Below are positions 1 through 64,000 of a DNA stretch of 64,000 nucleotides, one piece after another. Source of the stretch: Candidatus Limnocylindria bacterium. Lineage in GTDB: Bacteria; Chloroflexota; Limnocylindria; P2-11E. The stretch spans positions 26,563 to 90,562 of the forward strand of contig JBBQVQ010000003.1 in NCBI GenBank assembly GCA_038211425.1, in the 5' to 3' direction. Position 1 is the first letter of the stretch; every line of letters begins with the position of its first letter. Below the pieces are notes generated by a model, which was given only the letters and a program-made list of their open reading frames with translations, ran no database searches and was not told the DNA's origin. Both the position numbers and the translations under genes were made by a program.

Positions 1-1
1 G

Positions 2-532
2 GAAAGCCTGCCCGATTCTGATCCGCGAATCGAGCAACTCGTCCGAAGCACACACGATTTCCGCACATTCAACCCTGGACCGATCCTATCGCGCGAGCTC
101 CTTCGTTTTCGATCCGTCGACCCGAAGCAGGATCTCGACAGCTTTCTGAGCCTGCTGGTCGCCCGCGCTGTCGAGGATGCGGAGCAGCGAGGCGAGAGCG
201 CGCCGGCCACCGGCACGGGAGTGTCCCGGATCGTCGTCGACACGTATGCCGCAGACGGGAAGCTCGTGCAGCAGGCGTTCACGGGTCGCTGGCTCATCGA
301 GGACTTTGAGTGGGTCGATGAGGAGATGGTCGAATGGCGCTGCGGTATCGCCGAGACGAGAGGCGGGCGATACGCGCTGTACCGGTACAAAGGCTCGGCG
401 CGGCGCGACGCCACGGAGGCCCGTCTCACAGTGTACGGGTCGCTCGACGACCTAGAGGCCGAGGAGCGGCCGCCGGAGGACATCATCGCTGCCATCAAGC
501 GCGACCCGATGCTTCTGGAGCTCGACATCTGA
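2..532 (+). CDS. hypothetical protein (5' partial, continues upstream of the window)
   Basis: The track ORF 221..532 stays open in frame back to position 2 with no stop. The translation looks protein-like with consistent GC3 bias. No recognisable domain. Confidence 0.5.
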   Translation, partial: ESLPDSDPRIEQLVRSTHDFRTFNPGPILSRELLRFRSVDPKQDLDSFLSLLVARAVEDAEQRGESAPATGTGVSRIVVDTYAADGKLVQQAFTGRWLIEDFEWVDEEMVEWRCGIAETRGGRYALYRYKGSARRDATEARLTVYGSLDDLEAEERPPEDIIAAIKRDPMLLELDI

Positions 533-689
533 TGCGCGTGCGTTGGCAAGGGATGACCCCGGTCATGTGACACGCCGGGCGCGAGGCTACGGTCGCGCGC
601 ATCGACGCCGGCCAGCCCCTCAGCTGCCGCGGCCCGACTAGCAGCCGTCGCGCGTCGGTCGACGGCTCGGAATCGATTAGCCTCGCCGC

Positions 690-1511
690 GTGGCACACGT
701 CCGGCTGAGAACGGTCGACGCGTTCACCGGGGAGCCATTCACCGGCAATCCCGCGGCCGTCGTTCTGCTCGATAGAACGCCTTCGGACGAATGGATGGCC
801 GCAGTAGCGCGCGAGACGAATCTGACCGACACCGGGTTCGTCATCAGGGAATCATTGCCTGACGCGGACTTCCGCTTGCGTTGGTTCACGCCGACGGTCG
901 AGGTTGACCTCTGTGGTCACGCGACACTCGCCGCTGCGCATTGCCTGTTGGAGGACGGCGTGAGCGGCCCCATCCGGTTCGCCACGCGCAGTGGCGTACT
1001 AACGATCAGCCAGCGTCCGGACGGTTCGCTGGCAATGGACTTCCCGACTTGGGCCGCCACGCAGGTCGACGCCCGGGCCGAAGCGGCTGCGGCGCTCCGT
1101 ACGCCCGTCGAGTGGACGGGCAGGACCGACAACGGCTTCTTTCTTCTGGCGCTTGTCGACTCAGAGCGTCGTGTCAGGGACTTGAGCCCCGATTTCGTCG
1201 CGGTCGGCCAGCTCGATGCGACGGCCGTTATTGTCACTGCCGCCGCCGACCCCGAACAGAGGTACGACTTCGTGTCGCGTCTCTTCGCTCCGAACGCCGG
1301 TGTCGCCGAAGATCCCGTCACCGGCAGTTCGCACACGGTGCTGGGGCCTTTCTGGGCCGACCGATTGCGACGAACATCGCTGCTCGGTCTCCAAGCGTCG
1401 GCGAGATCAGGGCTTGTCGGCGTCGAGCTGAACGGCGATCGGGTCACGATCTTGGGGCGCGCGGTGACGGTCTTCGAGGGCTCGCTGAAACCAGCCGCCA
1501 GTCCCGGCTGA
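690..1511 (+). CDS. PhzF-family phenazine-biosynthesis-like isomerase
   Basis: 273 aa. Typical PhzF/YddE N-terminus (VDAFTGEPFTGNPAAVV) and full length. GTG start. Confidence 0.85.
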   Translation: MAHVRLRTVDAFTGEPFTGNPAAVVLLDRTPSDEWMAAVARETNLTDTGFVIRESLPDADFRLRWFTPTVEVDLCGHATLAAAHCLLEDGVSGPIRFATRSGVLTISQRPDGSLAMDFPTWAATQVDARAEAAAALRTPVEWTGRTDNGFFLLALVDSERRVRDLSPDFVAVGQLDATAVIVTAAADPEQRYDFVSRLFAPNAGVAEDPVTGSSHTVLGPFWADRLRRTSLLGLQASARSGLVGVELNGDRVTILGRAVTVFEGSLKPAASPG

Positions 1512-1840
1512 CGATCGAGCGCATGCCCCCTGCTTCACCACGCGCGTTCTGCATCGCGACGAGCGATGCGAAGCCGGCACAGATCGTCGCGGGAGTCGAC
1601 ACGAGTGCCGCGATCCTCGGCTACGGCGCCGCGGGGCAACGGTCACCACGCCGCCCTCGCAGCACCTCACCGCCGAACGCCAGCCAAGTGCCGATTGCGG
1701 TGGTGTGACTCTTCGCCAGTTCCTCACGTGGCATCGGCGTGGCCTGGGCGACGAGCCATCCCGAGCGTCCGCGGCGGCCTCCACGCTGGGCCGGCAGGTC
1801 TCCATGTCGACGATCGAGATGAGCGCACCCGCGCCGTAGT

Positions 1841-2329
1841 TCACATCGTCTCGATTCGCTCTGAAGCGTGGGGCGTGGGGCAAAGCCGCCGGACCTCTTC
1901 GAGCAACGCCGAGCAGTTAAAGGGCTTCCGGAAGTAACTCTCCGCTTCGACGGCCTCAGCGCAGAGCCGTGCGTCGTGACGGCCGGTGACCACGATCGTG
2001 GGGATGTGTTTCCCCCGAAGGCGCATGGCCGCGGCGAAGTCCCATCCATTCGATCGCGGCAGCTGCATGTTCAGGATCAGCAGCCCCGGTTCCTCGTGAT
2101 CGACCTTCTCGAGGGCCTCGATGCCGTCGCGCGCGGTTACGACCCGGTACCCCTCGTCGCCCAGTAGCACGCGGAGGAGCTCCTGGATCCCTTCCTCGTC
2201 CTCGATCAAGAGGATCGGCGCGGGCGGCGCGGTGCCCCTGAGTTGGACCTGCACGCAACTCCTCTGAACGATCGACCCGGCGCCATGAATCTGTTGCCGA
2301 CCACTCGCCTGTGCCTTTGTCGCATGCAT
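1841..2329 (-). CDS. stand-alone response regulator receiver domain (CheY-like)
   Basis: Receiver signatures (ILLIEDEEGIQELL...LILNMQLP...IVVTGRHD). No output domain. The true start is probably internal, near 2215-2260, because the first ~35 aa are not receiver-like. Lies immediately downstream of the cyclase on the same strand. Confidence 0.7.
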   Translation of the reverse strand: MHATKAQASGRQQIHGAGSIVQRSCVQVQLRGTAPPAPILLIEDEEGIQELLRVLLGDEGYRVVTARDGIEALEKVDHEEPGLLILNMQLPRSNGWDFAAAMRLRGKHIPTIVVTGRHDARLCAEAVEAESYFRKPFNCSALLEEVRRLCPTPHASERIETM

Positions 2330-2335
2330 GCGCGG

Positions 2336-3255
2336 TCATGTCAAAACGAAATGCCAGGCGATCGGCGTCTCGAATGAAAAGAGGACGAACGTGCGGCAGC
2401 ACGGGAAAAGGGGATGCCGCCGCCGCCGTACCGTTGCGACTGCTCGCCGTACAGCACCACCTACACCACTTGCCGGAGCGAGGTGAAGTTGCCTTTTCCG
2501 GCGAAGAGGATGAGCCGCCAAACCTCCGATCGATGCGAGCTGCTGTGCTCGTCCAACGAGTGGCGAGCGAGAGGTGAGGCGCCGGGATGCTCCAGGGCGC
2601 GCGCGTACGGCGATCCAGACCGGTACCGGCTCGGCCTTGCCTTTGGCCCGGATCGCCTCGGTCTCGTCGTACTCGATGGCGTGCGAGGTGGCCCGGTACG
2701 TGGAGGCTCCGACGAGGATGCCGTTCACTGGCGCATTCGCCTGCAGGCGCGCGGCAGTGTTCACCACGTCCCCGGCCGCCATGCCTTCCCCTTCGATCGG
2801 GTGCGCGCTCAGAACCACGAGGGCCTCGCCGGTGTTCACCCGATACGCAGGTTGAGGTCGAGCTTGGAATCGGCCGCATTCATCTCGGCGATGGCGTCGC
2901 GGATGGCAAGCGCGGCTCGGACCGCGCGCTCCGGGTCGTCCTCGTGCGCGAGCGGTGCGCCGAAGACCGCCATCACCGCGTCGCCGATGAACTTCTCGAC
3001 CGTACCGCCGAAGCGTTCAAGCTCGGTCCTGAGGCGAAGGTAGTAGGGGGAAAGCATCGAGCGGACGTCCTCGGGATCCATCTGCTCGGATCGCGTGGTG
3101 AAGCCCACGAGATCCGCGAGCAGTACCGTGACTACCTTCCGTTCTTCCTCGGGCCGGCTCGCTGGGCGCGCGGCAAGCTGAGTCCCGCAGGAGAGGCAGA
3201 ACCGCGCAGGCTCCGGGTTCTGCTGCCCGCATCGTTCGCATGTCCTGTCCGCCAC
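2336..3255 (-). CDS. adenylate/guanylate cyclase (N-terminal zinc ribbon + class III cyclase domain), apparently interrupted by a -1 frameshift at ~2836-2839
   Basis: Track ORF 2836..3255 (CxxC...CxxC zinc ribbon, then VVTVLLADLVGFT...FIGDAVMAVFG...LNLRIG) is continued in another frame by ORF 2336..2839 (VNTGEALVV...GDVVNTAARL), which is the rest of the same cyclase domain. The junction reads CGT ATC GGG TGA ACA; one extra G in the G-run would restore ...RIGVNTGEA... Confidence 0.7.
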
Positions 3256-3368
3256 GCCGTTGACGATAGCGTTGGGAGGGTCCCGAACGGGGCTTCGGAA
3301 TCGCGACGGCTGCCGCCGATCCGTGAGCCGTCCGGCTATCGGGTCGCGCGCTCGCGTACGCTCGTTCG

Positions 3369-4304
3369 GTGGATCCCGCTAGATTCGACGTAGAGCCACG
3401 CGGGGAGTTCAACTTCGCCGCGGCGAAGGAGTACTTCGGCGGCTGGCCGGAGTTCGCGCCCGATCCGGGTGCGATCGCGATGTGCTTTCCGGTCGAAGGA
3501 TGGACGGGGCCGGCCGCGGTGCTGGTACGCCAGCGGCCGGATGGGGTGCTGGCCGGCGAGGTGCACGCGAGCGAGCCGCGACGCGCCTGGTCCCAGGCCC
3601 TGGCCGTGCTCTCACTCGACTTCGACGGCACAGGCTTCTCCGACGTCGGTCGCCGCGATCCGGCGATCGGCCGCCTTCAGTCGCTCTATCCCGGCGTGCG
3701 TCCGGTGCTCTTCCACTCCCCCTATGAAGCCGCGTGCAGCTTCGTGATCGGCCAGCGGATCTCGATCGCGCAGACGCGTGCGATCCGCGCCCGCGTGGCG
3801 CGCGAATCGGGCGCACCCGTGCGCATCGGCGACGCGACGCTTCATGCGTTCCCCGCTCCGAACGAGATGCTGAACCTCGACCGCGTCCAGGGCGTGAGTG
3901 CGGAAAAGGTCGACCGTCTCCACGGTGTCGCCCGCGCGGCGCTCGACGGGTCGCTCGACCGGGAGCATCTGCGCGCGATGCCGGTCGAAGACGCCCTGCG
4001 GGAGCTCGAACGGATCCGCGGTGTCGGCCCCTTCTCTGCCCAGGGCATCGTCATGCGAGGCGCGGGCGCCCTCGACGAGGTGACGGACGACCCGGTGACA
4101 CCGCAGGCGGTGCGGGCGCTCCTCGGTCTGAGGGAGCCGCCGACACGCGAGGCGGTACTGAAGGTGGCGGAGCCCTGGCGCCCGTTCCGGATGTGGACCC
4201 TCGTGCTCCTGCACCTTTGGTTCCGGCGCGACGCCGGCGGTCCCCGGCGGCGCCCGGCGCATTTCCATCACGGACCGCTGGCGAACTCCGGTCCCGCATC
4301 ATGA
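3369..4304 (+). CDS. alkA: DNA-3-methyladenine glycosylase II family (AlkA N-terminal domain + HhH-GPD)
   Basis: 311 aa. HhH-GPD region (LRAMPVEDALRELERIRGVGPFSAQGIVMRGAG) with an AlkA-type N-terminal domain. Confidence 0.8.
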   Translation: MDPARFDVEPRGEFNFAAAKEYFGGWPEFAPDPGAIAMCFPVEGWTGPAAVLVRQRPDGVLAGEVHASEPRRAWSQALAVLSLDFDGTGFSDVGRRDPAIGRLQSLYPGVRPVLFHSPYEAACSFVIGQRISIAQTRAIRARVARESGAPVRIGDATLHAFPAPNEMLNLDRVQGVSAEKVDRLHGVARAALDGSLDREHLRAMPVEDALRELERIRGVGPFSAQGIVMRGAGALDEVTDDPVTPQAVRALLGLREPPTREAVLKVAEPWRPFRMWTLVLLHLWFRRDAGGPRRRPAHFHHGPLANSGPAS

Positions 4305-4316
4305 AGGCGTGACCTG

Positions 4317-5180
4317 GTGATGGCGAGCGTGACGCGACTGGCCGAGCGGCTTCTTGCGACCCGCGCCGGGCGCCTGGTCATCGCGTATGCGGAGAGTGGC
4401 GCGCCGAACTACGCGGCCGGTGTCGCCTTCAACGCATTCTTCACCATGTTTCCGCTCATCCTTGGACTCCTGGCAATCCTGGGCCTCGTCGTCCGCAGCA
4501 ACGAGATCGAGACGCAGGTGCGCATCACCATCGTCTCCGTATTCCCGATCGCGGACCATCAGTCTCTGGAGGCAGCGCTCGAAGGCGTGAAGGACAACGC
4601 CGGTTGGTTCGCCGCAGTCTCCATCGCAGGCCTCATCTGGAGCGGAACGAGCCTTTTCTGCTCGATGGAGTTCGCCCTCGACGAGATCTATGGGTGCCGC
4701 GGGCGCGACCCGATCCGGCAACGGCTCATGGGCCTGCAGATGCTTGGGATCTTCGTGCTCGCGATCGTCGTCGCCATCGCGGCCAACTCAGCCATCGCGT
4801 TCATCCCGGACATCCCGCACCTCGGCGTGCTCGTTGGAGCCGCGGTGCTCGTCGGGTTGATGCTCGCGATCTACAGGGTCGTGCCCAATCGCAACGTCAG
4901 TTTTTCCGAGGAGTGGCGAGGCGCGGTGCTCGCCGGGATCTCCATCGAGCTGGTGACGCTGCTCTTTCCGCTCTACTCGGAGATCACGCGGAGCTTCAGT
5001 ACCTATGGCCGTGGTTTCGCTCTCATGTTCCTGTTGGCGACCTGGCTCTACCTGCTCAGCCAGCTGCTGTTGATCGGCGCGGTGTTCAACCGGATGCTGG
5101 TCGGTGGAGTCCCGGAGCTGGAGCACATGGCCGCTATCGCAGGGGCGAAGGACTCACTTCGCCGTCGGATGGAGGCGTAG
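4317..5180 (+). CDS. YihY/BrkB-family (ribonuclease BN-like) integral membrane protein
   Basis: 287 aa with multiple TM segments and the family's N-terminal motif (AAGVAFNAFFTMFPLILGL). Confidence 0.8.
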   Translation: MMASVTRLAERLLATRAGRLVIAYAESGAPNYAAGVAFNAFFTMFPLILGLLAILGLVVRSNEIETQVRITIVSVFPIADHQSLEAALEGVKDNAGWFAAVSIAGLIWSGTSLFCSMEFALDEIYGCRGRDPIRQRLMGLQMLGIFVLAIVVAIAANSAIAFIPDIPHLGVLVGAAVLVGLMLAIYRVVPNRNVSFSEEWRGAVLAGISIELVTLLFPLYSEITRSFSTYGRGFALMFLLATWLYLLSQLLLIGAVFNRMLVGGVPELEHMAAIAGAKDSLRRRMEA

Positions 5181-5227
5181 CCGCCCCTCTCGGGACCTCG
5201 CTACGCCATCTTCTCCACGTAGGGCGC

Positions 5228-5632
5228 TCACCACTCCGGTGCCTCGAACGGCGGGGCGAAGTACGTCGTGGCCTTTCTCACCTTGCCGTCTCGCAGCTCG
5301 AGGATCACCACGACCTTGTAGAAGCTGCCATCGGGATAACTTCCGTCGGCCTCGACGGTGTAGGCATCGCCGGTGCCCGTAATGCGCAGGGGAGCGAATG
5401 TCGGCGTGAGGACCCACTTGTCCTCCTCACCGACGATGCGGCGGGTTCGGGACTCGACGCCGACGTACCGCTCGTGCGCCGCCCGGAACTTCGCGTGCCC
5501 GCGGAACCTCTCGCCCGACTGCGGGAACTCCTGCACGAAGTCGGGATGATGCAGCGCCTCCAGCGCCGCGAAATCCGTCGGTATGGCGCGCATGTACCGC
5601 TCGACGATCTCCCGGTTCCCGCCAGTTGTCAT
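5228..5632 (-). CDS. SnoaL-like / NTF2-fold protein
   Basis: The track ORF runs 5228..5686. The plausible start is the internal ATG (MTTGGNREIVERYMRA...) at about 5632. NTF2-like fold pattern (EIVERYMRA...FVQEFPQSGERFRG). Confidence 0.6.
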   Translation of the reverse strand: MTTGGNREIVERYMRAIPTDFAALEALHHPDFVQEFPQSGERFRGHAKFRAAHERYVGVESRTRRIVGEEDKWVLTPTFAPLRITGTGDAYTVEADGSYPDGSFYKVVVILELRDGKVRKATTYFAPPFEAPEW

Positions 5633-5812
5633 ACGTCCCTTCCCTTCGCCGGCGCCCTCGGGCGCCAGCCCGCTGAGGCCCCGCACCCAGTGGATGCCAG
5701 CCGGGATGCCAGCATGGTGGATAAGTCGCGTCCAAGCCTACTGACAGCCCTCCCGGGGACGCCTACTCTGCCACTAGCCAGGCGATCAGCCGCGGACAGG
5801 GGAGCGGGCGAA

Positions 5813-6124
5813 ATGGCAACGCCGATCGACTACGTGTGCGTTCGCGCTGAGCACAACCGCATGCTGTTCCCGGCCCGCGCCGTGTACGTCGTGCACGAGG
5901 GCCGTTGGGCGTACTGCCCCGCGGGAGCGACCGGCGCGCACGAGTGGATCTCCGCCGGGGGAGCGAACCTCCAGGCGCTGAACAGGGTCGGAGTGAGGGT
6001 CCCGGTCGCACATGGACCGATGGAGCGTGGCACCTCCGGCCTCGCGGAGCGCCGCGAGAGCCGCAAGGGCGAACGCCCCGCAAGACCGCCGCCGATTCCG
6101 GCAGACGTGATCAGATCGGACTGA
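5813..6124 (+). CDS. hypothetical small protein (103 aa)
   Basis: Last ATG-initiated segment of track ORF 4604..6124. Strong GC3 bias. Preceded by a GGGGAGCGGG purine stretch. The opposite-strand ORFs here are Arg/Gly-rich shadow ORFs. Confidence 0.45.
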   Translation: MATPIDYVCVRAEHNRMLFPARAVYVVHEGRWAYCPAGATGAHEWISAGGANLQALNRVGVRVPVAHGPMERGTSGLAERRESRKGERPARPPPIPADVIRSD

Positions 6125-6247
6125 ATCCAGCCCTCGCCTGCTCGTAATGCCCGAGCACCGGCGACCGCTCCCTACTCTCTCACTCCATGCACGTCCTGGT
6201 GCATAGACTTCCCGCGCTTCGCGTGGCGTTGCGTTGAGGGAGTGCGG

Positions 6248-6571
6248 ATGGAAGTCAACTGGGGCGCGGTCAATCGCGCGATCGAGGAGCTGAGCTGTCC
6301 GGACTGCGCGGCGCCCTTCGGGCCAAGCGCCGTCGAGAAGCGCGCGCTGCATGAGGATCGCGTGGTCGTCACCTTGGCGTGCGAGAAATGCCGAACGCTT
6401 TGCCTCGCCGTTCTCGAGCCGAGGCGTCCCGCGGAAAGGCCCTTCGACGCCGACGATGTGCTCAATGCGCATGAGTTCCTCGAGAGCAGCCGACACCCCC
6501 TCGACAAGCTCTTGCGCCCGAGGCGGGCGACCGCGGCCGCGCGCGCGCGGCGGAGGACCACGCAGGCGTAG
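6248..6571 (+). CDS. hypothetical zinc-ribbon protein (two CxxC pairs)
   Basis: GAGGGAG Shine-Dalgarno site 5 nt before ATG 6248. Contains CPDC...CEKC. Good GC3 bias. Confidence 0.55.
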   Translation: MEVNWGAVNRAIEELSCPDCAAPFGPSAVEKRALHEDRVVVTLACEKCRTLCLAVLEPRRPAERPFDADDVLNAHEFLESSRHPLDKLLRPRRATAAARARRRTTQA

Positions 6572-6713
6572 CGACCGTCGACCGAGGGATCCTTCGCTCC
6601 CCGATCCGCTCGCACCGCACGACCGACGCCGGCCGCGGGAACCTCCAGCCCGCGCGGTTGTATGACCAGCGGGTGGCGCAAGGGGCCGAGCAGCCACACC
6701 TCATGGAGGAGAC

Positions 6714-7238
6714 ATGGCACGCCGCGCCAGCATCGCAGTGGTCGCAGCACTCGCCCTGCTCGCTTTCGCGCTCCCCGCGGCCGCGAAGGAGCGAGCAATC
6801 ACCACGTTCGACTCTCTGCCGGGCCAGTTCGTCGCGGGGACCAGCTACAGCCTGGGCTACACCATCCGCATGGACGGCGTCGAGCCCCTCAATGTCGAGC
6901 GCACCGAGATCGTCGCCCGCTCGCTCGGTGGGACCGCGTACAACTTCGTCGGTACCCCCGATGGAGCTCCGGGCCACTACGTCGCAACGGTCACGTTCCC
7001 CGAGGCCGGCACGTACCAGTGGTCGGTGACCCAGGGCTCGTTCTTCGCCCCGATGCAGCTGCCGGCCGTTTCCGTCCAGGCGGCCGCCCCCGTGGCCGCA
7101 TCGAGCGCCGCGGCGGCCGGTCCGGCGGCGGATCCCCTGAAGACGGCGCTGCCGCTAGCACTCGCCGCCGCGGCCGCGCTGATCGCGTTGCGGCTAATGA
7201 CACGACGACGCGGGCTTCCCGCCCCCCGCACCGCATGA
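6714..7238 (+). CDS. hypothetical exported protein with signal peptide and C-terminal TM anchor
   Basis: N-terminal signal peptide (MARRASIAVVAALALLAFALPAAAKE), an Ala-rich linker and a C-terminal hydrophobic helix followed by RRRG. Confidence 0.65.
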   Translation: MARRASIAVVAALALLAFALPAAAKERAITTFDSLPGQFVAGTSYSLGYTIRMDGVEPLNVERTEIVARSLGGTAYNFVGTPDGAPGHYVATVTFPEAGTYQWSVTQGSFFAPMQLPAVSVQAAAPVAASSAAAAGPAADPLKTALPLALAAAAALIALRLMTRRRGLPAPRTA

Positions 7239-7410
7239 TCTAGCGATCCCTTCAGGATCCGGCCAGGCCTCGCGGCATCGCTGCCGCGAGGCCTGGCGTC
7301 GCACGGCCCAGCTCGCGTCGTTGATGGTGGTATGCCTTCGCCGCGTCACCGTTCTTGTGCTCGCGCTGACGACGTATTCCCGCGACATTTGTGTGGGCCC
7401 CCACAGGCGA

Positions 7411-9846
7411 TCACTCCCAGGCGGCGGTCCTCGTCCCCTGGGCGTCGCGCCAGTACGGCGCCCACGCGAGCGCGACCAGCTGTACATCGATATCCGACTT
7501 CTTCGGCCGGATGCCGACCGATCCGATCCCGGAGACCTTCTGCTCGACCTCGCCGTTGAGCGCGTCGAGCTCGGCCTGCGCTGCCACGAGGTCCTCCTTC
7601 GCGCGACCGACGTCCTGGCGCTGGTCGAGCGCCCTGCCCACTCCGCGCGCCGCGGTCGTCGCGCGGCCGATCCCCGTCGCGCCCAGGCCCTTGCGGCCCA
7701 TCAGCGCCCCCAGAACGGTGGCGCCCACCGAGATCGCGGTCTGCATCTGCGCGGCGCGCTCCTGACCCGACTCGCGCTCGACGACTTGCCCGGCGTTCCG
7801 GATGCGCTCCTCGAGCCGATGCACCTGCGGCGCGTACGTCGCACGAATGCCCTGGACCGCCCGGTCCCGCTGCTCGCGGCCGGCCTGTTCGAGGTCCAGC
7901 GTGGCGTTGCGGAACAGCCAGGCGGCCAGGCTCTTCCTGAAGTCCGCATAACCCTTCGCGGTGGCCGCCGCGGCGGGAAGAGGCAGGAACACCGCGCCAT
8001 CCTCCGGATCCTTCTCCAGCTCGGAGACCGCGAGCTCCGTCCGTTTCCCGGTATCCCACGCGACGCCGACCGGATCGCCGGTCACCGGGGCGAGGTACGC
8101 CAGCGTCTCGGTGGCATCGATGCCGGTCTTGGCCTGCGCGAAGCGGACCGTCGCGACACCGAGCAGCATCGGGGCATAGACCAGCGTGGAGCCGCTCGGG
8201 CCGCCGCGGGATGGTATGAACCACTGGGGGATCGCAGGGGGCAGGAGCGGCCTCCCGGAATCGCCCGAGCCGGGCGCCGCGGGCGACGGCGGAAGGGGCG
8301 CCGGCCCGGAAGGAGTGACCGCTGGAGCGGCCGGCGACGCGCCACCGGTCTCGGGCCTGCGGCCCTGCATGAGCACCTTGATCTGGTCGCGTGTCAGCGG
8401 TCCACGGAGATAGGACATCGCCCATCGCGACTCGAACACCTCCGGGGCGTCCTCGTGCACGTTGTTCATCAGGAAGATCCGGTTCCCCAGGCCCGCGAGT
8501 ATCTCGCTGGTCTTCTGCCGGTCGAAATTGGCGTTGGCCGTCGCGGCCGCTCCCTCCAGGCCCTCCAGGACCCGGAGCTTGTCGCGCTCCGTCTGGAGCC
8601 GGCCAAGGAACCAGGTGCCGGTGTTCGCCAAACCCTTGTAGTCGAGGTCGACCGGGTTCTGCGTGGCCAGCACGATGCCGAGGCCGAAAGCGCGGGCCTG
8701 TTTCAGCAGCGTGAGCAGCGGCCGTTTCGAGGGGGGATCCGCGACGGGCGGGAAATACCCGAAGATCTCGTCCATGTACAGGACGGCGCGCAGGCTCGTC
8801 GTTCCCGATTGCGCGCGCGTCCAACTCAGGACCTGGTTGAGCAGCAGCGATACGAAGAACATCCTCTCCGCGTCACTCAGGTGCGCGATCGAGAAGATCG
8901 CCACGCGCGGCTTTCCCTCGGGGGTGCGGAGCACCGATCCGACGTCGAGCGGCTGCCCCTGCAGCCATGTACTGAACCCCGGCGCCGCGAGGAGGTTGTT
9001 CATCGCCATCGCGAGGGAGAACCGCTCCTTCGCGGGGTAGAACGACTCGATGTCGAGGACGCCGACCCGCGCGATCGGCGGCGACTGGATCTGCTGTATG
9101 AGCGTGGCGAGGTCGAGGCTCGCCCCGGAGGCCCACGCGGCCGAGAACAGGCTCGAGATCAGGATGTGCTCCCGGCTCTTCACCGGGTCCGCGTCGATGC
9201 CGAGCAGCCCCAGCAGGCTCGTCGCCGTCGTCGCGACGCGCTCCTGAAGAAGCTCCGGGTCGTCCCGGATGGCCTGCGCCGGGGCCGCGAATGAGGCCAG
9301 GATGGACACCGGTATGCCTGCGGTCGAGCCGGGCGTGTAGATCGCGAAGTCCGCCGCATCGCGCAGCCTCCGGATGCGGTCCCCGTCCTCACCCCAGCTC
9401 GCCAGCCCCTTCTTCCACGTCTCGGCCTGGTCCGCGGCGTACTGGTCGACCGACAGGTTCCTGCGCTTCGCATCCTCCTCGTTCACCCAAGGCTTGAAGT
9501 CGCCCGACCCGAGGTCCGGGAAGGTCAGCAGCAGGTTGGTGAGGTCACCCTTCGGGTCGATGGCGATGGTCGGCACGCCGTCCATCGCCGCCTCCTCGAT
9601 GAGGGCGATGCAAAGTCCCGTCTTGCCGCTGCCGGTCATGCCGACGCATACGGCGTGCGTGACCAGGTCCTGGGAGTCGTAAAGGAGAACGCCGGGCTTG
9701 GGTGTCTTCGCCTGGAGGTCGTAGGGGCGCCCGAGATAGAAGGCGCCGAGCTTCTCGTAGTCGGTCGTCCGCGGCGTCTCCCATGTCGCGGGAGCGTGAA
9801 TGCTCCGCGCGGTGGGATCGGCGGGGTTCGCTCGCCGGCTCGCCAT
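7411..9846 (-). CDS. HerA/FtsK-superfamily P-loop ATPase (DUF87-like) with extra C-terminal coiled-coil domain
   Basis: Walker A in HerA-like context (LLYDSQDLVTHAVCVGMTGSGKTG), Walker B (LYMDEIF) and a downstream ATQ motif (GIVLATQNPVDLD). A Gly/Pro-rich linker precedes a ~260-aa C-terminal domain. The track starts at TTG 9888; the ATG at ~9846 with a GAGAGG Shine-Dalgarno site is preferred. Confidence 0.75.
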   Translation of the reverse strand: MASRRANPADPTARSIHAPATWETPRTTDYEKLGAFYLGRPYDLQAKTPKPGVLLYDSQDLVTHAVCVGMTGSGKTGLCIALIEEAAMDGVPTIAIDPKGDLTNLLLTFPDLGSGDFKPWVNEEDAKRRNLSVDQYAADQAETWKKGLASWGEDGDRIRRLRDAADFAIYTPGSTAGIPVSILASFAAPAQAIRDDPELLQERVATTATSLLGLLGIDADPVKSREHILISSLFSAAWASGASLDLATLIQQIQSPPIARVGVLDIESFYPAKERFSLAMAMNNLLAAPGFSTWLQGQPLDVGSVLRTPEGKPRVAIFSIAHLSDAERMFFVSLLLNQVLSWTRAQSGTTSLRAVLYMDEIFGYFPPVADPPSKRPLLTLLKQARAFGLGIVLATQNPVDLDYKGLANTGTWFLGRLQTERDKLRVLEGLEGAAATANANFDRQKTSEILAGLGNRIFLMNNVHEDAPEVFESRWAMSYLRGPLTRDQIKVLMQGRRPETGGASPAAPAVTPSGPAPLPPSPAAPGSGDSGRPLLPPAIPQWFIPSRGGPSGSTLVYAPMLLGVATVRFAQAKTGIDATETLAYLAPVTGDPVGVAWDTGKRTELAVSELEKDPEDGAVFLPLPAAAATAKGYADFRKSLAAWLFRNATLDLEQAGREQRDRAVQGIRATYAPQVHRLEERIRNAGQVVERESGQERAAQMQTAISVGATVLGALMGRKGLGATGIGRATTAARGVGRALDQRQDVGRAKEDLVAAQAELDALNGEVEQKVSGIGSVGIRPKKSDIDVQLVALAWAPYWRDAQGTRTAAWE

Positions 9847-9970
9847 GGAAGCACCTCTCTTTTGGATCTCTTCGTTGCGGTGGGACAATCATGGCCTGCT
9901 CGGTTCTTCGACGTCTCCCGGCGTTGCGCCCGGCAAGCGCGGGACCGCCCGAAGCAGGCAAACTTGGGGC

Positions 9971-10465
9971 ATGAGCCTCACGGACTATCGATTTCGCAGC
10001 GTCTGGCTGGTCGATGCGCCGCCCGCCAGCGCGTACGCGGCCCTGTACGAGCTCGTCGACTACCCGAGGTGGTGGGCCGAGATCAGGTCCGCGCGCAAGA
10101 TCGACGAGGACCATGTGGAAATCTGCACGCGATCCTTCCTGCCGTACGAGCTCAACTTTCTCCTGACGCGACAGCGCGCGGACCCGCTGGCGGGGGTGCT
10201 CGAGGCGTCGATGACCGGTCACCTGGAAGGGACGAGCCGGTGGACGATCGCCGCGCACGGCCGCGGGAGCAGGATCGTATTCGAGGAGAGCGTTCGCACG
10301 AACCGGTGGGCGCTGAACAAGCTCGTGTTCCTGGGAGCGCGGCCGGCGTTCGCCGCCAACCACGCGCTGATGATGCGACACGGCCGAGATGGACTCCGGA
10401 CGTTCCTCGCCGGTTACGGACTGGCCGCGCGTGGGTGCATCGCGGGCGAAGGCCAGGCGATGTAG
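9971..10465 (+). CDS. SRPBCC-family (polyketide cyclase/dehydrase-like) protein
   Basis: Internal ATG of track ORF 9800..10465. Divergent from the ATPase gene. The ~165-aa product has SRPBCC-like pattern (YELVDYPRWWAEI...). Confidence 0.55.
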   Translation: MSLTDYRFRSVWLVDAPPASAYAALYELVDYPRWWAEIRSARKIDEDHVEICTRSFLPYELNFLLTRQRADPLAGVLEASMTGHLEGTSRWTIAAHGRGSRIVFEESVRTNRWALNKLVFLGARPAFAANHALMMRHGRDGLRTFLAGYGLAARGCIAGEGQAM

Positions 10466-10676
10466 AGCGCACCGCGCGATGGCATCGACGCGTCCTCCGT
10501 GAGCGCCCAATTCTCCGGCGAACAGGCGCTCACCCTTTACGATCTCGCGCCGCTGATTGGTGGAGTGAAGCGTGGATAACTCGCTATACGAGAGCTGATG
10601 TGCGGCCCACACTTCGCGTCCGAGGCACCGCGGTGCCCTCGAAGTGCGCGGTCCGCGGGTGCAGCTGGCGAGGTGA

Positions 10677-12353
10677 GTGGGATGCGTGCCTTGTTGCGGT
10701 CCGGTCGGGGCCGGCGTGGCTAGTCCTTCGGCAACCCCGACCGATAGCGAGCTGGAGGAAGAGATCGTGCCTGTCGCGACAGGTGCGACCGAGACGGTCG
10801 TACCCGCGGCGACGGAGCCCGAGCGTGCCCGGCCGGGCGAGACTTCGAGCGACGTACCTACCGGCGCAGTCCAGACGGAGCCGACCGTCCCGCTTCGGAC
10901 CGAGGCGACGACCACATCGGCCACAGAGCGCGAGGTCGCGACCCTGTCGCCCCTCCATGCCGAGGACGCGACCCCGCCGCCAGTCCAGGGGGAGGGTGCG
11001 ACGGTCGGTGCGGACGATCTCTTCGGGCACCTCCTCCAGCACCAGGAGAGGATCTCGTTCGGGGCTGCGTATCGGGGGCTGCTCGGGGCCAGTGGTCGGC
11101 CTTGGCGCGGAGTGATCGACGTGCCGCTGGTCCTCCGCGCGGCCCGCGGAACGGCGACGCGCCGCGTCCACGACGTCGAGATCGGACTCGACGCGCTGAT
11201 CGTCAACAAGAAGACGAAACGGCCCGGAAGCGGCCACTTCAAGGAGCGCCCATACGCCGAGGACACGTGGCTCGCTCATTTCGCGGCGTGGCCGCTGTGC
11301 GGCCACTCGGTGGAGGAGCTACGCGTCGCCGGTGAACGGAGCGCCGGCGGAGCGCTGCCGGAGGCGACGGACGCTGCCACCCGAGTGGAAGGGTCGCCGA
11401 GCGGCGAGGCGGCAGGTGCGGAACCCCGATCAGCCGCCCGAGTCCAAGAGTCGCCCCACTACGAAGCGCCCGCGGCGGAGCCCGCGCCTGTGGTTGTCAC
11501 GGCGGCATCGATCGCACCTGAGGAGCCTGCCGAGCGGCAGGCGGCCAAGCCTGTGATGGCCACGGAAGCATCGATCGCGCCCGAGGAGCCTGCAGACCGG
11601 GAGGCGGCCAGGGCGGATCCGTCGGGGGTCCGCCGCCTCGCAGCGCCGATCGGCGCGATCGTCATCGTCCTGATGGTCGTCGCCGGATCGCTCATCGCCT
11701 GGCGTGTCGTGCGATCCTCGAACGCCGCAGGCGAGCCACCGGTGGCGGGAACGGTCACCAGTACCGCCGGCACGCAGGAGGTCCGCGAGCGCTTCGACTC
11801 CTTCCCCATCGGCGCGAACCCGGGGTGGCAGACCGCGGGGCAGGGCCAGGGCGCAGTGGGAGTGGCACCGTGGCCCACCAGCATCGATCGGAGCGTCCGC
11901 CTGCAGACGGGGCCGGACGGACGCGCACTCTCCGCTTGCCGCACGATCTCGGCCGTGCGCAGCGGCGTCCTCGTCGCTGAGATGCGAGTCTTCCTCGATG
12001 GTTTCAGCAAACCCGATGCGGCCATCGCATCGATCCGGTCCGCCGGCGAACAGGTCGGCGCGCTGCGTGTCGGCCCGCAAGGCCAGATCGGGGGCGGCAT
12101 CGCGGGATCACCGAACGGTCCCGCCGCGATGTCGCTCGCCACCTGGTACGACGTCGCGTTCAACATCGATGTCGCCAACCGGACCTATCACCTGACCGTC
12201 GCCGCATCGGACTCGTCCAGGTCGATCGTCGACCAGGACTATGGTTGGACATCGCAGGGCGGCACGGGGATCGACGGGATCTGCTTTAGCTCGCCCGGCG
12301 GCACGGACGGACGGTCGCTGTACATCAACGAGCTGCGCATCACCCCACATTGA
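10677..12353 (+). CDS. hypothetical bitopic membrane protein with internal 21-aa tandem repeat
   Basis: 558 aa: Thr/Glu/Pro/Ala-rich N-terminal region, a cytoplasmic domain, two near-identical 63-nt repeats (SIAPEEPAERQAAKP / SIAPEEPADREAARA), one TM helix (AAPIGAIVIVLMVVAGSLIAW) and a ~200-aa extracytoplasmic C-terminal domain. Start is uncertain. Confidence 0.55.
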   Translation: MGCVPCCGPVGAGVASPSATPTDSELEEEIVPVATGATETVVPAATEPERARPGETSSDVPTGAVQTEPTVPLRTEATTTSATEREVATLSPLHAEDATPPPVQGEGATVGADDLFGHLLQHQERISFGAAYRGLLGASGRPWRGVIDVPLVLRAARGTATRRVHDVEIGLDALIVNKKTKRPGSGHFKERPYAEDTWLAHFAAWPLCGHSVEELRVAGERSAGGALPEATDAATRVEGSPSGEAAGAEPRSAARVQESPHYEAPAAEPAPVVVTAASIAPEEPAERQAAKPVMATEASIAPEEPADREAARADPSGVRRLAAPIGAIVIVLMVVAGSLIAWRVVRSSNAAGEPPVAGTVTSTAGTQEVRERFDSFPIGANPGWQTAGQGQGAVGVAPWPTSIDRSVRLQTGPDGRALSACRTISAVRSGVLVAEMRVFLDGFSKPDAAIASIRSAGEQVGALRVGPQGQIGGGIAGSPNGPAAMSLATWYDVAFNIDVANRTYHLTVAASDSSRSIVDQDYGWTSQGGTGIDGICFSSPGGTDGRSLYINELRITPH

Positions 12354-12493
12354 CACCGGCGGGTCAGGGAACCTATCGAGGCGAGGCCGGATCTATGAGT
12401 CACGGGATGAGTGGCATGAACGGAGGGACGATGCAGTAGGAGCGGCGGAACGTGTTGGCGGTGCGCGCCGCGAAAATGAAAGGAACTGGTGGG

Positions 12494-12766
12494 ATGGCAC
12501 GAGTCACGCTCTCGTGGGGACAGCGCTACATCGAGCTCGGAGGGGACGGCGAGCGGCTCGCGGGGTGGCTGGATGGCTTCCTCGACGGCCTCATGGCGGC
12601 CAACTCGAGCGGGGACAGACGGAACACGCCTCCCCTCGACGCGTCGAACCTCTTTTCCCGCGTGTCCAAGATCATCGCCGACGAGAATCAGAACGGCCGG
12701 ACCGTGACCGCGTACGGCGTGCTCGAAGACGTGAAGTCGGACGACTTCGAACTGTCGCGCGTATAG
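12494..12766 (+). CDS. hypothetical small protein (~90 aa)
   Basis: Track ORF 12452..12766; the internal ATG is preceded by GAAAGGAACTGGTGGG. Followed by a perfect 9-bp hairpin (CGCCGCCGC-AAG-GCGGCGGCG) at ~12818-12838, a likely terminator. Confidence 0.45.
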   Translation: MARVTLSWGQRYIELGGDGERLAGWLDGFLDGLMAANSSGDRRNTPPLDASNLFSRVSKIIADENQNGRTVTAYGVLEDVKSDDFELSRV

Positions 12767-13111
12767 GCCCGGGTCTCGCGCGCGTTCCCGCGATCGACCC
12801 CGTGCCGCGGTCGCGCGTCGCCGCCGCAAGGCGGCGGCGTGCGGCGCCGCGGGTGAGCGAAGCCTGTGCCGACGAGGAACCCTCCGGGTTTGACGGTGCG
12901 TAACCCTCCCTTGGCTCCTCGCCCCTGTACAAGCCCTTGCGCAGTGGGTAGAAGGGCTCCGATGGCGGAGTGGGCGGCACGACGACCAGCCTAGGTCGAT
13001 AGCGGCCGCGGTACCGCGGGCCACTCCCCTACACTCATTCGCGTCGCTCCCGTTGGACGCAACGATCGGCCGTCCGGTCAGGGTTCGCAGAAGAGGCAAT
13101 GAATACGCCTT

Positions 13112-13185
13112 CGGGGTGTAGCGCAGCTTGGTAGCGCGCAGCGTTCGGGACGCTGAGGTCCCGGGTTCGAGTCCCGGCACCCCGA
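13112..13185 (+). tRNA. tRNA-Pro (anticodon CGG)
   Basis: 74-nt cloverleaf folded by hand: acceptor CGGGGTG/CACCCCG, D arm GCGC/GCGC, anticodon stem CAGCG/CGCTG, loop TTCGGGA (G37), T arm CCGGG-TTCGAGT-CCCGG, discriminator A. Confidence 0.9.
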
Positions 13186-13233
13186 CACGCGACCGGAGTC
13201 CGGCAGGCAGACGCACCTGTATCGTCTTGCTCG

Positions 13234-14175
13234 ATGGCTGAGGCGGCGCGAACGCGGACCATGGGCTTCCGCCAGACCGGCGGCGGTATCGGGCACATCC
13301 TCGACAGCGAGAGGATCTTCGGCTGGGTGCTCGTGGCCCCTGCCGTTCTGTACATCCTGCTGTTGGTCGGCTACCCCTTCGCCATCGCTCTCTGGTTCAC
13401 CGTGAGCAACGCGACGGTGTCGCAGCCGATCGGGCCTTTCACCGGGCTCGACAACCTGAAGGCCGTGCTCGACGACGATATCTTCAAGCGGGCGCTGGCC
13501 AACACCTTCATCTTCACGCTCACGTCGCAGGCGCTCCAAATGGTCCTCGGGACGACGCTCGCTTTCCTCCTCCTCCGGAAGTTCCGTGGCCGCCGACTCA
13601 TCCGCGGGCTTCTGATGATCCCGTTCACGATCCCGATAGCGATCGGCGCGATGGCGTGGACGTGGATGTTCAATCCCACGTACAGCGTCATCAACTGGAT
13701 GGGCGTTCACTTGGGGATCTTCGCGAACGGTGGCCCGAACTGGCTGGGCGAAGAGGTCTACGCGATGATCTCCATCATCGTCGTCAACGTGTGGCGGAAC
13801 CTGCCTTTCAGCGCCATCGTGCTGACGGCCGGCATCAACTCGGTACCGCAGGAGATCATCGAAGCGGCGAGCCTGGACGGGGCCAGCTTCCTGACGCGCT
13901 GGCGCAAGATCATGGTCCCGATCATCGCGCCGATCCTCTTCATCGCCCTGCTGTTCTCGCTCGTGTTCACGTTCACCGACATGACGGTCGTGTGGCTCAT
14001 GACGCGGGGCAACCCCGTGAACTCGACCCACGTGATCGCCTCATACGCATTCGTCGCCGGCGTCATCTCCGGCGGGCTCGGCCGGGGCGCGACGATCTCA
14101 CTCTTCCTGTTCCCAGCGCTGCTGGCCGGAGCGCTCGTGATGCTCCGTTCCCTCAAAGCGAGGACGCTGGACTGA
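13234..14175 (+). CDS. carbohydrate ABC transporter permease (MalF/UgpA-type)
   Basis: 313 aa, about six TM helices, EAA-loop region (EAASLDGAS). Confidence 0.85.
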   Translation: MAEAARTRTMGFRQTGGGIGHILDSERIFGWVLVAPAVLYILLLVGYPFAIALWFTVSNATVSQPIGPFTGLDNLKAVLDDDIFKRALANTFIFTLTSQALQMVLGTTLAFLLLRKFRGRRLIRGLLMIPFTIPIAIGAMAWTWMFNPTYSVINWMGVHLGIFANGGPNWLGEEVYAMISIIVVNVWRNLPFSAIVLTAGINSVPQEIIEAASLDGASFLTRWRKIMVPIIAPILFIALLFSLVFTFTDMTVVWLMTRGNPVNSTHVIASYAFVAGVISGGLGRGATISLFLFPALLAGALVMLRSLKARTLD

Positions 14176-15056
14176 TGGCGGTCATCGCTCAGCGTCGCAC
14201 CGTCCACTCGGCCGCCTTCCGCCGACGCAGGGCCCGCAACAATGTCCTCTTTTGGACCGCGCTCTCCCTCTTCCTGCTCTTCGCTGTCTTCCCGGTCTAC
14301 TGGATGTTCGTCACGACGTTCAAGCAGGTGAACGACCTCTACAACCTGGCGAACAACCCTCTGTTCTTCAACATGGCGCCGACCCTCGACCAGGTTAGGT
14401 ACCTCTTCGAGAAAACGAACTTCGTCACCTGGGTCCAGAACACGCTCGAGGTCGGACTCGTCGTCGTTGCCATCACCGTGCTCGTCTGCGTACCAGCGGC
14501 ATACGTGCTGGCACGCACGACCTTCCCCGGCTCCGGGGCGCTCGGCATCGGCATCTTCCTCACCTACCTGGTGCCGCCGACGCTGCTGTTCCTGCCGCTG
14601 TCACAGCTCGTCGCAGGGTTCGGCCTCGTCGACACGAAGTGGTCGCTCGCGCTTGTCTACCCGACATTCACGATCCCGTTCTGCACTTGGCTGCTCATGG
14701 GCTTCTTCAAAGGTGTCCCGAGGGAGATCACCGAGGCGGCCCGGGTGGACGGCTGTAGCCGGCTTGGGGCGATGTTCCGCGTCGTCCTGCCGATCAGCGT
14801 GCCCGGCATCCTGACGATCGTGATCTTCGCGTTTACGCTGGTGATGCAGGAATACGTCTATGCCCTGACGTTCGTGTCCTCGTCCGAGCAGAAGATGGTC
14901 ACGCTCGGCGTCGTGACGGATCTCATCCGCGGCGACGTGTTCTTCTGGGGCTCGCTCATGGCCGGCGCGCTCATCGTCTCGCTCCCGGTAGCCGTCGCCT
15001 ATAACTTCTTTATGGACACGTTCATTCGGGGGATCACCGGCGGCGCGCTGAAGTAA
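14175..15056 (+). CDS. carbohydrate ABC transporter permease (MalG/UgpE-type)
   Basis: The ATG overlaps the upstream TGA. 293 aa polytopic permease with EAA motif (ITEAARVDGCS). Confidence 0.85.
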   Translation: MAVIAQRRTVHSAAFRRRRARNNVLFWTALSLFLLFAVFPVYWMFVTTFKQVNDLYNLANNPLFFNMAPTLDQVRYLFEKTNFVTWVQNTLEVGLVVVAITVLVCVPAAYVLARTTFPGSGALGIGIFLTYLVPPTLLFLPLSQLVAGFGLVDTKWSLALVYPTFTIPFCTWLLMGFFKGVPREITEAARVDGCSRLGAMFRVVLPISVPGILTIVIFAFTLVMQEYVYALTFVSSSEQKMVTLGVVTDLIRGDVFFWGSLMAGALIVSLPVAVAYNFFMDTFIRGITGGALK

Positions 15057-15109
15057 GAGAAGCGGCCGGGGCCTGCTCGAGCCCCGACCGCCTCCGCTGT
15101 CTCCGCGCC

Positions 15110-16466
15110 TTACGAGACCGGGAACTTCGTCAGTGAGTCCTTGAGGCGCTTGGCCGCCTCGGCGATCGCGTCGTCCGCCGACTTCTTCCCGGTGCAGACG
15201 TTGGCGAACAGGTCGGTCACGATGTGGTTGTTGAGCGAGTCGTATGCGGCCTGGCTGGAGGGTCCCGGGTAGCCGACCGGCTGGATGAATTGCGGGACAT
15301 CCTGGAGCTGGGTCAGCTTGGGATCGGTGCCGAGCACCGGCATCGGCTTTTTCTGGCGCGACTTCAGGAATGGGTTGTTGTACCCCTTGCTCGCGGTGAA
15401 CTGCGCCTCCCAGTCGTCGCCGTAGTCGGTGAGGAACTGCCGCGCCGCGTCGATGTTCTTCGCGAAGTTCCAGATCCCGTAGACGGTGAACTGGATCGAC
15501 GCGATCTGCGCCTTCGTGCCCTTGAGCGGAAGGTCAACCGCGAGCTTCTTCTCGAGGTCGGGGTTCTGCGTCTGGATCGTCCGGTAGGCGCTGATGGGGT
15601 TGTAGATCCAGGATCCCTTCCCCGACTGCAGATAGGTGTTGTTGTCGACGTCAGCCCACGAGAGGACCGCGTTATCCATGCTCCCGTACAACGTCTTCGC
15701 GAGGCCCAGGACCTGGCGCGTCTCGGGGCTGTCGATGGCCACGTCCTTGCCGTCCTTGCTGAATTCAGCCGCGCCGTGCGACCACATCAGCGAACGCCAG
15801 GTGTGCTCGGCGTCCGAGGTCTGCGACATGGCAGTGCCAACAGGGCTCCCCGCGGCCTTGACCTTCGGCGCCATGCTGATGAGGTCGTCCCACGTCTCGA
15901 GGTGATCCTTCGTGTAGCCCGCGGCCTTGAAGACGTCCGTCCGCCATGTCGAAAGGAACGGCACCGCGAAGTCCGGATAGCCGTACCACTTGCCCTTCAC
16001 CTTGCCGATCGCCTCGCCCGCCGGGATCCAGCCCCCGTACTTGTTGGCCGCGCGGTCGCAAATGTCGGTGATATCGACCAGGCTCGGCTGGAACAGGGCC
16101 GGCAGCCCGTTCGCGAAGTGGGCGATGAGATCGTGGCCCGATTTGGCGGAGGCTTCGGCGGCGAAGCGGGCCGGAAGGTCCGCCTGCGGGATGCGGTCGA
16201 TCTTCACCGTCACGCCGTTCTTGTCACCCCAGTCCTTGGCCCACTTGTCGAGGAAGGTGTCGAACTCGGGGATGAAGTGGCTCCATTGAAGGATATTCAG
16301 GTTGCCGCCGAGCTTTGGGGCGCCGCTGCCGGACGCCGCCGTGGAGCCGCCGCCAGCTGGCGTCTGCTGGCCTATGCACGCCGCCAGCAACGGCGCCGTC
16401 GCCGCGGCCGCGGCTCCCTTCAGCAGGGTCCGGCGACTCAGTCCGCGCTTGCCGAGATCCTCCACC
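15110..16466 (-). CDS. sugar ABC transporter substrate-binding lipoprotein (TAT signal)
   Basis: Track ORF 15110..16846. A GTG at ~16466 is preceded by GGAGG, then a twin-arginine signal and lipobox (SRRTLLKGAAAAATAPLLAAC) and a ~430-aa SBP family 1 domain. Confidence 0.8.
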
Positions 16467-16646
16467 GAGTACCTCCAAGACGAATGGCTGCGGTGGATTA
16501 TGCGCCGCTCCGGAACGCGCAAGGTCTTTTCCGCCAGGCGATAGGGCGGGACTGGCCCGGACTCGGAGCGCGGAAGCGCGATGGCAGCGGCGAGGGGCGA
16601 TTGCCGACCGCCGACCGGCCCTACAACAGCGGCAGGCGGCTGGTTC

Positions 16647-17513
16647 TCAGCGCACCGACGAGGCGATCCGCATGGCGGTCTCGCGATCGACCTGCGCCTC
16701 GAGGCGAAGCAGCAGGCCGTCCCGCTCCCAGAGCAGCGTGTTGCCCGCGAGCCGAAGCGATTCCGGGTAGATGTTCCCCGCGCCGTCCCGGTAGAAGAAC
16801 TGGTGCGGAGCGCCTGCGATCCAGAAGCCGCGCTGGCCGTCCACAACGACCTGCTCCACAGTCGCGTCGGGCCCGAGGACTTTCACGAAGAGACCAGGAT
16901 CGACGCTGCCGCGAAACTCGCTGAAAAGGGCGGCCACCCCCGCCTGCACCGACGTGGGGAACCCGGGACGCGTGCGATACACCAGGTTCACCTGGTTGCC
17001 GCCGGGGATCGCGCGGACGTGGACCTCGTCGGGGGCACCGAGCGCGGGATCCAAAGGCGCCACCACCGCGAAGCTCGCGCGCTGGCGAGCCTCGGCCATG
17101 CTCATGGCCTCGCCGAGCGCGGCCGCCGCGGGCGATGCCGTAGCGCCGGTCGGGTTCGAGCTGATGGCGGGCGTGCTGGACGCGCCGGTCGCACGCGCGG
17201 TCGCCGCGGGCGTCGCCGGGGCCTGGAAGATCTGAACCCCCCGCAGGCCGAGGGCCTCGGCGGCCGCGCTGAGCGCCGCGGGCGACAGCGCGAACGCCGT
17301 GGCGAGCAGGAGCGCGAGCGTCACGGCGAGGGGCGCGAGTCCGTAGCGCGGCGACCGCAGGAGTGAAAGCCGGCCCCGGCGGACCGGGCCAGCCGCGATC
17401 CGCTCGCGCACCGCGGGCCACACATCGGTGAAGCGCGGCTCCTCGGCGCTGGCGCCCGCTCGCAGGGCCGCGCCGAGCTCGTCGTCCGAGAGCCGGCGCA
17501 GGTCAGACGCCAT
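16647..17513 (-). CDS. anti-sigma factor (single TM, extracytoplasmic C-terminal domain)
   Basis: Overlaps the sigma-factor gene end by a few nt. N-terminal cytoplasmic segment, one TM (LAPLAVTLALLLATAFAL) and a C-terminal domain. Confidence 0.6.
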   Translation of the reverse strand: MASDLRRLSDDELGAALRAGASAEEPRFTDVWPAVRERIAAGPVRRGRLSLLRSPRYGLAPLAVTLALLLATAFALSPAALSAAAEALGLRGVQIFQAPATPAATARATGASSTPAISSNPTGATASPAAAALGEAMSMAEARQRASFAVVAPLDPALGAPDEVHVRAIPGGNQVNLVYRTRPGFPTSVQAGVAALFSEFRGSVDPGLFVKVLGPDATVEQVVVDGQRGFWIAGAPHQFFYRDGAGNIYPESLRLAGNTLLWERDGLLLRLEAQVDRETAMRIASSVR

Positions 17514-18057
17514 CGAGACCCGCGCGCAAACGACCGAGGGCGCGCGACAGCCGCGACTTCACGGTGCCCCGGGCGACACCGAGTGCCTCCGCCATCTCCG
17601 CCTCGGAGAGATCGAAGTAGTAGCGGTACGCGATCACCAGGCGATCCTCCTCGCGCAGTCGACCCAATGCGGCGCTCAGCACGGCCTTGCTCTCCCCCGC
17701 CAGGGCCGCGGCCTCGGGAGACAGGGCCGTGTCCCCCAAGGCGCGGTCCCGGACGGTCTCGAGACCCACCGTCGGCCGTCGCGCCGACCGGACCCGGCGA
17801 TTGCGCGCCTCGTTCGCGACGATCCGCAGGATCCACGGACGGAACGGCGCTCCGGCGCGAAAGCGGTCGAGCGCGAAGTACGCCTTGGTGAACGCCTCCT
17901 GCGTCGCGTCCTCTGCCTCGGTCGCGCTGCGCGTCACCACGTAGGCGGTGCGCAGCGCGATCTGCTGGTAGCGCCGTACCAGGTCTCCGTACGCATCGGC
18001 GTCACCATTCTTCGCGCGATCCACGAGCTCGTTCTCCTCCGTTGGTCGGCCCTCCAC
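17503..18057 (-). CDS. RNA polymerase ECF (sigma-70 family) sigma factor
   Basis: Region 2 and region 4 signatures (ENELVDRAKNGDADAYGDLVRRY...; GVARGTVKSRLSRAL). The track ORF extends to 18210; GTG ~18057 is preferred because the first ~50 aa are non-sigma. Confidence 0.75.
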   Translation of the reverse strand: MEGRPTEENELVDRAKNGDADAYGDLVRRYQQIALRTAYVVTRSATEAEDATQEAFTKAYFALDRFRAGAPFRPWILRIVANEARNRRVRSARRPTVGLETVRDRALGDTALSPEAAALAGESKAVLSAALGRLREEDRLVIAYRYYFDLSEAEMAEALGVARGTVKSRLSRALGRLRAGLDGV

Positions 18058-18237
18058 GGAGTCGGGTCTCTTGCTTGCCCATACAAGGGCAGGCGACGTC
18101 CGGTTCCCGGGGACGGACCAGAGAAAGTTCCGTAGACAGGGAGAGCGCGGAGGGGCGGGACGCGCGATGCCTCGGATGAGCGCGCGTTCGGGCTCGACAA
18201 GCGGCATCACGCGTTCGATGCGGGCAGACTACGCGAT

Positions 18238-18942
18238 GTGATCTCGGTCGCCTTCGAGAACGTCATCAAGCACTTCGACCGGGGCACCGAACGCGTTCTG
18301 GCCCTTGACCGCGTGACGCTCGAGGTGCCGGCCGGGCAGTTCTGCGCGGTCATGGGACCGTCCGGATCGGGCAAATCGACGCTGCTGCACCTCGCCGCGG
18401 GCATCGACAGTCCGTCGGGAGGCCGGGTGCTGGTCGACGGGACGGACCTCGCCGAGCTCTCCGACGACCAACGCACGCTCCTGCGGCGGCGGCGGATCGG
18501 CCTGGTCTTTCAGTTCTTCAACCTCCTGGTGACACTCTCCGCCCTCGAGAACGTCGCGCTGCCCCTGCAGCTCGACGGCGTCGGCCGCCGCGAGGCGGAG
18601 CGGAGGGCGGGCACTCTGCTCGTCGACCTGGGGTTGCGCGAAAGGCTGCAGCATCGCCCGCATCAGCTCTCCGGCGGCCAGATGCAGCGGGTCGCGATCG
18701 CGCGCGCCCTCGTCAGCGAGCCGTCGCTGCTCCTCGCCGACGAGCCGACCGGCAACCTCGACTCCCAGGCGGGCGAGGAGGTGCTCCACCTCCTCCGCGC
18801 GACGGCGGACCGCCGCCGCCACACGGTTCTCCTCGTGACGCACGATGCGCACGCCGCCTCGATCGGCGATCGCCTCGTGCGGCTCCACGACGGCCGCATG
18901 GTCTCGGATTCGTACGGTGCTGGCGCTTCTGCGGCTGGTTAG
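18238..18942 (+). CDS. ABC transporter ATP-binding protein (MacB/LolD-type)
   Basis: Walker A (GPSGSGKST), ABC signature ([15 protein letters not shown]) and Walker B (LLLADEPT). Confidence 0.9.
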
Positions 18943-21436
18943 CCGCCGCCATCTCACGCGGTCTCCGGGCCGGACGCTCCTGACGCTGGCCGGCGTCGCG
19001 CTCGGAGTCGCGGCGCTCGTCGCGATCGACGTCACGAACGGGTCTTCCACGGCGACCATCGACGAGCTGGTGCGCGCCTATGCGGGCAAGGCGCAGTTCA
19101 CGGTGAGCGCCGCCTCCGGGACGCTCGAGCCAGGCGCGCTCGGCGTGGCCGCAGCGACGCCCGGGGTCGCGGCCGCGGCGGGATCGCTCCAGGTCGTGCT
19201 GCTGGTCGGTCCGGACCTGCGCATCGCGCTGCCGGCGATCGCCGGAACGGGTGACGAGGACGCGATCCGCGAGTACGTCCTCGAGCGCGGCGCGCGGCCG
19301 ACCGAACAAGAGGTGCTCCTGGGCGGTGAGGCGGCACGGCGCCTCGGTGTCGACATCGGCGGCGCCGTGCGCGCGCTCACGCCGCTGGGTGTGCGATCGC
19401 TGCGCGTATCCGGGGTGCTAGCGGACCGCGGCGTCGGCCGCGCGAACGGCACATTCGTGGCGGTGCTCCCATACGCGACGACGGACGTCCTCTACCAGCG
19501 CGAGGGCCGTCTGGATGCGATCGACGTCGCGCTCGCCCCAGGCGCGCGGGCCAACGACGTCGCGGCGCGGCTGCGGTCGGCGCTTCCCGCCGCCGAGGTG
19601 CGCACGCCCGAGGCGCGCGGCGGTCAGACGAAGAAGCTCGTCGCCAGCCTGCAGAGCCTCCTGCAGGTCATCAGCGCGCTGAGCCTGTTCATCGGCACGT
19701 TCCTGGTCTTCAACACGATGTCCATCGCGGTGGCGCAGCGGAAGCGCGAGTTCGGCATCCTGCGCGCGCTCGGCGTCAGGCAGCGCGAGGTCGTCGCGCT
19801 CGTCACGCTGGAGGCCACCTTCATCGGCCTCGCCGCCAGCGCGGCCGGGGCCGCGGTCGGCGTCCTCATGGCGCAGGCGTTCCTCGGTGCGGTGAACACG
19901 CAGATCCGCGCGAACTTCGTCGCGGGCCTTGCCGACCAGCTCGTCGTGCCGTGGCCGCGGCTCGTGGGGCTGGTGCTCATTGGGGTCGCGGCGGCTCTCG
20001 TCGGCGCCCTCGGCCCCGCGGTCGCCGCCGCGAGCGCCGCTCCGTCGGAGGCGATGACCGTGCCGCGGTACGCCGCCGTGGAGCGGCCGCTGCGCCTGCG
20101 CCTGCTCGGGTTCGCCGCCGTGCTCGGGCTGCTCTGCCTCGTCGCGGTGAACGCCCAATCGAACGCTGAAACAGCCGCGCCCGGCAGCGTCGCGGCGTTC
20201 GCGCTCATGCTCGCGATCGCGGTGGCCGCGGCGCCGCTCCTCGCGCTCGGCGTCCGTGCGGCGGCGCCCTTGGTCGAAGGCGTCCTCGGCCTCGCTGCGC
20301 GCCTGGCGCGCGAGAGCGTTCTGCGCAGCCCAGGCCGGGCCGCGGTGACCGCCGCCGCGCTGTCCGCTGCGATCACGATGGTCGTCGGCCTCGCTTCGTT
20401 CATCGACAGCGAGCGCACGACGATCTTCGGTTGGCTCGACCAAGCGGTGAACGCGGACATGTTCGTGTCCGCCGGACCGGTCGGCTCGAACTCGGCACCC
20501 TCGCCGCTCGACCCCTCTCTCGCCGAGCAGATCCGTGGAATCCCGGGCGTTCGCGCCGTCGACCTGTACCGTCAGGTTCGCATCGAGGTCGGAACTTCAT
20601 TCGCCGCTCTGGCCAGCGTCGACGTGCCCACGTATCTGCTGCGAGGACGCCCGCAGTTCGCCCCCGGCACGCGGAGCGCGGATCTCACGGAGCTCGTCGG
20701 CCGCGATCTGGTCTTCGTGTCCGATAACTTCGCGAACCGGATCGGCATCAGGCAGGACGACACGCTGCGTCTGAACACACCCGATGGTCCGGTGGACTTC
20801 CGCGTCTCGGCCATCGCCGTCGACTACACGAGCGACCAGGGCCTGATCTTCATGGACCGCACGACCTACGTGCGCCACTTCCACGACCGCTCCGTCGATT
20901 CATTCGCGGTGATGCTGGAGCGCCCGGCGGACCTGGCGCCCGTGCGCGACGCGGTCGGCCGCCTGGAAAGCGGCGCCCTTTTCGTGCAATCGAACGAGGA
21001 ATTCAAGGGATCGATCCGGAAGATCGTGAACGATTTCTTCTCGACCACATACGTGATGGAGGCGATCGCGCTGCTCGTGGGCGTGCTGGGGGTCGCGAAC
21101 ACGATGCTCGTGGCCGTCCTCGAGCGTCGGCGAGAGATCGGAGTGCTCCGGGCCGTGGGCGCCACGCGCCGTCAGATCAGGGGCACGGTGCTGATCGAGG
21201 CCGGCACGATCGGCGCCTTCGGAGCGGCCCTCGGTCTCGCCGGTGGCGCGGGTCTCGCCGCAATCGTCTTCCTCATCAGTGAGCGCACGACCGGATGGGT
21301 CATCCCGTTCGCGTACGCGTGGACCGCCGCGGCGACCGTCACTGTCCTTTCGCTCGCCGCCGCGCTCGCCGCCGCGTGGTGGCCGGCGCGGCGCGCGGCC
21401 AGGGCCGACGTCGCCGGCGCGCTGATGTACGAGTGA
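18917..21436 (+). CDS. ABC transporter permease with duplicated FtsX domains (MacB-like, ~840 aa)
   Basis: Two FtsX-type 4-TM modules, each preceded by a large extracytoplasmic domain. Start taken as GTG ~18917 ([31 protein letters not shown]); the track begins at 18845. Confidence 0.8.
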
Positions 21437-21487
21437 GCCGATGAAGGGCATCGCGCCCGCGCGGGCCGCGCTTGGGCCATCGCCGCT

Positions 21488-22261
21488 GTGAGTGACCGGC
21501 GCATGCACGAGCTCGCGGTGGCCGGCTTCGGCGCGATGGGCGACCTCTACGAGCGCGCGCGCCCGGGTTACCCCGAAGAAGCAGTGGCGATCCTCGTCCG
21601 CGAGCTCGGGATCGCACCGGGGACGGTCGTCGTGGACGTCGGTGCCGGGACCGGGAAACTGACACGTTCGCTCACGCCGACGGGAGCCACGGTGATCGCG
21701 GTCGAGCCGCTGGCCGACATGCGCGAGCGGCTGACCCTGACCGCTCCGCGGGCCGTACCGTTCGACGGGACCGCCGAATCCATGCCCCTTCGGTCGGGCT
21801 CCGCCGGCGCGATCGTCTGCGCGCAGGCGTTCCACTGGTTCGACGGCGCGCGCGCTCTTGCTGAATTCCACCGGGTGCTGCGCCCGGCGGGCGGCGTCGG
21901 TCTCATCTGGAACGTCCGGGACACGCGCGTCGCCTGGGTCGCGCGCCTGGAGGAGATCATCCGATCGGTCGAGCCCGACCGGCCCGACCACCAGACGGGA
22001 CGGTGGCGCGCGGTATGGGACGCGACGGAGCTGTTCGCGCCACTGGAGCGGCGGACGGTAGCGAATGCGCAGGTCCTGAGCTTGGAGGGCGTCATCCAGC
22101 GCGTGGCGTCGGTCTCCAACGTCGCGGTGTTGCCGCCGCCGGCGCGCGACCGCGTCTTCGCCCGTGTCAGCGCGCTCCTGGCGACCCACCCCGAGACCAG
22201 GGAGCGGGACCAGGTCGAGCTCCCCTACCGCACGGAGATCTACCTGAGCCAGCGGCGGTGA
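21488..22261 (+). CDS. class I SAM-dependent methyltransferase
   Basis: Motif I (VVDVGAGTGKLT) and overall Methyltransf_11/25 architecture. Confidence 0.8.
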   Translation: MSDRRMHELAVAGFGAMGDLYERARPGYPEEAVAILVRELGIAPGTVVVDVGAGTGKLTRSLTPTGATVIAVEPLADMRERLTLTAPRAVPFDGTAESMPLRSGSAGAIVCAQAFHWFDGARALAEFHRVLRPAGGVGLIWNVRDTRVAWVARLEEIIRSVEPDRPDHQTGRWRAVWDATELFAPLERRTVANAQVLSLEGVIQRVASVSNVAVLPPPARDRVFARVSALLATHPETRERDQVELPYRTEIYLSQRR

Positions 22262-22286
22262 GTTCGGTGACCTCGCTCGGACGCGG

Positions 22287-23699
22287 TCACACGGCGCCGT
22301 CGCGACGCAGCGCCGCGACGTCGCTCTCGCCGTAGCCGAGCTCCGCGAGGATCTCTTCGGTGTGCTCGCCCAGGAGTGGCGGGTGCCGGCGGACGGATGG
22401 CGGCGTGGCGTCCATGCGCACGGGGATCCCGGGCGCACGGACGCGACCGGCGGTCGGATGGTCGACCTCGGCGATCAGCCCGAGGTGGCGCACGACCGGG
22501 TCGGCGAAGACCTCGTCGAGCGCGTCGATCGGCCCGACGGGGACGTTCACCTCGCGAAGGCGCCGCACGACTTCGTTCTTGCGCAGCTTGCCGATGCGCC
22601 GTTCCAGCAGCGGCACGAGCGCGCTTCGGTGCAGGACGCGTTTGCCGTTGTCCGCGAAACGTGGGTCGTCGAGAAGGTCGTCGAGCTCCAGCGCGCGGCA
22701 GCATCGCTCGAAGAGCGCGTTATTCCCGCAGCAGACATTCACGAAGCCGTCGAGGGCCTTGAACGTCTGGTACGGGACGATCGAGGCGTGGCTGTTGCCC
22801 TCCGGACGCGGAACGGTGCCGTCGGCGAAGTAGCGCGCCGCTTGCCGCGACAGGAGCGCGACCTGCCCGCCGATCATCGTCGCGTCGATGTCCTGGCCAA
22901 CTCCGGTCCGTTCGCGCGCGTGGAGTGCCGCGAGTATCGCGAACGCCGCGAACATGCCGGCGACCATGTCGGCCTGCGGTACGCCGACCATCGACGGCGT
23001 GCCGTCGACCTCACCGGTGAGGCTCATGATCCCGCCCATTCCCTGCACGATGAGGTCGTACGCGGGCCACGCGCGCCCCGGACCGTCTTGTCCGAAGCCG
23101 GAGATCTGGCACAGGATGACCCGGCGGTTCAGCGTCCGAACCCGGTCGTTCGGAAAACCCAGCCGCGCGAGCGTGCCCGGGCTGAAGTTCTCGACGACTA
23201 CGTCGGCGCGCTCGATGAGCCGCTCGAGGATCGCCTTCCCGTCGGGATGCTTGAGATCGAGCGTCACACTGCGCTTGTTGCGGTTGATCGAGAGGTAGTA
23301 CGCGGACACGCCATTGATCCGTGGCGGGGCCCACTCGCGCGTCTCGTCGCCGCTGCCCGGCAGCTCGACCTTGATCACGTCGGCGCCGTGGTCGCCCAGC
23401 ATGAGCGTGCAGTACGGGCCCGCGAGCGCGCGCGTCAGATCCACGACGCGGATGCCGTCGAGGGCACCGCCCGCATCGCCGCCGCTGATGGCCGGCAACA
23501 CCTCGATCGTGTCGCCCTCCGACAGGACCGCGTCGGGCTCGACCTGGTCTCCGTTGAGGATGAACGCCGCCGTCTCGGCCATGGGGACCCCGAGCGACCC
23601 AAGCAGCGCCGCCGCGGTCTGGCCGGCGCCGTCAGCCTCGACGACCCTTCCCGCGGGGCTGAACTGGCGCAGCTCGCCGTGCAGGATCAGGCGGACCAT
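22287..23699 (-). CDS. MoaD/ThiS-like domain fused to family III CoA transferase (CaiB/BaiF)
   Basis: Internal ATG of track ORF 22287..24029, with a GGAG Shine-Dalgarno site. The first ~75 aa form a beta-grasp sulfur-carrier-like domain ending ...IEVLPAISGG. The same frame continues into a CoA-transferase III domain (GIRVVDLTRALAGPYCTLMLGDHGADVIKVE...). Confidence 0.7.
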   Translation of the reverse strand: MVRLILHGELRQFSPAGRVVEADGAGQTAAALLGSLGVPMAETAAFILNGDQVEPDAVLSEGDTIEVLPAISGGDAGGALDGIRVVDLTRALAGPYCTLMLGDHGADVIKVELPGSGDETREWAPPRINGVSAYYLSINRNKRSVTLDLKHPDGKAILERLIERADVVVENFSPGTLARLGFPNDRVRTLNRRVILCQISGFGQDGPGRAWPAYDLIVQGMGGIMSLTGEVDGTPSMVGVPQADMVAGMFAAFAILAALHARERTGVGQDIDATMIGGQVALLSRQAARYFADGTVPRPEGNSHASIVPYQTFKALDGFVNVCCGNNALFERCCRALELDDLLDDPRFADNGKRVLHRSALVPLLERRIGKLRKNEVVRRLREVNVPVGPIDALDEVFADPVVRHLGLIAEVDHPTAGRVRAPGIPVRMDATPPSVRRHPPLLGEHTEEILAELGYGESDVAALRRDGAV

Positions 23700-23754
23700 C
23701 GGCGCTCCATCAGGACGTCGCGTCCGCCCACCAGCGCAGAGTAACGTTGACGTC

Positions 23755-24414
23755 GTGGCCGAGGCGCTCCCGCTGTTCCCGCTCGGGCTCGTGCTATTCC
23801 CCGACATGCTCGTGCCGCTGCACATATTCGAGCCGAGGTACCGGCTCCTGGTGCGCCGCTGCATCGAAAAGGAGGAGCCCTTCGGCGTCGTGCTCGTGGG
23901 ATCCGCCGACGAGGCCGGGGCGCGCACCGGCCCGCGGCAGGTCGGCACGACAGCGCGGATCGTCGGTGCCCAGCCACTGCCCGACGGGCGCTCGTTCATC
24001 GTGGTCCGGGGCGAGCGGCGCTTCCTCATCGAAAGCCTCGTCGAGGACGAGGAGCCGTACCTCGTGGGCCGCGTGCGCTACCTGCCCGAGGACGCGGGCG
24101 CCGACGCACACGACGCGGCGGGCGCGACGGTCGACGCGTTCGTCGAGTACCTGCTCTCGGTCCTGACCATCACCGGCGAGACCCGTGGCGAGCCCCCGGA
24201 CGCGGACATCCGGTCGGGCACGCCGCGCGACATTGCCTACCGGATCGCGGGCGGGCTCGCGATCGACACCGGCGAGCAGCAGCGCCTCCTCGAGACTGAT
24301 TCCGTACGCGAGCGCCTGGTCACAGAGGCTCGGCTGCTCGAGCGCGAGAAGGAGCTCCTGCGGGACCTCGTCGTGCGCCGCCGCGCCCGCGGCGAGGGGC
24401 CCGTACTCAACTAG
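23755..24414 (+). CDS. Lon N-terminal (LON substrate-binding, PUA-like) domain protein
   Basis: The 3' third of track ORF 23314..24414. GTG ~23755. Motif LPLFPLGLVLFPDMLVPLHIFEPRYRLLVRRCIE. Divergent from the CoA-transferase gene. Confidence 0.7.
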   Translation: MAEALPLFPLGLVLFPDMLVPLHIFEPRYRLLVRRCIEKEEPFGVVLVGSADEAGARTGPRQVGTTARIVGAQPLPDGRSFIVVRGERRFLIESLVEDEEPYLVGRVRYLPEDAGADAHDAAGATVDAFVEYLLSVLTITGETRGEPPDADIRSGTPRDIAYRIAGGLAIDTGEQQRLLETDSVRERLVTEARLLEREKELLRDLVVRRRARGEGPVLN

Positions 24415-25969
24415 CGCTGTAACGCACGACCCCGCCGACGATCGTCGCGGACACGCGCGCGTCGAGCCATTCTTCCGGCGTCAGCGTGGCGAGGTCGCGG
24501 TCGAGGACCGTCGCGTCGCAGCGCATCCCCGGGCGAAGCGCCCCCCACTCGCGCTCACGATCCGTGGCGTGTGCCGCGCCGCTCGCGTAGCCGGCGAGCG
24601 CCTCGTCGAGCGACAGCGCCTGCTCCGGATGCCATGCTGTCGCGTCACCGGGCCGGCGGCGCGCGACGGCCGCGTGGATCCCGAGCAGGGGATCGATCGC
24701 CTCGACGGGCGCGTCCGACCCGAAGGCGAGCACGCCGCCGCCCTCGGAGATCGAGCGCCACGGGTACGCGCGCTTCGCGCGTTCGTGCCCCCAGTAGCGG
24801 TCGACGAGGTCGCGGTCGCTGGTGGCGTGGATCGGCTGCATGGAGGCGACGACGCCGAGCGCGCCAAAGCGCGGGAGGTCGTCCATCCGCACGAGCTGGA
24901 TGTGCTCGAGCCGGTGGCGCAGGGTTCTATCGATCGCCACCACGGGGTCGAGCGCGTCGAGCGCGGCATGGACGGCGCGGTCGCCGATCGCATGGATCGC
25001 GACCGCGATCCCGGCGCGAGCCGCCCTCGCCGCGTCGCGCGCGAGCACTGCGGGTTCGCAGGTCATGATGCCGCGGTCGTCGGTCCCTTCATACGGCTGC
25101 TCGAGCGCGGCGGTCTGCGAGCCCAGCGCCCCGTCCGCGAACATCTTGCAGTGCCCGACCCGTAGCCATTCGTCACCGAGACCGCTCCGAACGCCGAGCG
25201 CGATCGCGTCGTCGAGACGGTCGTGCGGCAGTCCCATGACGACCCGTAGCGCGAGCTGGCCCCGCGCGCGAAGCCGCTGGAAAGCGCCGAAGGCGTCACC
25301 CTGCTCCAGATCCTCGATCCCGACGATGCCGCGGCGCCACGCCTCGAGCTGGCCGCGCCGCACGGCGTCGATGCATTCGTCCTCCGTCGGAGGCGGCACG
25401 ACACCGTCGGCGAGGCGGTTGGCGTTCTCCTTGAGGATCCCGGTCGGGGCGCCGGAGCCGTCGCGCTCGATCGCGCCGCCCTCCGGATCGGGAGTCGTGG
25501 CGGTGATGCCGGCGCGGCGGAGCGCTTCGCTATTGAGCCAGCGCGAGTGGCCGTCCCGGCTGCGGAGCGCCGCGGGGCGGCCCGCGGTGACGCGGTCGAG
25601 CTCGGACGCGGTCGGCCAGCGTCCCCAGCGGTTCTTGTCGAAGCGTCCCCCGAGAACCCACGCGCCGGGTGCGAGCTCGTCCGCGTGACGCGCCACCGCG
25701 TCGATCGCGGCGCCGATCGTGTCCGATCCGCGCAGGTCGGCCTGGCCCGTCTGGATCGACCACCACATGAAGTGCACGTGCGAATCGAACCAGCCCGGGA
25801 CGACCAGTGACCCCGTGGCGTCGAGCACTTCGGCGTCGGAGCCCTCGCGCGCGACGTCGTCGAGGGCACCAACGGCGACGACGCGTCCGTCGCGCGCAAG
25901 GAGCGCCTCGGCCGAGGTGCCGTTGCCGATGTGCACCCGTCCGCCACGGACGAGGAGCGCGCCCCTCAC
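24407..25969 (-). CDS. amidohydrolase-family metal-dependent hydrolase (Amidohydro_3)
   Basis: 520 aa with an HxH metal motif (DSHVHF) and a family-typical C-terminal half. Confidence 0.8.
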   Translation of the reverse strand: MRGALLVRGGRVHIGNGTSAEALLARDGRVVAVGALDDVAREGSDAEVLDATGSLVVPGWFDSHVHFMWWSIQTGQADLRGSDTIGAAIDAVARHADELAPGAWVLGGRFDKNRWGRWPTASELDRVTAGRPAALRSRDGHSRWLNSEALRRAGITATTPDPEGGAIERDGSGAPTGILKENANRLADGVVPPPTEDECIDAVRRGQLEAWRRGIVGIEDLEQGDAFGAFQRLRARGQLALRVVMGLPHDRLDDAIALGVRSGLGDEWLRVGHCKMFADGALGSQTAALEQPYEGTDDRGIMTCEPAVLARDAARAARAGIAVAIHAIGDRAVHAALDALDPVVAIDRTLRHRLEHIQLVRMDDLPRFGALGVVASMQPIHATSDRDLVDRYWGHERAKRAYPWRSISEGGGVLAFGSDAPVEAIDPLLGIHAAVARRRPGDATAWHPEQALSLDEALAGYASGAAHATDREREWGALRPGMRCDATVLDRDLATLTPEEWLDARVSATIVGGVVRYSAS

Positions 25970-26035
25970 GGGACCGACCGCGCGCCGGCCGCGGGCGGCC
26001 CGGGGTCCCGAGCGCGGCCACGCGTGACGAAGCGT

Positions 26036-26683
26036 CTACTCATCGCTGAATCCGGCGCTCCCGAGCAGCGGGACGAACCTCACCGCGCCGCGGCGCTCTT
26101 CTCGTCCGTCGCCGTGGCGCACCACCAACTGCTGGAGGTCGCGATCGCCCACCGGCGCGACGATGCGGCCATCGGGCGTGCACTGCGCCGCGAGCTCGGG
26201 ATGGAGTGCCGGAGTCGCCGCGGCGACGATGATGCGGTCGTAGGGAGCGGCCTCGGCGAACCCGGTCGAAGCGTCGCCGGTCACGACGCGCACATTCGTG
26301 TAGCCGAGTTCACGAAGGCGCTTCGACGCTGTTTCGGCGAGCGCTGGGCGGCGCTCCACCGAAACGACGTCCTGGGCGAGCTCGGCGAGGATCGCCGCCT
26401 GGTACCCGGAGCCCGTGCCGACCTCGAGGACGTGATGATGGCGGCTCACTTCGAGAAGCTCCGCCATCCGCGCGACGACGAAGGGCTGGGAGATCGTCTG
26501 CCCTTCACCGATCGGGAGCGGCGCATCGGCGTACGCGGTGGCGGTCTCTGAGGAGGGCACGAACCGTTCGCGGGGCACACGGCCGATGGCGTCCAGAACG
26601 CGCCGCTCCCGGATGCCCTCGCGTTCGAGCGAGTGGACGAGAGCGGCGCGTTCCCGCGCGAAGTCCTGGGCCACGAGCGGCAT
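26036..26683 (-). CDS. pcm: protein-L-isoaspartate O-methyltransferase
   Basis: Internal ATG of the track ORF. Signatures include QTISQPFVVARMAEL and the SAM motif VLEVGTGSGYQAAILAEL. Confidence 0.85.
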   Translation of the reverse strand: MPLVAQDFARERAALVHSLEREGIRERRVLDAIGRVPRERFVPSSETATAYADAPLPIGEGQTISQPFVVARMAELLEVSRHHHVLEVGTGSGYQAAILAELAQDVVSVERRPALAETASKRLRELGYTNVRVVTGDASTGFAEAAPYDRIIVAAATPALHPELAAQCTPDGRIVAPVGDRDLQQLVVRHGDGREERRGAVRFVPLLGSAGFSDE

Positions 26684-26718
26684 TGTGCGGCGCGTCGCGC
26701 CGCGCCTGCGCGCGCGCC

Positions 26719-27564
26719 CTATTTCTCGATCGGCACTCCGATGAGGCTGCCCCATTCGGTCCAGGAGCCGTCGTAATTGCGGACCCTTTCCTGGCCGAGA
26801 AGGTACTTCAGGACGAACCACGTGTGCGCGGAGCGCTCGCCGATCCGGCAGTACGCGATCGTCTCACCGCGCCCGGTAAGGCCTTTCCCTTCGTAGATCG
26901 AGCTCAGCTCGTCGGCCGACTTGAAGCGCCCATCCTCGGCGACCGCGGTGGACCACGGTACGTTCTGCGCACCTGGGATGTGGCCGGCTCGCTGAGCGCC
27001 TTCCTGCGGGAGGTTCTCGGGAGCGAACAGCTCGCCCGAGTACTCCTTCGGCGAACGTACGTCGACGATCCGTTCGCCGTTGGTCTGCACGACCTTCTCG
27101 AGGACGTAATCGCGCAGCGCGCGGATCGATGCGTCGACTCCCTTGGCCCGGTACTCCGCGCGCGGGTACCGCTGCACCTCGGTCACCAGTGGTCGGTCTT
27201 CGGCGGCCCACTTCGCGCGGCCTCCGTTCACCAGGCGCAGGTCGGAGTGGTCGTAGTACTTCAGCAGCCAGAAGAACCATGCGGCGAACCAGTTGTTGTT
27301 GTCACCGTAGATCGCGATGGTCGTGTCGGCGGTGACGCCGTGGCGCGACAGGAGGTCCTCGAGCTCTTCCTTGGTGATGAGATCGCGCACCGGGTGCTGC
27401 TGGAGGTCCATGCGCCAGTTGAGGCCCACCGCGCCGGGCACGTGGCCCTGGTCGAACGCGGTGGTGTCCACGTCGACCTCGAAGGCGCGAACGTTCGGGT
27501 CCGCTTGGTGCTCGGCGAGCCAATCGGTCTCGACGAGCGCCTCAGGATGTGCGTAGGCGGTCAT
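26719..27564 (-). CDS. sseA: thiosulfate / 3-mercaptopyruvate sulfurtransferase (tandem rhodanese domains)
   Basis: Internal ATG ~27564 with a GAAAGGA Shine-Dalgarno site. Two rhodanese domains and the catalytic Cys loop CRIGERS. Confidence 0.85.
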   Translation of the reverse strand: MTAYAHPEALVETDWLAEHQADPNVRAFEVDVDTTAFDQGHVPGAVGLNWRMDLQQHPVRDLITKEELEDLLSRHGVTADTTIAIYGDNNNWFAAWFFWLLKYYDHSDLRLVNGGRAKWAAEDRPLVTEVQRYPRAEYRAKGVDASIRALRDYVLEKVVQTNGERIVDVRSPKEYSGELFAPENLPQEGAQRAGHIPGAQNVPWSTAVAEDGRFKSADELSSIYEGKGLTGRGETIAYCRIGERSAHTWFVLKYLLGQERVRNYDGSWTEWGSLIGVPIEK

Positions 27565-27822
27565 GTGCTGTCCTTTCTGGCGCCGCTGCTGCGGCGAGAG
27601 CTTCGTGCGTTCGTCGTGTCGGCCTCTGCGGCGCGCGGCTACGCGCCTGACCGGCTCCTCCGCCAGGAGCGTGCGGCGGTCACGCCCGAGGCGCGGCCGC
27701 CCAGGGACAGACGCAGATGAGGCCAAAGGTCGAGGACGCAGGAAGCGGACTCGCTCTCCCGTGATCTCCGAGTGGCTGGGTATTTCCGAGTCGCTGAGTC
27801 AAGAATCCGATTTTGCGCGCGA

Positions 27823-28533
27823 TCAGGCGGAAAGCCAAGACTCCACGATCGCGGGCAGCTCCGTCAGATCGACCACCGTGGCGTCGGGCTGGGGCTCGGG
27901 TGCCTGTTCGGCGGCGGCCGCCGTGCGCCGCCAGATCGCGCGTAACCCGAGTCGCTTCGCGCCGCCGACGTCGGCCTCGAGGTTGTCCCCGACCATGAAG
28001 GCCTCGCCGGGGCGGGCGCCGGCGAGCGCGAGGGCGCGTTCGAACATCGCCGGATGCGGCTTGCGCCAGCCGACGCTGTGCGAGCTGACGACGCCGTCGA
28101 GCGCGTCGGCGAGCCCGATGCGCGTCCAGTCACGAAGGACCTCCTCGTCGCCGCGGGAGAGGGTATTGGTCACGAGGATCACGCGCAGGCCACGCTCCTT
28201 GCACCAGCGGACGGCGTCGATCGCGCCTGGCACCGGTGCGCTCACGAGGTCGAGAGGTATCGAGAACACCATGCGTAGCCGGTCGAGGTCGATACCGTCG
28301 CGGTCGATCCCCCTGGACTCGAACCACCGGGCGAACCACCGGTTGGTCTCCTGAAGCAGGGGATCGGACGGATCCGGGGGCTCCAGATCGGCCACGATGA
28401 GCTCTTCACACCAAGCCTGCTCGCCGAACTCACGGGTGAGCGCCTCCCGGACGAGAGCCGCGATCTGCTCCGGCGGCAGCCAGCTCTCGACCAGGGTGTC
28501 GCCGACATCGAACAGAGCGGCCTTCAGAGTCAT
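27823..28533 (-). CDS. HAD-family hydrolase
   Basis: DxD motif at the N-terminus (LFDVGDTLV) and C-terminal motifs (MVGDNLEADVGGAKRLG). Confidence 0.8.
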   Translation of the reverse strand: MTLKAALFDVGDTLVESWLPPEQIAALVREALTREFGEQAWCEELIVADLEPPDPSDPLLQETNRWFARWFESRGIDRDGIDLDRLRMVFSIPLDLVSAPVPGAIDAVRWCKERGLRVILVTNTLSRGDEEVLRDWTRIGLADALDGVVSSHSVGWRKPHPAMFERALALAGARPGEAFMVGDNLEADVGGAKRLGLRAIWRRTAAAAEQAPEPQPDATVVDLTELPAIVESWLSA

Positions 28534-28629
28534 CTGGCTATCGTATCGAGGTGATCATCAACGTCAGCAAGACTCCATGCGCAGGCGGGGACCTCGCCAG
28601 GAAGCGGAGTCGGAAGGTCTTGGCCCGTC

Positions 28630-29079
28630 TTGGCCCTGGACTTTGAAGCGCTCGCGTTCATCGAGAAGTGGCGACAGCGCGCGTCGCGCGGCGCGGTCGT
28701 GGCGCTCGACGGGACCCGCGGCGAACTGCTCATCACCCTGCGCGTGGGCGAGCTCGGCGAGCGCACGGACCTGCGCGGGCGCGACGCGACCGGCGCCGCG
28801 CGCAAGCAGCGCCTTGCGATCGGCGACCGCATCACGATGGCCATCGAGTACGAGGCGCGGGACGTGGAGCCCGGAGCCGGCCACGGCGTGGCGGGTGGGC
28901 TGGTCGCGCCGGGCGCGGTCGTCGAGGGCACCGTGATCTCGCTCGGCGAAGTGGTCGTGGTCGATTGCGGAGCGCAGGTCCTCGTCGACGGAGCGACGAT
29001 GCCCGGCGCGTCGGTGGGCGACGACGTGCGCTTCGTCGTCGCGAGCGAGGGCAAGGCCTACCTGATCCCTACCCGTTAG
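28630..29079 (+). CDS. hypothetical protein (149 aa)
   Basis: Track ORF with a protein-like sequence. No recognisable domain. Confidence 0.45.
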   Translation: MALDFEALAFIEKWRQRASRGAVVALDGTRGELLITLRVGELGERTDLRGRDATGAARKQRLAIGDRITMAIEYEARDVEPGAGHGVAGGLVAPGAVVEGTVISLGEVVVVDCGAQVLVDGATMPGASVGDDVRFVVASEGKAYLIPTR

Positions 29080-29090
29080 GGACGAGTCAG

Positions 29091-29522
29091 ATGCCTCCGC
29101 TCGATCCGGGGAGCGTCCTCGTCGCGGCGATGGGGGCGACCGCCGGCGCCGGCCTCGTGGACGCCGCCGCCCGCAGGGCGGGCGCGGGAAGGCAGCACCT
29201 GGCCTTCGTGCTCGGCGAGCTGATGGCGGCCGAACCGCTCGCCGCGTATGCCGTCGGACTTTCGCTGCACCTCGCCTCGAACACGCTATGGGCGCTGGGA
29301 TTCGCCGCTGTGTGGAGCGCCACGGGCTGGCCGATCGCGCCGCTCCAGGGCGCGCTTTTCGCGCTGGTGCCCTGGGCACTCGGCGCGCTTCGGCTCCCCG
29401 AACGCGTGCTGCCCGCGACCACGCAGCGCATCTACCCGGTCCGCGGCGAGGCGCTGACCCGGCTCTTGTCGACCTTGGCGTTCGGGGCGCTGGTCGGCTT
29501 CATCTACCGTCCGGGGTCGTGA
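29091..29522 (+). CDS. hypothetical membrane protein (~143 aa)
   Basis: The ATG-initiated tail of track ORF 28668..29522. Three or four hydrophobic helices. Confidence 0.45.
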   Translation: MPPLDPGSVLVAAMGATAGAGLVDAAARRAGAGRQHLAFVLGELMAAEPLAAYAVGLSLHLASNTLWALGFAAVWSATGWPIAPLQGALFALVPWALGALRLPERVLPATTQRIYPVRGEALTRLLSTLAFGALVGFIYRPGS

Positions 29523-29570
29523 CGCGCATCGCGCCAAGATCTCGGCGGCGGTCCAGGCCCCGGCGCCTGG

Positions 29571-30059
29571 CTAGTCGGCGGGTCCGCCCAGCCGTTCCAC
29601 CTGTTCGGCGATCTCGGTCTCGTCCGGGACCTCCCGCAGCTGATGCACGTCGATGTAGCGGCAGACGCCCTCGGCGTCGACGACGATGATCGCGCGCTCC
29701 GGACGTCCGATGTCCCCGTTGAAGACGCCATAGGACCTCGTCACGTCGCCGTGCGGCCAGAAGTCGGAGCAGAGCGGGTATTTCAAGCCGCCGAGCTGGT
29801 CGGCCCAGGCCTTCAGGGCGTAGACGGTGTCGCACGAGATGCCCACGACCTGGGCGGTGCCGCCGACAAAGCGCTCTTGCAGCGCATTCAGGGCCGGCGC
29901 CTCGCTACTTCAGGTCCCCGTGAAGGCGAACGAGAAGAACGCGATGACGACGCGCTTGCCACGGTGCTCCGACAGCCTGAAGTGGGCACCATCGTGGCTC
30001 CGCAACGCGAAATCCGGCGCGGTGTCGCCGACGCGGAGCGTCTCGGTCTCCGTCGCCAC
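29571..30059 (-). CDS. peroxiredoxin (Bcp/PrxQ-like AhpC-TSA family) with in-frame TGA at the peroxidatic-Cys position - candidate selenoprotein
   Basis: Track ORFs 29910..30107 (...LRVGDTAPDFALRSHDGAHFRLSEHRGKRVVIAFFSFAFTGT) and 29571..29846 are in the same frame, separated only by TGA at 29910-29912. The read-through is ...FAFTGT-U-SSEAP..., aligning with the FTxVC(T/P)TE motif. Start is uncertain (GTG at ~30059 or 30107). Confidence 0.7.
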
Positions 30060-30101
30060 CTTGCTGCGGCCTTTGCGGGGCACACGCGTACGATAGCCGC
30101 G

Positions 30102-30314
30102 ATGCACACTGAAGCCCGCGATCGGCGGATGGACGCGGATCGCCGCGACTTCCTCGCCTATCGCACGCGTTGTCCGTTCTCAGGCGATGCCATCGGGCCG
30201 CGCTTCGTGACCCGGGAGCATGCGGGCGTCCCTCCCGACCCGGCCTATGCGGCGAGCGTCCGTTGTCCGGGCTGCAAGCAGGAGTTCGAGGTGATCTTCA
30301 CCGGAGGCAGCTGA
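30102..30314 (+). CDS. hypothetical small CxxC...CxxC protein
   Basis: ATG-initiated tail of track ORF 29643..30314 (RCPFSGD...RCPGCKQEFEVIF). Overlaps the peroxiredoxin 5' end on the other strand, so it is uncertain. Confidence 0.3.
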   Translation: MHTEARDRRMDADRRDFLAYRTRCPFSGDAIGPRFVTREHAGVPPDPAYAASVRCPGCKQEFEVIFTGGS

Positions 30315-30467
30315 CAGATCCGCCCGATGACGGCGATCCGGTCGGCCGGCGGCGGGTGACGCGAACCTCTTCCGGGGCCTGGTGGGCCTGGTGGGCGGGG
30401 GTGCCTGAAGCACGCGCTGATCCGCGTGGTGTTCGACGGCTGTGCGCGCTCGGCGAAGCGGCGCCGG

Positions 30468-32219
30468 TCACGGCACGACGGTAATGGGAACGTATACGCC
30501 CTGGTCGTCCATCCACACGAGTCCGTCGATCACCGGCCGCAGCGGGAGAACATAGACCCCAGGGGTCAACGGGGCGCGGACCTGGAAGAGGAAGGTGCCG
30601 ACGCCGCCTGGTGCGACGTCCGGCTCGACCTGCATGGCGACCCGGTCCCCCGACGGCCATGCCACCGCGAAGGACGCGAACGTCCGGTCGTCGCGCGCGA
30701 CGGCCAGGTTCGCCTGCTGCCCGACGGTTCCCCGCACCCAGTGCTGGGATCCGGCGTTGGCGAACGCGATGGCGATCTGCGCGCTGACCGTGCCGGCGCG
30801 CAGCGTGGGCCATGGCGACTGCGAGAGCCAACGGCTGTGGTATCCCGTGTCCGAAAACACGTCGATGAAGACACCCTGGTCCTCGAGCCAGGTCACGCCG
30901 TCGATCACTCCCCGGAGAGGTAGCCGATAGACCCCGTACGGGGCCGGCGCGCGTACGCTGAAGGTGAACGTGGCGAGACCACCGGGCGCGACCGTCGCTT
31001 CCGCCGTCGTGGCGACGCGGCTCGGCGCCAGCCACCCGACGTTCATGCCGAGATCGCTGTAGGTCGAGACGTCGCCGATGAAACCCAGGTTCGCCTGCTG
31101 ACCAAGCACGCCCCTCTGCCACGATGCCGTGCCCGTATTCCGCAAGCGCACGGTCACGCTGCCCGTGGCACCCGGCTGGAGCACCGGGTACGCGGTCTGA
31201 TCGACGAAGGCCGAGTGGAACGTGGCAGCGCTCGCCCGTGCCGGTGCGGGCGGCGGCGCTTGCGCCGCGGCGGTGCCCGCGGTCGTGAAGTCCCACTCGT
31301 TCGTGACGTACTGGCCGGCGACGGTGATGTCGAAGCGCACGTGATAGGCGGTGCCGGCTGAAAGCGGGCGCTGGGGGACGATGGCCTGGTAGTCGCTCTC
31401 GAACAGCTGCGGCGCGTACCAGATGGGCAGGCGCACGCCGCCGGGCGCGATGATCTCGGCCGCCCGCATGACGACGTTCACGCCGCCGGAGTACACGACC
31501 ATGATCGGATAGCCGACCGGCCCCACCGTGCCGGCGGGGAGTGGGCTCGGCGACTCGCCTCCCGCCCACGAGGGCGGGATGTCCCCCTGCCCGGCCGCCG
31601 GCGACCGGACGTACGGGGTGGGGCGAACGCTGAAGTCGTACACGAGGTCACCGACGGTGGTCGCGCGCCCGTTCAGGTCCGAGTGGCCCCAGCCGGCAAG
31701 CACCGCGCTCGGATGCATGAGCCCGAGTCGGTGGTACGGCATATCCCACAGCTGGGCGACCGACCCGACCGCGCTACTTCCACCGCTCGCGACCTCGCTC
31801 ACGAACGTCCTGCTGAGGCCGGCGGCGGCGACGCGATCGCGCGGCGTGATACCCGTGAACCCTGGCTGGCCCGCCGTTTCGTAATGCCCGCCGGCGGCGT
31901 TCAGCGACGAGTAATCCGCGTGGTGCTGGGCCGCGGACACCACGCGGGCGTCCGCGGGGATCGTCGGGGCGCCGATGGCCGCGCGCCGCTGGTTCTGCGC
32001 GAGGAGCATGTCGTTCGGCGCCACCGTGCCGGCCGCGGCGGTCAGGCCGAACGGAAGGAGGAGGGCAACGGACAGCGAGACGCTCGACAGGATCGGCGCG
32101 GCCGCAATGGGTCTTTGGCGCAACACGGGTCGCAAGGTGAACGGGCTGGTGCCCACACGCGTTACTCGGGACCGCGCGTTCCGGTCGAGCGCCGCCCGCC
32201 CGCGGCGCCTGACCGTCAC
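30468..32219 (-). CDS. secreted protein with N-terminal signal peptide and two C-terminal ~110-aa internal repeats (Ig/NBR1-like)
   Basis: 583-aa track ORF. The signal peptide is probably MLRQRPIAAAPILSSVSLSVALLLPFGLTAAAG if a GTG near 32130 is the start. Internal repeats: ASWQRGVLGQQANLGF...GVYRLPLRGVIDGVTWLEDQGVF and QHWVRGTVGQQANLAV...GVYVLPLRPVIDGLVWMDDQGVY. An N-terminal CAP/SCP-like assignment is only tentative. Confidence 0.65.
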   Translation of the reverse strand: MTVRRRGRAALDRNARSRVTRVGTSPFTLRPVLRQRPIAAAPILSSVSLSVALLLPFGLTAAAGTVAPNDMLLAQNQRRAAIGAPTIPADARVVSAAQHHADYSSLNAAGGHYETAGQPGFTGITPRDRVAAAGLSRTFVSEVASGGSSAVGSVAQLWDMPYHRLGLMHPSAVLAGWGHSDLNGRATTVGDLVYDFSVRPTPYVRSPAAGQGDIPPSWAGGESPSPLPAGTVGPVGYPIMVVYSGGVNVVMRAAEIIAPGGVRLPIWYAPQLFESDYQAIVPQRPLSAGTAYHVRFDITVAGQYVTNEWDFTTAGTAAAQAPPPAPARASAATFHSAFVDQTAYPVLQPGATGSVTVRLRNTGTASWQRGVLGQQANLGFIGDVSTYSDLGMNVGWLAPSRVATTAEATVAPGGLATFTFSVRAPAPYGVYRLPLRGVIDGVTWLEDQGVFIDVFSDTGYHSRWLSQSPWPTLRAGTVSAQIAIAFANAGSQHWVRGTVGQQANLAVARDDRTFASFAVAWPSGDRVAMQVEPDVAPGGVGTFLFQVRAPLTPGVYVLPLRPVIDGLVWMDDQGVYVPITVVP

Positions 32220-32229
32220 GAATCGAAGG

Positions 32230-32295
32230 CTACTTCTTCTTCTTCGTGCTCTTCTTCGCGGTGGTCTTCTTGGCGGCCTTCTTCTTTGCCGGCAT
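32230..32295 (-). CDS. 21-aa lysine-rich small ORF (MPAKKKAAKKTTAKKSTKKKK)
   Basis: ATG preceded by AAAGGAGGUGA at ideal spacing. Stop TAG lies 10 nt upstream of the first possible start of the secreted-protein gene. Sits between the HTH gene and the secreted protein on the same strand. Confidence 0.5.
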   Translation of the reverse strand: MPAKKKAAKKTTAKKSTKKKK

Positions 32296-32332
32296 CTACC
32301 TCACCTCCTTTCCCCAGGGGTGGCCCGGCGCG

Positions 32333-32569
32333 TCAGAACAGGCGCTTCTGCCTTCCGGACGGGCGTCCGGAATGGCTGGAGCGGCCGAGCCACTCCTCGA
32401 ATTCGCGCCTGGGGATGCGCCAGACCCGACCGACCCGCACCGCGGGGATCCGCGTGGGGTCCGCGTCGTCCATCGCGCCGAGGCGGCGCAAGATGGTCGT
32501 GGGATGGACGCGCAGGCGTTTTGCGACCTCGTCGGTCGTGAGGTACTCATCGTCAGCGCGATCGGCCAC
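32333..32569 (-). CDS. excisionase-family (HTH_17 / BldC-like) small DNA-binding protein
   Basis: GTG ~32569 with an AGGAG Shine-Dalgarno site. 78 aa with an HTH (YLTTDEVAKRLRVHPTTILRRL) and a C-terminal wing (VRVGRVWRIPRREFEEWL). Confidence 0.7.
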   Translation of the reverse strand: MADRADDEYLTTDEVAKRLRVHPTTILRRLGAMDDADPTRIPAVRVGRVWRIPRREFEEWLGRSSHSGRPSGRQKRLF

Positions 32570-32873
32570 TGCAGCTCCTGCGTAGGATGCTTCTCCGCGC
32601 TTCACCTGCTTGATGCCACTTTAACTGCATGCCTTGTCCTGTCAAGGATGCTACCGCCGGCAATGCGACACGGGCGGAGCGGCAGGAGCGCCGGAAGGGC
32701 GAGTCGAACGGCGGCATCGCGCCGTGCGGCCGGATCGGAAGCCGTCGCGATGGGCATCGGTCGGATGACGAGGCGAGACCCGCGGGCCATCCCGCCAAGC
32801 GGCGGACCCCGCATCGGGTCCTGGCCCACGACGGGTCGTCCGGTCCGGCACCCGGCGGGCGTCTTGATTGCTG

Positions 32874-32948
32874 TCGGGGTGGACGGATTCGAACCGTCGA
32901 CTTCGACGCCCCCAGCGTCGCGGTCTAACCAAGCTGACCTACACCCCG
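32874..32948 (-). tRNA. tRNA-Pro (anticodon GGG)
   Basis: 75-nt cloverleaf on the minus strand: acceptor CGGGGTG/CACCCCG, D arm GGTC/GACC, anticodon stem CGACG/CGTCG, loop CTGGGGG, T arm GACGG-TTCGAAT-CCGTC, discriminator A. Confidence 0.9.
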
Positions 32949-32995
32949 AGTCGCGCTCCCCCGAGTCTATCGGCGTGCCGACCGGGTCCCCCGCG

Positions 32996-33226
32996 TCAGC
33001 GATCGGCCGTGTCCGCGGCCGGCATAAGGCCGAGGAAGTCGCGCGTGAAGGCGTATAGCTTCTCGCGGTCGTCCTTCTGCACGGGCCGTAGCCCGTAGTG
33101 GTTGATGACGCGGATCTGCGCCTGCAGCCACTCTTTCCAGCATTCCGCGCAGACGCGGCCCTCGATCTCCGCGCCGAGGGGATCCGGCAAGCCCACGCGG
33201 CCCGCGCCCTCCCGGGTCAGATTGCA
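32996..33226 (-). CDS. YggX-like Fe(2+)-trafficking / oxidative-damage protection protein
   Basis: The C-terminal ~77 aa of track ORF 32996..33403 (TCSRCNLTREGAGRVGLPDPLGAEIEGRVCAECWKEWLQAQIRVINHYGL...YAFTRDFLGL) match the YggX pattern. GTG start preceded by GAGGGAG. Confidence 0.65.
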   Translation of the reverse strand, partial: CNLTREGAGRVGLPDPLGAEIEGRVCAECWKEWLQAQIRVINHYGLRPVQKDDREKLYAFTRDFLGLMPAADTADR

Positions 33227-33270
33227 GCGACTGCACGTCACCTCCCTCACGCGCTCATGGTATCGCCGGG

Positions 33271-33672
33271 TCAGCGCACGCGGCCGATCCGCGCGACCGG
33301 GGCGTATCGGAATGCCACGCGAGCGACCACCCTCGTCGCCGGTAGGGGGCCGAACGTCCGGCTGTCGGTGCTCAGCGTGAGGTTGTCGCCTGCGACCTCG
33401 CACGTCCCGTCCGGCCGCACCGCAGTCGCTCGCTTCACGAGTAGCCGGCGCGCGTCGCGAGGGTCCCGCACCACGACGAGATCACCGACGCGAAGCCGCC
33501 GGGGCGGCGGCAGGGCGATGAGCCAGTCGCCCTCGCGCAACGTCGGCTCCATGCTGCGTCCGGTGACCGCGACGCGAGTGATCAGCCGCGAGGGCTCGGC
33601 CCGAAGCGGCCTCCCCTTCCGGATAGCACGCCATCGGCCGTAAGCGAGGCGCGCGGCGCGAGCGGGATTCAA
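33271..33672 (-). CDS. sodX: S26-family signal-peptidase-like NiSOD maturation protease
   Basis: Ser protease motif (GRSMEPTL) and a C-terminal motif (GDNLTLSTDSRTFGP). Immediately downstream of sodN. Confidence 0.75.
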   Translation of the reverse strand: MNPARAARLAYGRWRAIRKGRPLRAEPSRLITRVAVTGRSMEPTLREGDWLIALPPPRRLRVGDLVVVRDPRDARRLLVKRATAVRPDGTCEVAGDNLTLSTDSRTFGPLPATRVVARVAFRYAPVARIGRVR

Positions 33673-33760
33673 GGGCCGCGAGGGCTCAGGCCGAAATGGC
33701 GTCCCGTTCCGGACGCCGCCGCGACCGACACGCGCAGCGCGAGTGGAGCCTGATCGGCTA

Positions 33761-34201
33761 CTAGGCCGCCTTCTTCGTCGCCCAGAAGATGTCGCTGATC
33801 TCTTTCACGGCGGCCTGGAGGTCGGCTGCGGCCTGCGCGTCCACGCTCTGCTTGTTCTTGGAGCAGAGCTTCGCCGCCTTCCAGAACGTCTCGTGAAGCT
33901 TGGGGAACTTCTCGAGGTGCTCGGGCTTGAAGTAGTCGGTCCAGAGGATGAGGAGCTCGCGCTTGCAGATCTGCGCGTGTTCCTCCTTGACGGCCACGGA
34001 ACGCACCAGGTTGTTGCGATGGGTCAGCTCATCCGGACCATGCTGTGCGGCGCCGGTGGCGGCAGCCTCGATCTTCTCGACCATCTTGGCGACGGTGTCC
34101 GAGGCGACCTTCGCGGCGGTCGGGTCGTAGATGCCGCATGGAATGTCGCAGTGCGCGTGGACGATGACACGTGGAGCGAGCAGCGAACGAATGGAGAACA
34201 T
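33761..34201 (-). CDS. sodN: nickel-containing superoxide dismutase precursor
   Basis: Internal ATG ~34201. Propeptide MFSIRSLLAPRVIVHA, then the Ni-hook HCDIPCGIYDP. Confidence 0.85.
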   Translation of the reverse strand: MFSIRSLLAPRVIVHAHCDIPCGIYDPTAAKVASDTVAKMVEKIEAAATGAAQHGPDELTHRNNLVRSVAVKEEHAQICKRELLILWTDYFKPEHLEKFPKLHETFWKAAKLCSKNKQSVDAQAAADLQAAVKEISDIFWATKKAA

Positions 34202-34244
34202 ACATCCCCTCCAGCGGAGTCGATTCGGTCGGGCGTCTCCGATA

Positions 34245-35310
34245 CTACGGCGGCGAGACCTGCCGCGCCGCGGCACCGATGACCAGGCGCGACACCTCCG
34301 CGAGGGGACCGGAGATCTCGTCGCCGCGCTCGCGGTCCATGAGCTCCCGCATGGCGTCTCGGACCGGCTTTCCCTCGAAGAGCACGGCATACGTCTGCTC
34401 CGCGATGGGCATCTCGACGCCCCGGTGGCGCGACGCAGCGCGGACGGCGGCGGTCGTGCCGATCCCTTCGGCGACCTGCCCGCCGAGATGGGCGCGGATG
34501 TCGGAGAGCGGCAGGCCCTTCGCCAGGAGCTCTCCCAGCGTGCGGTTGCGCGAATGCGCGCTCGTGCATGTCGCGACGAGGTCGCCGATCCCGGCGAGGC
34601 CCGCGGCGGTCAGGGGACTGGCCCCCTCCGCGAAAGCGAACCGGGCGATCTCGGCGAGACCGCGCGTCACGAACCCGGCCTTGGCGTTGTCGCCATAGCC
34701 CATGCCGTCGATGGCGCCGGCGCCGACCGCGACGATGTTCTTGAGCGCCCCGCATATCTCGACGCCGACGACGTCGGCGTTCGTGTACGCCCGGAACATC
34801 GGCGTACTCACGACCGCCTGGAACCGCCGCGCCGTGCCCGGATCGGCCGACGCGACCACCGTGGGCGCGGGGAGGCCGGTCGCGATCTCGCGGCTGATGT
34901 TCGGCCCCGAGAGGACGGCGATGCGATCGCGGTTCATCACCTCCGACCAGAGCCCGCTCATGCGGCGACCGTCCTCGGTGAGGCCCTTCGTCGCCGAACA
35001 AAGGTGGTGGTCCGGTCTGAGGAGCGGCGCGATCAGATCGCGAAGCTCGCGCACGCCAGCGCTCGGAACGGCGATCACCAGGTCGTCGGGGATCAGGGCG
35101 CGCTCGATGTCGCTCGTGACCTCGACGCCCTCCGGGAGGCGCACGCCCGGCAGATAGCGCACGTTCTCCCGCCGAGACGCGACCTCGCCGGCCCGCGCGG
35201 CATCGCGCATCCAGAGGACCACGCGCCGGCCGCCGTCCCGCGCCATGATCGTCGCCAGCGTCGTGCCCCACGCGCCGCCCTGGAGGACGGCAACGTCGGG
35301 CGCCCTCACG
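34245..35310 (-). CDS. gpsA: NAD(P)H-dependent glycerol-3-phosphate dehydrogenase
   Basis: GTG ~35310 overlaps the plsY stop. Signatures GGAWGTTLA and a C-terminal NAD_Gly3P_dh domain. The first 200 aa of the track ORF are a shadow. Confidence 0.85.
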
Positions 35311-35953
35311 CCCGTTGTCCCTGTTCCCCCACCCTCGGCTCCACGCCGCGCAGGATGCGCTCGATGTTGGCCCGATGCCGGAACGTGATGATCCCCGCGG
35401 AGATCAGGATGAACGCCAGTGCGGCCCAGTGGAACGAGATCACGCCGAGCAGGGTGAAGAGCGCGTATCCCACGATCGCACCACCAGCGGCGGCCAACGA
35501 GCCGACCGAGACCATCCGCGTTATCGCCAGGGCGATGGCGAACGCCACGACCGACACCAGCCATGTCGGGCTCGCCACGAAGAGCAGCGCGCCGAACCCT
35601 GTCGCGACGCCGCGCCCTCCGCGGCCCGCCAGGAACGCGGGCCAGCAGTGGCCGGCGACGGCGCCGACCGCGGCGAGCGCCGACGCCACGATGCGACCGT
35701 CGCCCTGAGGAACGAGGAACACCGCGAGCCACACCGCGGCCGCGCCTTTCAGGATGTCGAGCAGCCCGACGAGGATGGCGGCGCCCGGCCCGAGCGTTCG
35801 CAGGGTGTTCGTCGCGCCGGTCGAGCCCGAGCCCACACGGCGCAGGTCGACGTTCCGGTAGAGCCTGCCGACGACGTAGCCGCTCGAGAATGAGCCGATG
35901 GCGTACCCGCACAGGCCCGCGAGGACGGGAAGGACCCCGGCGAGGAATGTCAT
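35306..35953 (-). CDS. plsY: glycerol-3-phosphate acyltransferase
   Basis: 215-aa polytopic protein with the PlsY motif (RNVDLRRVGSGSTGATN). Confidence 0.85.
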   Translation of the reverse strand: MTFLAGVLPVLAGLCGYAIGSFSSGYVVGRLYRNVDLRRVGSGSTGATNTLRTLGPGAAILVGLLDILKGAAAVWLAVFLVPQGDGRIVASALAAVGAVAGHCWPAFLAGRGGRGVATGFGALLFVASPTWLVSVVAFAIALAITRMVSVGSLAAAGGAIVGYALFTLLGVISFHWAALAFILISAGIITFRHRANIERILRGVEPRVGEQGQRA

Positions 35954-37284
35954 TCGCGCGCCCCGCGGAATTCGAGACGCAGGGGCGTGCCCGCGAACTC
36001 GAAGCGCTCGCGGATGCGGTTCTCGAGATAGCGCTGGTACGAGAAGTGGACCGCGTCAGGGCGATCGACGAAGAACACGAATGTCGGCGCCGGCCCCTTC
36101 GCCTGCGTCACGTGGTGGAAGCGGACCTCGCGACCGTGATCGGTGGGCGGCGGATGCGCGCCAATGGCATCGACGAGGAGGCGGTGCAGTTCCGAGGTCG
36201 CGATACGGACGGCGCGGCGCGCAACGATGGCGAGGGCATCCGCGAGCGTCGCCTCGACGCCGCGGCCGGTCTTCGCCGATACGAAACGGCTTCCGAGCCA
36301 CGGCGCGAAGTGGAACTCCCGGGCGATGTCGGCCTCGAAGCGAGCGGTCATCTCAGCGCTCCGCTCGACAGCATCCCACTTGTTCACAGCGAGCACCATA
36401 CCCACCCGGGCATCGAGGGCATACCCGGCGATGTGCAGGTCCTGTGCGGTGATGCCCTCGGTCGCGTCGACGAGCACGATCGCCACGTCGGCGCGCTCGA
36501 TGGCGCGCACGGTGCGCAGGAGCGAGTACTGCTCGATCCCGTGCTCGATCCGGCCGCGCCGGCGGATGCCCGCGGTATCCACGAGCAGGACCCGGCGGCC
36601 GCCCCGCTCGAGCGTCGTGTCGATGGTGTCGCGGGTGGTGCCGGGAAGGGTGCTCACGACGGCGCGGTCGGTGCCCGCGAGCGCGTTGAGGAAGCTCGAC
36701 TTGCCGACGTTCGGCCGCCCCACGATGGCCACCCGCGCGTTGTGCGTCTCCTCTTCCGGCGACTGGTCCGGGAGCGCGGCCACGACGGCGTCAAGCAGGT
36801 CTCCCGTCCCTGTGCCCTGGAGCGCTGAGACGGGGTACACCTCGCCCAGGCCGAATTCGTAGAACTCGCTCGCCTGTGCCTCGCCGCGCCAGGAGTCGCT
36901 CTTGTTCGCCGCGACGACCACGGGCTTGCGGCCACGGCGTAGCCGGTCGGCGACCTCGTGCTCCAGGGGCAGGAGTCCCGCCTTCGCGTCGACGACGAAG
37001 AGCACGGCATCCGACTCCTCGATCGCGAGCGCGGCCTGGTGCCGCACCGCCGCGGCGAGCTGCGCCGTCGCCTCCGGCGAGCGGTCCTCGGCGGCGCCGT
37101 CGAGGCCGCCGGTGTCCACGAGCGTGAACTCGCGGCCGCGCCATTCGCAGGTCGCATAGATACGATCACGGGTGGTGCCCGGGAGATCTTCGACGATCGC
37201 GAGGCGCTCGCCGACAAGGCGGTTGAAGAGGGTCGACTTGCCGACGTTCGGCCGCCCCACGACCGCGACGACCGGCCGCGGCAT
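35950..37284 (-). CDS. der: ribosome-biogenesis GTPase Der (EngA), tandem GTPase domains + KH domain
   Basis: Two G domains (GRPNVGKSTLFN twice) and a C-terminal KH-like domain. ATGA overlap with plsY. Confidence 0.9.
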   Translation of the reverse strand: MPRPVVAVVGRPNVGKSTLFNRLVGERLAIVEDLPGTTRDRIYATCEWRGREFTLVDTGGLDGAAEDRSPEATAQLAAAVRHQAALAIEESDAVLFVVDAKAGLLPLEHEVADRLRRGRKPVVVAANKSDSWRGEAQASEFYEFGLGEVYPVSALQGTGTGDLLDAVVAALPDQSPEEETHNARVAIVGRPNVGKSSFLNALAGTDRAVVSTLPGTTRDTIDTTLERGGRRVLLVDTAGIRRRGRIEHGIEQYSLLRTVRAIERADVAIVLVDATEGITAQDLHIAGYALDARVGMVLAVNKWDAVERSAEMTARFEADIAREFHFAPWLGSRFVSAKTGRGVEATLADALAIVARRAVRIATSELHRLLVDAIGAHPPPTDHGREVRFHHVTQAKGPAPTFVFFVDRPDAVHFSYQRYLENRIRERFEFAGTPLRLEFRGARE

Positions 37285-37287
37285 CGC

Positions 37288-38124
37288 TTAGGCGGCGAGC
37301 GCCTCGGCGCGCTCCTTGACCTCGAGCAGGGTCTCCATCGGCGTGGAGCATCCGCCGATCAGCCCGATGCGGTCCTCGCCCGCGACCCAGACACGCTCGA
37401 GCTCGTCGGCGTGTTCGATGTGGTATGCCGCGCGGCCCTGCATGCGCGCGAGGTTCACGAGCTCCCGCGTGTTCGCGGAGTTCTTTCCCCCGACGACCAC
37501 GATGGTGTTCACCTGCTGCGCGAGCTCCGTGGCGGCGTTCTGCCGCTTGACGGTCACCGGGCAGACCGTGTTGAAGACCTTGGTCTCCTGGGAGATGTCC
37601 ACGACGTGAGCCACGAGCTCCTTGAAGACCCAGGGCGGCTGCGTCGACTGCGATACCACGCCGGCCCTCTTCATCTTGGGGAGCTTCTCCCATTCCTCCT
37701 TCGTTTCGACGACGACGTGATCGTCGCCCGCGAAACCGACGAGCCCGATGACCTCGGGATGCTGCGGGGTGCCGAGGATCACGACGCGGTAACCCTCTTC
37801 CGCGAGCTGCCTGGTGAAGCGCTGCGCGCGGAGCACGAGCGAGCAGGTCGCGTCGATGCACTCGAGCCCCTGCGCCTCGATCTTCGCCCGGGTCTCGGGC
37901 GGGATCCCGTGCGCCCGTATGACGACGACTCCCTCCGGGGCCTCCCCCGGATCGGCGATGACCCTGACGCCCCGGGCGGCCAGGCGCTCGCTGATCTTGG
38001 GGTTGTGGACGACCTGTCCGAGGTTATGCACGGTCTTGCCGGTCTCGGCCGCGGCCTCGGTCAGCTCGACCGCCTTCTTGACGCCGAAGCAGAACCCGTT
38101 CTCGCGCGCGAGGAGCACTTCCAT
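37288..38124 (-). CDS. ispH: 4-hydroxy-3-methylbut-2-enyl diphosphate reductase
   Basis: Internal ATG ~38124 (MEVLLARENGFCFGV). The three cluster cysteines are present (GFCFGV, ATCSLV, NTVCPV). Confidence 0.85.
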   Translation of the reverse strand: MEVLLARENGFCFGVKKAVELTEAAAETGKTVHNLGQVVHNPKISERLAARGVRVIADPGEAPEGVVVIRAHGIPPETRAKIEAQGLECIDATCSLVLRAQRFTRQLAEEGYRVVILGTPQHPEVIGLVGFAGDDHVVVETKEEWEKLPKMKRAGVVSQSTQPPWVFKELVAHVVDISQETKVFNTVCPVTVKRQNAATELAQQVNTIVVVGGKNSANTRELVNLARMQGRAAYHIEHADELERVWVAGEDRIGLIGGCSTPMETLLEVKERAEALAA

Positions 38125-38255
38125 CTGACACAAGTCTACGTGGTCAGACCGGCCCCGGATGTCCCTTTCGTCATGTTCGCCCTCGGTCGTCGGGCGCGAC
38201 GAGCGACCCGAACCCTGGCGCCGCCTCGGGGCGAACGGACACATGCGGGAGCTGG

Positions 38256-38909
38256 CTACCTGTAGGCGCCGCGCATATCCGCCGGCAGAAGCGCGGCGAT
38301 GCGGCGCATCACCGCGTCTGCCACGGGCCCGCGGTCGCGGCCGGCCGATTCGGGAAGGTCGGTCAGCCGGAAGGGCTCTCCCACCCGGATGGTGATGTCG
38401 CGGCGCCAGAATCGCCCGAGCCTCGCGCGTTCGGACCCCGTGATCGCGAGCGGGACGAGCGGTGCCGCCGAGCGCCGCGCCAGGAGGACGATGCCCGGGT
38501 GCGCGCGCAGGAGCGCGGCGTTCGGGCTGCGGTGGCCCTCGGGAAAGAAGCCGACGGAATGGCCCGCGGCCAGCACGCGCAGCGCCGTCGCCATGGCCTC
38601 GCGGTCGGCCTCCCCACGGCGCACCGGGAAGCAGCCGATCGCCCGCAGCAGGAAGCCGAGGACCGGGATCTGGAAGAGCTCGTACTTGGCCATGAAGCGG
38701 ACCGCCCGGCCGAGGGCGAACTCGATCCAAGGCGGATCCATCCAGCTGATGTGGTTCGCGATGAGGATGAAGCCGCCTTCGCGCGGAAGGCGCTCCGCGC
38801 CCACGAAGCGCACCGGCGCGAGGAAGAGCGCGAGCGCCCGGACCGGCGGGTACAGGAGGCGCCACAGCCAGAGCCGGCGTTCCGGCCACTCCGGCGCGCC
38901 GACCCTCAC
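38256..38909 (-). CDS. plsC: 1-acyl-sn-glycerol-3-phosphate acyltransferase
   Basis: HxxxxD motif (IANHISWMD) and an FPEG motif. Confidence 0.8.
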   Translation of the reverse strand: MRVGAPEWPERRLWLWRLLYPPVRALALFLAPVRFVGAERLPREGGFILIANHISWMDPPWIEFALGRAVRFMAKYELFQIPVLGFLLRAIGCFPVRRGEADREAMATALRVLAAGHSVGFFPEGHRSPNAALLRAHPGIVLLARRSAAPLVPLAITGSERARLGRFWRRDITIRVGEPFRLTDLPESAGRDRGPVADAVMRRIAALLPADMRGAYR

Positions 38910-39595
38910 GCCGGCGGCGACGGCCTGGTGACGATCTCGAGCACGCGGTCCAGGCCCTGGCCCACGGCGAGCCCGTCGGTCTGGACGACGACCGCGTCGG
39001 CCGCCGCCTTGAGTGGCGCGACGGTCCTTTCGCTGTCGAGCTGATCGCGCCGCAGGATCTCGTGCAGCAGCTCCTGGCGCGGCCGCCTCTGTCCGCGCTC
39101 CGCCAGCTCCTCCTCGCGTCGTTTCGCGCGTTCCGCGGCCGACGCCGTCAGGAAGATCTTTCGGTCCGCCTCGGGCAGCACGACGGTGCCGATGTCGCGT
39201 CCGACCATCACCACGCGGCCCCTCGAGGCGAGGGCTCGCTGTTGCTCGACCATGCGGTCGCGGACAGCCGGGATCCGCGCCACCTGCGACACGCAGCCGT
39301 CCACCTCGGCCGAACGGATCGCCCAGGTGACGTCGTCGCCATCGAGAAGCACGGTGTAGGTGCGTCCGTCGCGCACCGTCGGCGGTCCGACGGTTATCCG
39401 CACGTCCCGCGCGAGGTCGGCCAAGCGGGCACCGTCGTCCGGATCGATGCCCTTCCGCATCGCCGCGAGCGCGACAGCGCGGTACATCGCCCCGGTGTCG
39501 AGGAACAGGTATCCCAGCCGCTCGGCCACGAGCGCCCCGATCGTGCTCTTGCCCGCGCCGGCCGGCCCGTCGATCGCGATCGTGCGGGGCCTCAC
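38906..39595 (-). CDS. cmk: cytidylate kinase
   Basis: GTG ~39595 (VRPRTIAIDGPAGAGKSTIG) overlaps the rluB stop. The N-terminal 67 aa of the track ORF are an Arg-rich shadow. Confidence 0.85.
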   Translation of the reverse strand: MRPRTIAIDGPAGAGKSTIGALVAERLGYLFLDTGAMYRAVALAAMRKGIDPDDGARLADLARDVRITVGPPTVRDGRTYTVLLDGDDVTWAIRSAEVDGCVSQVARIPAVRDRMVEQQRALASRGRVVMVGRDIGTVVLPEADRKIFLTASAAERAKRREEELAERGQRRPRQELLHEILRRDQLDSERTVAPLKAAADAVVVQTDGLAVGQGLDRVLEIVTRPSPPA

Positions 39596-40371
39596 GCTCC
39601 GGACGCCTTGGCGCCGCGGTCCGCCGGCCGCGCTTTTGACCCGCGCGGCGGATCGGCGCCGGAGGGCGCCGCTGCGAGCGCCCGCACCTCGCGCGGCGTC
39701 AGCTCCCGCGACGCGCCGGGCGCGAGGCCACCGAGCGTGAGCGGCCCCAGGCGGACGCGCCGCAGCCGCACCACCCGGATGCCGACGGCCGCGCACATGC
39801 GCCGGACCTGCCGCTTCCAGCCGGTGCGCAGGACGATGCGCAGGACCCCACCGCGCGGGCTTCGCCTGACGAGGCGCGCCCCTGCGGCGCGGGCGAGCCC
39901 CTCCTCGAGACGGACTCCCTCGCGCAGCGCGGCGACCATGGAGAGGGAGGCGTCACCGGCGACGTAGACCTCGTACTCGCGCTCGTGCCCGTACCGCGGG
40001 TGGAGCACCCGCTGGGCCCAATCGCCGTCGTTCGTGAGCAGGAGCAGACCCTCGGAAGCCGCGTCGAGGCGTCCCACCGGATACAGGCGCTCGCGCGCTC
40101 CGACCACGCCGACCACGGTCGCGCGCCCCCGCTCGTCGCGCGCGGTCGCGACGATCCCGCGCGGCTTGTTCAGCAGCACATATCGGCGGCCGACCGGCGG
40201 TGGGACACGCTTGCCGTCGACCTCGAGCGTCGCTCCGGGCGCGACACGCGTGCCCTGCTCCCGCACGACCTCCCCGTCGATGCGCACGCGCCCCTGCGCG
40301 ACGAGCGTCTCGGCCTTGCGGCGCGACGCGACGCCACGCGCCGCGAGCACCTTCTGGACGCGGACGCCCAA
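39592..40371 (-). CDS. rluB: rRNA pseudouridine synthase (RluB/RsuA family) with S4 domain
   Basis: S4 domain (RVQKVLAARGVASRRKAETLVAQGRVRIDG) and catalytic motif (YPVGRLDAASEGLLLLTND). Confidence 0.85.
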   Translation of the reverse strand: MGVRVQKVLAARGVASRRKAETLVAQGRVRIDGEVVREQGTRVAPGATLEVDGKRVPPPVGRRYVLLNKPRGIVATARDERGRATVVGVVGARERLYPVGRLDAASEGLLLLTNDGDWAQRVLHPRYGHEREYEVYVAGDASLSMVAALREGVRLEEGLARAAGARLVRRSPRGGVLRIVLRTGWKRQVRRMCAAVGIRVVRLRRVRLGPLTLGGLAPGASRELTPREVRALAAAPSGADPPRGSKARPADRGAKASGA

Positions 40372-40391
40372 CGGGTCGACCTTCGGGGCGG

Positions 40392-40922
40392 TCAGGGCGC
40401 CGCCTCACTCGTCGCCGGCGCCGGCTCGGCGACCTCGCCCTCCGGGCTTAGCGCGCGGGGCAGCTCGTCGAGGCTGCCGAGACCGAAGCACTCGAGGAAT
40501 TCCCACGTCGTGCCGTAGATGATCGGCCGCCCCGGCGCCTCGCGGCGGCCACGCTCCTCGATCAGCCGGCGCGACGCGAGCGTGTAGATCGTCTGATCGC
40601 AGTTGACTCCGCGGATGGCCTCGACCTCCGCACGCGTCGCAGGCTGGCGATACGCGACCACCGCGAGGGTCTCGAGGGCGGCTGGCGAGAGGCGCAGCCG
40701 GTCGGCGCCGAGGTACGCCGCGACGGCCGCCGCCGCCTCGGGTGCGGTCACGATCCGGCAGTCGTCGCCGTCGCGCTGCAGCCGGAGGCCCGTGCCGGCG
40801 TACGACTCCTCGAGCTCCGCGAGCGCGGCGTCAACGGCCTTCGGCGGCTCGCTCACCGCTCGCGCGAGCTCGCCGCGCGCGACCGGCTTCTCCGCGACGA
40901 ACAGGACGGCCTCCACCTTCAA
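40392..40922 (-). CDS. scpB: segregation and condensation protein B
   Basis: 176 aa with ScpB winged-helix repeats. Confidence 0.8.
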   Translation of the reverse strand: MKVEAVLFVAEKPVARGELARAVSEPPKAVDAALAELEESYAGTGLRLQRDGDDCRIVTAPEAAAAVAAYLGADRLRLSPAALETLAVVAYRQPATRAEVEAIRGVNCDQTIYTLASRRLIEERGRREAPGRPIIYGTTWEFLECFGLGSLDELPRALSPEGEVAEPAPATSEAAP

Positions 40923-40948
40923 CGCTGTGGGCGACCGCGGCTGCTGAT

Positions 40949-41680
40949 CTACGAACCGGCCCTTCTTTCCTTCGCGGTCACGACGATCTCGCCGAACAGC
41001 TCGTCCTGGTCGATCTCGGCGACGAGCCTTCGGTGAAGGTCGAGAAGTGCGATGAACGTCACGATAGCGAAGCCCAGGGTCGGCCTGCCGCCCAGGAGCT
41101 CGCTGAACGTGACGCGGCCGCGCTCGGCGAGGAGGCTCCGGATCTCGGCGGTCCGATCCTCCACCGAGTAGCGCTCGCCAGGGGCCGCGACCTCCTCGGC
41201 GGGCTCCCTGACCACGAGCGCGAGCACCTTCGCCCAGGCCGCCGCGAGCGCTCCGGTGCTGCCGCCGCGCGGAGGCAGCTCCACCGTCCCTCCTTCACGG
41301 TGGAACGCGCGCTCTCCCGCGCGCAGGCGATCGCCCAGAAGGGTGGCGCGCTCGCGGACCGCGGCGTACTCGATGAGCCGCGATCGCAGCTCCTCCTCGC
41401 TCTCCTCCGGCGACTCATGCGCCGCCGTCTCGAGCGATGGCAGGAGGCTTCGCGCCTTCAGCAGCACGAGCCGGGACGCGAGGTGCAGGAACGCGGCGAC
41501 CTCCTCCGCGGGCAGCGCGCCCTGTGCGCGCACCCGGGCGAGGTAGTCGTCCGCGAGGAGCGCCAGCCGCACCGTCTGGATGTCCAGGCGCTTTTCCAGG
41601 GCGAGCTCGAGGAGGAGATCGAGCGGGCCATCGAAGCCGTCGACCGTGACGTGCGGCGACTCGGGCCCGATCAGCGCGCG
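40949..41680 (-). CDS. scpA: segregation and condensation protein A
   Basis: The track ORF runs to 41779 but would overlap the upstream HD gene by 50 nt. The ScpA-like sequence begins around FDGPLDLLLELALEKRLDI, and the start was placed ~41680 by length (~244 aa) and to avoid a 50-nt overlap with the HD gene (end 41730); the start codon there was not verified and is approximate. Confidence 0.7.
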   Translation of the reverse strand, partial: RALIGPESPHVTVDGFDGPLDLLLELALEKRLDIQTVRLALLADDYLARVRAQGALPAEEVAAFLHLASRLVLLKARSLLPSLETAAHESPEESEEELRSRLIEYAAVRERATLLGDRLRAGERAFHREGGTVELPPRGGSTGALAAAWAKVLALVVREPAEEVAAPGERYSVEDRTAEIRSLLAERGRVTFSELLGGRPTLGFAIVTFIALLDLHRRLVAEIDQDELFGEIVVTAKERRAGS

Positions 41681-41729
41681 GCCTCCTTCAGCGGCGTTCC
41701 GGCGAGCACCGAAAACTCGCCGTCTGCGG

Positions 41730-42098
41730 TCAGGGGGTCGCCTCGCGGTCGGCGCGCTCGAGCAGCCTTTCGTCGGCATCGCCGGGCGCCTCGTGATGGC
41801 GGGCGATCAGCCGCGTCACCCGCGGCGACGCACCGCCGCGTGCGGCGAGGGCGGCTCCGCGCCGAGCGTGATCGAGGTACCGCGCGAACCGGTGGTCGCC
41901 CTGTGCCAGTCGCGCGCGCACGTGTGGAGCGAAGCGCGCGAGCAGGACGCCCGCGACGCGGTGCCAAAGGCGCGTGTCGCGGGGCTTGGCGATGTCGTGG
42001 AGCTCTCCCGCGAGCACGAGCTCGTCGTCCGCGCCGAGAGCGCGGAGGATCTCGGCCGTCCGCGACGCGTGCCGCTCGTCGCCGTCGCGGCTGGTCAT
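41730..42098 (-). CDS. HD-domain protein (small metal-dependent phosphohydrolase-like)
   Basis: Internal ATG ~42098. HD motif ELHDIAKP and a C-terminal HH pair. Confidence 0.6.
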   Translation of the reverse strand: MTSRDGDERHASRTAEILRALGADDELVLAGELHDIAKPRDTRLWHRVAGVLLARFAPHVRARLAQGDHRFARYLDHARRGAALAARGGASPRVTRLIARHHEAPGDADERLLERADREATP

Positions 42099-42133
42099 GA
42101 AACGCCAGGTCTGCCGGGCGCGCGCGAGCGCGC

Positions 42134-42886
42134 TCAGAAGGCGAGGCCGCCCGAACCGAGCAGGAGGCGCACGAGCGCGGCCGCGGGCGTCTGCACGAGC
42201 GGTCCGAGCACGTTGATCCCCATCGAGGGCAGAAGGAACAGGACCGCCAGAAGGATGAACGGACCGTACTGCTCGTAGGTCCTCCACGAGTACTGCTGGC
42301 GCGGCGGCAGGAGGCCGTACACGACGCGCGATCCATCGAGTGGCGGTATCGGTATCAGGTTGAACACGAACAGCAGGCAGTTGTAGACCACGATGCTGCT
42401 CAGGACGATCGTGTACGTGCCGCCGACGACGTCGGTCGTCCCGAAGCGCAGCGGTATGGCACAGATCGTCGCAAGGACGAGATTCGTGACGGGTCCTGCG
42501 AGCGAGACGGCGCTGATCGAAAAGCTGCCACGCAGGCGCGCCTCGTTGACCGGCACCGGCTTGCCGTACCCGAAACGTACGAGCAGCAGGAACAACGAGC
42601 CCAGCAGGTCGAGATGCGCCAGCGGGTTCAGCGTCATGCGCCCGAGCAGCCGCGCGGTGTCGTCGCCGAGGCGGTGGGCAACGTAGGCGTGCATGAACTC
42701 GTGGACCGTGATCCCTAGGACGACCGCGACGATGAAGCTCCAGAAGTGGATGGGGTCGTTGACCGCCTGCGACAGGATCGCCTCGACACTCCTGATGTTG
42801 AAGAGCAGCAGTACGACGAAGAGGATCAGGATCGGGTTGCCGCCGAACGGGCCGCGGGCGCCTCGGGCGATCATGCGCAGAGCCAC
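42134..42886 (-). CDS. site-2 protease family (M50) zinc metalloprotease
   Basis: Polytopic, with HEFMH (HExxH) in a TM helix and a later LDG motif. Confidence 0.8.
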   Translation of the reverse strand: MALRMIARGARGPFGGNPILILFVVLLLFNIRSVEAILSQAVNDPIHFWSFIVAVVLGITVHEFMHAYVAHRLGDDTARLLGRMTLNPLAHLDLLGSLFLLLVRFGYGKPVPVNEARLRGSFSISAVSLAGPVTNLVLATICAIPLRFGTTDVVGGTYTIVLSSIVVYNCLLFVFNLIPIPPLDGSRVVYGLLPPRQQYSWRTYEQYGPFILLAVLFLLPSMGINVLGPLVQTPAAALVRLLLGSGGLAF

Positions 42887-42971
42887 CGCCGCCTCGCGCC
42901 GCGGGCAGCGGCGGCGGATCGGCCGCGAAGAGAGCTCATCACTGAGAACCCGAGTCTATTGGCCGTGGACG

Positions 42972-44278
<1,307 letters not shown>

Positions 44279-44283
<5 letters not shown>

Positions 44284-45079
44284 TGCCCGCGACCACGCCT
44301 TTCACGAGCTCTCCGAGTCGGCGTCCGGCGCGGTTCGCGACCTCGATCACGGCCTCGGCGGTGACGTGTTCCGGGCGGTCCCCGAGGGCCATGTCCGTGA
44401 CCGTGGCGATCGCGAGGATCCGCATGCCCATGTGCCGCGCGACCAGCACCTCCGGGACGGTGCTCATGCCGACGGCGTCCGCGCCCCAGGCGCGCAGCAT
44501 GCGCAGCTCGGCCGGCGTCTCGTAGTTCGGGCCCGGCACCGCGACATACACGCCTTCGCGCAGATCGCTGTCCACGCTCTTCGCGAGCGAACGCAGGTCC
44601 TCGGTGTACGTGCCGAGCATGTCGACGAACCGCGGACCGAGAGAGTCGTCGTTGGCTCCGCGCAGCGGGTTGTCCGGCATGAAGTTGATGTGGTCGGCGA
44701 CGAGCATCAGGTCGCCCGCGGCGAACGCGGGGTTCAAGCCGCCGCACGCGTTCGTCAACACGAGCGTCTCGATGCCCCATGCGCGCATGACCCGCACCGG
44801 GAACGTCACCGCTCGCATGTCGTAGCCCTCGTACCAGTGAAGGCGGCCCTTCATGACCGCGACGACCCTTCCCGCGACGCTTCCGACGACCAGCTCGCCC
44901 GCGTGGCCGGGGGCCGTGCTGCGCTGCCAGCCGGGGATGTCTCCGTACGGAATGCGGACCGCTTCCACCACCTCGTCCGCGAACGCCCCCAGCCCGGAGC
45001 CGAGGACGATCCCGGCGACCGGCGCGGCCTTGGTTCTCGCGCGGATGGCCTCCACCGCGGGTCCCGTATCGAGTGACAT
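44279..45079 (-). CDS. punA: purine nucleoside phosphorylase (PNP family 2)
   Basis: 266 aa with motifs VLGSGLG and GMSTVPEV. Confidence 0.85.
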
Positions 45080-45904
45080 TCAGTTCCCTTCCTTGAGGAT
45101 CTTCTGCCGCAGGAGCGTGAGGAACGGGGGCATCGTCGCCGTACGCACGAAGCGCGCCACTGTGGCCGAGCGGCCAACGTCGATCCGGTCCCCGATGCGC
45201 AGCGCGTGCTCCTCCTGGCCGTCGCACGATAGGCGAGCGGGCTCATCGAGAACACCGAACGAGAGCATCTGGTCGCGCTCGAGGACGACGGCGTTCCCGA
45301 ACGACAGATGCGGGGCGATCGGCACCATCATGAAGGCACGCGAGTGCGGGAGGATCAGCGGTCCCCCGACCGAGAAGCCGTAGGCCGTACTTCCGGTGGC
45401 CGTGGCCACGATCAACCCGTCCGACCAGTAGACAGTGAACGGCTCGCCGTCGATGCGCACGTCGAGATGGATCGACCGGACGAATTCCCCGCGCGCCACC
45501 ACGACATCGTTGAGCGCGAGGACGTGCACCGCCTCCCTGTCACCGCGCCACAGCCGCGCATCGAGGAGCGTGCGGTCCTCGGTCTCATACCGCCCGGCGG
45601 CGACATCGACGATGGTGCGCTCGAACCCATCGACGGTCGTGCCGCTCAGGAAGCCGAGGCGCCCGAGATTGACGCCGAGCAGCGCGACGCCGAGCGGGGC
45701 GAGCGCGCGCGCGGCGCGGAGCATGGTCCCGTCGCCGCCGAAGACGCACGCCACGTCCGCATGACGCACCTCGTCCTCCAGCGCGCGCGAGTCGAGCGAG
45801 ACTGCGGCGACCTCGTGCCCGCCCGCGCGCAGGTACGCCGTTGCCGCCGCCGCCGCGCGCATCGCCGCGTCCCGGTCCGGGCGCGCGCAGACCGCGAACT
45901 TCAC
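45080..45904 (-). CDS. nadK: NAD(+) kinase
   Basis: GGDGT motif (VFGGDGTMLRAAR) and the NADK C-terminal domain. Confidence 0.85.
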   Translation of the reverse strand: MKFAVCARPDRDAAMRAAAAATAYLRAGGHEVAAVSLDSRALEDEVRHADVACVFGGDGTMLRAARALAPLGVALLGVNLGRLGFLSGTTVDGFERTIVDVAAGRYETEDRTLLDARLWRGDREAVHVLALNDVVVARGEFVRSIHLDVRIDGEPFTVYWSDGLIVATATGSTAYGFSVGGPLILPHSRAFMMVPIAPHLSFGNAVVLERDQMLSFGVLDEPARLSCDGQEEHALRIGDRIDVGRSATVARFVRTATMPPFLTLLRQKILKEGN

Positions 45905-46683
45905 CCGGCGGCGCGGTCCGCCGCGAGCAGCAGTGCAGCGGTGTCGAGGGCCGTCGCGCCCTTACGCGCGTGCAGGAAGATCTCCCGGTTCCCCTCGCGG
46001 CCCGCGAGGCGCGAGGGCGCGACCGCGACCGCGCCCACGCCATCGCGTGCGAAACGCTCCGCTACGGACACGACGCACGCGGCGCGAACAGGGGCTTCCC
46101 GCACTATGCCGCCGCTCCCGACGTTCTCGCGTCCCGCCTCGAACTGCGGCTTGACCAGCACGACCACGTCTCCGTCGTCCTTCAAGTGACGAAAGGACGG
46201 AGGCACGGCGAGGCCCAGCGAGATGAACGACACGTCGGCGACGATGAGGTCGACGGGCTCCGGCAGGTCGAACGGCTCGCGCGCGTTCACCCCCTCGCGG
46301 GACGACACGCGGGGATCGTTGCGCAGCTTCCAATCGAGCTGCCCGCGGCCCACATCGACCGCATGGACGCGGAGCGCACCACGCGCAAGGAGGCAGTCGG
46401 TGAAACCGCCCGTCGAGGCGCCGATGTCGAGGCAGACGCGGCCATACACATCGAGGCCAAGGTCCTCAAGCGCACCCTCCAGCTTCTCGCCCCCTCGCGA
46501 GACGTAGCGGCGGCCGGCATCGACCGTGAGCGCGGCCGTATCGTCGACGGGGGCCGCGGCGCGGTGCGCCGTTTCGCCATCGACCCGGACGACGCCCGCG
46601 AGGATCAGCGCCTGCGCGCGCTCGCGCGAGGGCGCCAGACCCTGCGCCACGAGAAGCCGATCGAGCCGTTCCCGCCTGGTCAC
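45901..46683 (-). CDS. tlyA: TlyA-family rRNA 2'-O-methyltransferase with S4 domain
   Basis: GTG ~46683 (RLDRLLVAQGLAPSRERAQALILAGVVRVDG) and the FtsJ-like motif (LDIGASTGGFTD). Confidence 0.8.
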   Translation of the reverse strand: MTRRERLDRLLVAQGLAPSRERAQALILAGVVRVDGETAHRAAAPVDDTAALTVDAGRRYVSRGGEKLEGALEDLGLDVYGRVCLDIGASTGGFTDCLLARGALRVHAVDVGRGQLDWKLRNDPRVSSREGVNAREPFDLPEPVDLIVADVSFISLGLAVPPSFRHLKDDGDVVVLVKPQFEAGRENVGSGGIVREAPVRAACVVSVAERFARDGVGAVAVAPSRLAGREGNREIFLHARKGATALDTAALLLAADRAAG

Positions 46684-46793
46684 GCGGCGATTATGGTGCG
46701 CATCCCCTCCGTGCCGGGCCGGTCCCGAGGCCTGCATCGTGCTTCTTCGGGGGGCGGGCGGGGACCACCAGCCGCACGTACACTGCCGCGGTC

Positions 46794-47678
46794 ATGCCAA
46801 AGCGGCTTCCGCGCGCGCGAACGCTCAAGGGCGATCCGAAGCTCGCGTACTACGACTCAGGGGGCGGCATGGCGGGTGAACCACCGGTACTGCTCCTTCA
46901 CGGGTCGACCATGCGCTCGGAGGATTGGGACAACATCTTCCCGCGCCTCGCGACGCGTTATCGCGTCGTCGCCTACGACGCGCGAGGCCACGGAAGGAGC
47001 GGCCGTTCCGCGAGTTACGACCTCGGCGGATTCGTCGCTGATGCGCGGCGCGTGGTGAATGAAGTGCTCGTGCGACCGGCCATCGTGGTCGGTCACTCGC
47101 TCGGAGGAGCCGTCGCGCTCGTCCTCGCGGCAGAGGCCCCCGAGCTGGTGCGTGGCGTCGTCCTCGAGGACCCGCTGCTCGGCCGCTTCGGCGCCGCCGG
47201 CGGCGCTGACTTCTTCCGCGCGCTGCGTAAGGCGCTGGACACTGCCGGAGACCCGGTGGCGTTCAAGGGCGCGGTGTCGCGCCTGCCACTGACGGACCCC
47301 GGGCTTCGGGGCGAGCGGACGGTCGGGGAGGTCCGGGGCTTCTACGCCCCTGAGCGCATGGCCTCCTACTTCGCGGCGATCGACCCGGCCTTCGCGGAGC
47401 ACATGGCGCGGACCGACGAGTCCGGCCGCACGGCCGTCGAGGCCGCCCTCGCCGCCCTGCGGGTCCCGGTGCTGCTACTGGCGGCGGATCCCCGGTACGG
47501 CACCCGACTCCAGGAGGGCGAGGCGGACCGCGTCGTCGGCGCCCTCCCGGATGCGCAGCTCATCCGATTCCCTGGTGTCGGACACCGCATCCACGGCGTC
47601 CGTCCTGAGCCGTTCCTCGAGGCGATCGAGCCGTTCCTGCGCCGCATCCGCACCACCGCCGCCGCGGCCACCGCCTGA
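46794..47678 (+). CDS. alpha/beta-fold hydrolase
   Basis: Motifs PVLLLHG and the nucleophile elbow GHSLGG. Confidence 0.8.
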   Translation: MPKRLPRARTLKGDPKLAYYDSGGGMAGEPPVLLLHGSTMRSEDWDNIFPRLATRYRVVAYDARGHGRSGRSASYDLGGFVADARRVVNEVLVRPAIVVGHSLGGAVALVLAAEAPELVRGVVLEDPLLGRFGAAGGADFFRALRKALDTAGDPVAFKGAVSRLPLTDPGLRGERTVGEVRGFYAPERMASYFAAIDPAFAEHMARTDESGRTAVEAALAALRVPVLLLAADPRYGTRLQEGEADRVVGALPDAQLIRFPGVGHRIHGVRPEPFLEAIEPFLRRIRTTAAAATA

Positions 47679-47836
47679 CGCGCGCTCCGCGGTGACCGAT
47701 CGGCGTTTTGCGCCGTGGTCGGCGCGGACGGCCGCGGAGTTTCGCACGCGCCTCGGCGCAGATGGCGCTCGAAGCCTGAGGCTTGCGGCGATGACGGGTG
47801 GTCATGCAGATGTGAATCCAGGGCTATCTTGGTGAC

Positions 47837-48100
47837 GTGACGCTCTATCGATCCCCCGCCGGCGAGGCCCACGTCTTCCGCGCGGATCCCGAGCAGCCAA
47901 AGCCGGGACGCGCCGCCCCCTGCATAGTCGATTGCCGGCCGAAGCCGGCGAGCCTGCAGAAGGCTCAGCGTCTCGCCGAGCCATACGTCTGGCTCGGCCA
48001 CGTGTTCGCCAACGCCGGGGACTGGCTGGTGTGGGACGTGCGCGGCGTCACCTCGGTCATGACAGATGAGGGGTTCAGGTCCGCCTTCGACCTCGTCTGA
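47837..48100 (+). CDS. hypothetical small protein (87 aa)
   Basis: Track ORF with good GC3 bias. No known domain. Confidence 0.4.
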   Translation: MTLYRSPAGEAHVFRADPEQPKPGRAAPCIVDCRPKPASLQKAQRLAEPYVWLGHVFANAGDWLVWDVRGVTSVMTDEGFRSAFDLV

Positions 48101-48136
48101 TATCGGGCGCAGCCGGGGCTTTCTTGGCAGGGCCCC

Positions 48137-48355
48137 TCACCTTGCCTGCGCCGCCAGCGCCATTCCCAGCTCGGTGATGCGAAGGTCCGCCGCGTCGAGC
48201 CGCTTGGCGCACTCCCCGTACAGGCGCAGCCCCTCCTCGTAGAGGCGCACGGCTTCGTCGAGGTCGAGCGCGGGGTCCTCCAGCCGATCGGCTATCGCCT
48301 CGAGCCGTCCCAGCGCGGTCTCGATCGAGGGTGTCGGCTCGGTCGTCTCACTCAT
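48137..48355 (-). CDS. xseB: exodeoxyribonuclease VII small subunit
   Basis: Internal ATG (MSETTEPTPSIETALGRLEAIADRLEDPALDLDEAVRLYEEG...). Confidence 0.8.
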   Translation of the reverse strand: MSETTEPTPSIETALGRLEAIADRLEDPALDLDEAVRLYEEGLRLYGECAKRLDAADLRITELGMALAAQAR

Positions 48356-48420
48356 GCCGGCGACCACCGCGTTCCCGCTCCTCGCTCGTATGCCGACGGT
48401 GCGCCCGGGGCGACATCCGC

Positions 48421-49596
48421 TCATCCATCGCGGGGCTCGATGTCGCTCACTATGGCGCGCGCGCGGCCGTCGCGCATGCGCAGCCCGACCGCCTCCCCGC
48501 GGTGCAGCGCTCCGACCGCGGTGCGGAGATGGCCGTCGTTGCCCTCGACGATGGCGTAGCCGCGGCCGAGCACGGCGAGCGGCGACAGCGCATCGAGACG
48601 CCCCCGCGCCGCAAGCGCCCGCGAGCGCCGCGCGGGAACCGCCCTCGACACCGCGCGGTCGAGCACGCGGCGGGCATCGTCGAGCTGCTGGCGCAGGGCA
48701 CCGACGCGCGCGGCGGGCGCGCGACGGTCGAGAAGACGGCGCGCTGCCTCGAGCCGCCGCTTACGGACGGCCACGGCGTCGCGCGCGTGCAGCTCGATCC
48801 GGCGCATGTGCCGCGTGGCCGCGACGCGGGTCCCGCTCGCGTCCGGCACGACGAGCTCCGCGGCGACCGACGGCGTCGGCGCGCGGACATCGGCCACCAG
48901 GTCAGCGAGCGTGACATCCGTCTCGTGGCCGATGCCGCTGCACACCGGACGAGGGAAGCGGCCGAGCGCGCGGACGAGCGCCTCATCGTTAAACGGCCAC
49001 AGGTCCTCGCTCGCGCCACCCCCGCGGGCGAGGATCACGACGTCGAGGTCCCGTACCTGAGCCAGCCCGTCGAGCGCCGCGATGATCGACTCGACGGCCC
49101 CCGCGCCCTGGACCTGCGCCGGCGCGAACACGAGCTCGACCCGCGGATCGCGCCGCGCGACCACGGTCTGGACGTCGCGCCAGGCAGCACCAGCTGCGCT
49201 CGTCACGACGCCGATAAGCCTGGGATGCGCGGGCAGCGGACGCTTTCGCTCGAGCGCGAAGATGCCCTCCGCCGAGAGGCGCCGCTTGACGGCCTCCAGC
49301 CGCAGGTGCGCATCGCCGGCCCCCGCGGGGCGCACGTCGTCACAGCGCAGCTGGTGCCGGCCCGCCCGCGGATACACCTCGAGATAACCGTGCGCGATCA
49401 CGCGCGCGCCGTCGCGTGGCAAGAGCGGTATGTTCGCGGCCTGCTGCCCGAAGAGCACGCACGAGAGCTGCCCCACGTTGTCGCGCAGCGTGAAGTACAC
49501 ATGCCCTGCGGCCGAGACGGACGACTGGCTGACCTCCCCCTCGATCCAGAGGTCCTTGAAGTCAGGCGTGGCCTGTAGCCGTTCGGCGATCCGCAC
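48421..49596 (-). CDS. xseA: exodeoxyribonuclease VII large subunit
   Basis: 391 aa with an OB-fold N-terminus and the catalytic domain (GEVSQSS...; RGGGASEDLWPFNDE). Confidence 0.85.
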   Translation of the reverse strand: MRIAERLQATPDFKDLWIEGEVSQSSVSAAGHVYFTLRDNVGQLSCVLFGQQAANIPLLPRDGARVIAHGYLEVYPRAGRHQLRCDDVRPAGAGDAHLRLEAVKRRLSAEGIFALERKRPLPAHPRLIGVVTSAAGAAWRDVQTVVARRDPRVELVFAPAQVQGAGAVESIIAALDGLAQVRDLDVVILARGGGASEDLWPFNDEALVRALGRFPRPVCSGIGHETDVTLADLVADVRAPTPSVAAELVVPDASGTRVAATRHMRRIELHARDAVAVRKRRLEAARRLLDRRAPAARVGALRQQLDDARRVLDRAVSRAVPARRSRALAARGRLDALSPLAVLGRGYAIVEGNDGHLRTAVGALHRGEAVGLRMRDGRARAIVSDIEPRDG

Positions 49597-49652
49597 GGTC
49601 AGCTGACCGACGCTCAGGACGCGCTCGGGACGCCACTCTGGCGCCGCGGCGA

Positions 49653-50210
49653 TCAGGCGCGTTCCAGGTACTCCCCGCTGCGGGTATCGACCCTGATCCG
49701 GTCACCTTCCTTCACGAACAGCGGCACGTTCACGCGGAGCCCCGTCTCGAGCGTCGCCGACTTCGTCGCTCCCGTCGCCGTATCCCCCTTGATCCCGAAC
49801 TCGAGGCTCGCGATCTTCAGAACGACCGACGCGGGCAGGTCCACGCCGAGCGCGTCGCCCTCGTACTCGTTGAGCGTCACGGTCATGCCGTCGCTGAGGT
49901 AGTTCACGGCGTCGCCGAGCTGGTCCTCGGCGAGGGCGACCTGGTCGTATGTGGCCGTGTCCATGAAGTGGTAATGGCTCCCGTCGTGGTACATGAACTG
50001 GACCGTGCGATGGTCCATGCGCGCGCGCGCGAATCGCTCGCCCGCCTGGACGGTCTTCTCCACGAGGTCGCCGCGCCGCACATTGCGCAGCTTCATGCGG
50101 ACCTGGGCGCTGCCGCGGCCCATCTTGATGTGCTGGAACTCGACGATCTGATAGAGGATCCCGTCCATCTCGATCGTGATGCCGCGTCTTATCTCGCCTG
50201 TAGAAATCAC
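49653..50210 (-). CDS. efp: elongation factor P
   Basis: 185 aa. The KOW N-terminus contains the conserved modification-loop Lys (KMGRG, K30; EF-P K34 equivalent) but no adjacent Arg. Confidence 0.9.
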   Translation of the reverse strand: MISTGEIRRGITIEMDGILYQIVEFQHIKMGRGSAQVRMKLRNVRRGDLVEKTVQAGERFARARMDHRTVQFMYHDGSHYHFMDTATYDQVALAEDQLGDAVNYLSDGMTVTLNEYEGDALGVDLPASVVLKIASLEFGIKGDTATGATKSATLETGLRVNVPLFVKEGDRIRVDTRSGEYLERA

Positions 50211-50626
50211 TGCTCGTCCTTCCTCGTTCGCTCGATGAGCCAGCGCAGCGCCTCTTCGTAACCGCCGGCGCCCTTCCCGATGACCTGGTGCGCGGTGACG
50301 TCCCGCAGGTAGCTATGGTGCCGGAACGGCTCGCGCGCCGCGATGTCGGAGATGTGCACCTCGACGACCGGGAATGCGCACGCCGCCACGGCGTCACGAA
50401 GCGCGATCGACGTGTGGGCCAGGCCGCCGGGGTTGAGGATCGCACCCTCGGCGCCGGCCTGCTCCTGCAGCAGGTCGATCAAAGCGCCCTCGTGATTCGA
50501 CTGGAAGTCGAGCAGCATGGCGCCCGCCTCGCGCGCGACGTGGCGGCACCGGTCGACGATCTCGCGGAGCGTGGTGGTCCCATACAGCTCCGGCTCGCGC
50601 GTCCCGAGCGTGTTGAGGTTCGGCCC
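50207..50626 (-). CDS. aroQ: type II 3-dehydroquinate dehydratase
   Basis: GTG ~50626. Signatures LLLNGPNLNTLGTREPELYG and HISDI. Confidence 0.85.
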   Translation of the reverse strand, partial: GPNLNTLGTREPELYGTTTLREIVDRCRHVAREAGAMLLDFQSNHEGALIDLLQEQAGAEGAILNPGGLAHTSIALRDAVAACAFPVVEVHISDIAAREPFRHHSYLRDVTAHQVIGKGAGGYEEALRWLIERTRKDEQ

Positions 50627-50703
50627 GTTCAGGAGCAGGTATGCGCTCCTACTCACGCCGCGCCCCTCGAGCGTGCGCGCCGCGCGGCCGAGTCGCCCTC
50701 GGC

Positions 50704-52293
50704 TCACCCCGTGCCGCCCGCGAGCGCGCGGGCCGCGCGTCGCAGCGCCGCGGGCTTCACGTCCGTCACCTCGGCGAATCGCCCGATGCGGCGGGGCAGC
50801 ACCCAGCGCACCGCACCCCTACGCGCCTTCTTGTCGCGGCCGAGGTAGCTCCAGGTGGCACGCGGGACCGCCGTGCGGATGGGCAGCCCGGCCTGCTGGA
50901 GCAGCCGCTCCACCGTCTGGCGCGGCGACGCGGAGGCGAGGTCGAGCTCCTCGGCCAGGGCGCACGCGAACACCATGCCGAGCGCGACCGCCTCGCCGTG
51001 CAGCACGCGGTACGACATCGCGGCCTCGTACGCGTGGCCGAAGGTATGCCCGAAGTTGAGCACCTCGCGCAACCCGCTCTCGCGCTCGTCCCGACCCACG
51101 ATGTCGGCCTTCACGGCCGCGGCCATCGCCACGGCGGCGAGTGTCGCCGGGAGCCGGCCGGCGCGCACATCCGGGAGCGAACGCTCGAGCTGGCCGACCG
51201 ACTCGCGGTCCGCGATGAACGCGCTCTTGATCACCTCGGCGAGGCCGGCGGACACTTGTCGCGGCGGCAACGTGCGCAGCGACGACAGGTCGGCGAGCGT
51301 CGCGTCAGGTGCGTGAAATGCGCCCGCGAGGTTCTTCCCTTCAGGGAGATCGATGCCCGTCTTTCCCCCGATCGACGAGTCGACCATGGCAAGGAGGGTC
51401 GTCGGCAGGTGCGCCAGGCGAACGCCCCGCGCGTACGTGGCCGCCGCGAACCCGGCGAGGTCGCCGACGACACCGCCACCGAGGGCCAGGACGCCCCCAT
51501 CGCGGCCGACACCGGCGCGCGCGATGTCGCTCCAGAGGCGTGCGAGAGAACGGGGGGACTTGGCCCGCTCGCCCGTGCCCACATGCACGAGCGTGCTCGG
51601 GAGGCCCGCCTGGCGCAGTGACGCCATGACGGCTGGGGCGAAGTGCGCCGACGCCATGGCGTCCGCGACCACGGCGGCTTTGCCGGTCCAACCGAGGTCG
51701 CGCAGCCGCGTTCCGACCTCGGCGTGCAGTCCGGCGCGAACGACCACGGCGTAAGGGTGCTCGGCGGCCACGTCGATGCGCACTCCGCGGACCCTGACGA
51801 GCCAGCTGGCGATCCGCTCGGCGACCTCGTCGGGCAGCGCGCCGTCGACGGCGACGCTCTCGTCGACGTCGGCGTACGCCGCGCGCCGTTCGCGCAGGAC
51901 GCGGCGCGCGCGCTCGGGCGCCGGGAGGTCGCCGTACGGGCGCTTGGGCATCGTCGCCGCGATCCCTCGCGTGACGTGCGCGAGGGAGCCGCTCAAGCCC
52001 ACGATCGCGCCGAGCGCCCGCATTCCGTCGCGATTCGGCTCGCGGATGACGGCGCCGCCGCCCGCAGCGACGACGGTCCACGACGGCGACGGACGCAGCC
52101 GCGACAGGACTTCGCTCTCGAGGTCGCGGAAGCGGTCCCAGCCGTCGATCTCGATGATCTCCCTGCAGCTCTTCCGCGCGGCACGCTCGATCTCGGCGTC
52201 GAGCTCGATCGCGCGCGCGCCGAGCCGCGCCGCCAGCAGAGGCGCGACGGTCGACTTCCCCACCCCGGGGGGCCCCACAAGGAATACATGCAT
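50704..52293 (-). CDS. aroKB: bifunctional shikimate kinase / 3-dehydroquinate synthase (AroK-AroB fusion)
   Basis: N-terminal P-loop shikimate kinase (LVGPPGVGKSTV), then a complete DHQ synthase (GGGVVGDLAGF...; NFGHTFGHA) in one uninterrupted 529-aa ORF. Confidence 0.8.
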   Translation of the reverse strand: MHVFLVGPPGVGKSTVAPLLAARLGARAIELDAEIERAARKSCREIIEIDGWDRFRDLESEVLSRLRPSPSWTVVAAGGGAVIREPNRDGMRALGAIVGLSGSLAHVTRGIAATMPKRPYGDLPAPERARRVLRERRAAYADVDESVAVDGALPDEVAERIASWLVRVRGVRIDVAAEHPYAVVVRAGLHAEVGTRLRDLGWTGKAAVVADAMASAHFAPAVMASLRQAGLPSTLVHVGTGERAKSPRSLARLWSDIARAGVGRDGGVLALGGGVVGDLAGFAAATYARGVRLAHLPTTLLAMVDSSIGGKTGIDLPEGKNLAGAFHAPDATLADLSSLRTLPPRQVSAGLAEVIKSAFIADRESVGQLERSLPDVRAGRLPATLAAVAMAAAVKADIVGRDERESGLREVLNFGHTFGHAYEAAMSYRVLHGEAVALGMVFACALAEELDLASASPRQTVERLLQQAGLPIRTAVPRATWSYLGRDKKARRGAVRWVLPRRIGRFAEVTDVKPAALRRAARALAGGTG

Positions 52294-52413
52294 CAGCCAG
52301 GCGCCCCGCGAGGGCGCCCGGATCGCGCCGGTAACGGCCGCATCGGGCGCGAACGACAGGGCGACCCGGCCGCCCGAACGCGTATCAGCCGCATGGCGTG
52401 GGGCGCCTGGCGC

Positions 52414-53559
52414 TCACCTCGCGTCGAGCGGACGCAGCCGCGCGCGGTACCGCTCGACCGAGGCGACCAGGTCGTCGGCGGAGTCCCCGCCGAACTTGTC
52501 GCACAGCGCGTCGGCGAGGACGAACGCGAGCATCGCCTCGCACACCACCCCCGCCGCCGGAACGACGCACACATCGCTCCGCTCGACGTGCGCGGGCGAA
52601 GGCTCGCCGGTGCGCAGATCCGCGGAATCGAGCGGCTTCATGAGCGTCGAGATCGGCTTGAAGGCGACCTCCACGAGGAGGTCCTCGCCGTTGGTCATCC
52701 CGCCCTCAAGGCCGCCCGCGCGGTTCCTGGTGCGCACGAAAGCTCCGTCGCGCACGGCGATCGGATCGTGCACGCTGCTGCCGCGTTCCGTCGCGGCCGT
52801 GAAGGCATCGGCGAACTGCACACCCTTCGCGCTCTGGATCGAGCAGAGCGCCTGCGCGATCCGTCCGTCGAGCCGACGGTCCCATTCCGCGAAGGAGCCG
52901 AGCCCGGGGACCACGCTCGATGCGCGCAGGGCGACGATACCTCCCAGGGTGTCGCCGGCGTCGCGTGCCGCCGAGATGGCGCTGACCATCGCGGCACTGG
53001 AGACACCGTCCGAGCAGCGCACCTCGCTCGCTTCGACTCGGGCGTCGTCGAAGGTTGGCGCACTGCGCACATCGCCGATCGAAGCGGTCTCGCTTCGGAC
53101 CCGGGTGCCGACGAGGGCGAGGAGCGCCTTGGCGACCGCGCCCCCGGCCACGCGCGCCGCGGTCTCCCGCGCGCTGGCGCGTTCGATGACGTCGCGAACG
53201 TCGGTGTGTCCGAATTTCAGCGCCCCAGCGAGGTCGGCGTGGCCCGGCCGCAAGCGGGTCACCGGGGGAGGCGGCTCAGGGACCTCGCTCACGCTCATGA
53301 CGCGCTCCCAGTTCACCGCGTCGCGGTTGTCGATCCATAGTCCGAGAGGTCCGCCCGTGGTGCGGCCCTGGCGTACACCGCCGGTCACGCGCACCGCATC
53401 ACGCTCGATGCGCTGTCGCGCCCCGCGCCCGTACCCGAGTTGGCGGCGCCGCAGGTCGGCGTCGATCTGCTCGGGCGAGAGCGGCAACCCGGAGGGAACG
53501 CCATCGAGGAGCGCGAAGATCCCGGGGCCGTGTGATTCGCCGACGGTGAGCAGCCTCAT
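52414..53559 (-). CDS. aroC: chorismate synthase
   Basis: Internal ATG ~53559 (MRLLTVGESHGPG). ~382 aa. The upstream 155 aa of the track ORF are a shadow. Confidence 0.85.
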   Translation of the reverse strand: MRLLTVGESHGPGIFALLDGVPSGLPLSPEQIDADLRRRQLGYGRGARQRIERDAVRVTGGVRQGRTTGGPLGLWIDNRDAVNWERVMSVSEVPEPPPPVTRLRPGHADLAGALKFGHTDVRDVIERASARETAARVAGGAVAKALLALVGTRVRSETASIGDVRSAPTFDDARVEASEVRCSDGVSSAAMVSAISAARDAGDTLGGIVALRASSVVPGLGSFAEWDRRLDGRIAQALCSIQSAKGVQFADAFTAATERGSSVHDPIAVRDGAFVRTRNRAGGLEGGMTNGEDLLVEVAFKPISTLMKPLDSADLRTGEPSPAHVERSDVCVVPAAGVVCEAMLAFVLADALCDKFGGDSADDLVASVERYRARLRPLDAR

Positions 53560-53632
53560 CGCGCCCCCGGCGGCGAGGAACACGTCGCGTCTCGCAGGGC
53601 CGGCGTATGTACGCCGGTGCTCCGCGGCGGCC

Positions 53633-54460
53633 TCATACCGGTCTCGGCAGCGCGGCGCGCATGGCGTCCTCGACCGCGGGTCCCTCGACACCGGTCCAGA
53701 TGTAGAAGGACAGCGCCGCCTGATACAGCAGCATCGTGAGGCCGTCGACGACCGTGCATCCGGAGGCCCGCGCCCGGCGCACCAGAGGCGCCTCCACCGC
53801 GGTCGGCACGATGTCCACGACCACGAGCCCCGGTCGCAGGGCGACGCCCTCGAGCGCATCTTCGCCGCGGAGCCCGAGCGAGGTCGCGTTGACGAGCACG
53901 TCAGTGGCCGCGAGCCGACCGGCATCGAGCCACGGCGCGACCATAGGGCGCCCGGCCTCAGGGAACGAGGCCGCCAGCCGTTCGGCGCGCTCGCGGGTCC
54001 GGTTCGCCAGCGTGACCTCGGCACCGAAAGCGAGGAGCGCCGGCACGATGGCCGCAGCGGCGCCTCCCGCTCCGAGCACCAGCGCCCGCCGCGCGCGCAC
54101 GTCGATGCCGCTCGCGTGCAGCGCGCGCATGAACCCGGCCTGGTCCGTGTTCCACGCCTGCAATTTCACCCGGTCATCACTCGCATGACGCGAGATCGTG
54201 TTGGCCGCGCCGGTCCGCATCGCGACGCCGTCCCAGGTATCGACGAGCGTCATGACCGCCACCTTGTGCGGGACCGTCACGTTGGCCCCGAGGACCGACG
54301 CCTCGCGCAACCCGTTCACCGCGGACGGAAGCGACCCAGGGGGCACGTCGAGCGCCTCGTAATGGTGCGGCAGCCGCAGCGCGGCGAAGGCGGCGTTGTG
54401 CATCGCGGGCGACAGGGAATGGCTCACGGGGTGCCCGAGGAGGTAGGCCACCGCCATCAC
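53633..54460 (-). CDS. aroE: shikimate dehydrogenase
   Basis: Motif GHPVSHSLSPAMHN and the NAD(P)-binding motif (VLGAGGAAAA). Confidence 0.85.
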   Translation of the reverse strand: MMAVAYLLGHPVSHSLSPAMHNAAFAALRLPHHYEALDVPPGSLPSAVNGLREASVLGANVTVPHKVAVMTLVDTWDGVAMRTGAANTISRHASDDRVKLQAWNTDQAGFMRALHASGIDVRARRALVLGAGGAAAAIVPALLAFGAEVTLANRTRERAERLAASFPEAGRPMVAPWLDAGRLAATDVLVNATSLGLRGEDALEGVALRPGLVVVDIVPTAVEAPLVRRARASGCTVVDGLTMLLYQAALSFYIWTGVEGPAVEDAMRAALPRPV

Positions 54461-55776
54461 CGGTTGCCGTACTTCACGCGATTCGCCTCGTGTTCCTCGA
54501 GCGTCGTCGCGAACGCGTGCTGGCCGGTGCCGTCCCCCTTCGCCACGAAGTAGAAGTACGGAACGCCGGCGGGATGCGCGGCCCCCGCGAGCGCTGCGCT
54601 GCCTGGGTTGCAGATCGGGGTCGGTGGCAGCCCCGCGACCTGGTACGTGTTGTACGGCGACGCGATCTTGAGGTCGTCGAGCGAGAGGTCGCGCCAGTCG
54701 CCGAGCGCGTACTGGATCGTCGGATCGGCGTCGAGCTTCATGTTGATCCGCAACCGATTCGCGTAGACGCCGGCGATGGTCGGGCTCTCCGCGCGATCCT
54801 GCGCCTCGCGCTCGACGAGCGACGCGAGTTTCACGATGTCGTAAACGGTCGTTTTCCGTTCGGCGGCGGCCGCACGCAGCGTCCCTCCCTCGCGCTGCTC
54901 GAAGGTGGCCAGCAGCGAATCCACCAGCTGCGCGGCCGTGGCGTCGGGCCGGAAGAAATACGTGTCCGGGAAAAGATACCCCTCGAGTGAGGCTCCCGGA
55001 GGAAGTCCCGCGAGCACCGCGTTCTTGCGCTCACCCACGACCGCTGCGGCGATGAACGCCTGCGGCGTTATCGCCGGGAAAGATCGGCTGACCGCCGTTG
55101 CGACCTGGGTCAGGCGCCAGCCCTCGATGATCCGCAGCACCGACTGCTCGCCGGGCGCCTTCTCGAAGACCTTCGCGATGTCCCGCGGGGTCAGCGAAGA
55201 GGAGATGCTGTACGTTCCAGATTGGAGCGCGCTCTCGCGCCCGGACTCGTAGAGAACGAACTCGAAAGCCAGCGCCGAGCGGATGAACCCGGCCTCTTTC
55301 AATCGCGAGGCGATGCGACCCGCGGTCTCGCCGCGGTCCACCACGAAAGTCCGCGGGGTGCCCGCAAGATCCGCGGCGAGATCGATGTCCGGTGCGAGGC
55401 GCGGTGCGATCAACGCGCGCACCGTCGGCTGCCGCAGCAGCGTGTCGTGATCGGCGACCAGGCCGACGAGGGAGTCCAGCGCGAGGGGGCGCCCGACCAC
55501 GACCGCCGCCGCACCGAGCGCTATGACCCCGAGAAGGAATGCCAGCGGCCCGCGAGACGATCGCTCCTTCGGAGGACGCGCGCGGCGCGAGCCCGCGCGT
55601 ACCGGCCCGCGGGCGATCTGGGGAGGAAGGTTCAGGCGCGCCTGCCGCGAAGGAAGTCCTCGAGCAGGATCACCGCCGCTCCGGCGTCGAGATCCGGCGC
55701 CCCCCGCGCGATCGCCTCGGCCGTCGTGAAACGCTCGTCGTAGAGCTCGACCGGAAGACCCACGGCGCCGGCGCAC
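54457..55776 (-). CDS. mltG: endolytic murein transglycosylase MltG (YceG family)
   Basis: Basic N-terminus, one TM and the YceG domain. Start as in the track, the only in-frame start, though it overlaps ruvX by ~145 nt. Confidence 0.7.
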   Translation of the reverse strand: MRRRRGSSGRALRRAFHDGRGDRAGGAGSRRRSGGDPARGLPSRQARLNLPPQIARGPVRAGSRRARPPKERSSRGPLAFLLGVIALGAAAVVVGRPLALDSLVGLVADHDTLLRQPTVRALIAPRLAPDIDLAADLAGTPRTFVVDRGETAGRIASRLKEAGFIRSALAFEFVLYESGRESALQSGTYSISSSLTPRDIAKVFEKAPGEQSVLRIIEGWRLTQVATAVSRSFPAITPQAFIAAAVVGERKNAVLAGLPPGASLEGYLFPDTYFFRPDATAAQLVDSLLATFEQREGGTLRAAAAERKTTVYDIVKLASLVEREAQDRAESPTIAGVYANRLRINMKLDADPTIQYALGDWRDLSLDDLKIASPYNTYQVAGLPPTPICNPGSAALAGAAHPAGVPYFYFVAKGDGTGQHAFATTLEEHEANRVKYGNR

Positions 55777-56018
55777 GCGTCTGCGAAGCGCTCGACGCGG
55801 AGCGCCTGCGGGCCGCGCTCGCCGCGCAGTGTGAGCGGAAGCCCGATCACCAGCTGTTCGGCCTCCTCTCGCGCCGCGTGCGCGCGTATGACTGCGAGGT
55901 CCGCTTCGAGGTTCCGCCGGCGGACCGTGGGAAGCGGGCGGACGAGGCCGAACGCGTCCTCACCGACCGCGAGACCGACGCGGCGATCGCCCACGTCGAG
56001 CGCAAGATACCGCACCAC
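55632..56018 (-). CDS. ruvX: Holliday-junction resolvase-like RNase YqgF/RuvX
   Basis: 128 aa, YqgF pattern (YLALDVGDRRVGLAVGE). Confidence 0.85.
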   Translation of the reverse strand: MVRYLALDVGDRRVGLAVGEDAFGLVRPLPTVRRRNLEADLAVIRAHAAREEAEQLVIGLPLTLRGERGPQALRVERFADACAGAVGLPVELYDERFTTAEAIARGAPDLDAGAAVILLEDFLRGRRA

Positions 56019-56019
56019 G

Positions 56020-57481
56020 TCAGGGTGCCACGCTCACCGCCGTACCCACGACCACGTTGATCTTCTGCTCGAGGAGCGGCAGCCGCGGCCACCACACCGG
56101 CCGCGCCTCCACGCTGACCACGCGGATGCGCCGTGGTTCGAGGAGAGGCGCGACCTCGCCGCGCTCTCGTCCGGCGACCGTCGCGGCGATCGTCGCCCGA
56201 TCGACGCGGGTGTGCTCCGTCGTTCGGGCCTTGACGTGCCACACAACGCCCGACTCGGTGATCGCGGGCGCGCCGAGCTCGACGACCGCGCCGTCCCTGT
56301 CGATCTCGTTCTCGGGCTTCGACGCGTCCTGCAGCCTCGCGAGGACCGCGGCGCGCGGCTCGTCCGCCGGTACAGCGAATGCGGTCGCGACGGCGCTCGC
56401 CGCGAGGTCGAACGTCGGCACCTCCTTTCCGACAACGTCGGCGGACGGCGTCTGCGCGCTGATGCGCACGATGACACCAGGCGCGACGGCAGTGCCGATC
56501 GGCGGCGCTCCGCGCCATGTCGTGAGCTGCTTCTCGCCTGCCTCCTGTAGCGCGGGCGGGATCCGCTTGGCGGCCAGGTCGTAGTCCTCCTGTTTCACGA
56601 CGGGGATCGTGGTGCTCTCTCCTCCGGCCGTGGGCGCCGGGTTCGACACGGCGTACGACGCGCTGGGGCTCACGAGGATGCGCCCGGCCGAGACGTTGCC
56701 CCCAGGGCCGGGGTCGACCGCCTCGACCGATACGTCCACGGTGCCGGCGAGGACGGCGAGGACGACGATGAAGCTGCGCGGCAACGTCTTGTCCTCGGTG
56801 GTCGCGAATCTGATGCCATCATTCGTGCGTAACGTCGTGCCCTTCGGTATCGCGATGTCCACCGTCGTCTGGTTGCTGAAGCGGACGCTTCCCGTCGCCT
56901 TCGTCGCGTCGACACGCGATCCGGTGGCGGCGCCCGTGACCGTCACGTTCACGGTCGCGACCAGGCTCTGCGCGGGAACTCCCGCGCCGGCGCCGGCGCG
57001 CACGTCGAATTCGAGCGGCCCGGTGACGAATGCGGTCGGAGCGATGGTCACCGTCGCCTCGGGCACGACAAGCCCCAGAACGAGCGCCGACACGGCCATT
57101 GCCGCCGCGAGAACGGCGACGCTCCGGCGGATCGCGCGCGCGCGACGCGCCGCCGCGGCGGGATCGTAGCGGCGCCTCTGTCCGAGCCGTTCCGTCGGGT
57201 CGAGCTCGCCGCGCTCGAGCGCCGCGATGGTCGAGTACGCCGGGACGCCAGCGCCCGAGGCCACCGCTCGCGCCCGCGCATCCGCGCTCACCAGCGCGAC
57301 CCTTCGGCCGCCGGCGCGCCTGCGCGCGACCTCGAGGAAGACAGCGTTACGCCCGAACGGAGCCCCGGGCGGGATGCTGAGGACGAGGTCGGCGTCGGGT
57401 GCGGCCGCGGCGATACGGTCGACGACGTCGAGCACCGTGGCGCTCGGATCGCACTCGATGATCGTGCGGGCGCTCAACCGG
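56020..57481 (-). CDS. hypothetical bitopic membrane protein (cytoplasmic N-domain, TM, large Ala/Thr/Val-rich extracytoplasmic region)
   Basis: Track ORF 56020..57849. A TTG ~57481 start is suggested because upstream residues are Arg/Ser-rich junk. TM helix SVAVLAAAMAVSALVLGLVV. Confidence 0.5.
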
Positions 57482-57622
57482 CATCCCCCGCGCGTGGACC
57501 GGCGAAAGGCCGACGCGCACACGGCGGCGTTCGTTCCCGCCGGTCCCACGGCGGCGCGCTCCGGGGTGGAACTGGGTGGGCGGCGGGCGGATCCGGCTCG
57601 CGACCGATCGCCGTGCGCGCGC

Positions 57623-58705
57623 TCACGCGTACACCCCAGCGGCGAGCGCGGCCGCGCCCGCTGCGACGAGGTCGTCCGCGTGCAGCGGAGCGTCGGTCGC
57701 GACGCGCGTCGCCAATGTCGGGCGGAGCGGCGCGATGTCGGCCGGGCCGCCGCGGATCGCGGCGATCTCATCGGCGAGCGCCCGCGGCAACATGAGCAGC
57801 GTCTCGGGGATGCCGACGAAGTACCAGCGCCCGGGGGGCGGACCCTCAAGAGCCGGATCCGGCGTGGTCACGCAGCTCGCCCACGCGCGCGCGTCCCGCT
57901 CGCGGGCCTCGTGCGGACGCGAGCGCAGCGCGTCGCGGCCGAGCGCGAAGACGCGCGTCGCGACGACACGCCCATCGCGCACGATCGCGTACGCGGTCAC
58001 GTCGGCGCCCAGCCGAAGGACGCCGCCCTCGACCAGGCCCGACTCCGCGAGGAGCCGTCCCAGCGCGTACGCGCCCGAGGTGACGGTGGCGTGGCGCTTC
58101 GCGCCCTCGGCGCTCGCCGCCGCGGCGGCCGACTGTACCAGCGGCGCGAGCGCGACGTCGGTGCGGATCTCGACCGTGCGCCCGCGATAACCGACCAGCG
58201 TCGGGAGGCGCCTTCCGTCGAGCAGCAGGCCCGCGACGTCATCCCGAAGCTGCACGAGCGCGATGCCGCGCAGCGATGGGTCGCCCTCCGCGGCCACGCG
58301 GGCCGCCGTCGCCGCCTCCTCCTTCGCCTCGCTCACCGCGCGCTCGAGTTCGCCCTCCGCGATGGCCGTTCGCTGGTCCGTTCGTTCCAAGACCGTCGCC
58401 CCGTGATGCGTCCGCACGTCGTCCCCGTCGATGGCGATGACGATCCGCTCCGCGTGGTCACCCTTCTCGGCGTTGCCGAGGGCGGAGGCGACCGCCGCGG
58501 CGGCGGCGCGGCGATCCGCGACCTGTCCGCTCGCGATCGCGCCCGGAGCCATGGGAGCGAGCGCCGAGGCGGAGACGCGCAGACGCCCGTCGTCGCGCTG
58601 CGCCACGACGACGCGGGCGCCGGAGGCCGCGAGCTCGATACCGGCGACCGTCCGGCGGCGCTCGCGGTCGCCCCGCCGGGGGTCCCGGTTAGGTCCCGCC
58701 ACCAC
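57623..58705 (-). CDS. hypothetical protein (possibly actin-like ATPase / PilM-FtsA-like fold)
   Basis: 360-aa track ORF. The N-terminus (TVAGIELAASGARVVVAQRDDG...) faintly resembles actin-like PilM/FtsA proteins. Low-confidence fold guess. Confidence 0.4.
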   Translation of the reverse strand: MVAGPNRDPRRGDRERRRTVAGIELAASGARVVVAQRDDGRLRVSASALAPMAPGAIASGQVADRRAAAAAVASALGNAEKGDHAERIVIAIDGDDVRTHHGATVLERTDQRTAIAEGELERAVSEAKEEAATAARVAAEGDPSLRGIALVQLRDDVAGLLLDGRRLPTLVGYRGRTVEIRTDVALAPLVQSAAAAASAEGAKRHATVTSGAYALGRLLAESGLVEGGVLRLGADVTAYAIVRDGRVVATRVFALGRDALRSRPHEARERDARAWASCVTTPDPALEGPPPGRWYFVGIPETLLMLPRALADEIAAIRGGPADIAPLRPTLATRVATDAPLHADDLVAAGAAALAAGVYA

Positions 58706-61343
58706 CGTTCAATCGCTCGCGTATCGACTGCCGCGCGGCCGCGAGCGCCTCACCGAGGCGCGCCGAGTCCTTGCCACCACCCGTCGCGCTCTGCGGCGGG
58801 CCCCCGCCCCGGCCCCCGACGATGGCCGCGAGGTCGTTCACGATCTCGCCGGCCTTGAGGCGTGCGACGAGGTCGCGGGTGACCCCGACCGCGAGACCGG
58901 GACGGCCATCGTGGATGCCGCCGAGGACCACGACGCCCGAGCCGAGCCCATCGCGCACCCGGTCTGAGAGGGCGCGGAGTTGCGCCTGGTCGGCATCGCC
59001 GACGTCAGCCACCACGAGACGACGGTCGCCGACGGGTTCGGCCTTCGCGATGAGCGCCGTCGCGTTCGCGTCGATGCCGCTGCGCTGGAGCGCGGCGAGC
59101 TGCTTTTCGAGCCTCTCGCGCGACTCCTGGAGCTGCGCCACGGCCTCGGGCACGCGGACCGGCGGGGTCCGCAGCGCGGCCGCCGTCCGCCCGAGCCGGT
59201 CACGGATCTCACGGACCTCGCGCAGCGCGCCCTGCCCGGTGACGGCCTCGATACGGCGGATGCCCGCGCCGATGCTCTCCTCCTTCGTGATCAGGAACAG
59301 GCCGATGTCGCCGGTGCAGTGGCAGTGCGTGCCACCGCAGAGCTCCCGGCTCGGGCCGGCCTCGACGACGCGGACCTCGTCTCCGTACTTCTCGTCGAAG
59401 AGGTGGAGCGCGCCGGACGCCAGCGCATCGCGGAGCGGCATCGTTCGCGCCTTCACGTCGGCGTTCTCGAGGATCGCCCGGTTCACCTCCTCCTCCACCC
59501 GCCGCAGCTCCTCGGCCAGCATGGCGCGCCCAAAGGTGAAGTCGAACCGCAGGTTCGGCGCGTGCACCAGCGAGCCCGCCTGGTGCACCTCGTCGCCGAG
59601 CAGCCTGCGCAGGGTCGCGTGGAGGAGGTGCGTCGCCGTGTGGTTGCGCATCGTGTCGCGGCGCAGCTGTTCCTCGACCGTGGCGAGCGCCGGCGCGCCC
59701 TGACGCAACACTCCGTCAACGATCTTTGCGCTCATCACGATCACATCCGCCGCGGCGGTCTGCGTGTCCGCGACGAGCGCGCGGCCCTCGGCGGTGATGA
59801 TGTCGCCCCGATCGCCGACCTGCCCCCCACCCTCGGGGTAGAACGGGGTGCGATCCAGCACGATCTCCACGTCCTGCCCCTCGTGCGCCTCGGCGATGCG
59901 CTCGCCGCCCACCACGAGCGCCGCGATCCGCGCGTCGGCCGCGAGGCCCAGGTAGCCGGTAAACTCGCTGCGTAGCCCCTCCTTCTCGTGGAGGTCGGCG
60001 TAGAACTGGCCGAAACGCATCGCGTCCTGGCTGAAGCGCGCCGCGGCGCGCCCGCGATTCCGCTGCGCCTCGAGCAGCGCGCCGAATCCCTGCTCGTCGA
60101 TGCTCAGCCCCGCAGCGTGCGCGATCTCCCGTGTCATCTCGAGCGGGAAGCCGAACGTGTCGTAGAGACGGAACGCCGCTTCGCCGTCGATGCGGTCGCC
60201 CTGACGCAGACGCGTCGCCGCGATCGCCGCGTTCATCTGCTCGAGTCCGCTCGACAGCGTCCGTTCGAATTTGTCCTCCTCGTTCTCGAGCGTCTCGGCG
60301 ATGCGCTCGCGAGCGGCGGTGAGCTCGTGGTAGTGCCGCTGCATCGTCTTGACGACCTCGCCGCCCAGCTGCGCGATCGCACCCGTGCGCAGACCGAGGC
60401 GGGACGCGTGCAGCGCGGCGCGGCGTATGAGGCGGCGAAGGACATAGCCGCGGTTCTCGTTCGAGGGGGCGATGCCATCGGCGATGAGGAAGGTGGCCGC
60501 GCGCGAGTGCTCCGCGACGATCCTGATGGAGCGATCGGTCGACGCGTCCCCGCCGTAGGTCTTTCCGGAGAGCGCCTCGATCTTCTTCACGATCGGCTGG
60601 AACAGGTCGGTGCGATAGGTGTCAGGGATCACCCCCTGGAGGACCTGCGCGAGCCGCTCGAGTCCGACGCCCGTGTCGATGTTCTTTTTGGCGAGTGGCA
60701 CCAGCGTGCCGTCGGGCCGCCGGTCGTACTGCTGGAAGACGAAATTCCAGATCTCGATGTAGCGGCCGCAGTGCTCGGACGGGCTGCACACGTGCGGCGG
60801 CACGCCCGGCTGAGGGCCGCGGTCGACGAACACCTCGCTGTCAGGGCCGCAGAGTCCGGTCGCGCCCGGCGCCCAGAAGTTGTCCTCGTCGCCGAGTTGA
60901 AAGATCTTCTCCGGCGGGAGGAGAGCGAGCTCCCTCGTCCAGATGTCGAACGACTCGGCATCGTCCTTGTGGACCGTCGCCACGAGCGCGCTCGGGTCGA
61001 AGCCGAATTGGTCGGTGAGCAGCTCCCAGCCCCACCCGATCGCCTCCTTCTTCCAGTAGTCGCCGATCGCGAAGTTGCCGAGCATCTCGAAGAACGTCAG
61101 GTGGTAGCTATCCTCCCCGACCTCTTCGATGTCACTCGTCCGGAGAATCTTCTGCACCGTCGCGATGCGCTTCGCGGGCGGCTGCTTCCGACCGAGGAAG
61201 TACGGCACGAGCGGCTGCATGCCCGCGGTCGTGAACAACACGCTCGGGTCGTCGCGCAGTACCAGTGGCGCGCTCGGCAGCCGCTGGTGCCCCCGCTCCT
61301 CGAAGAACTTGAAGAACCGCTCACGGATCGTCGCGCTGTCTAT
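58689..61343 (-). CDS. alaS: alanine--tRNA ligase
   Basis: The track ORF starts at GTG 61241 inside the conserved N-terminus (...SVLFTTAGMQPLVPYFLG). The frame stays open upstream to a TAG at 61428-61430 and encodes the conserved AlaS start region (DSATIRERFFKFFEERGHQRLPSAPLV), but contains no ATG/GTG/TTG. An ATA at ~61343 lies 7 nt after a GAAAGGA Shine-Dalgarno site. Confidence 0.8.
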   Translation of the reverse strand: MDSATIRERFFKFFEERGHQRLPSAPLVLRDDPSVLFTTAGMQPLVPYFLGRKQPPAKRIATVQKILRTSDIEEVGEDSYHLTFFEMLGNFAIGDYWKKEAIGWGWELLTDQFGFDPSALVATVHKDDAESFDIWTRELALLPPEKIFQLGDEDNFWAPGATGLCGPDSEVFVDRGPQPGVPPHVCSPSEHCGRYIEIWNFVFQQYDRRPDGTLVPLAKKNIDTGVGLERLAQVLQGVIPDTYRTDLFQPIVKKIEALSGKTYGGDASTDRSIRIVAEHSRAATFLIADGIAPSNENRGYVLRRLIRRAALHASRLGLRTGAIAQLGGEVVKTMQRHYHELTAARERIAETLENEEDKFERTLSSGLEQMNAAIAATRLRQGDRIDGEAAFRLYDTFGFPLEMTREIAHAAGLSIDEQGFGALLEAQRNRGRAAARFSQDAMRFGQFYADLHEKEGLRSEFTGYLGLAADARIAALVVGGERIAEAHEGQDVEIVLDRTPFYPEGGGQVGDRGDIITAEGRALVADTQTAAADVIVMSAKIVDGVLRQGAPALATVEEQLRRDTMRNHTATHLLHATLRRLLGDEVHQAGSLVHAPNLRFDFTFGRAMLAEELRRVEEEVNRAILENADVKARTMPLRDALASGALHLFDEKYGDEVRVVEAGPSRELCGGTHCHCTGDIGLFLITKEESIGAGIRRIEAVTGQGALREVREIRDRLGRTAAALRTPPVRVPEAVAQLQESRERLEKQLAALQRSGIDANATALIAKAEPVGDRRLVVADVGDADQAQLRALSDRVRDGLGSGVVVLGGIHDGRPGLAVGVTRDLVARLKAGEIVNDLAAIVGGRGGGPPQSATGGGKDSARLGEALAAARQSIRERLNGGGGT

Positions 61344-61427
61344 CTCGGCATCCTTTCGGAATGAAAAGCGCGGGGGCGGCCGTCGGCCGTCTCCCGCGCT
61401 CCCCGCTCCGGTGGATGGTACCGAACG

Positions 61428-61715
61428 CTACAGGGTGCTGGAGCTCCCCGTGCCCGCGCCGGTCCCCGTGCCCCCGCCCGGACCGCCGGAGCCGCTGTTC
61501 GTCCGGTCCCACTGGCGCTTGGCCTCGTCGACGAGCTCGCGGCCCTTGACCTGGGCGTCGTCCGCCAGCTTCTGCGCGACGCGCTGCAGCTCGTCCCCGC
61601 GGCGCCGAAGCTCGTCGCTGCGCTGCCGCAGCTCCTCGCGGGTCACATCGCCCGTTCGCGGCGCGTACAGCAGTGCGGCGACCGCGCCGATCAGTGCTCC
61701 GAAGATGAATCCCAT
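61428..61715 (-). CDS. YtxH-domain small membrane-anchored protein
   Basis: Internal ATG with a GGAGGA Shine-Dalgarno site: MGFIFGALIGAVAALLYAPRTGDVTREELRQRSDELRRRGDEL..., a Gly-rich tail. Confidence 0.65.
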   Translation of the reverse strand: MGFIFGALIGAVAALLYAPRTGDVTREELRQRSDELRRRGDELQRVAQKLADDAQVKGRELVDEAKRQWDRTNSGSGGPGGGTGTGAGTGSSSTL

Positions 61716-61777
61716 CTGTCGTCCTCCTTGTGTTTCCGCTATCCACGACGCACGGCACGTGGCGTGCCTTCGCCGCG

Positions 61778-62041
61778 TCACCGACGGGGGCGGCGCACCA
61801 TCTCGAATGCTGCGAGCGTGAGGCAGGCGACGAGCGCGGCGGCGACGCCGAGCCCGAGCTGGGCGTCGCCGAGCGTGCCGCCGCGCCATCCCGCCAGCTC
61901 GCCGACGCTCTGCGCGAACACGGCCGCAGTAGCTCCCGCCACCCAGCCTGCCAACAGAGAGCGCGGTCGCCCGAACAGCGCGCGCACCCCCGATGGCACG
62001 CCGATGGCAACGAGCGCGAGGATCACCAGCGCCGGCGGCAC
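61778..62041 (-). CDS. hypothetical small membrane protein (~87 aa)
   Basis: GTG ~62041, 7 nt after the stop of the upstream membrane protein. Two hydrophobic helices. Confidence 0.35.
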   Translation of the reverse strand: MPPALVILALVAIGVPSGVRALFGRPRSLLAGWVAGATAAVFAQSVGELAGWRGGTLGDAQLGLGVAAALVACLTLAAFEMVRRPRR

Positions 62042-62048
62042 TTGCCGC

Positions 62049-63572
62049 TCAGCCGGCCGTCGGATCGGGCCGCGTGGCAGGGGCAGCGACTTCACCGCTT
62101 GGCGCTGGGATGGTGCCCCCGCGAGCTGGGAAGGGCAGCGCGAAAAGGGTGAGACCGCCGGCGTGCCGCGCCGCCGCCGGGGCGAGCGCGCCGAGCGGCA
62201 TGCGCGCGATCCCGGCAAAGGCGAAGAGCGGCAGCAGGAAGAAGTAGGAGAAGAGGCTCCGGTACGCGAGGAAGAGCGGCAGAAGCGCCAGGACCACACC
62301 AAGCTCGGGGCTGCTGCGGCGCGTGCGCCACGCTATCGCGAGCGCGGCGACCCCTGCCGCCGCCTCGAGCACGAGGTAGATCGCCGGCGGCCATAGCGGG
62401 AGGACGCCGGTCGTGGCGAGGAACACGAGCCCGGCCCCACGCGCGAACATCGGCTCGACGACGGGGGTGAGGACGCCCGCGAACCACGCCTTCGGCGCCC
62501 CCAGGATGAACGGCAGATTGGCCGCGACGAAGACCCCGGCCGCGATCGGCATACGCCGGATCGCCTCCCGCCAGCCGCGCTGGGTGGCCACCTGGATCAA
62601 GTAGAAGGGCGCAAAGAACCAGGCGATCTGCTTGGTCGCGATGGCGAGGCCGTACGCGATCGCGCTCCACCTGTGCTCGCGCCACAGCCACGCGGCCACC
62701 AGCGGCAGCGCATAGAGCAGGTCGGCGCTGCCGCCGACCGTGAACGCGGTAAGGCATGCGGCGCCCAAGAGGGCCGTGAAGAGGAACGGCCGGGTGCCGT
62801 GCGGCGCCCGCACGAGGATCAGCGCCATCGCCGCGAGCAGACACCCGATGTAGACGAAATTCGTGTCCCATCCGGCGCGCACGAACGGGATGAGCGCGAG
62901 GAACGACAGCGCCGGATACGACGGCCGCCAAACGAATTCGACGTTCTGGCCACCGCGATGGCGGATGTCCCACACCCCGTCGAGAGCGTTGTCGCTCGGA
63001 TACACATCGACGCTGCGGAAAAGGCCGCGCCGCAGCGGCGTCGTGCGGTCGGCGCCTATCCCGAGCCGGTCGTAGCACGCGAAGAGATCGAGGTCCGTGT
63101 ACGGATCCTGCCCGCTCAGGACCAGGCGCGCGGCGCACTCGTTCAGCGCGATCGCGTCGTTGTGGTATGGGGTCCAGTCCGCAGCGCGCTCGTAGGGAAC
63201 GCCCGCTAGCCAGCCGAAGCCGACCAGCGCCATGATCGACACGAACAGCCACGCCAGGCGGAGCGGACCGCGGTACGCCGGGACGGGCATGGATAGGGCA
63301 TCGCCGCGGCCGTCGCCGATCAGCGCCATGCAGAGAACGACGAGCGATGCGGCGAGTGCCGTCACCACCACGACGGCCCCGTCCTGCGCCGGGTCGCGGA
63401 TGACCAGCGCGTTCAACACTCCCGTGAAGTACAGCGTCGCGCCGGCGATCGCTACCGCGGCGAGCCTCTGGAGCGCGCGCATCAGAGCGCCGGAGGCGGC
63501 GCCATGCCGGTGCACGATCGCGACGCGCGACCGCTGCTGGGAGCACACCGCGCTGCTTCCCGCCACCCCCAA
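62049..63572 (-). CDS. polytopic integral membrane protein (possible GT-C-type glycosyltransferase, DUF2029-like)
   Basis: 507 aa with at least 10 predicted TM segments and periplasmic loops. Confidence 0.5.
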   Translation of the reverse strand: MGVAGSSAVCSQQRSRVAIVHRHGAASGALMRALQRLAAVAIAGATLYFTGVLNALVIRDPAQDGAVVVVTALAASLVVLCMALIGDGRGDALSMPVPAYRGPLRLAWLFVSIMALVGFGWLAGVPYERAADWTPYHNDAIALNECAARLVLSGQDPYTDLDLFACYDRLGIGADRTTPLRRGLFRSVDVYPSDNALDGVWDIRHRGGQNVEFVWRPSYPALSFLALIPFVRAGWDTNFVYIGCLLAAMALILVRAPHGTRPFLFTALLGAACLTAFTVGGSADLLYALPLVAAWLWREHRWSAIAYGLAIATKQIAWFFAPFYLIQVATQRGWREAIRRMPIAAGVFVAANLPFILGAPKAWFAGVLTPVVEPMFARGAGLVFLATTGVLPLWPPAIYLVLEAAAGVAALAIAWRTRRSSPELGVVLALLPLFLAYRSLFSYFFLLPLFAFAGIARMPLGALAPAAARHAGGLTLFALPFPARGGTIPAPSGEVAAPATRPDPTAG

Positions 63573-63624
63573 CGCGCGGTGTCCAGCATCGAGGGCACCG
63601 CCGGGTCGCCGGCCTCTGCCACGA

Positions 63625-64000
63625 CTACAGGTCCAGGCTGCGCTCGACGACGCCTCCGCCGATAACCTCGTCGCCCGAATACCAGACCATGGCCTGCCCC
63701 GGAGCGACCAGCGCAGGCGTCGCGAGGGTCACCTCCGCGCGCGCGTCCGCACGCACGCTGACCCGCGCCTCGATCGGTGTTCCCCGATAGCGCAGCACTG
63801 CCTCGGTCTGGAACTGCCCATGGGCTGGCCCATCGGCGACGAAGCGCACGTCACGGACCGCGTAGCGGCCCGTGCGGACCTCGTCCCGCGTGCCGACGAT
63901 CGCCGCCCGGCGGCCCGGGTCGAGACGCAGCACGTACAGTCGCTCGCCCGTCGCGACGCCGGTGCCGGACCGCTGTCCCACGGTGAGCGCGCCGATGCCC
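63625..64000 (-). CDS. mnmA: tRNA 2-thiouridylase MnmA (C-terminal part; gene continues beyond the window)
   Basis: Open to the window edge. C-terminal beta-barrel motif (GQAMVWYSGDEVIGGGVV). Confidence 0.7.
   Translation of the reverse strand, partial: GIGALTVGQRSGTGVATGERLYVLRLDPGRRAAIVGTRDEVRTGRYAVRDVRFVADGPAHGQFQTEAVLRYRGTPIEARVSVRADARAEVTLATPALVAPGQAMVWYSGDEVIGGGVVERSLDL

Follow-up and report, generated by a model that had tools for sequence, protein, structure and literature searches.

A probable AhpE-type selenoperoxiredoxin from a Limnocylindria-like Chloroflexota bacterium

The locus described here lies on the minus strand of a stretch of 64,000 nucleotides ("the window" below, meaning the whole stretch of DNA that was analysed), and is very probably a single functional gene for a selenocysteine (Sec)-containing peroxiredoxin of the AhpE subfamily, carried by a Chloroflexota (Limnocylindria-like) bacterium. 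The reading comes from sequence comparison: an in-frame TGA stands at the position of the peroxidatic cysteine, and this TGA and a hairpin that follows it in the mRNA are conserved together across many relatives. The protein is a further member of the known selenoprotein family Prx (TxxU), a bacterial family that has been verified experimentally (PMC13188914) and that, with 12 members and five Cys-to-Sec events, was the fifth most populous in the survey of Zhang et al. 2006 (PMC1794560). Selenoprotein-rich organisms are known among the Chloroflexota (PMC13326102).

Two minus-strand open reading frames (29910..30107 and 29571..29846) share one frame, and the sole stop between them is the TGA at 29910-29912, as the preliminary description of this DNA had stated; the mRNA across the junction reads ...FSFAFTGT-UGA-SSEAPALNALQERF..., and reading through gives a complete AhpC/TSA peroxiredoxin. 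With cysteine put in place of the stop, the product matches the Pfam AhpC-TSA profile (PF00578) over positions 1-123 of 124 (E 1.6e-31; 109.2 bits against a gathering cut-off of 26), and nothing but the TGA interrupts the gene. TGA is the stop codon of 32 of the 45 genes predicted in the window, and this one is the only TGA of the 64 kb to fall inside continuous coding-like sequence, the others lying between adjacent genes. On both counts (the match across the TGA and its being the only such codon), the observation at the gene level is far beyond chance. The features are collected in Table 1; the matches of relatives begin at residues 6-12 when residues are numbered from the upstream GTG.

Table 1. 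Features of the putative selenoprotein gene and of its mRNA hairpin (window coordinates; mRNA positions count the U of the UGA as +1)
Feature	Position	Strand	Basis or remark
Putative selenoprotein gene, AhpE-type peroxiredoxin, ~170 residues including Sec	29571..30083	-	Translation; Pfam AhpC-TSA across the TGA
Likely start codon, GTG	30083-30081	-	Homologue N-termini M/V-A-A/P-P-K-G-R align with V-P-R-K-G-R
Upstream in-frame GTG	30107	-	Start used in the preliminary description
Stop codon, TAG	29573-29571	-	
In-frame UGA, putative Sec at the peroxidatic position (T-G-T-U, TxxU motif)	29910..29912	-	Alignment to homologues
Active-site Thr codon, three residues before Sec (TxxU)	29919..29921	-	F-T-G-T-U; every aligned homologue has T or S here
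Conserved active-site Arg codon (G-R-P-E-R-A-I)	29694..29696	-	Invariant column R138; aligns with Arg of A-N-R-G-T in M. tuberculosis AhpE
SECIS-like hairpin in coding sequence	29859..29900	-	mRNA nt +13..+54
Lower stem CGCCGGC/GUCGGCG	29893-29899 with 29861-29867	-	nt +14..+20 with +46..+52
Upper stem GCGCU/AGCGC	29881-29885 with 29871-29875	-	5 bp; nt +28..+32 with +38..+42
Apical loop GCAAG	29876-29880	-	nt +33..+37; 29-nt spacing from the UGA

The alignment with homologues upholds the earlier placing of the TGA at the column of the peroxidatic cysteine: it stands opposite Cys45, the peroxidatic and only cysteine of M. tuberculosis AhpE, and opposite an invariant cysteine in the Cys-form homologues, which is the Sec/Cys pairing of an in-frame UGA with a redox-active cysteine. 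Within the PxxxTxxC/U motif, the threonine (-3) and the C/U column are present, together with the conserved arginine, which we take from established peroxiredoxin knowledge to be the catalytic one, and the proline at -7 is a serine. This proline is an alanine in 55 of 56 distinct sequences of the Limnocylindria clade, and is kept in at least one metagenome relative (L168) and in the other Sec clades. The clade also conserves two cysteines, at +26 (56/56 distinct sequences) and at +47 (53/56), that could be resolving residues or could be irrelevant to the mechanism.

By sequence, the closest solved structure is that of M. tuberculosis AhpE (Rv2238c; PDB 1XVW, 1XXU), the AhpE entries matching with E values from 4e-27 (over residues 20-163) to 9e-26, whereas its remaining matches, which all belong to other peroxiredoxin types, stand at 7e-16 or weaker. 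The protein is thus of the AhpE type, the Prx1/AhpC, BCP/PrxQ, Tpx and Prx6 types being more distant from it. The Bcp/PrxQ-like character first attributed to it has to be given up, the scores against the NCBIfam models for Bcp (PRK09437; 49.4 bits against a cut-off of 140) and PrxQ (29.6 against 260) being far under their cut-offs. The PrxU equivalog NF040737 was rejected as well (62.1 bits against 270).

The comparison with M. tuberculosis AhpE is close in the AFTGxC/U, PLxSDFWPHG and YGVFN blocks and in the conserved arginine. AhpE is, however, a Cys enzyme with a single cysteine, whereas the window protein has the putative Sec and three cysteines (at +26, at +47 and one that varies); AhpE has the motif proline (FFPLAFTGIC) where the window protein has serine (FFSFAFTGTU), and it lacks an N-terminal extension of ~17 residues. 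With PrxU of Eubacterium acidaminophilum and the Prx (TxxU) family, the window protein shares the AhpC/TSA fold (PF00578), Sec in place of the peroxidatic cysteine, the T-x-x-U motif and an in-frame hairpin after the UGA; PrxU is, in contrast, a typical 2-Cys type of 233 positions from a strict anaerobe, and the window protein is AhpE-like, has ~170 residues and comes from an apparently aerobic-type soil lineage of Chloroflexota.

The same TGA recurs at the same codon in 10 of 10 syntenic loci from Chloroflexota MAGs or assemblies, in all 80 soil-metagenome relatives (71-77% identity) and in 27 of 80 species representatives of the subfamily, the closest one (L011) included; the other 53 representatives, Streptomyces among them, have TGC or TGT. 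The 26 further TGA species belong to Anaerolineae, Chloroflexia, Dehalococcoidia, Sulfobacillus, Acidobacteriota, Ignavibacteriales and Vulcanimicrobiaceae, and the representatives include the cultured carriers Leptolinea sp. HRD-7 (AP024710.1), Ornatilinea apprima P3M-1 and Sulfobacillus harzensis DSM 109850. Among the MAGs with the orthologue are GCA_005889075.1, GCA_005881735.1, GCA_005883625.1, GCA_028876375.1, GCA_018971975.1, GCA_966191445.1 and the Limnocylindria MAG to which contig DASYUY010000044.1 belongs. With so many TGA forms in this subfamily, and with the rank of Prx in the survey cited above, selenoperoxiredoxins are not especially rare, contrary to the earlier remark. Both flanks of the TGA evolve as coding sequence in a single frame: upstream, the nucleotide diversity at codon positions 1/2/3 is 0.13/0.10/0.41, downstream it is 0.11/0.09/0.34, and no other stop occurs in 56 distinct sequences.

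Its nearest relative being a MAG of Candidatus Limnocylindria, the host most likely belongs to the Chloroflexota (class Ca. Limnocylindria) and is not the actinobacterium that had been supposed. The Limnocylindria clade is a long branch of its own in a neighbour-joining tree (without support values). The TGA orthologues of other lineages (L012-L065; Anaerolineae, Chloroflexia, Sulfobacillus, Acidobacteriota and others) are members of this subfamily, with 38-56% identity, the TGA at the same codon and the hairpin centre at the same distance, but they retain the proline (P-L-A-W-T-P-V/I-U), have no cysteine at +26 or +47, and form hairpins of another stem register and sequence. As to the surroundings of the gene, a HAD hydrolase gene is its neighbour, a Ni-SOD is found near the locus, and a small Cys-containing protein (30129-30314), divergently transcribed, is conserved.

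Folding confirms the hairpin that had been described, beginning 10 nt past the UGA, with its stems and its loop; the upper stem is lengthened by two A-U pairs beyond one U.U mismatch, and the fold energy is -26.8 kcal/mol over 66 nt (-20.8 when the hairpin is folded by itself). By itself, the hairpin of the window is not statistically exceptional: in this sequence of 70% GC, its z-score against dinucleotide shuffles runs from -0.12 (68 nt) to -1.44 (57 nt), and against synonymous recodings of the peptide it is -0.76, 23% of them folding at least as well. Since the single hairpin does not exceed chance at such a GC content, its significance can come only from the comparison with relatives. The constraints on bacterial SECIS elements quoted in PMC13188914 (apical loop of 3-9 nt with G in its first two positions; upper stem of 4-16 bp; distance to the UGA of 16-37 nt; MFE <= -7.5 kcal/mol) agree with what is seen in the window (loop GCAAG, 5-bp upper stem, 29-nt spacing, -26.8 kcal/mol), so that the fit stands as a description; as a test it is unspecific, 12 of 53 Cys-form controls passing all the rules and the loop-G rule being satisfied by only 18 of 64 clade sequences. 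The rule set is a poor discriminator in GC-rich sequence. Rfam gave no SECIS family over the whole window (gathering scores) or around the site (permissive E-values). We know of no general model for bacterial SECIS elements, and this null result therefore says little.

Across relatives the picture is more informative. Of 90 distinct TGA-form sequences, 89 have a hairpin centred ~33 nt after the UGA, versus 13 of 53 Cys forms; more precisely, a nested set of 10 bp or more surrounds nt 31-36 in 64/64 clade sequences, in 25 of the 26 other Sec forms and in those same 13 Cys forms. Sec forms also fold more stably than Cys forms (MFE -27.4 versus -19.3 kcal/mol, at a GC content of 0.71 versus 0.68; mean z-score -2.14 versus -0.53), contrasts that ignore phylogenetic relatedness and in which the Cys forms are mostly Streptomyces. 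Among the 64 distinct clade sequences, 84.4% of cells are paired versus 38-54% in slid controls, with 28 double-change cells, and the compensatory changes include G-C to C-G swaps at synonymous third positions of Pro and Ala codons; among the 26 other Sec forms, double changes occur in 10 of 14 pairs and 78.6% of cells are paired, versus 25-45% in slid controls. The compensatory signal is strong when the other Sec clades are compared, and moderate inside the Limnocylindria clade, whose divergence is low.

Of 7 clade loci, 6 were recognised at the site after the UGA by a covariance model built from the other clades only, and none by a sequence-only model; the window site itself is a weak hit of that covariance model (13.4 bits; E 0.01, filters off). 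RNAalifold, run on alignments in codon register, predicted nothing for the 26 other Sec forms, and its structure for nine clade members was unconvincing. The stem registers differ slightly between sequences, and for this reason structures were named explicitly and their pairs counted. The UGA is followed by a conserved hairpin that sits where a bacterial SECIS element would be expected.

Sec insertion itself, its dependence on SelB, the substrate and the reductant are inferred. The UGA would be decoded as selenocysteine during translation, with Sec-tRNA(Sec) delivered by a SelB that the mRNA hairpin would recruit, as in the bacterial Sec pathway. The selenolate would then stand in for the peroxidatic cysteine where helix alpha-2 begins, and the conserved threonine (-3) and arginine would activate it; it would reduce peroxides, passing to a selenenic acid that a thiol would recycle. 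This thiol could be that of an external redoxin or a low-molecular-weight compound (as for the 1-Cys AhpE), or possibly that of one of the two clade-specific cysteines.

One might object that the UGA is recoded to cysteine, or to another standard amino acid, and not to Sec, either by a tRNA-Sec-like tRNA-Cys (UCA) with a SelB paralogue (selC*/selB*) or by near-cognate read-through aided by the hairpin. A conserved UGA and hairpin are indeed compatible with any inserted amino acid, and selC* tRNA-Cys(UCA) of some anaerobic bacteria can decode UGA as Cys (PMC5389517). Moreover, neither the 64-kb window nor most of the retrieved flanks yielded selA, selB, selD or tRNA-Sec: the Pfam scan for Sec machinery took in 28 of the 45 genes predicted in the window and one small extra ORF, tRNA-Sec was sought with ARAGORN in the whole window and 34 loci, Rfam gave no tRNA-Sec in the whole window (gathering scores) or around the site (permissive E-values), and tblastn with E. 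coli SelD and SelB (approximate query sequences) had no match in any locus. In Chloroflexi, a tRNA-Sec of the 8/4 acceptor/T-stem form has been reported. Against this, selC* is reported in Firmicutes, Thermodesulfobacteria, Nitrospirae and Proteobacteria and not in Chloroflexi, and it is always accompanied by a complete Sec apparatus (PMC5389517); besides, cysteine could be reached by a simple change of TGA to TGC or TGT, which related lineages have made, and yet the UGA is still kept in all 80 environmental relatives. We consider recoding to a standard amino acid very unlikely.

It could also be argued that the TGA is a genuine stop and that the gene is in two pieces, an N-terminal peptide of 57-65 residues and a separately initiated C-terminal one. 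This is the layout of the public MAG annotation (58 aa, and about 102 aa named "redoxin domain-containing protein"), and in several relatives an ATG follows a few codons past the TGA. Such a split would, however, remove the catalytic residue entirely; relatives do not share a first start past the TGA (that of the window is a GTG, 22 codons further on), the codons leading from the TGA to these starts are conserved as protein, the Cys-form homologues are single polypeptides, and one Pfam domain crosses the junction, all of which leaves this possibility an exceedingly small place. Finally, an error of sequencing or assembly, or a decaying pseudogene with a nonsense mutation specific to the strain, which the preliminary description had itself named as a possible refutation and which is what one in-frame stop in an otherwise intact gene would look like in a single sequence, has a negligible probability, because the same codon is TGA in the 10/10, 80/80 and 27/80 relatives counted above, from independent assemblies of many samples and lineages, and there are no extra stops or frameshifts and variation is dominated by third positions on both sides.

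If the gene is read as one selenoprotein, a further question is whether the Limnocylindria Sec-AhpE is a distinct variant, in which the motif proline is lost, the cysteines at +26 (I-S-C-D) and +47 (P-L-C-S-D-F-W) may be built-in resolving residues that form a selenenylsulfide relay, and the product of 30129-30314 might be a dedicated partner. We regard this extension as unlikely; if it were true, it would define a Sec/Cys "atypical 2-Cys" subclass of peroxiredoxins that has not been described so far.

Our search of the literature found no paper naming both Limnocylindria and selenocysteine, and nothing specific on a Sec-containing AhpE. A first consequence of the finding is a correction of annotation: in every public assembly examined, the gene is called as fragments of 48-58 aa and of about 100 aa, NCBI naming the C-terminal one "redoxin domain-containing protein", and the catalytic selenoprotein is therefore invisible in these records. 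Our understanding of selenoproteins is unchanged by this case, which adds an AhpE-type example to the recurrent exchange of Cys and Sec in peroxiredoxins. For the organisms, it implies that selenocysteine would be used by Limnocylindria, a widespread class of soil and freshwater Chloroflexota, and that the supply of selenium may influence their defence against peroxides.

The two minus-strand ORFs reported in the preliminary description, 29910..30107 and 29571..29846, do share one frame, as translation confirms, and the TGA at 29910-29912 is all that separates them (mRNA context ...VVIAFFSFAFTGT-UGA-SSEAPALNALQERFVGG...). With cysteine substituted for the stop, the read-through product has an intact domain, covering positions 1-123 of the 124 of the Pfam AhpC-TSA profile (E 1.6e-31, 109 bits, for a cut-off of 26 bits). 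We consider it very probable that this locus is a selenocysteine peroxiredoxin gene, and the decoding of UGA as selenocysteine (Sec) in a peroxiredoxin is the best-supported reading of the results. When TGAs embedded in uninterrupted coding-like sequence (high GC3 on either side) were sought across the whole window, this site came up together with two ordinary gene junctions; TGA is also the stop of 32 of the 45 genes predicted in the window, and the genome therefore does not use a code with TGA as a general sense codon. The start is likely to be the GTG at 30083, preferred to the alternative GTG at 30107 because the starts of relatives (M/V-A-A/P-P-K-G-R) align with it.

Among solved structures, Mycobacterium tuberculosis AhpE (Rv2238c; 1XVW, 1XXU and related entries) is the nearest in sequence, with E 4e-27 for residues 20-163; the remaining structure matches, all to other peroxiredoxin types, are at E 7e-16 or weaker. 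Membership in Bcp, PrxQ, Tpx, AhpC or PrxU was rejected, the NCBIfam models scoring far under their cut-offs. Sequence comparison therefore places the protein among AhpE-type peroxiredoxins; it is neither PrxU nor, as initially described, Bcp/PrxQ-like. The TGA lies opposite AhpE's only cysteine in A-F-T-G-I-C-Q-G-E, which is the peroxidatic Cys45, and full-length relatives (52-57% identity) have Cys in the same column, in agreement with the catalytic position first proposed for it. The active-site Thr at -3 (counting residues from Sec) and the conserved Arg (G-R-P-E-R-A-I) are both found in the window protein. The Pro of the PxxxTxxC motif is near-universal in peroxiredoxins; at this position, -7 (29931-29933, minus strand), the window has Ser and 55 of the 56 distinct sequences of the Limnocylindria-type TGA relatives (the clade, below) have Ala, Pro being retained in the clade locus L168 and in Sec forms of other clades. 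Two clade cysteines, at +26 (I-S-C-D; 29832-29834, minus strand; 56/56 distinct sequences) and +47 (P-L-C-S-D-F-W; 29769-29771, minus strand; 53/56), are missing from other Sec clades and most Cys forms, and are candidate resolving residues. An AhpE-like Cys form, P0069, likewise combines Ser at -7 with the I-S-C-D block, and such features are thus not specific to Sec proteins.

The top entries of the protein search (70-79% identity) are fragments of about 100 residues that start just past the TGA site, several of them named 'redoxin domain-containing protein' and coming from Chloroflexi MAGs. DNA obtained for six of these fragments gave ten loci, and in all ten an ORF of 48-58 residues and the fragment lie in one frame, with a TGA between them at exactly the studied codon. 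A species scan, with a single genome for each species, gave 80 loci, of which 27 have TGA at this codon and the other 53, mostly Streptomyces, TGC or TGT. The closest of them, from a Candidatus Limnocylindria MAG (Chloroflexota, 76% identity), has TGA too, and speaks against the actinobacterial host assumed at the outset. Cultured carriers of the TGA include Leptolinea sp. HRD-7, Ornatilinea apprima and Sulfobacillus harzensis; further carriers are many Anaerolineae and MAGs of Chloroflexia, Dehalococcoidia, Acidobacteriota, Ignavibacteriales, Bacilli and Vulcanimicrobiaceae. A metagenome scan added 80 loci, mostly from soil (71-77% identity), every one with TGA. In a neighbour-joining tree without support values, the Limnocylindria Sec clade forms a separate long branch, and elsewhere Sec and Cys forms (the latter including L030 and L089) are intermixed; L031 (Chloroflexota MAG JAAZNC010000039.1), which has TGT, is nested in this tree among Anaerolineae TGA forms, a placement that suggests a Sec-to-Cys reversal.

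The hairpin downstream of the UGA was found as described. Counting the U of UGA as +1, the lower stem CGCCGGC/GUCGGCG pairs nt +14..+20 with +46..+52, the upper stem GCGCU/AGCGC is extended by A-U pairs beyond one U.U mismatch, and the loop GCAAG occupies +33..+37. Taken by itself, this hairpin is unremarkable for a sequence of 70% GC: its z against dinucleotide shuffles is -0.12 (68 nt) or -1.44 (57 nt), and 23% of synonymous recodings of the same peptide with window codon usage fold equally well or better. It also falls within the bacterial SECIS model in the form quoted in PMC13188914 (3-9 nt in the loop, 4-16 bp in the upper stem, a G within the first two loop positions, a distance of 16-37 nt to the UGA, MFE <= -7.5), a test of low specificity which carries little weight here, since 12 of the 53 Cys-form controls pass it and the loop-G rule holds for just 18 of the 64 clade members.

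Comparison with relatives supports the hairpin much more strongly than the window alone. In minimum-energy folds of nt +4..+60, at least 10 nested bp surround a centre at nt 31-36 in 64/64 distinct clade sequences and 25/26 other Sec forms, against only 13/53 Cys forms; mean fold energy is -27.4 kcal/mol in Sec forms versus -19.3 in Cys forms (GC 0.71 versus 0.68) and mean z -2.14 (35 Sec-form loci) versus -0.53, all these contrasts being raw, with relatedness ignored. Outside the clade, a two-part stem (12-18/47-53 and 27-30/36-39) is 78.6% paired in the 26 Sec forms, versus 25-45% when the 3' partners are slid, with changes on both sides in 10 of 14 pairs; none of 500 shuffles reaches any observed measure. 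Within the clade (64 distinct sequences, mean column identity 89%) the window's structure is 84.4% paired versus 38-54% when slid, and the 28 double-change cells, reached by 0/500 shuffles, include G-C to C-G changes in which the third position of a Pro codon pairs with that of an Ala codon. UGA and hairpin are conserved together. A covariance model built exclusively from other clades recovered the site after the UGA in 6 of 7 clade loci (E 2e-5 to 0.02). In 6 kb of sequence it ranked the window's site first, though with a weak score (13.4 bits, E 0.01, filters off); a model of that alignment using sequence alone found no site. RNAalifold failed on codon-register alignments because the stems change register between sequences, and Rfam had no family matching the hairpin.

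By analogy with the established bacterial Sec pathway and with peroxiredoxin chemistry, we infer Sec insertion itself, its dependence on SelB, the substrate and the reductant: SelB with Sec-tRNA(Sec) would bind the hairpin and put selenocysteine at the UGA, the selenolate would take over from the peroxidatic thiolate, peroxide would oxidise it to selenenic acid, and a thiol partner would then reduce the latter. Neither the window nor the 34 flanking loci scanned yielded a tRNA-Sec, and Pfam revealed no SelA, SelB or SelD among 28 of the 45 predicted window genes and one small extra ORF; tblastn with E. coli SelD and SelB (approximate query sequences) gave no match in any locus. Sec use is documented in Chloroflexi at the phylum level: Zhang et al. 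2006 list selenoproteins there (PMC1794560), Dehalococcoidia are among the most selenoprotein-rich bacteria in BSepDB (PMC13326102), and Mukai et al. describe an unusual 8/4 tRNA-Sec (PMC5389517), which standard tRNA finders may miss. A selC* tRNA-Cys(UCA), as described in the same work, would in principle allow Cys to be inserted at a SECIS-directed UGA; we give this a low probability because selC* is not reported in Chloroflexi and always occurs alongside the full Sec apparatus (PMC5389517).

A true split gene, with the TGA as a real stop, is very unlikely, for the catalytic residue would then be lost; nor is the first start codon past the TGA conserved. Moreover, the 56 distinct clade sequences contain no other stop, and their nucleotide diversity at codon positions 1/2/3 is 0.13/0.10/0.41 over 45 upstream codons and 0.11/0.09/0.34 over 100 downstream codons; both flanks are therefore translated in one frame under purifying selection. 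The conserved TGA and these same observations exclude a decaying pseudogene, and a TGA kept across relatives between coding flanks excludes both sequencing error and a strain-specific nonsense mutation.

Features of the window around and beyond the peroxiredoxin gene
Feature	Position	Strand	Remarks
tRNA-Pro (CGG)	13112-13186	+	
Family III CoA-transferase	22287-24029	-	E 2e-128; N-terminal ThiS/ubiquitin-like domain, E 2e-9
HAD-family hydrolase and two-domain rhodanese	26719-28533	-	after the peroxiredoxin neighbourhood
149-residue ORF (LDFEQLAFIEKWRQRA...EGKAYLIPTR)	28630-29079	+	opposite strand, just downstream of the peroxiredoxin; no Pfam match
61-residue ORF (MDADRRDFLAYRTRCPFSGD...VRCPGCKQEFEVIFTGGS)	30129-30314	+	divergent from the peroxiredoxin; no Pfam match
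tRNA-Pro (GGG)	32873-32948	-	upstream of the CAP-domain gene
Nickel superoxide dismutase, then S26/S24-type peptidase	33271-34390	-	PF09055, E 1e-46 (dismutase)
609-residue protein, Baseplate_J-like domain	56020-57849	-	PF04865, E 5e-12

Gene order in the ten loci is that of the window: CAP-domain protein, opposite-strand small ORF, split peroxiredoxin and an opposite-strand ORF of 148 residues, then the HAD hydrolase in most and the rhodanese in several. The GGG tRNA, placed likewise in the Limnocylindria-type loci L010 and L011, supports this synteny. The small divergent ORF, which could encode a partner or regulator, is in the same place in 6/6 distinct MAG lineages (67-78 residues), with a common VGPRFVTREH block and C-P-F / C-P-x-C motifs, two lineages being without most of the cysteines; the 149-residue ORF is highly conserved in the syntenic MAG loci. 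The peptidase is presumably the maturation protease of the dismutase, and both lie about 3.5 kb from the peroxiredoxin gene, forming with it a local oxidative-stress gene group, which fits such a role for the peroxiredoxin. Otherwise the window carries housekeeping genes (alaS, aroC, exonuclease VII large subunit, YceG, an ECF-type sigma factor, ABC transporters); the Baseplate_J-like gene sits among YceG, chorismate synthase and alaS, and the CoA-transferase ORF may have an over-extended start.

This kind of selenoprotein is already known, since the TxxU peroxiredoxins, with PrxU of Eubacterium acidaminophilum, are an experimentally verified bacterial family (PMC13188914), and peroxiredoxins, which are not especially rare, contrary to what had been supposed, were the fifth most populous selenoprotein family in a 2006 survey, with five inferred Cys-to-Sec conversions (PMC1794560). 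The window protein differs from PrxU in its subfamily, being AhpE-type, and from AhpE in having Sec instead of Cys. In the ten public assembly loci (L001-L010) the gene is annotated in two parts (48-58 aa and 99-105 aa), the C-terminal ones named by NCBI (P0003, P0015, P0017, P0047, P0050) being 'redoxin domain-containing protein', and JGI calls some relatives 'alkyl hydroperoxide reductase subunit AhpC'. The two-piece calls are a systematic mis-annotation of a selenoprotein; the value of the present reading is to correct it, and it points to selenocysteine use in Limnocylindria.

Follow-up and report, generated by a model that had tools for sequence, protein, structure and literature searches.

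The locus studied here raises the question of whether an open reading frame of only 21 codons, most of them for lysine, is a gene, and what its product might do in an organism with GC-rich DNA. The window, by which we mean the whole 64-kb stretch of DNA analysed, has a GC content of 70.4%, and the five genes neighbouring this small open reading frame (sORF) have a K:R ratio of 16:147. The sORF occupies positions 32230..32295 of the minus strand, with its ATG at 32295..32293 and its TAG at 32232..32230, and its 21 codons encode the 21-aa product MPAKKKAAKKTTAKKSTKKKK. A Shine-Dalgarno (SD) sequence, AAAGGAGGTGA (in short, GGAGGTGA), lies at 32301..32311 on the same strand, 5 nt 5' of the ATG. 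The sORF and its well-spaced SD are thereby as the original prediction had described them, in sequence and in coordinates. When all six frames of the 64 kb were scanned for at least five lysines per ten residues, the sORF was the sole site.

Every readable Limnocylindria locus, 57 in total (from the window and 56 genomes), has the sORF, in 32 peptide variants of 12-22 aa. It is also present in a further 27 metagenome loci, with an apparent single copy per locus. Either GGAGGTGA or GGGAGGTGA precedes the start at a spacing of 5-8 nt in 57/57 loci, and frame, SD, start and stop are likewise kept in every relative (57/57). Any of the three frames stays open through AAG repeats, and the openness of the sORF by itself therefore says little. 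Its changes, on the other hand, are of the coding type: wobble variation is restricted to third codon positions and every indel is in frame. Codon 2 (CCN) ends in G, C or A in 28, 20 and 9 of the 57 loci, respectively, and codon 3 (GCN) in A, G, C or T in 19, 25, 10 and 3. The check on relatives proposed with the original prediction thus returned a conserved reading frame, with synonymous third-position variation and in-frame indels, and the idea of a very basic small protein is upheld by the frame, SD, start and stop conserved in every relative. On this comparative evidence, the sORF is a real gene, conserved together with a hairpin (see below) across the uncultured Chloroflexota class Limnocylindria. 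It is unannotated by any pipeline to date. A set of 15 billion predicted proteins contains none of the ten longest variants, although the sORF is present in every readable Limnocylindria locus, which illustrates the gaps of annotation pipelines.

The composition of the peptides is extreme. Over the 57 loci, they consist of 57% K, 23% A, 5% P, 9% T, S and G together, and 0.2% R, while D, E, L, I, F, W, Y, C, N and Q are absent from all of them and V occurs only as the start-codon V. Lysine is encoded by AAG 574 times and by AAA four times. The non-lysine positions (about 420) are filled with A, P, T, S and G, plus a few H, one internal M and two R. The commonest residues of the genome (L, V, R, D and E) are missing from these positions, except for the two R. 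A change from Lys to Arg needs a single GC-raising transition (AAG to AGG), and Arg is found at 2 of about 580 basic positions. Because the non-lysine residues are few and small, the common residues of the genome are missing and Arg is avoided, the alignments show selection that acts on the peptide, beyond the lysine codons alone.

In the lineage of the window, the sORF is the second cistron after a gene for an HTH_17 (excisionase-family) DNA-binding protein (32333..32566, minus strand). The original prediction gave this gene 78 aa; its start is best placed at the GTG at 32566, which makes 77 aa, because an AGGAG SD is conserved there in the alignment of relatives. The protein matches PF12728 (HTH_17) with 44.5 bits (cut-off 27) and TIGR01764 with 44.1 bits (cut-off 28.8), and scores 14.1 bits against the BldC subfamily model NF033787, for which the cut-off is 77. 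It is 72-90% identical within Limnocylindria, with a near-invariant C-terminus, GRQ(R/K)RLF. Of 120 homologues, 119 have (R/K)RLF as their last residues and the remaining one carries an unrelated extension; none is fused to the sORF peptide. In Desulfobacterales, a K/R tail is fused to relatives of the HTH protein, and an HU/IHF gene comes after their genes. A profile search against the PDB and a Foldseek search gave weak, non-significant matches only; the best fold matches of the AF2 model (pLDDT 70.6) are Xis (Pukovnik), BldC, RdfS and RacA (E 0.6-0.9, not significant). The protein resembles the small MerR-like winged-helix proteins of the BldC/Xis/RacA type and Rv0500A in its HTH_17 domain and its size, but differs from them by a six-residue acidic insertion (DDADPT) and by the invariant C-terminal GRQRRLF. 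Rv0500A is a DNA-binding repressor (PMC6375644). We rejected a reading of the locus as an integrated element with its excisionase, as no integrase is found in the inspected neighbouring gene clusters and the HTH gene is present in 59 related genomes. The HTH-sORF unit is preceded by a promoter-like TTGACA-16-TAAAGT (32618..32645, minus strand), which agrees with the consensus at 10 of 12 positions, against 0 such sites expected in shuffled sequences, and whose -35 and -10 elements are conserved in relatives.

The unit of SD, sORF and hairpin is found in three contexts. In the first, that of the window, it follows the HTH_17 gene and the gene of a secreted CAP-domain protein with NBR1-like Ig repeats lies downstream (30468..32156, minus strand; likely start at 32156, 32135 or 32126). 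The Pfam matches of this protein are CAP (29.2 bits) and N_BRCA1_IG (23.1 bits, under the cut-off of 28). Its gene lies downstream of the unit in about 43 of the 57 genome loci, and in group B (see below) as well. In the second context, comprising 12 loci with 11 peptide variants, the unit follows the HTH gene, the next gene is convergent and the secreted-protein gene is absent. In the third (group B, 16 metagenome loci), there is no HTH gene and the sORF has its own promoter of the same type directly on its 5' side, TTGACA-N17-A(C/G)AAT(G), which is invariant in 16/16 loci. The group B transcript would be about 170 nt long, and its conserved 5'UTR is able to base-pair with the SD; the predicted fold of this transcript, SD-sequestering 5'UTR included, is no more stable than those of shuffled sequences (z = -0.26). 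As the unit persists in all three contexts, the sORF is neither simply a leader of the secreted-protein gene nor an obligate partner of the HTH gene, and the comparison of loci shows a unit that is separable from both neighbours. The original prediction had also tied the sORF to tRNA-Pro(GGG). In the window, the tRNA gene lies on the same strand (32873..32948, minus strand). It is a conserved neighbour, but most relatives have it on the opposite strand, with 0.7-2.7 kb between it and the HTH gene. The tie to the HTH gene is likewise loosened by the 16 group B loci.

The hairpin (hairpin 2; 32182..32215, minus strand) follows the sORF. Its apical stem-loop, GCGCCGC-GGGCGG-GCGGCGC (32208..32189), comes 15-23 nt past the sORF stop and stands atop a covarying lower stem, which is CGGTC/GACCG in the window. 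It occurs once in the 64-kb window and once per related locus, always 3' of the sORF; a reading as a REP-like repeat was rejected on these counts. The apical 7 bp are paired in 100% of the sequences, with compensatory double changes in five of them. Pairing could be scored reliably for the apical 8 bp only, and a fixed lower-stem geometry undercounts it because the sizes of the internal loops vary among clades. The conservation of hairpin 2 exceeds that of codon positions 1 and 2 of the HTH gene, and its 20-nt top, loop included, is the most conserved sequence of the locus. These comparisons show that hairpin 2 is under constraint. It poses a second, independent puzzle, that of a 20-nt RNA or DNA element which stays identical while the flanking secreted protein has diverged to 56-63% identity across the lineages that keep the unit. 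The exact 20-mer is not diagnostic in metagenomes, where 53 of 80 matches are unrelated high-GC sequences. No U-tract follows hairpin 2, and a terminator scan of the minus strand gives no call there. The predicted folds contain no antiterminator pairing and no segment complementary to its 5' arm. An Rfam covariance-model search of 31000..34000 at E<=1 returned the tRNA only, which leaves the hairpin without a family.

We propose that the sORF, as a real and autonomous micro-gene, yields a free polycation resembling histone H1-like or PAKKA tails, which would bind nucleic acid in trans. We advance this reading tentatively, at somewhat under even confidence. A sigma-70-type promoter would drive its transcription, whether the sORF follows the HTH_17 gene, as it does in the window, or stands alone and gives the transcript of about 170 nt. 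The sORF would be translated in vivo from its strong SD, and the sequence-constrained GC hairpin would close the transcript, most likely forming or protecting its 3' end. After removal of Met, a peptide of 11-21 residues would be left. Nearly all of these are Lys or Ala, alongside some Pro, Thr, Ser and Gly, and none could let the peptide fold or enter a membrane. Such a peptide would presumably diffuse and bind nucleic acid electrostatically, with the nucleoid as the first-choice target and ribosomal RNA as the second, and it may assist the Xis/BldC-like HTH protein wherever both are expressed together. The position of the sORF, mostly as second cistron after an HTH_17 protein with non-significant matches to Xis, BldC and RacA folds, suggests a possible link to DNA, as do the K/R tail and the HU/IHF gene found with the Desulfobacterales relatives of the HTH protein; this DNA-specific reading is weakened by the dispensability of the HTH link in group B. 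A peptide that simply acts in trans does not account for the extreme conservation of the hairpin and its loop, and this conservation hints at a function at the RNA level. As a co-directional gene follows in 43/57 genome loci and 16/16 group B loci, there may be a cis effect on that gene. A bolder form of the proposal, which we consider doubtful but conceivable, is that the sORF provides a housekeeping, genetically encoded polylysine, a 'mini-protamine' or detached H1 tail. The 3' hairpin would then be its own site of RNA control or recognition, Arg would be avoided in favour of weak, dynamic (or modifiable) charge contacts, and no smaller conserved gene product that binds nucleic acid would be known from bacteria.

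It is unlikely, though well worth considering, that the peptide is instead a very small ribosomal protein seated in a defined rRNA pocket, like bS22/eL41, bL37 or bTHX. It might then be the Limnocylindria counterpart of bS22, with the hairpin as an rRNA-mimicking site of autogenous control. To our knowledge, essentially all known conserved, non-hydrophobic and very basic bacterial proteins of less than 40 aa are ribosomal, and we know of no documented role in bacteria for a free peptide of the sORF kind. The strong SD, the invariant promoter of group B and the apparent single copy would suit a housekeeping product. There is also precedent for oversight, since bS22 and bL38 were unannotated in Borrelia until they were found, and further such cases are predicted (PMC10618245). 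The sequence comparisons do not support membership in the bS22 or bL37 family, which had been suggested for the sORF. The peptide has no match in Pfam (PF08213 included) or NCBIfam at E<=1, and its single-peptide profile has none among PDB sequences. With filters off, an HMM built from 121 actinobacterial bS22 sequences fails to detect a single sORF at E<=10, and hhalign gives the peptide a probability of 0.1% of matching bS22. The bS22 HMM also has no match in the six-frame ORFs of the window and 59 loci, a scope of about 0.5 Mb and not genome-wide.

The gene order, however, counts in favour of the bS22 idea. Actinobacterial loci were reached with a doubled bS22 sequence as the query; the best 120 matches listed look actinobacterial, and every named one was. 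In Micromonospora and Rhodococcus (L064 and L065), the gene immediately after an HTH_17 gene of 75-78 aa encodes bS22 (PF08213), and the product of that HTH_17 gene is 33-36% identical to the HTH protein of the window. This identity is ordinary for any two HTH_17 proteins and does not by itself make the loci orthologous. Further points against a ribosomal role are that the sORF varies between 12 and 22 aa inside one class, whereas bS22 is described as highly conserved across Actinobacteria, that the peptide lacks hydrophobic anchors and, but for two residues, Arg, whereas the rRNA binders of high-GC genomes are Arg-rich, and that the sORF is separable from the HTH gene. The parallel still raises the question of whether, in different Terrabacteria, polycationic peptides without common origin occupy the bS22 locus or its ribosomal pocket.

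The sORF could also act in cis as a translated sensor, in which its run of 7-13 AAG codons, in a genome with little use for lysine, would report the supply of lysyl-tRNA or the general translation status. The position of the ribosome would then set the stem-loops, and with them termination, the stability of the 3' end or read-through into the secreted-protein gene. Poly-amino-acid sORFs that attenuate are familiar from the his and trp leaders and from the Cys-rich sORFs of mycobacteria. The order of promoter, short 5'UTR, sORF, stem-loops, a conserved leader of about 75-150 nt and gene is that of a classic attenuator, and it holds for about 43 of the 57 genome loci and for every one of the 16 in group B. 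In some lineages, moreover, the spacer after the stop pairs and covaries with the lysine codons. In the window, the minimum free energy fold pairs the 3' part of the sORF (CACGAAG) with the pyrimidine-rich post-stop spacer CTTCGATTCGTG, and this tentative hairpin 1 (32217..32248, minus strand) is predicted to hold the sORF stop codon in its loop. Covarying examples are AAGAAGGGC/GCCCTTCTT in L003 and CAAGTCGAA/TTCGACTTG in L045. Hairpin 1 is attractive in single folds, but it beats shuffled spacers (no more than 5% of shuffles as stable) in 9/54 loci and is missing from the largest clade, and we rejected it as a general feature. A stalling leader of the secreted-protein gene, the other function originally offered, is not supported as the main function, on several counts. 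The 12 loci with a convergent next gene have no secreted-protein gene, and there the sORF (11 variants) and the hairpin remain under selection. No antiterminator to hairpin 2 was found and no U-tract follows it, the secreted protein has no lysine-related function, and a codon sensor would not need the small neutral residues that accompany lysine in the sORF. The claim that the sORF stop lies 10 nt before the first possible start of the secreted-protein gene is mechanically right (GTG at 32219), but this start is not credible, because it lies inside the stem-loops after the sORF and the secreted protein of relatives starts at its signal peptide, about 75-150 nt past the hairpin. Overall, we regard a cis-acting sensor as improbable, if not negligibly so.

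Still less probable, in our judgement, is a locus that is mainly an RNA element, in which the hairpin and its purine- and pyrimidine-rich flanks act as a small RNA or as a protein-binding 3' structure and the ORF is secondary, as in a dual-function sRNA. The conserved hairpin top with its compensatory changes and the short group B transcript with its pairing-competent 5'UTR are consistent with it. Against it, SD, ATG, frame and stop are as universal as the hairpin and the substitutions are of the coding type, the element has no Rfam family, and the group B fold does not exceed its shuffles in stability. A functionless chance ORF in an AAG-rich spacer, for which only the triple openness of AAG repeats could be cited, is refuted for all practical purposes by the SD, start, stop, frame and composition kept in 57 genome and 27 metagenome loci, and by its standing as the sole K-rich stretch in 64 kb.

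If the free polycation that we prefer is indeed made, it would be among the shortest conserved gene products of bacteria. It would also serve as a natural test of what bare polylysine does in a cell, be it nucleoid compaction, RNA chaperoning, ribosome binding or charge buffering.

Among known systems, the attenuator leader peptides (hisL, trpL and thrL, and the Cys-rich sORFs of mycobacteria) share with the sORF one dominant codon, stem-loops after it and, in most loci, a co-directional gene downstream. They differ from it in their alternative of terminator and antiterminator and in the U-tract, while the gene downstream of the sORF is unrelated to lysine or, in the 12 loci, absent, and the composition of the sORF peptide is constrained beyond its lysine codons. 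The ribosomal protein bS22 (PF08213/COX24_C, a relative of mS38 and eL41; Rv0500B/MSMEG_0945) is, like the sORF product, tiny, very basic and missed or mis-called by pipelines. Its gene order in Actinobacteria, directly after an HTH_17 gene, is that of the sORF in the window, the 16 group B loci without an HTH gene being the exception. However, bS22, whose place is in the 30S subunit near h44/h45, has about 33 aa, is highly conserved and is rich in both Arg and Lys, with hydrophobic residues, while the sORF peptide has 12-22 aa, is based on lysine and is variable; the intergenic gap after the HTH_17 gene is about 200 nt in the actinobacterial bS22 loci and about 40-50 nt before the sORF. Other very small basic ribosomal proteins, bL37 (24 aa), eL41 (25 aa) and bTHX (26 aa), were compared by composition only; they are of the size class and charge of the sORF product, but contain Arg and have a fixed length.

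The closest likeness in composition, almost an identity, is to the PAKKA or histone H1-like tails of mycobacterial HupB/Hlp and Ku, of HBHA, of Pseudomonas AlgP and of Chlamydia Hc2. A make-up of K, A and P only and a variable length are the hallmarks of such nucleic-acid-binding tails, which are described for M. smegmatis Ku (PMC3553676). These tails likewise consist of K, A and P with some T, S and G, without Arg or acidic or hydrophobic residues; in the sORF peptides, K, A and P, with T, S and G, come to nearly 100%, at variable length. The number of repeats also differs among relatives of such tails, which occur in high-GC genomes that otherwise avoid lysine. The tails, however, have 30-100 or more residues and are fused to a folded domain. 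The sORF peptide is not the tail of a larger folded nucleic-acid-binding protein: its 12-22 residues stand alone, encoded with a separate SD and stop in all loci, with a hairpin of their own and, in group B, a promoter of their own.

The original prediction described a lysine-rich small ORF (sORF), and both its sequence and its coordinates (32295..32230, minus strand; peptide MPAKKKAAKKTTAKKSTKKKK) were reproduced. It is the only K-rich stretch in all six frames of the window, where no other stretch has at least five Lys per ten residues. On the minus strand it reads GGGGAAAGGAGGTGAGGTAG-ATG CCG GCA AAG AAG AAG GCC GCC AAG AAG ACC ACC GCG AAG AAG AGC ACG AAG AAG AAG AAG TAG, with the Shine–Dalgarno (SD) sequence GGAGGTGA at 32308..32301 and the ATG 5 nt further on. 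The GC content of the window is 70.4%, and the Lys:Arg ratio in the five genes adjoining the sORF is 16:147. The sORF is far from a chance feature. On its 5′ side, also on the minus strand, lie an HTH_17/excisionase-family gene of 77 aa (HTH gene; 32566..32333), a promoter-like TTGACA-16-TAAAGT (32645..32618; 0 expected in shuffles) and tRNA-Pro(GGG) (32948..32873). The GTG start and AGGAG SD chosen for the HTH gene are those kept in the alignment of its relatives. In its 5′UTR (~32570..32617, minus strand) and those of its homologues, CGCAGGTGA is almost invariant and GCAG recurs several times between promoter and SD, possibly as an autoregulatory operator. At 33761..34390 and 33271..33672 (minus strand), motifs read by eye from the ORF list mark a nickel superoxide dismutase (HCDIPCGIYDP) and an adjacent signal-peptidase-like maturation protease. 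Genes for a YggX-like Fe(2+)-trafficking protein (Pfam-confirmed), GpsA, PlsY and Der lie further on. All of this is ordinary housekeeping content that offers no hint of the sORF function. On the 3′ side of the locus, a peroxiredoxin (AhpC/TSA-like) gene (29571..30107, minus strand) has an in-frame TGA (29912..29910) at exactly the peroxidatic cysteine position (...FAFTGT-TGA-SSEAPAL...). The identical TGA is found in 37 related loci, never as a Cys codon; the gene, which ORF callers break into two, probably encodes a selenocysteine peroxiredoxin.

We found 179 close relatives of the HTH protein at 72–90% identity, the named ones belonging to the Chloroflexota class Candidatus Limnocylindria. 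Scanning species-representative genomes with the HTH alignment gave 59 Limnocylindria-type and four Desulfobacterales loci. The layout after the HTH stop is identical in the window and in 56 of 56 loci with sequence past that stop: an SD (GGGAGGTGA or GGAGGTGA) about 25–40 nt 3′ of the stop, a spacing of 5–8 nt, a start codon (ATG, GTG once), and then CCN GCN AAG AAG AAG ... stop. Three more loci end at a contig edge, one of them still revealing the first 17 sORF codons. The 32 distinct peptides have 12–22 residues, and their length varies by whole codons in every case. Codons 2 (CCN; G28, C20, A9) and 3 (GCN; A19, G25, C10, T3) are nearly invariant at codon positions 1 and 2, and lysine is encoded by 574 AAG and 4 AAA codons. 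Lys makes up 57% of all residues, Ala 23%, Pro 5% and Thr, Ser and Gly together 9%; a few His are present, Met occurs once internally and Arg twice, and none of the peptides contains D, E, L, I, F, W, Y, C, N or Q. Since Leu, Val, Arg, Asp and Glu rank among the most frequent residues of proteins encoded by high-GC genomes, and AAG becomes AGG by one GC-increasing change, the composition is actively maintained at the peptide level, beyond a lysine codon run. The ten variants with 20 or more residues are all absent from a collection of 15 billion predicted proteins, indicating that the gene has never been called. It is close to certain that the sORF is a real, conserved coding gene, and the basic small protein of the original prediction is supported in general form. 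Two contigs assigned to Candidatus Saccharimonadales (L010) and to Solirubrobacteraceae (L024) also have the typical Limnocylindria HTH–sORF–hairpin module and are probably mis-binned within their MAGs.

At every locus, a GC stem-loop (hairpin 2; in the window 32182..32215, minus strand, including the lower stem) follows the sORF stop at a distance of 15–23 nt, in a single copy in the window and in each related locus. Its invariant top, GCGCCGC-GGGCGG-GCGGCGC (32208..32189, minus strand), has apical pairs that are paired in 100%, with compensatory double changes to GCGCGGC/GCCGCGC (n = 4) and GCGCCGT/ACGGCGC (n = 1). The lower stem is clade-specific yet complementary (for example, GCGATG/CATCGC, GTGGA/TCCAC and CGGC/GCCG). 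In the module-wide alignment, the 20-nt top is more conserved than codon positions 1 and 2 of the HTH gene, and it is identical, including the 6-nt loop GGGCGG, in lineages whose flanking secreted proteins share only 56–63% identity. Such constancy exceeds the needs of a plain terminator, and hairpin 2 matched no Rfam family. In a smaller structure (hairpin 1), the final lysine codons pair with the pyrimidine-rich spacer, so that the loop contains the stop codon. Some clades (L003, L038 and L045) show this pairing convincingly and with covariation, and we list it as tentative because it is significant at only 9 of 54 loci and fails in the largest clade.

Gene clustering placed a secreted CAP-domain protein 3′ of the sORF in about 43 of 57 loci. 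Its gene is missing at 12 of the 57, where the immediate neighbour of the hairpin is a convergent gene of ~65 aa with two Cys pairs (...CPFDGT...VRCP...ELFEVVFR-stop), ending 40–60 nt past the sORF stop. The conserved Cys-pair gene of the window (~61–70 aa; ...CPFSG...VRCPGCKQEFEVIF; 30130..30314, plus strand) lies beyond the secreted-protein gene and ends at 30314; the sole family match of its product is a weak one to an MJ0042-type zinc finger. The sORF peptides at the 12 loci are of 11 different kinds, and the sORF is therefore selected without any co-directional gene 3′ of it. In most genomes, tRNA-Pro is on the opposite strand, 0.7–2.7 kb off. The sole invariant unit is SD, sORF and hairpin 2, which is separable from the HTH gene, the secreted-protein gene and the tRNA.

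Searching metagenomes for exact copies of the hairpin 20-mer gave 80 loci, 53 of which are unrelated high-GC matches and 27 of which have an sORF just 5′ of the hairpin. The HTH gene accompanies the sORF at 11 of the 27, and in the other 16 (group B) tblastn did not find it within the contig. Group B peptides (MPKKKKAAKKKH and similar) are 12–13 aa long. These contigs begin the arrangement with tRNA-Pro(GGG) and a uracil-DNA-glycosylase-like gene (called by eye from sequence motifs), followed by the sORF's own promoter, a 5′UTR of ~75 nt, SD and sORF; beyond the stem-loops come ~150 nt of conserved leader, the secreted-protein gene and finally the convergent Cys gene. The region from ~230 nt 5′ to 170 nt 3′ of the hairpin (16 loci in the range L071–L144) includes the promoter, CTTGACA-N17-GACAAT, which is invariant and of the type preceding the HTH gene elsewhere. 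Group B secreted proteins are 56–57% identical to that of the window, compared with 57–63% in HTH-containing lineages, and group B thus falls inside the same radiation. Its conserved 5′UTR holds CGCUUCCUUUC, for which pairing with the SD GGGAGGAGGUG is possible; the predicted fold is no better than shuffles. Conserved blocks between hairpin 2 and the secreted-protein start (window ~32126..32181, minus strand) read GTAAC-N6-GATAAC in loci with the HTH gene (L006, L008 and L013) and, for group B, CCGTTACAAAG...CTGTTACCGCGCTGACATAACGGCGCG. No Rfam family matches these blocks, which may be the promoter, operator or structured leader of the secreted-protein gene.

We tentatively favour a trans-acting role, in which the sORF product would be a free polycation of the H1/PAKKA kind, because of the selection on peptide composition, the strict exclusion of Arg and fold-forming residues, the free length and the autonomous unit. 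That the peptide is a defined ribosomal protein has precedent and the synteny of bS22 in its favour, and seems unlikely given the variable length and lysine-only make-up. We confirmed the M. smegmatis bS22 sequence against PDB entries; its gene is MSMEG_0945, with the Mtb tag printed as 'Rv0550B' (bioRxiv 10.1101/2023.03.31.535098). In two actinobacterial homologues, the bS22 gene is directly 3′ of a 75–78-aa HTH_17 gene (in Rhodococcus: proC-like reductase, HTH_17, bS22, epimerase). We take the correct Mtb bS22 tag to be Rv0500B and this HTH_17 gene to be the counterpart of Rv0500A. Rv0500A is a DNA-binding repressor (PMC6375644). Both loci thus have a small HTH_17 gene and then a tiny polybasic ORF, and the 33–36% identity between the two HTH sequences over the domain does not establish orthology. 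bS22 is a conserved 33-aa protein with Arg and hydrophobic residues, from which the sORF peptide differs in kind, and family, HMM and profile comparisons found no sequence relationship between them. The ribosomal reading stays alive because tiny unannotated ribosomal proteins continue to be discovered (PMC10618245).

Equally doubtful is a translated sensor acting in cis: the layout fits at most loci, but the 12 loci that keep the sORF without a downstream gene contradict it, the non-lysine residues are constrained, and an antiterminator and a U-tract 3′ of hairpin 2 are missing. The originally proposed leader for the secreted-protein gene is not supported. A mainly RNA-level function, suggested by the extraordinary hairpin conservation, has a small probability. 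The conservation of hairpin 2 remains the chief unexplained observation, accounted for by none of the peptide-centred models.

The nearest HTH relatives outside Limnocylindria, at the Desulfobacterales loci L060–L063 (38–42% identity), have a fused C-terminal K/R tail (...SKSVPKRRKK). Directly 3′ of the HTH gene, L060–L062 carry a gene of the HU/IHF family preceded by a strong SD; at L063 the K-rich tail is longer, and the next 600 nt contain no HU gene. The closest folds to the AF2 model of the window's HTH protein (pLDDT 70.6) are the DNA-architectural proteins Pukovnik Xis, BldC, RdfS and RacA, at scores that are not significant. Our literature search gave no paper connecting Limnocylindria with a Lys/Ala peptide of this type. 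Lys/Ala 'PAKKA' tails are documented as DNA-binding modules of high-GC bacteria (PMC3553676).
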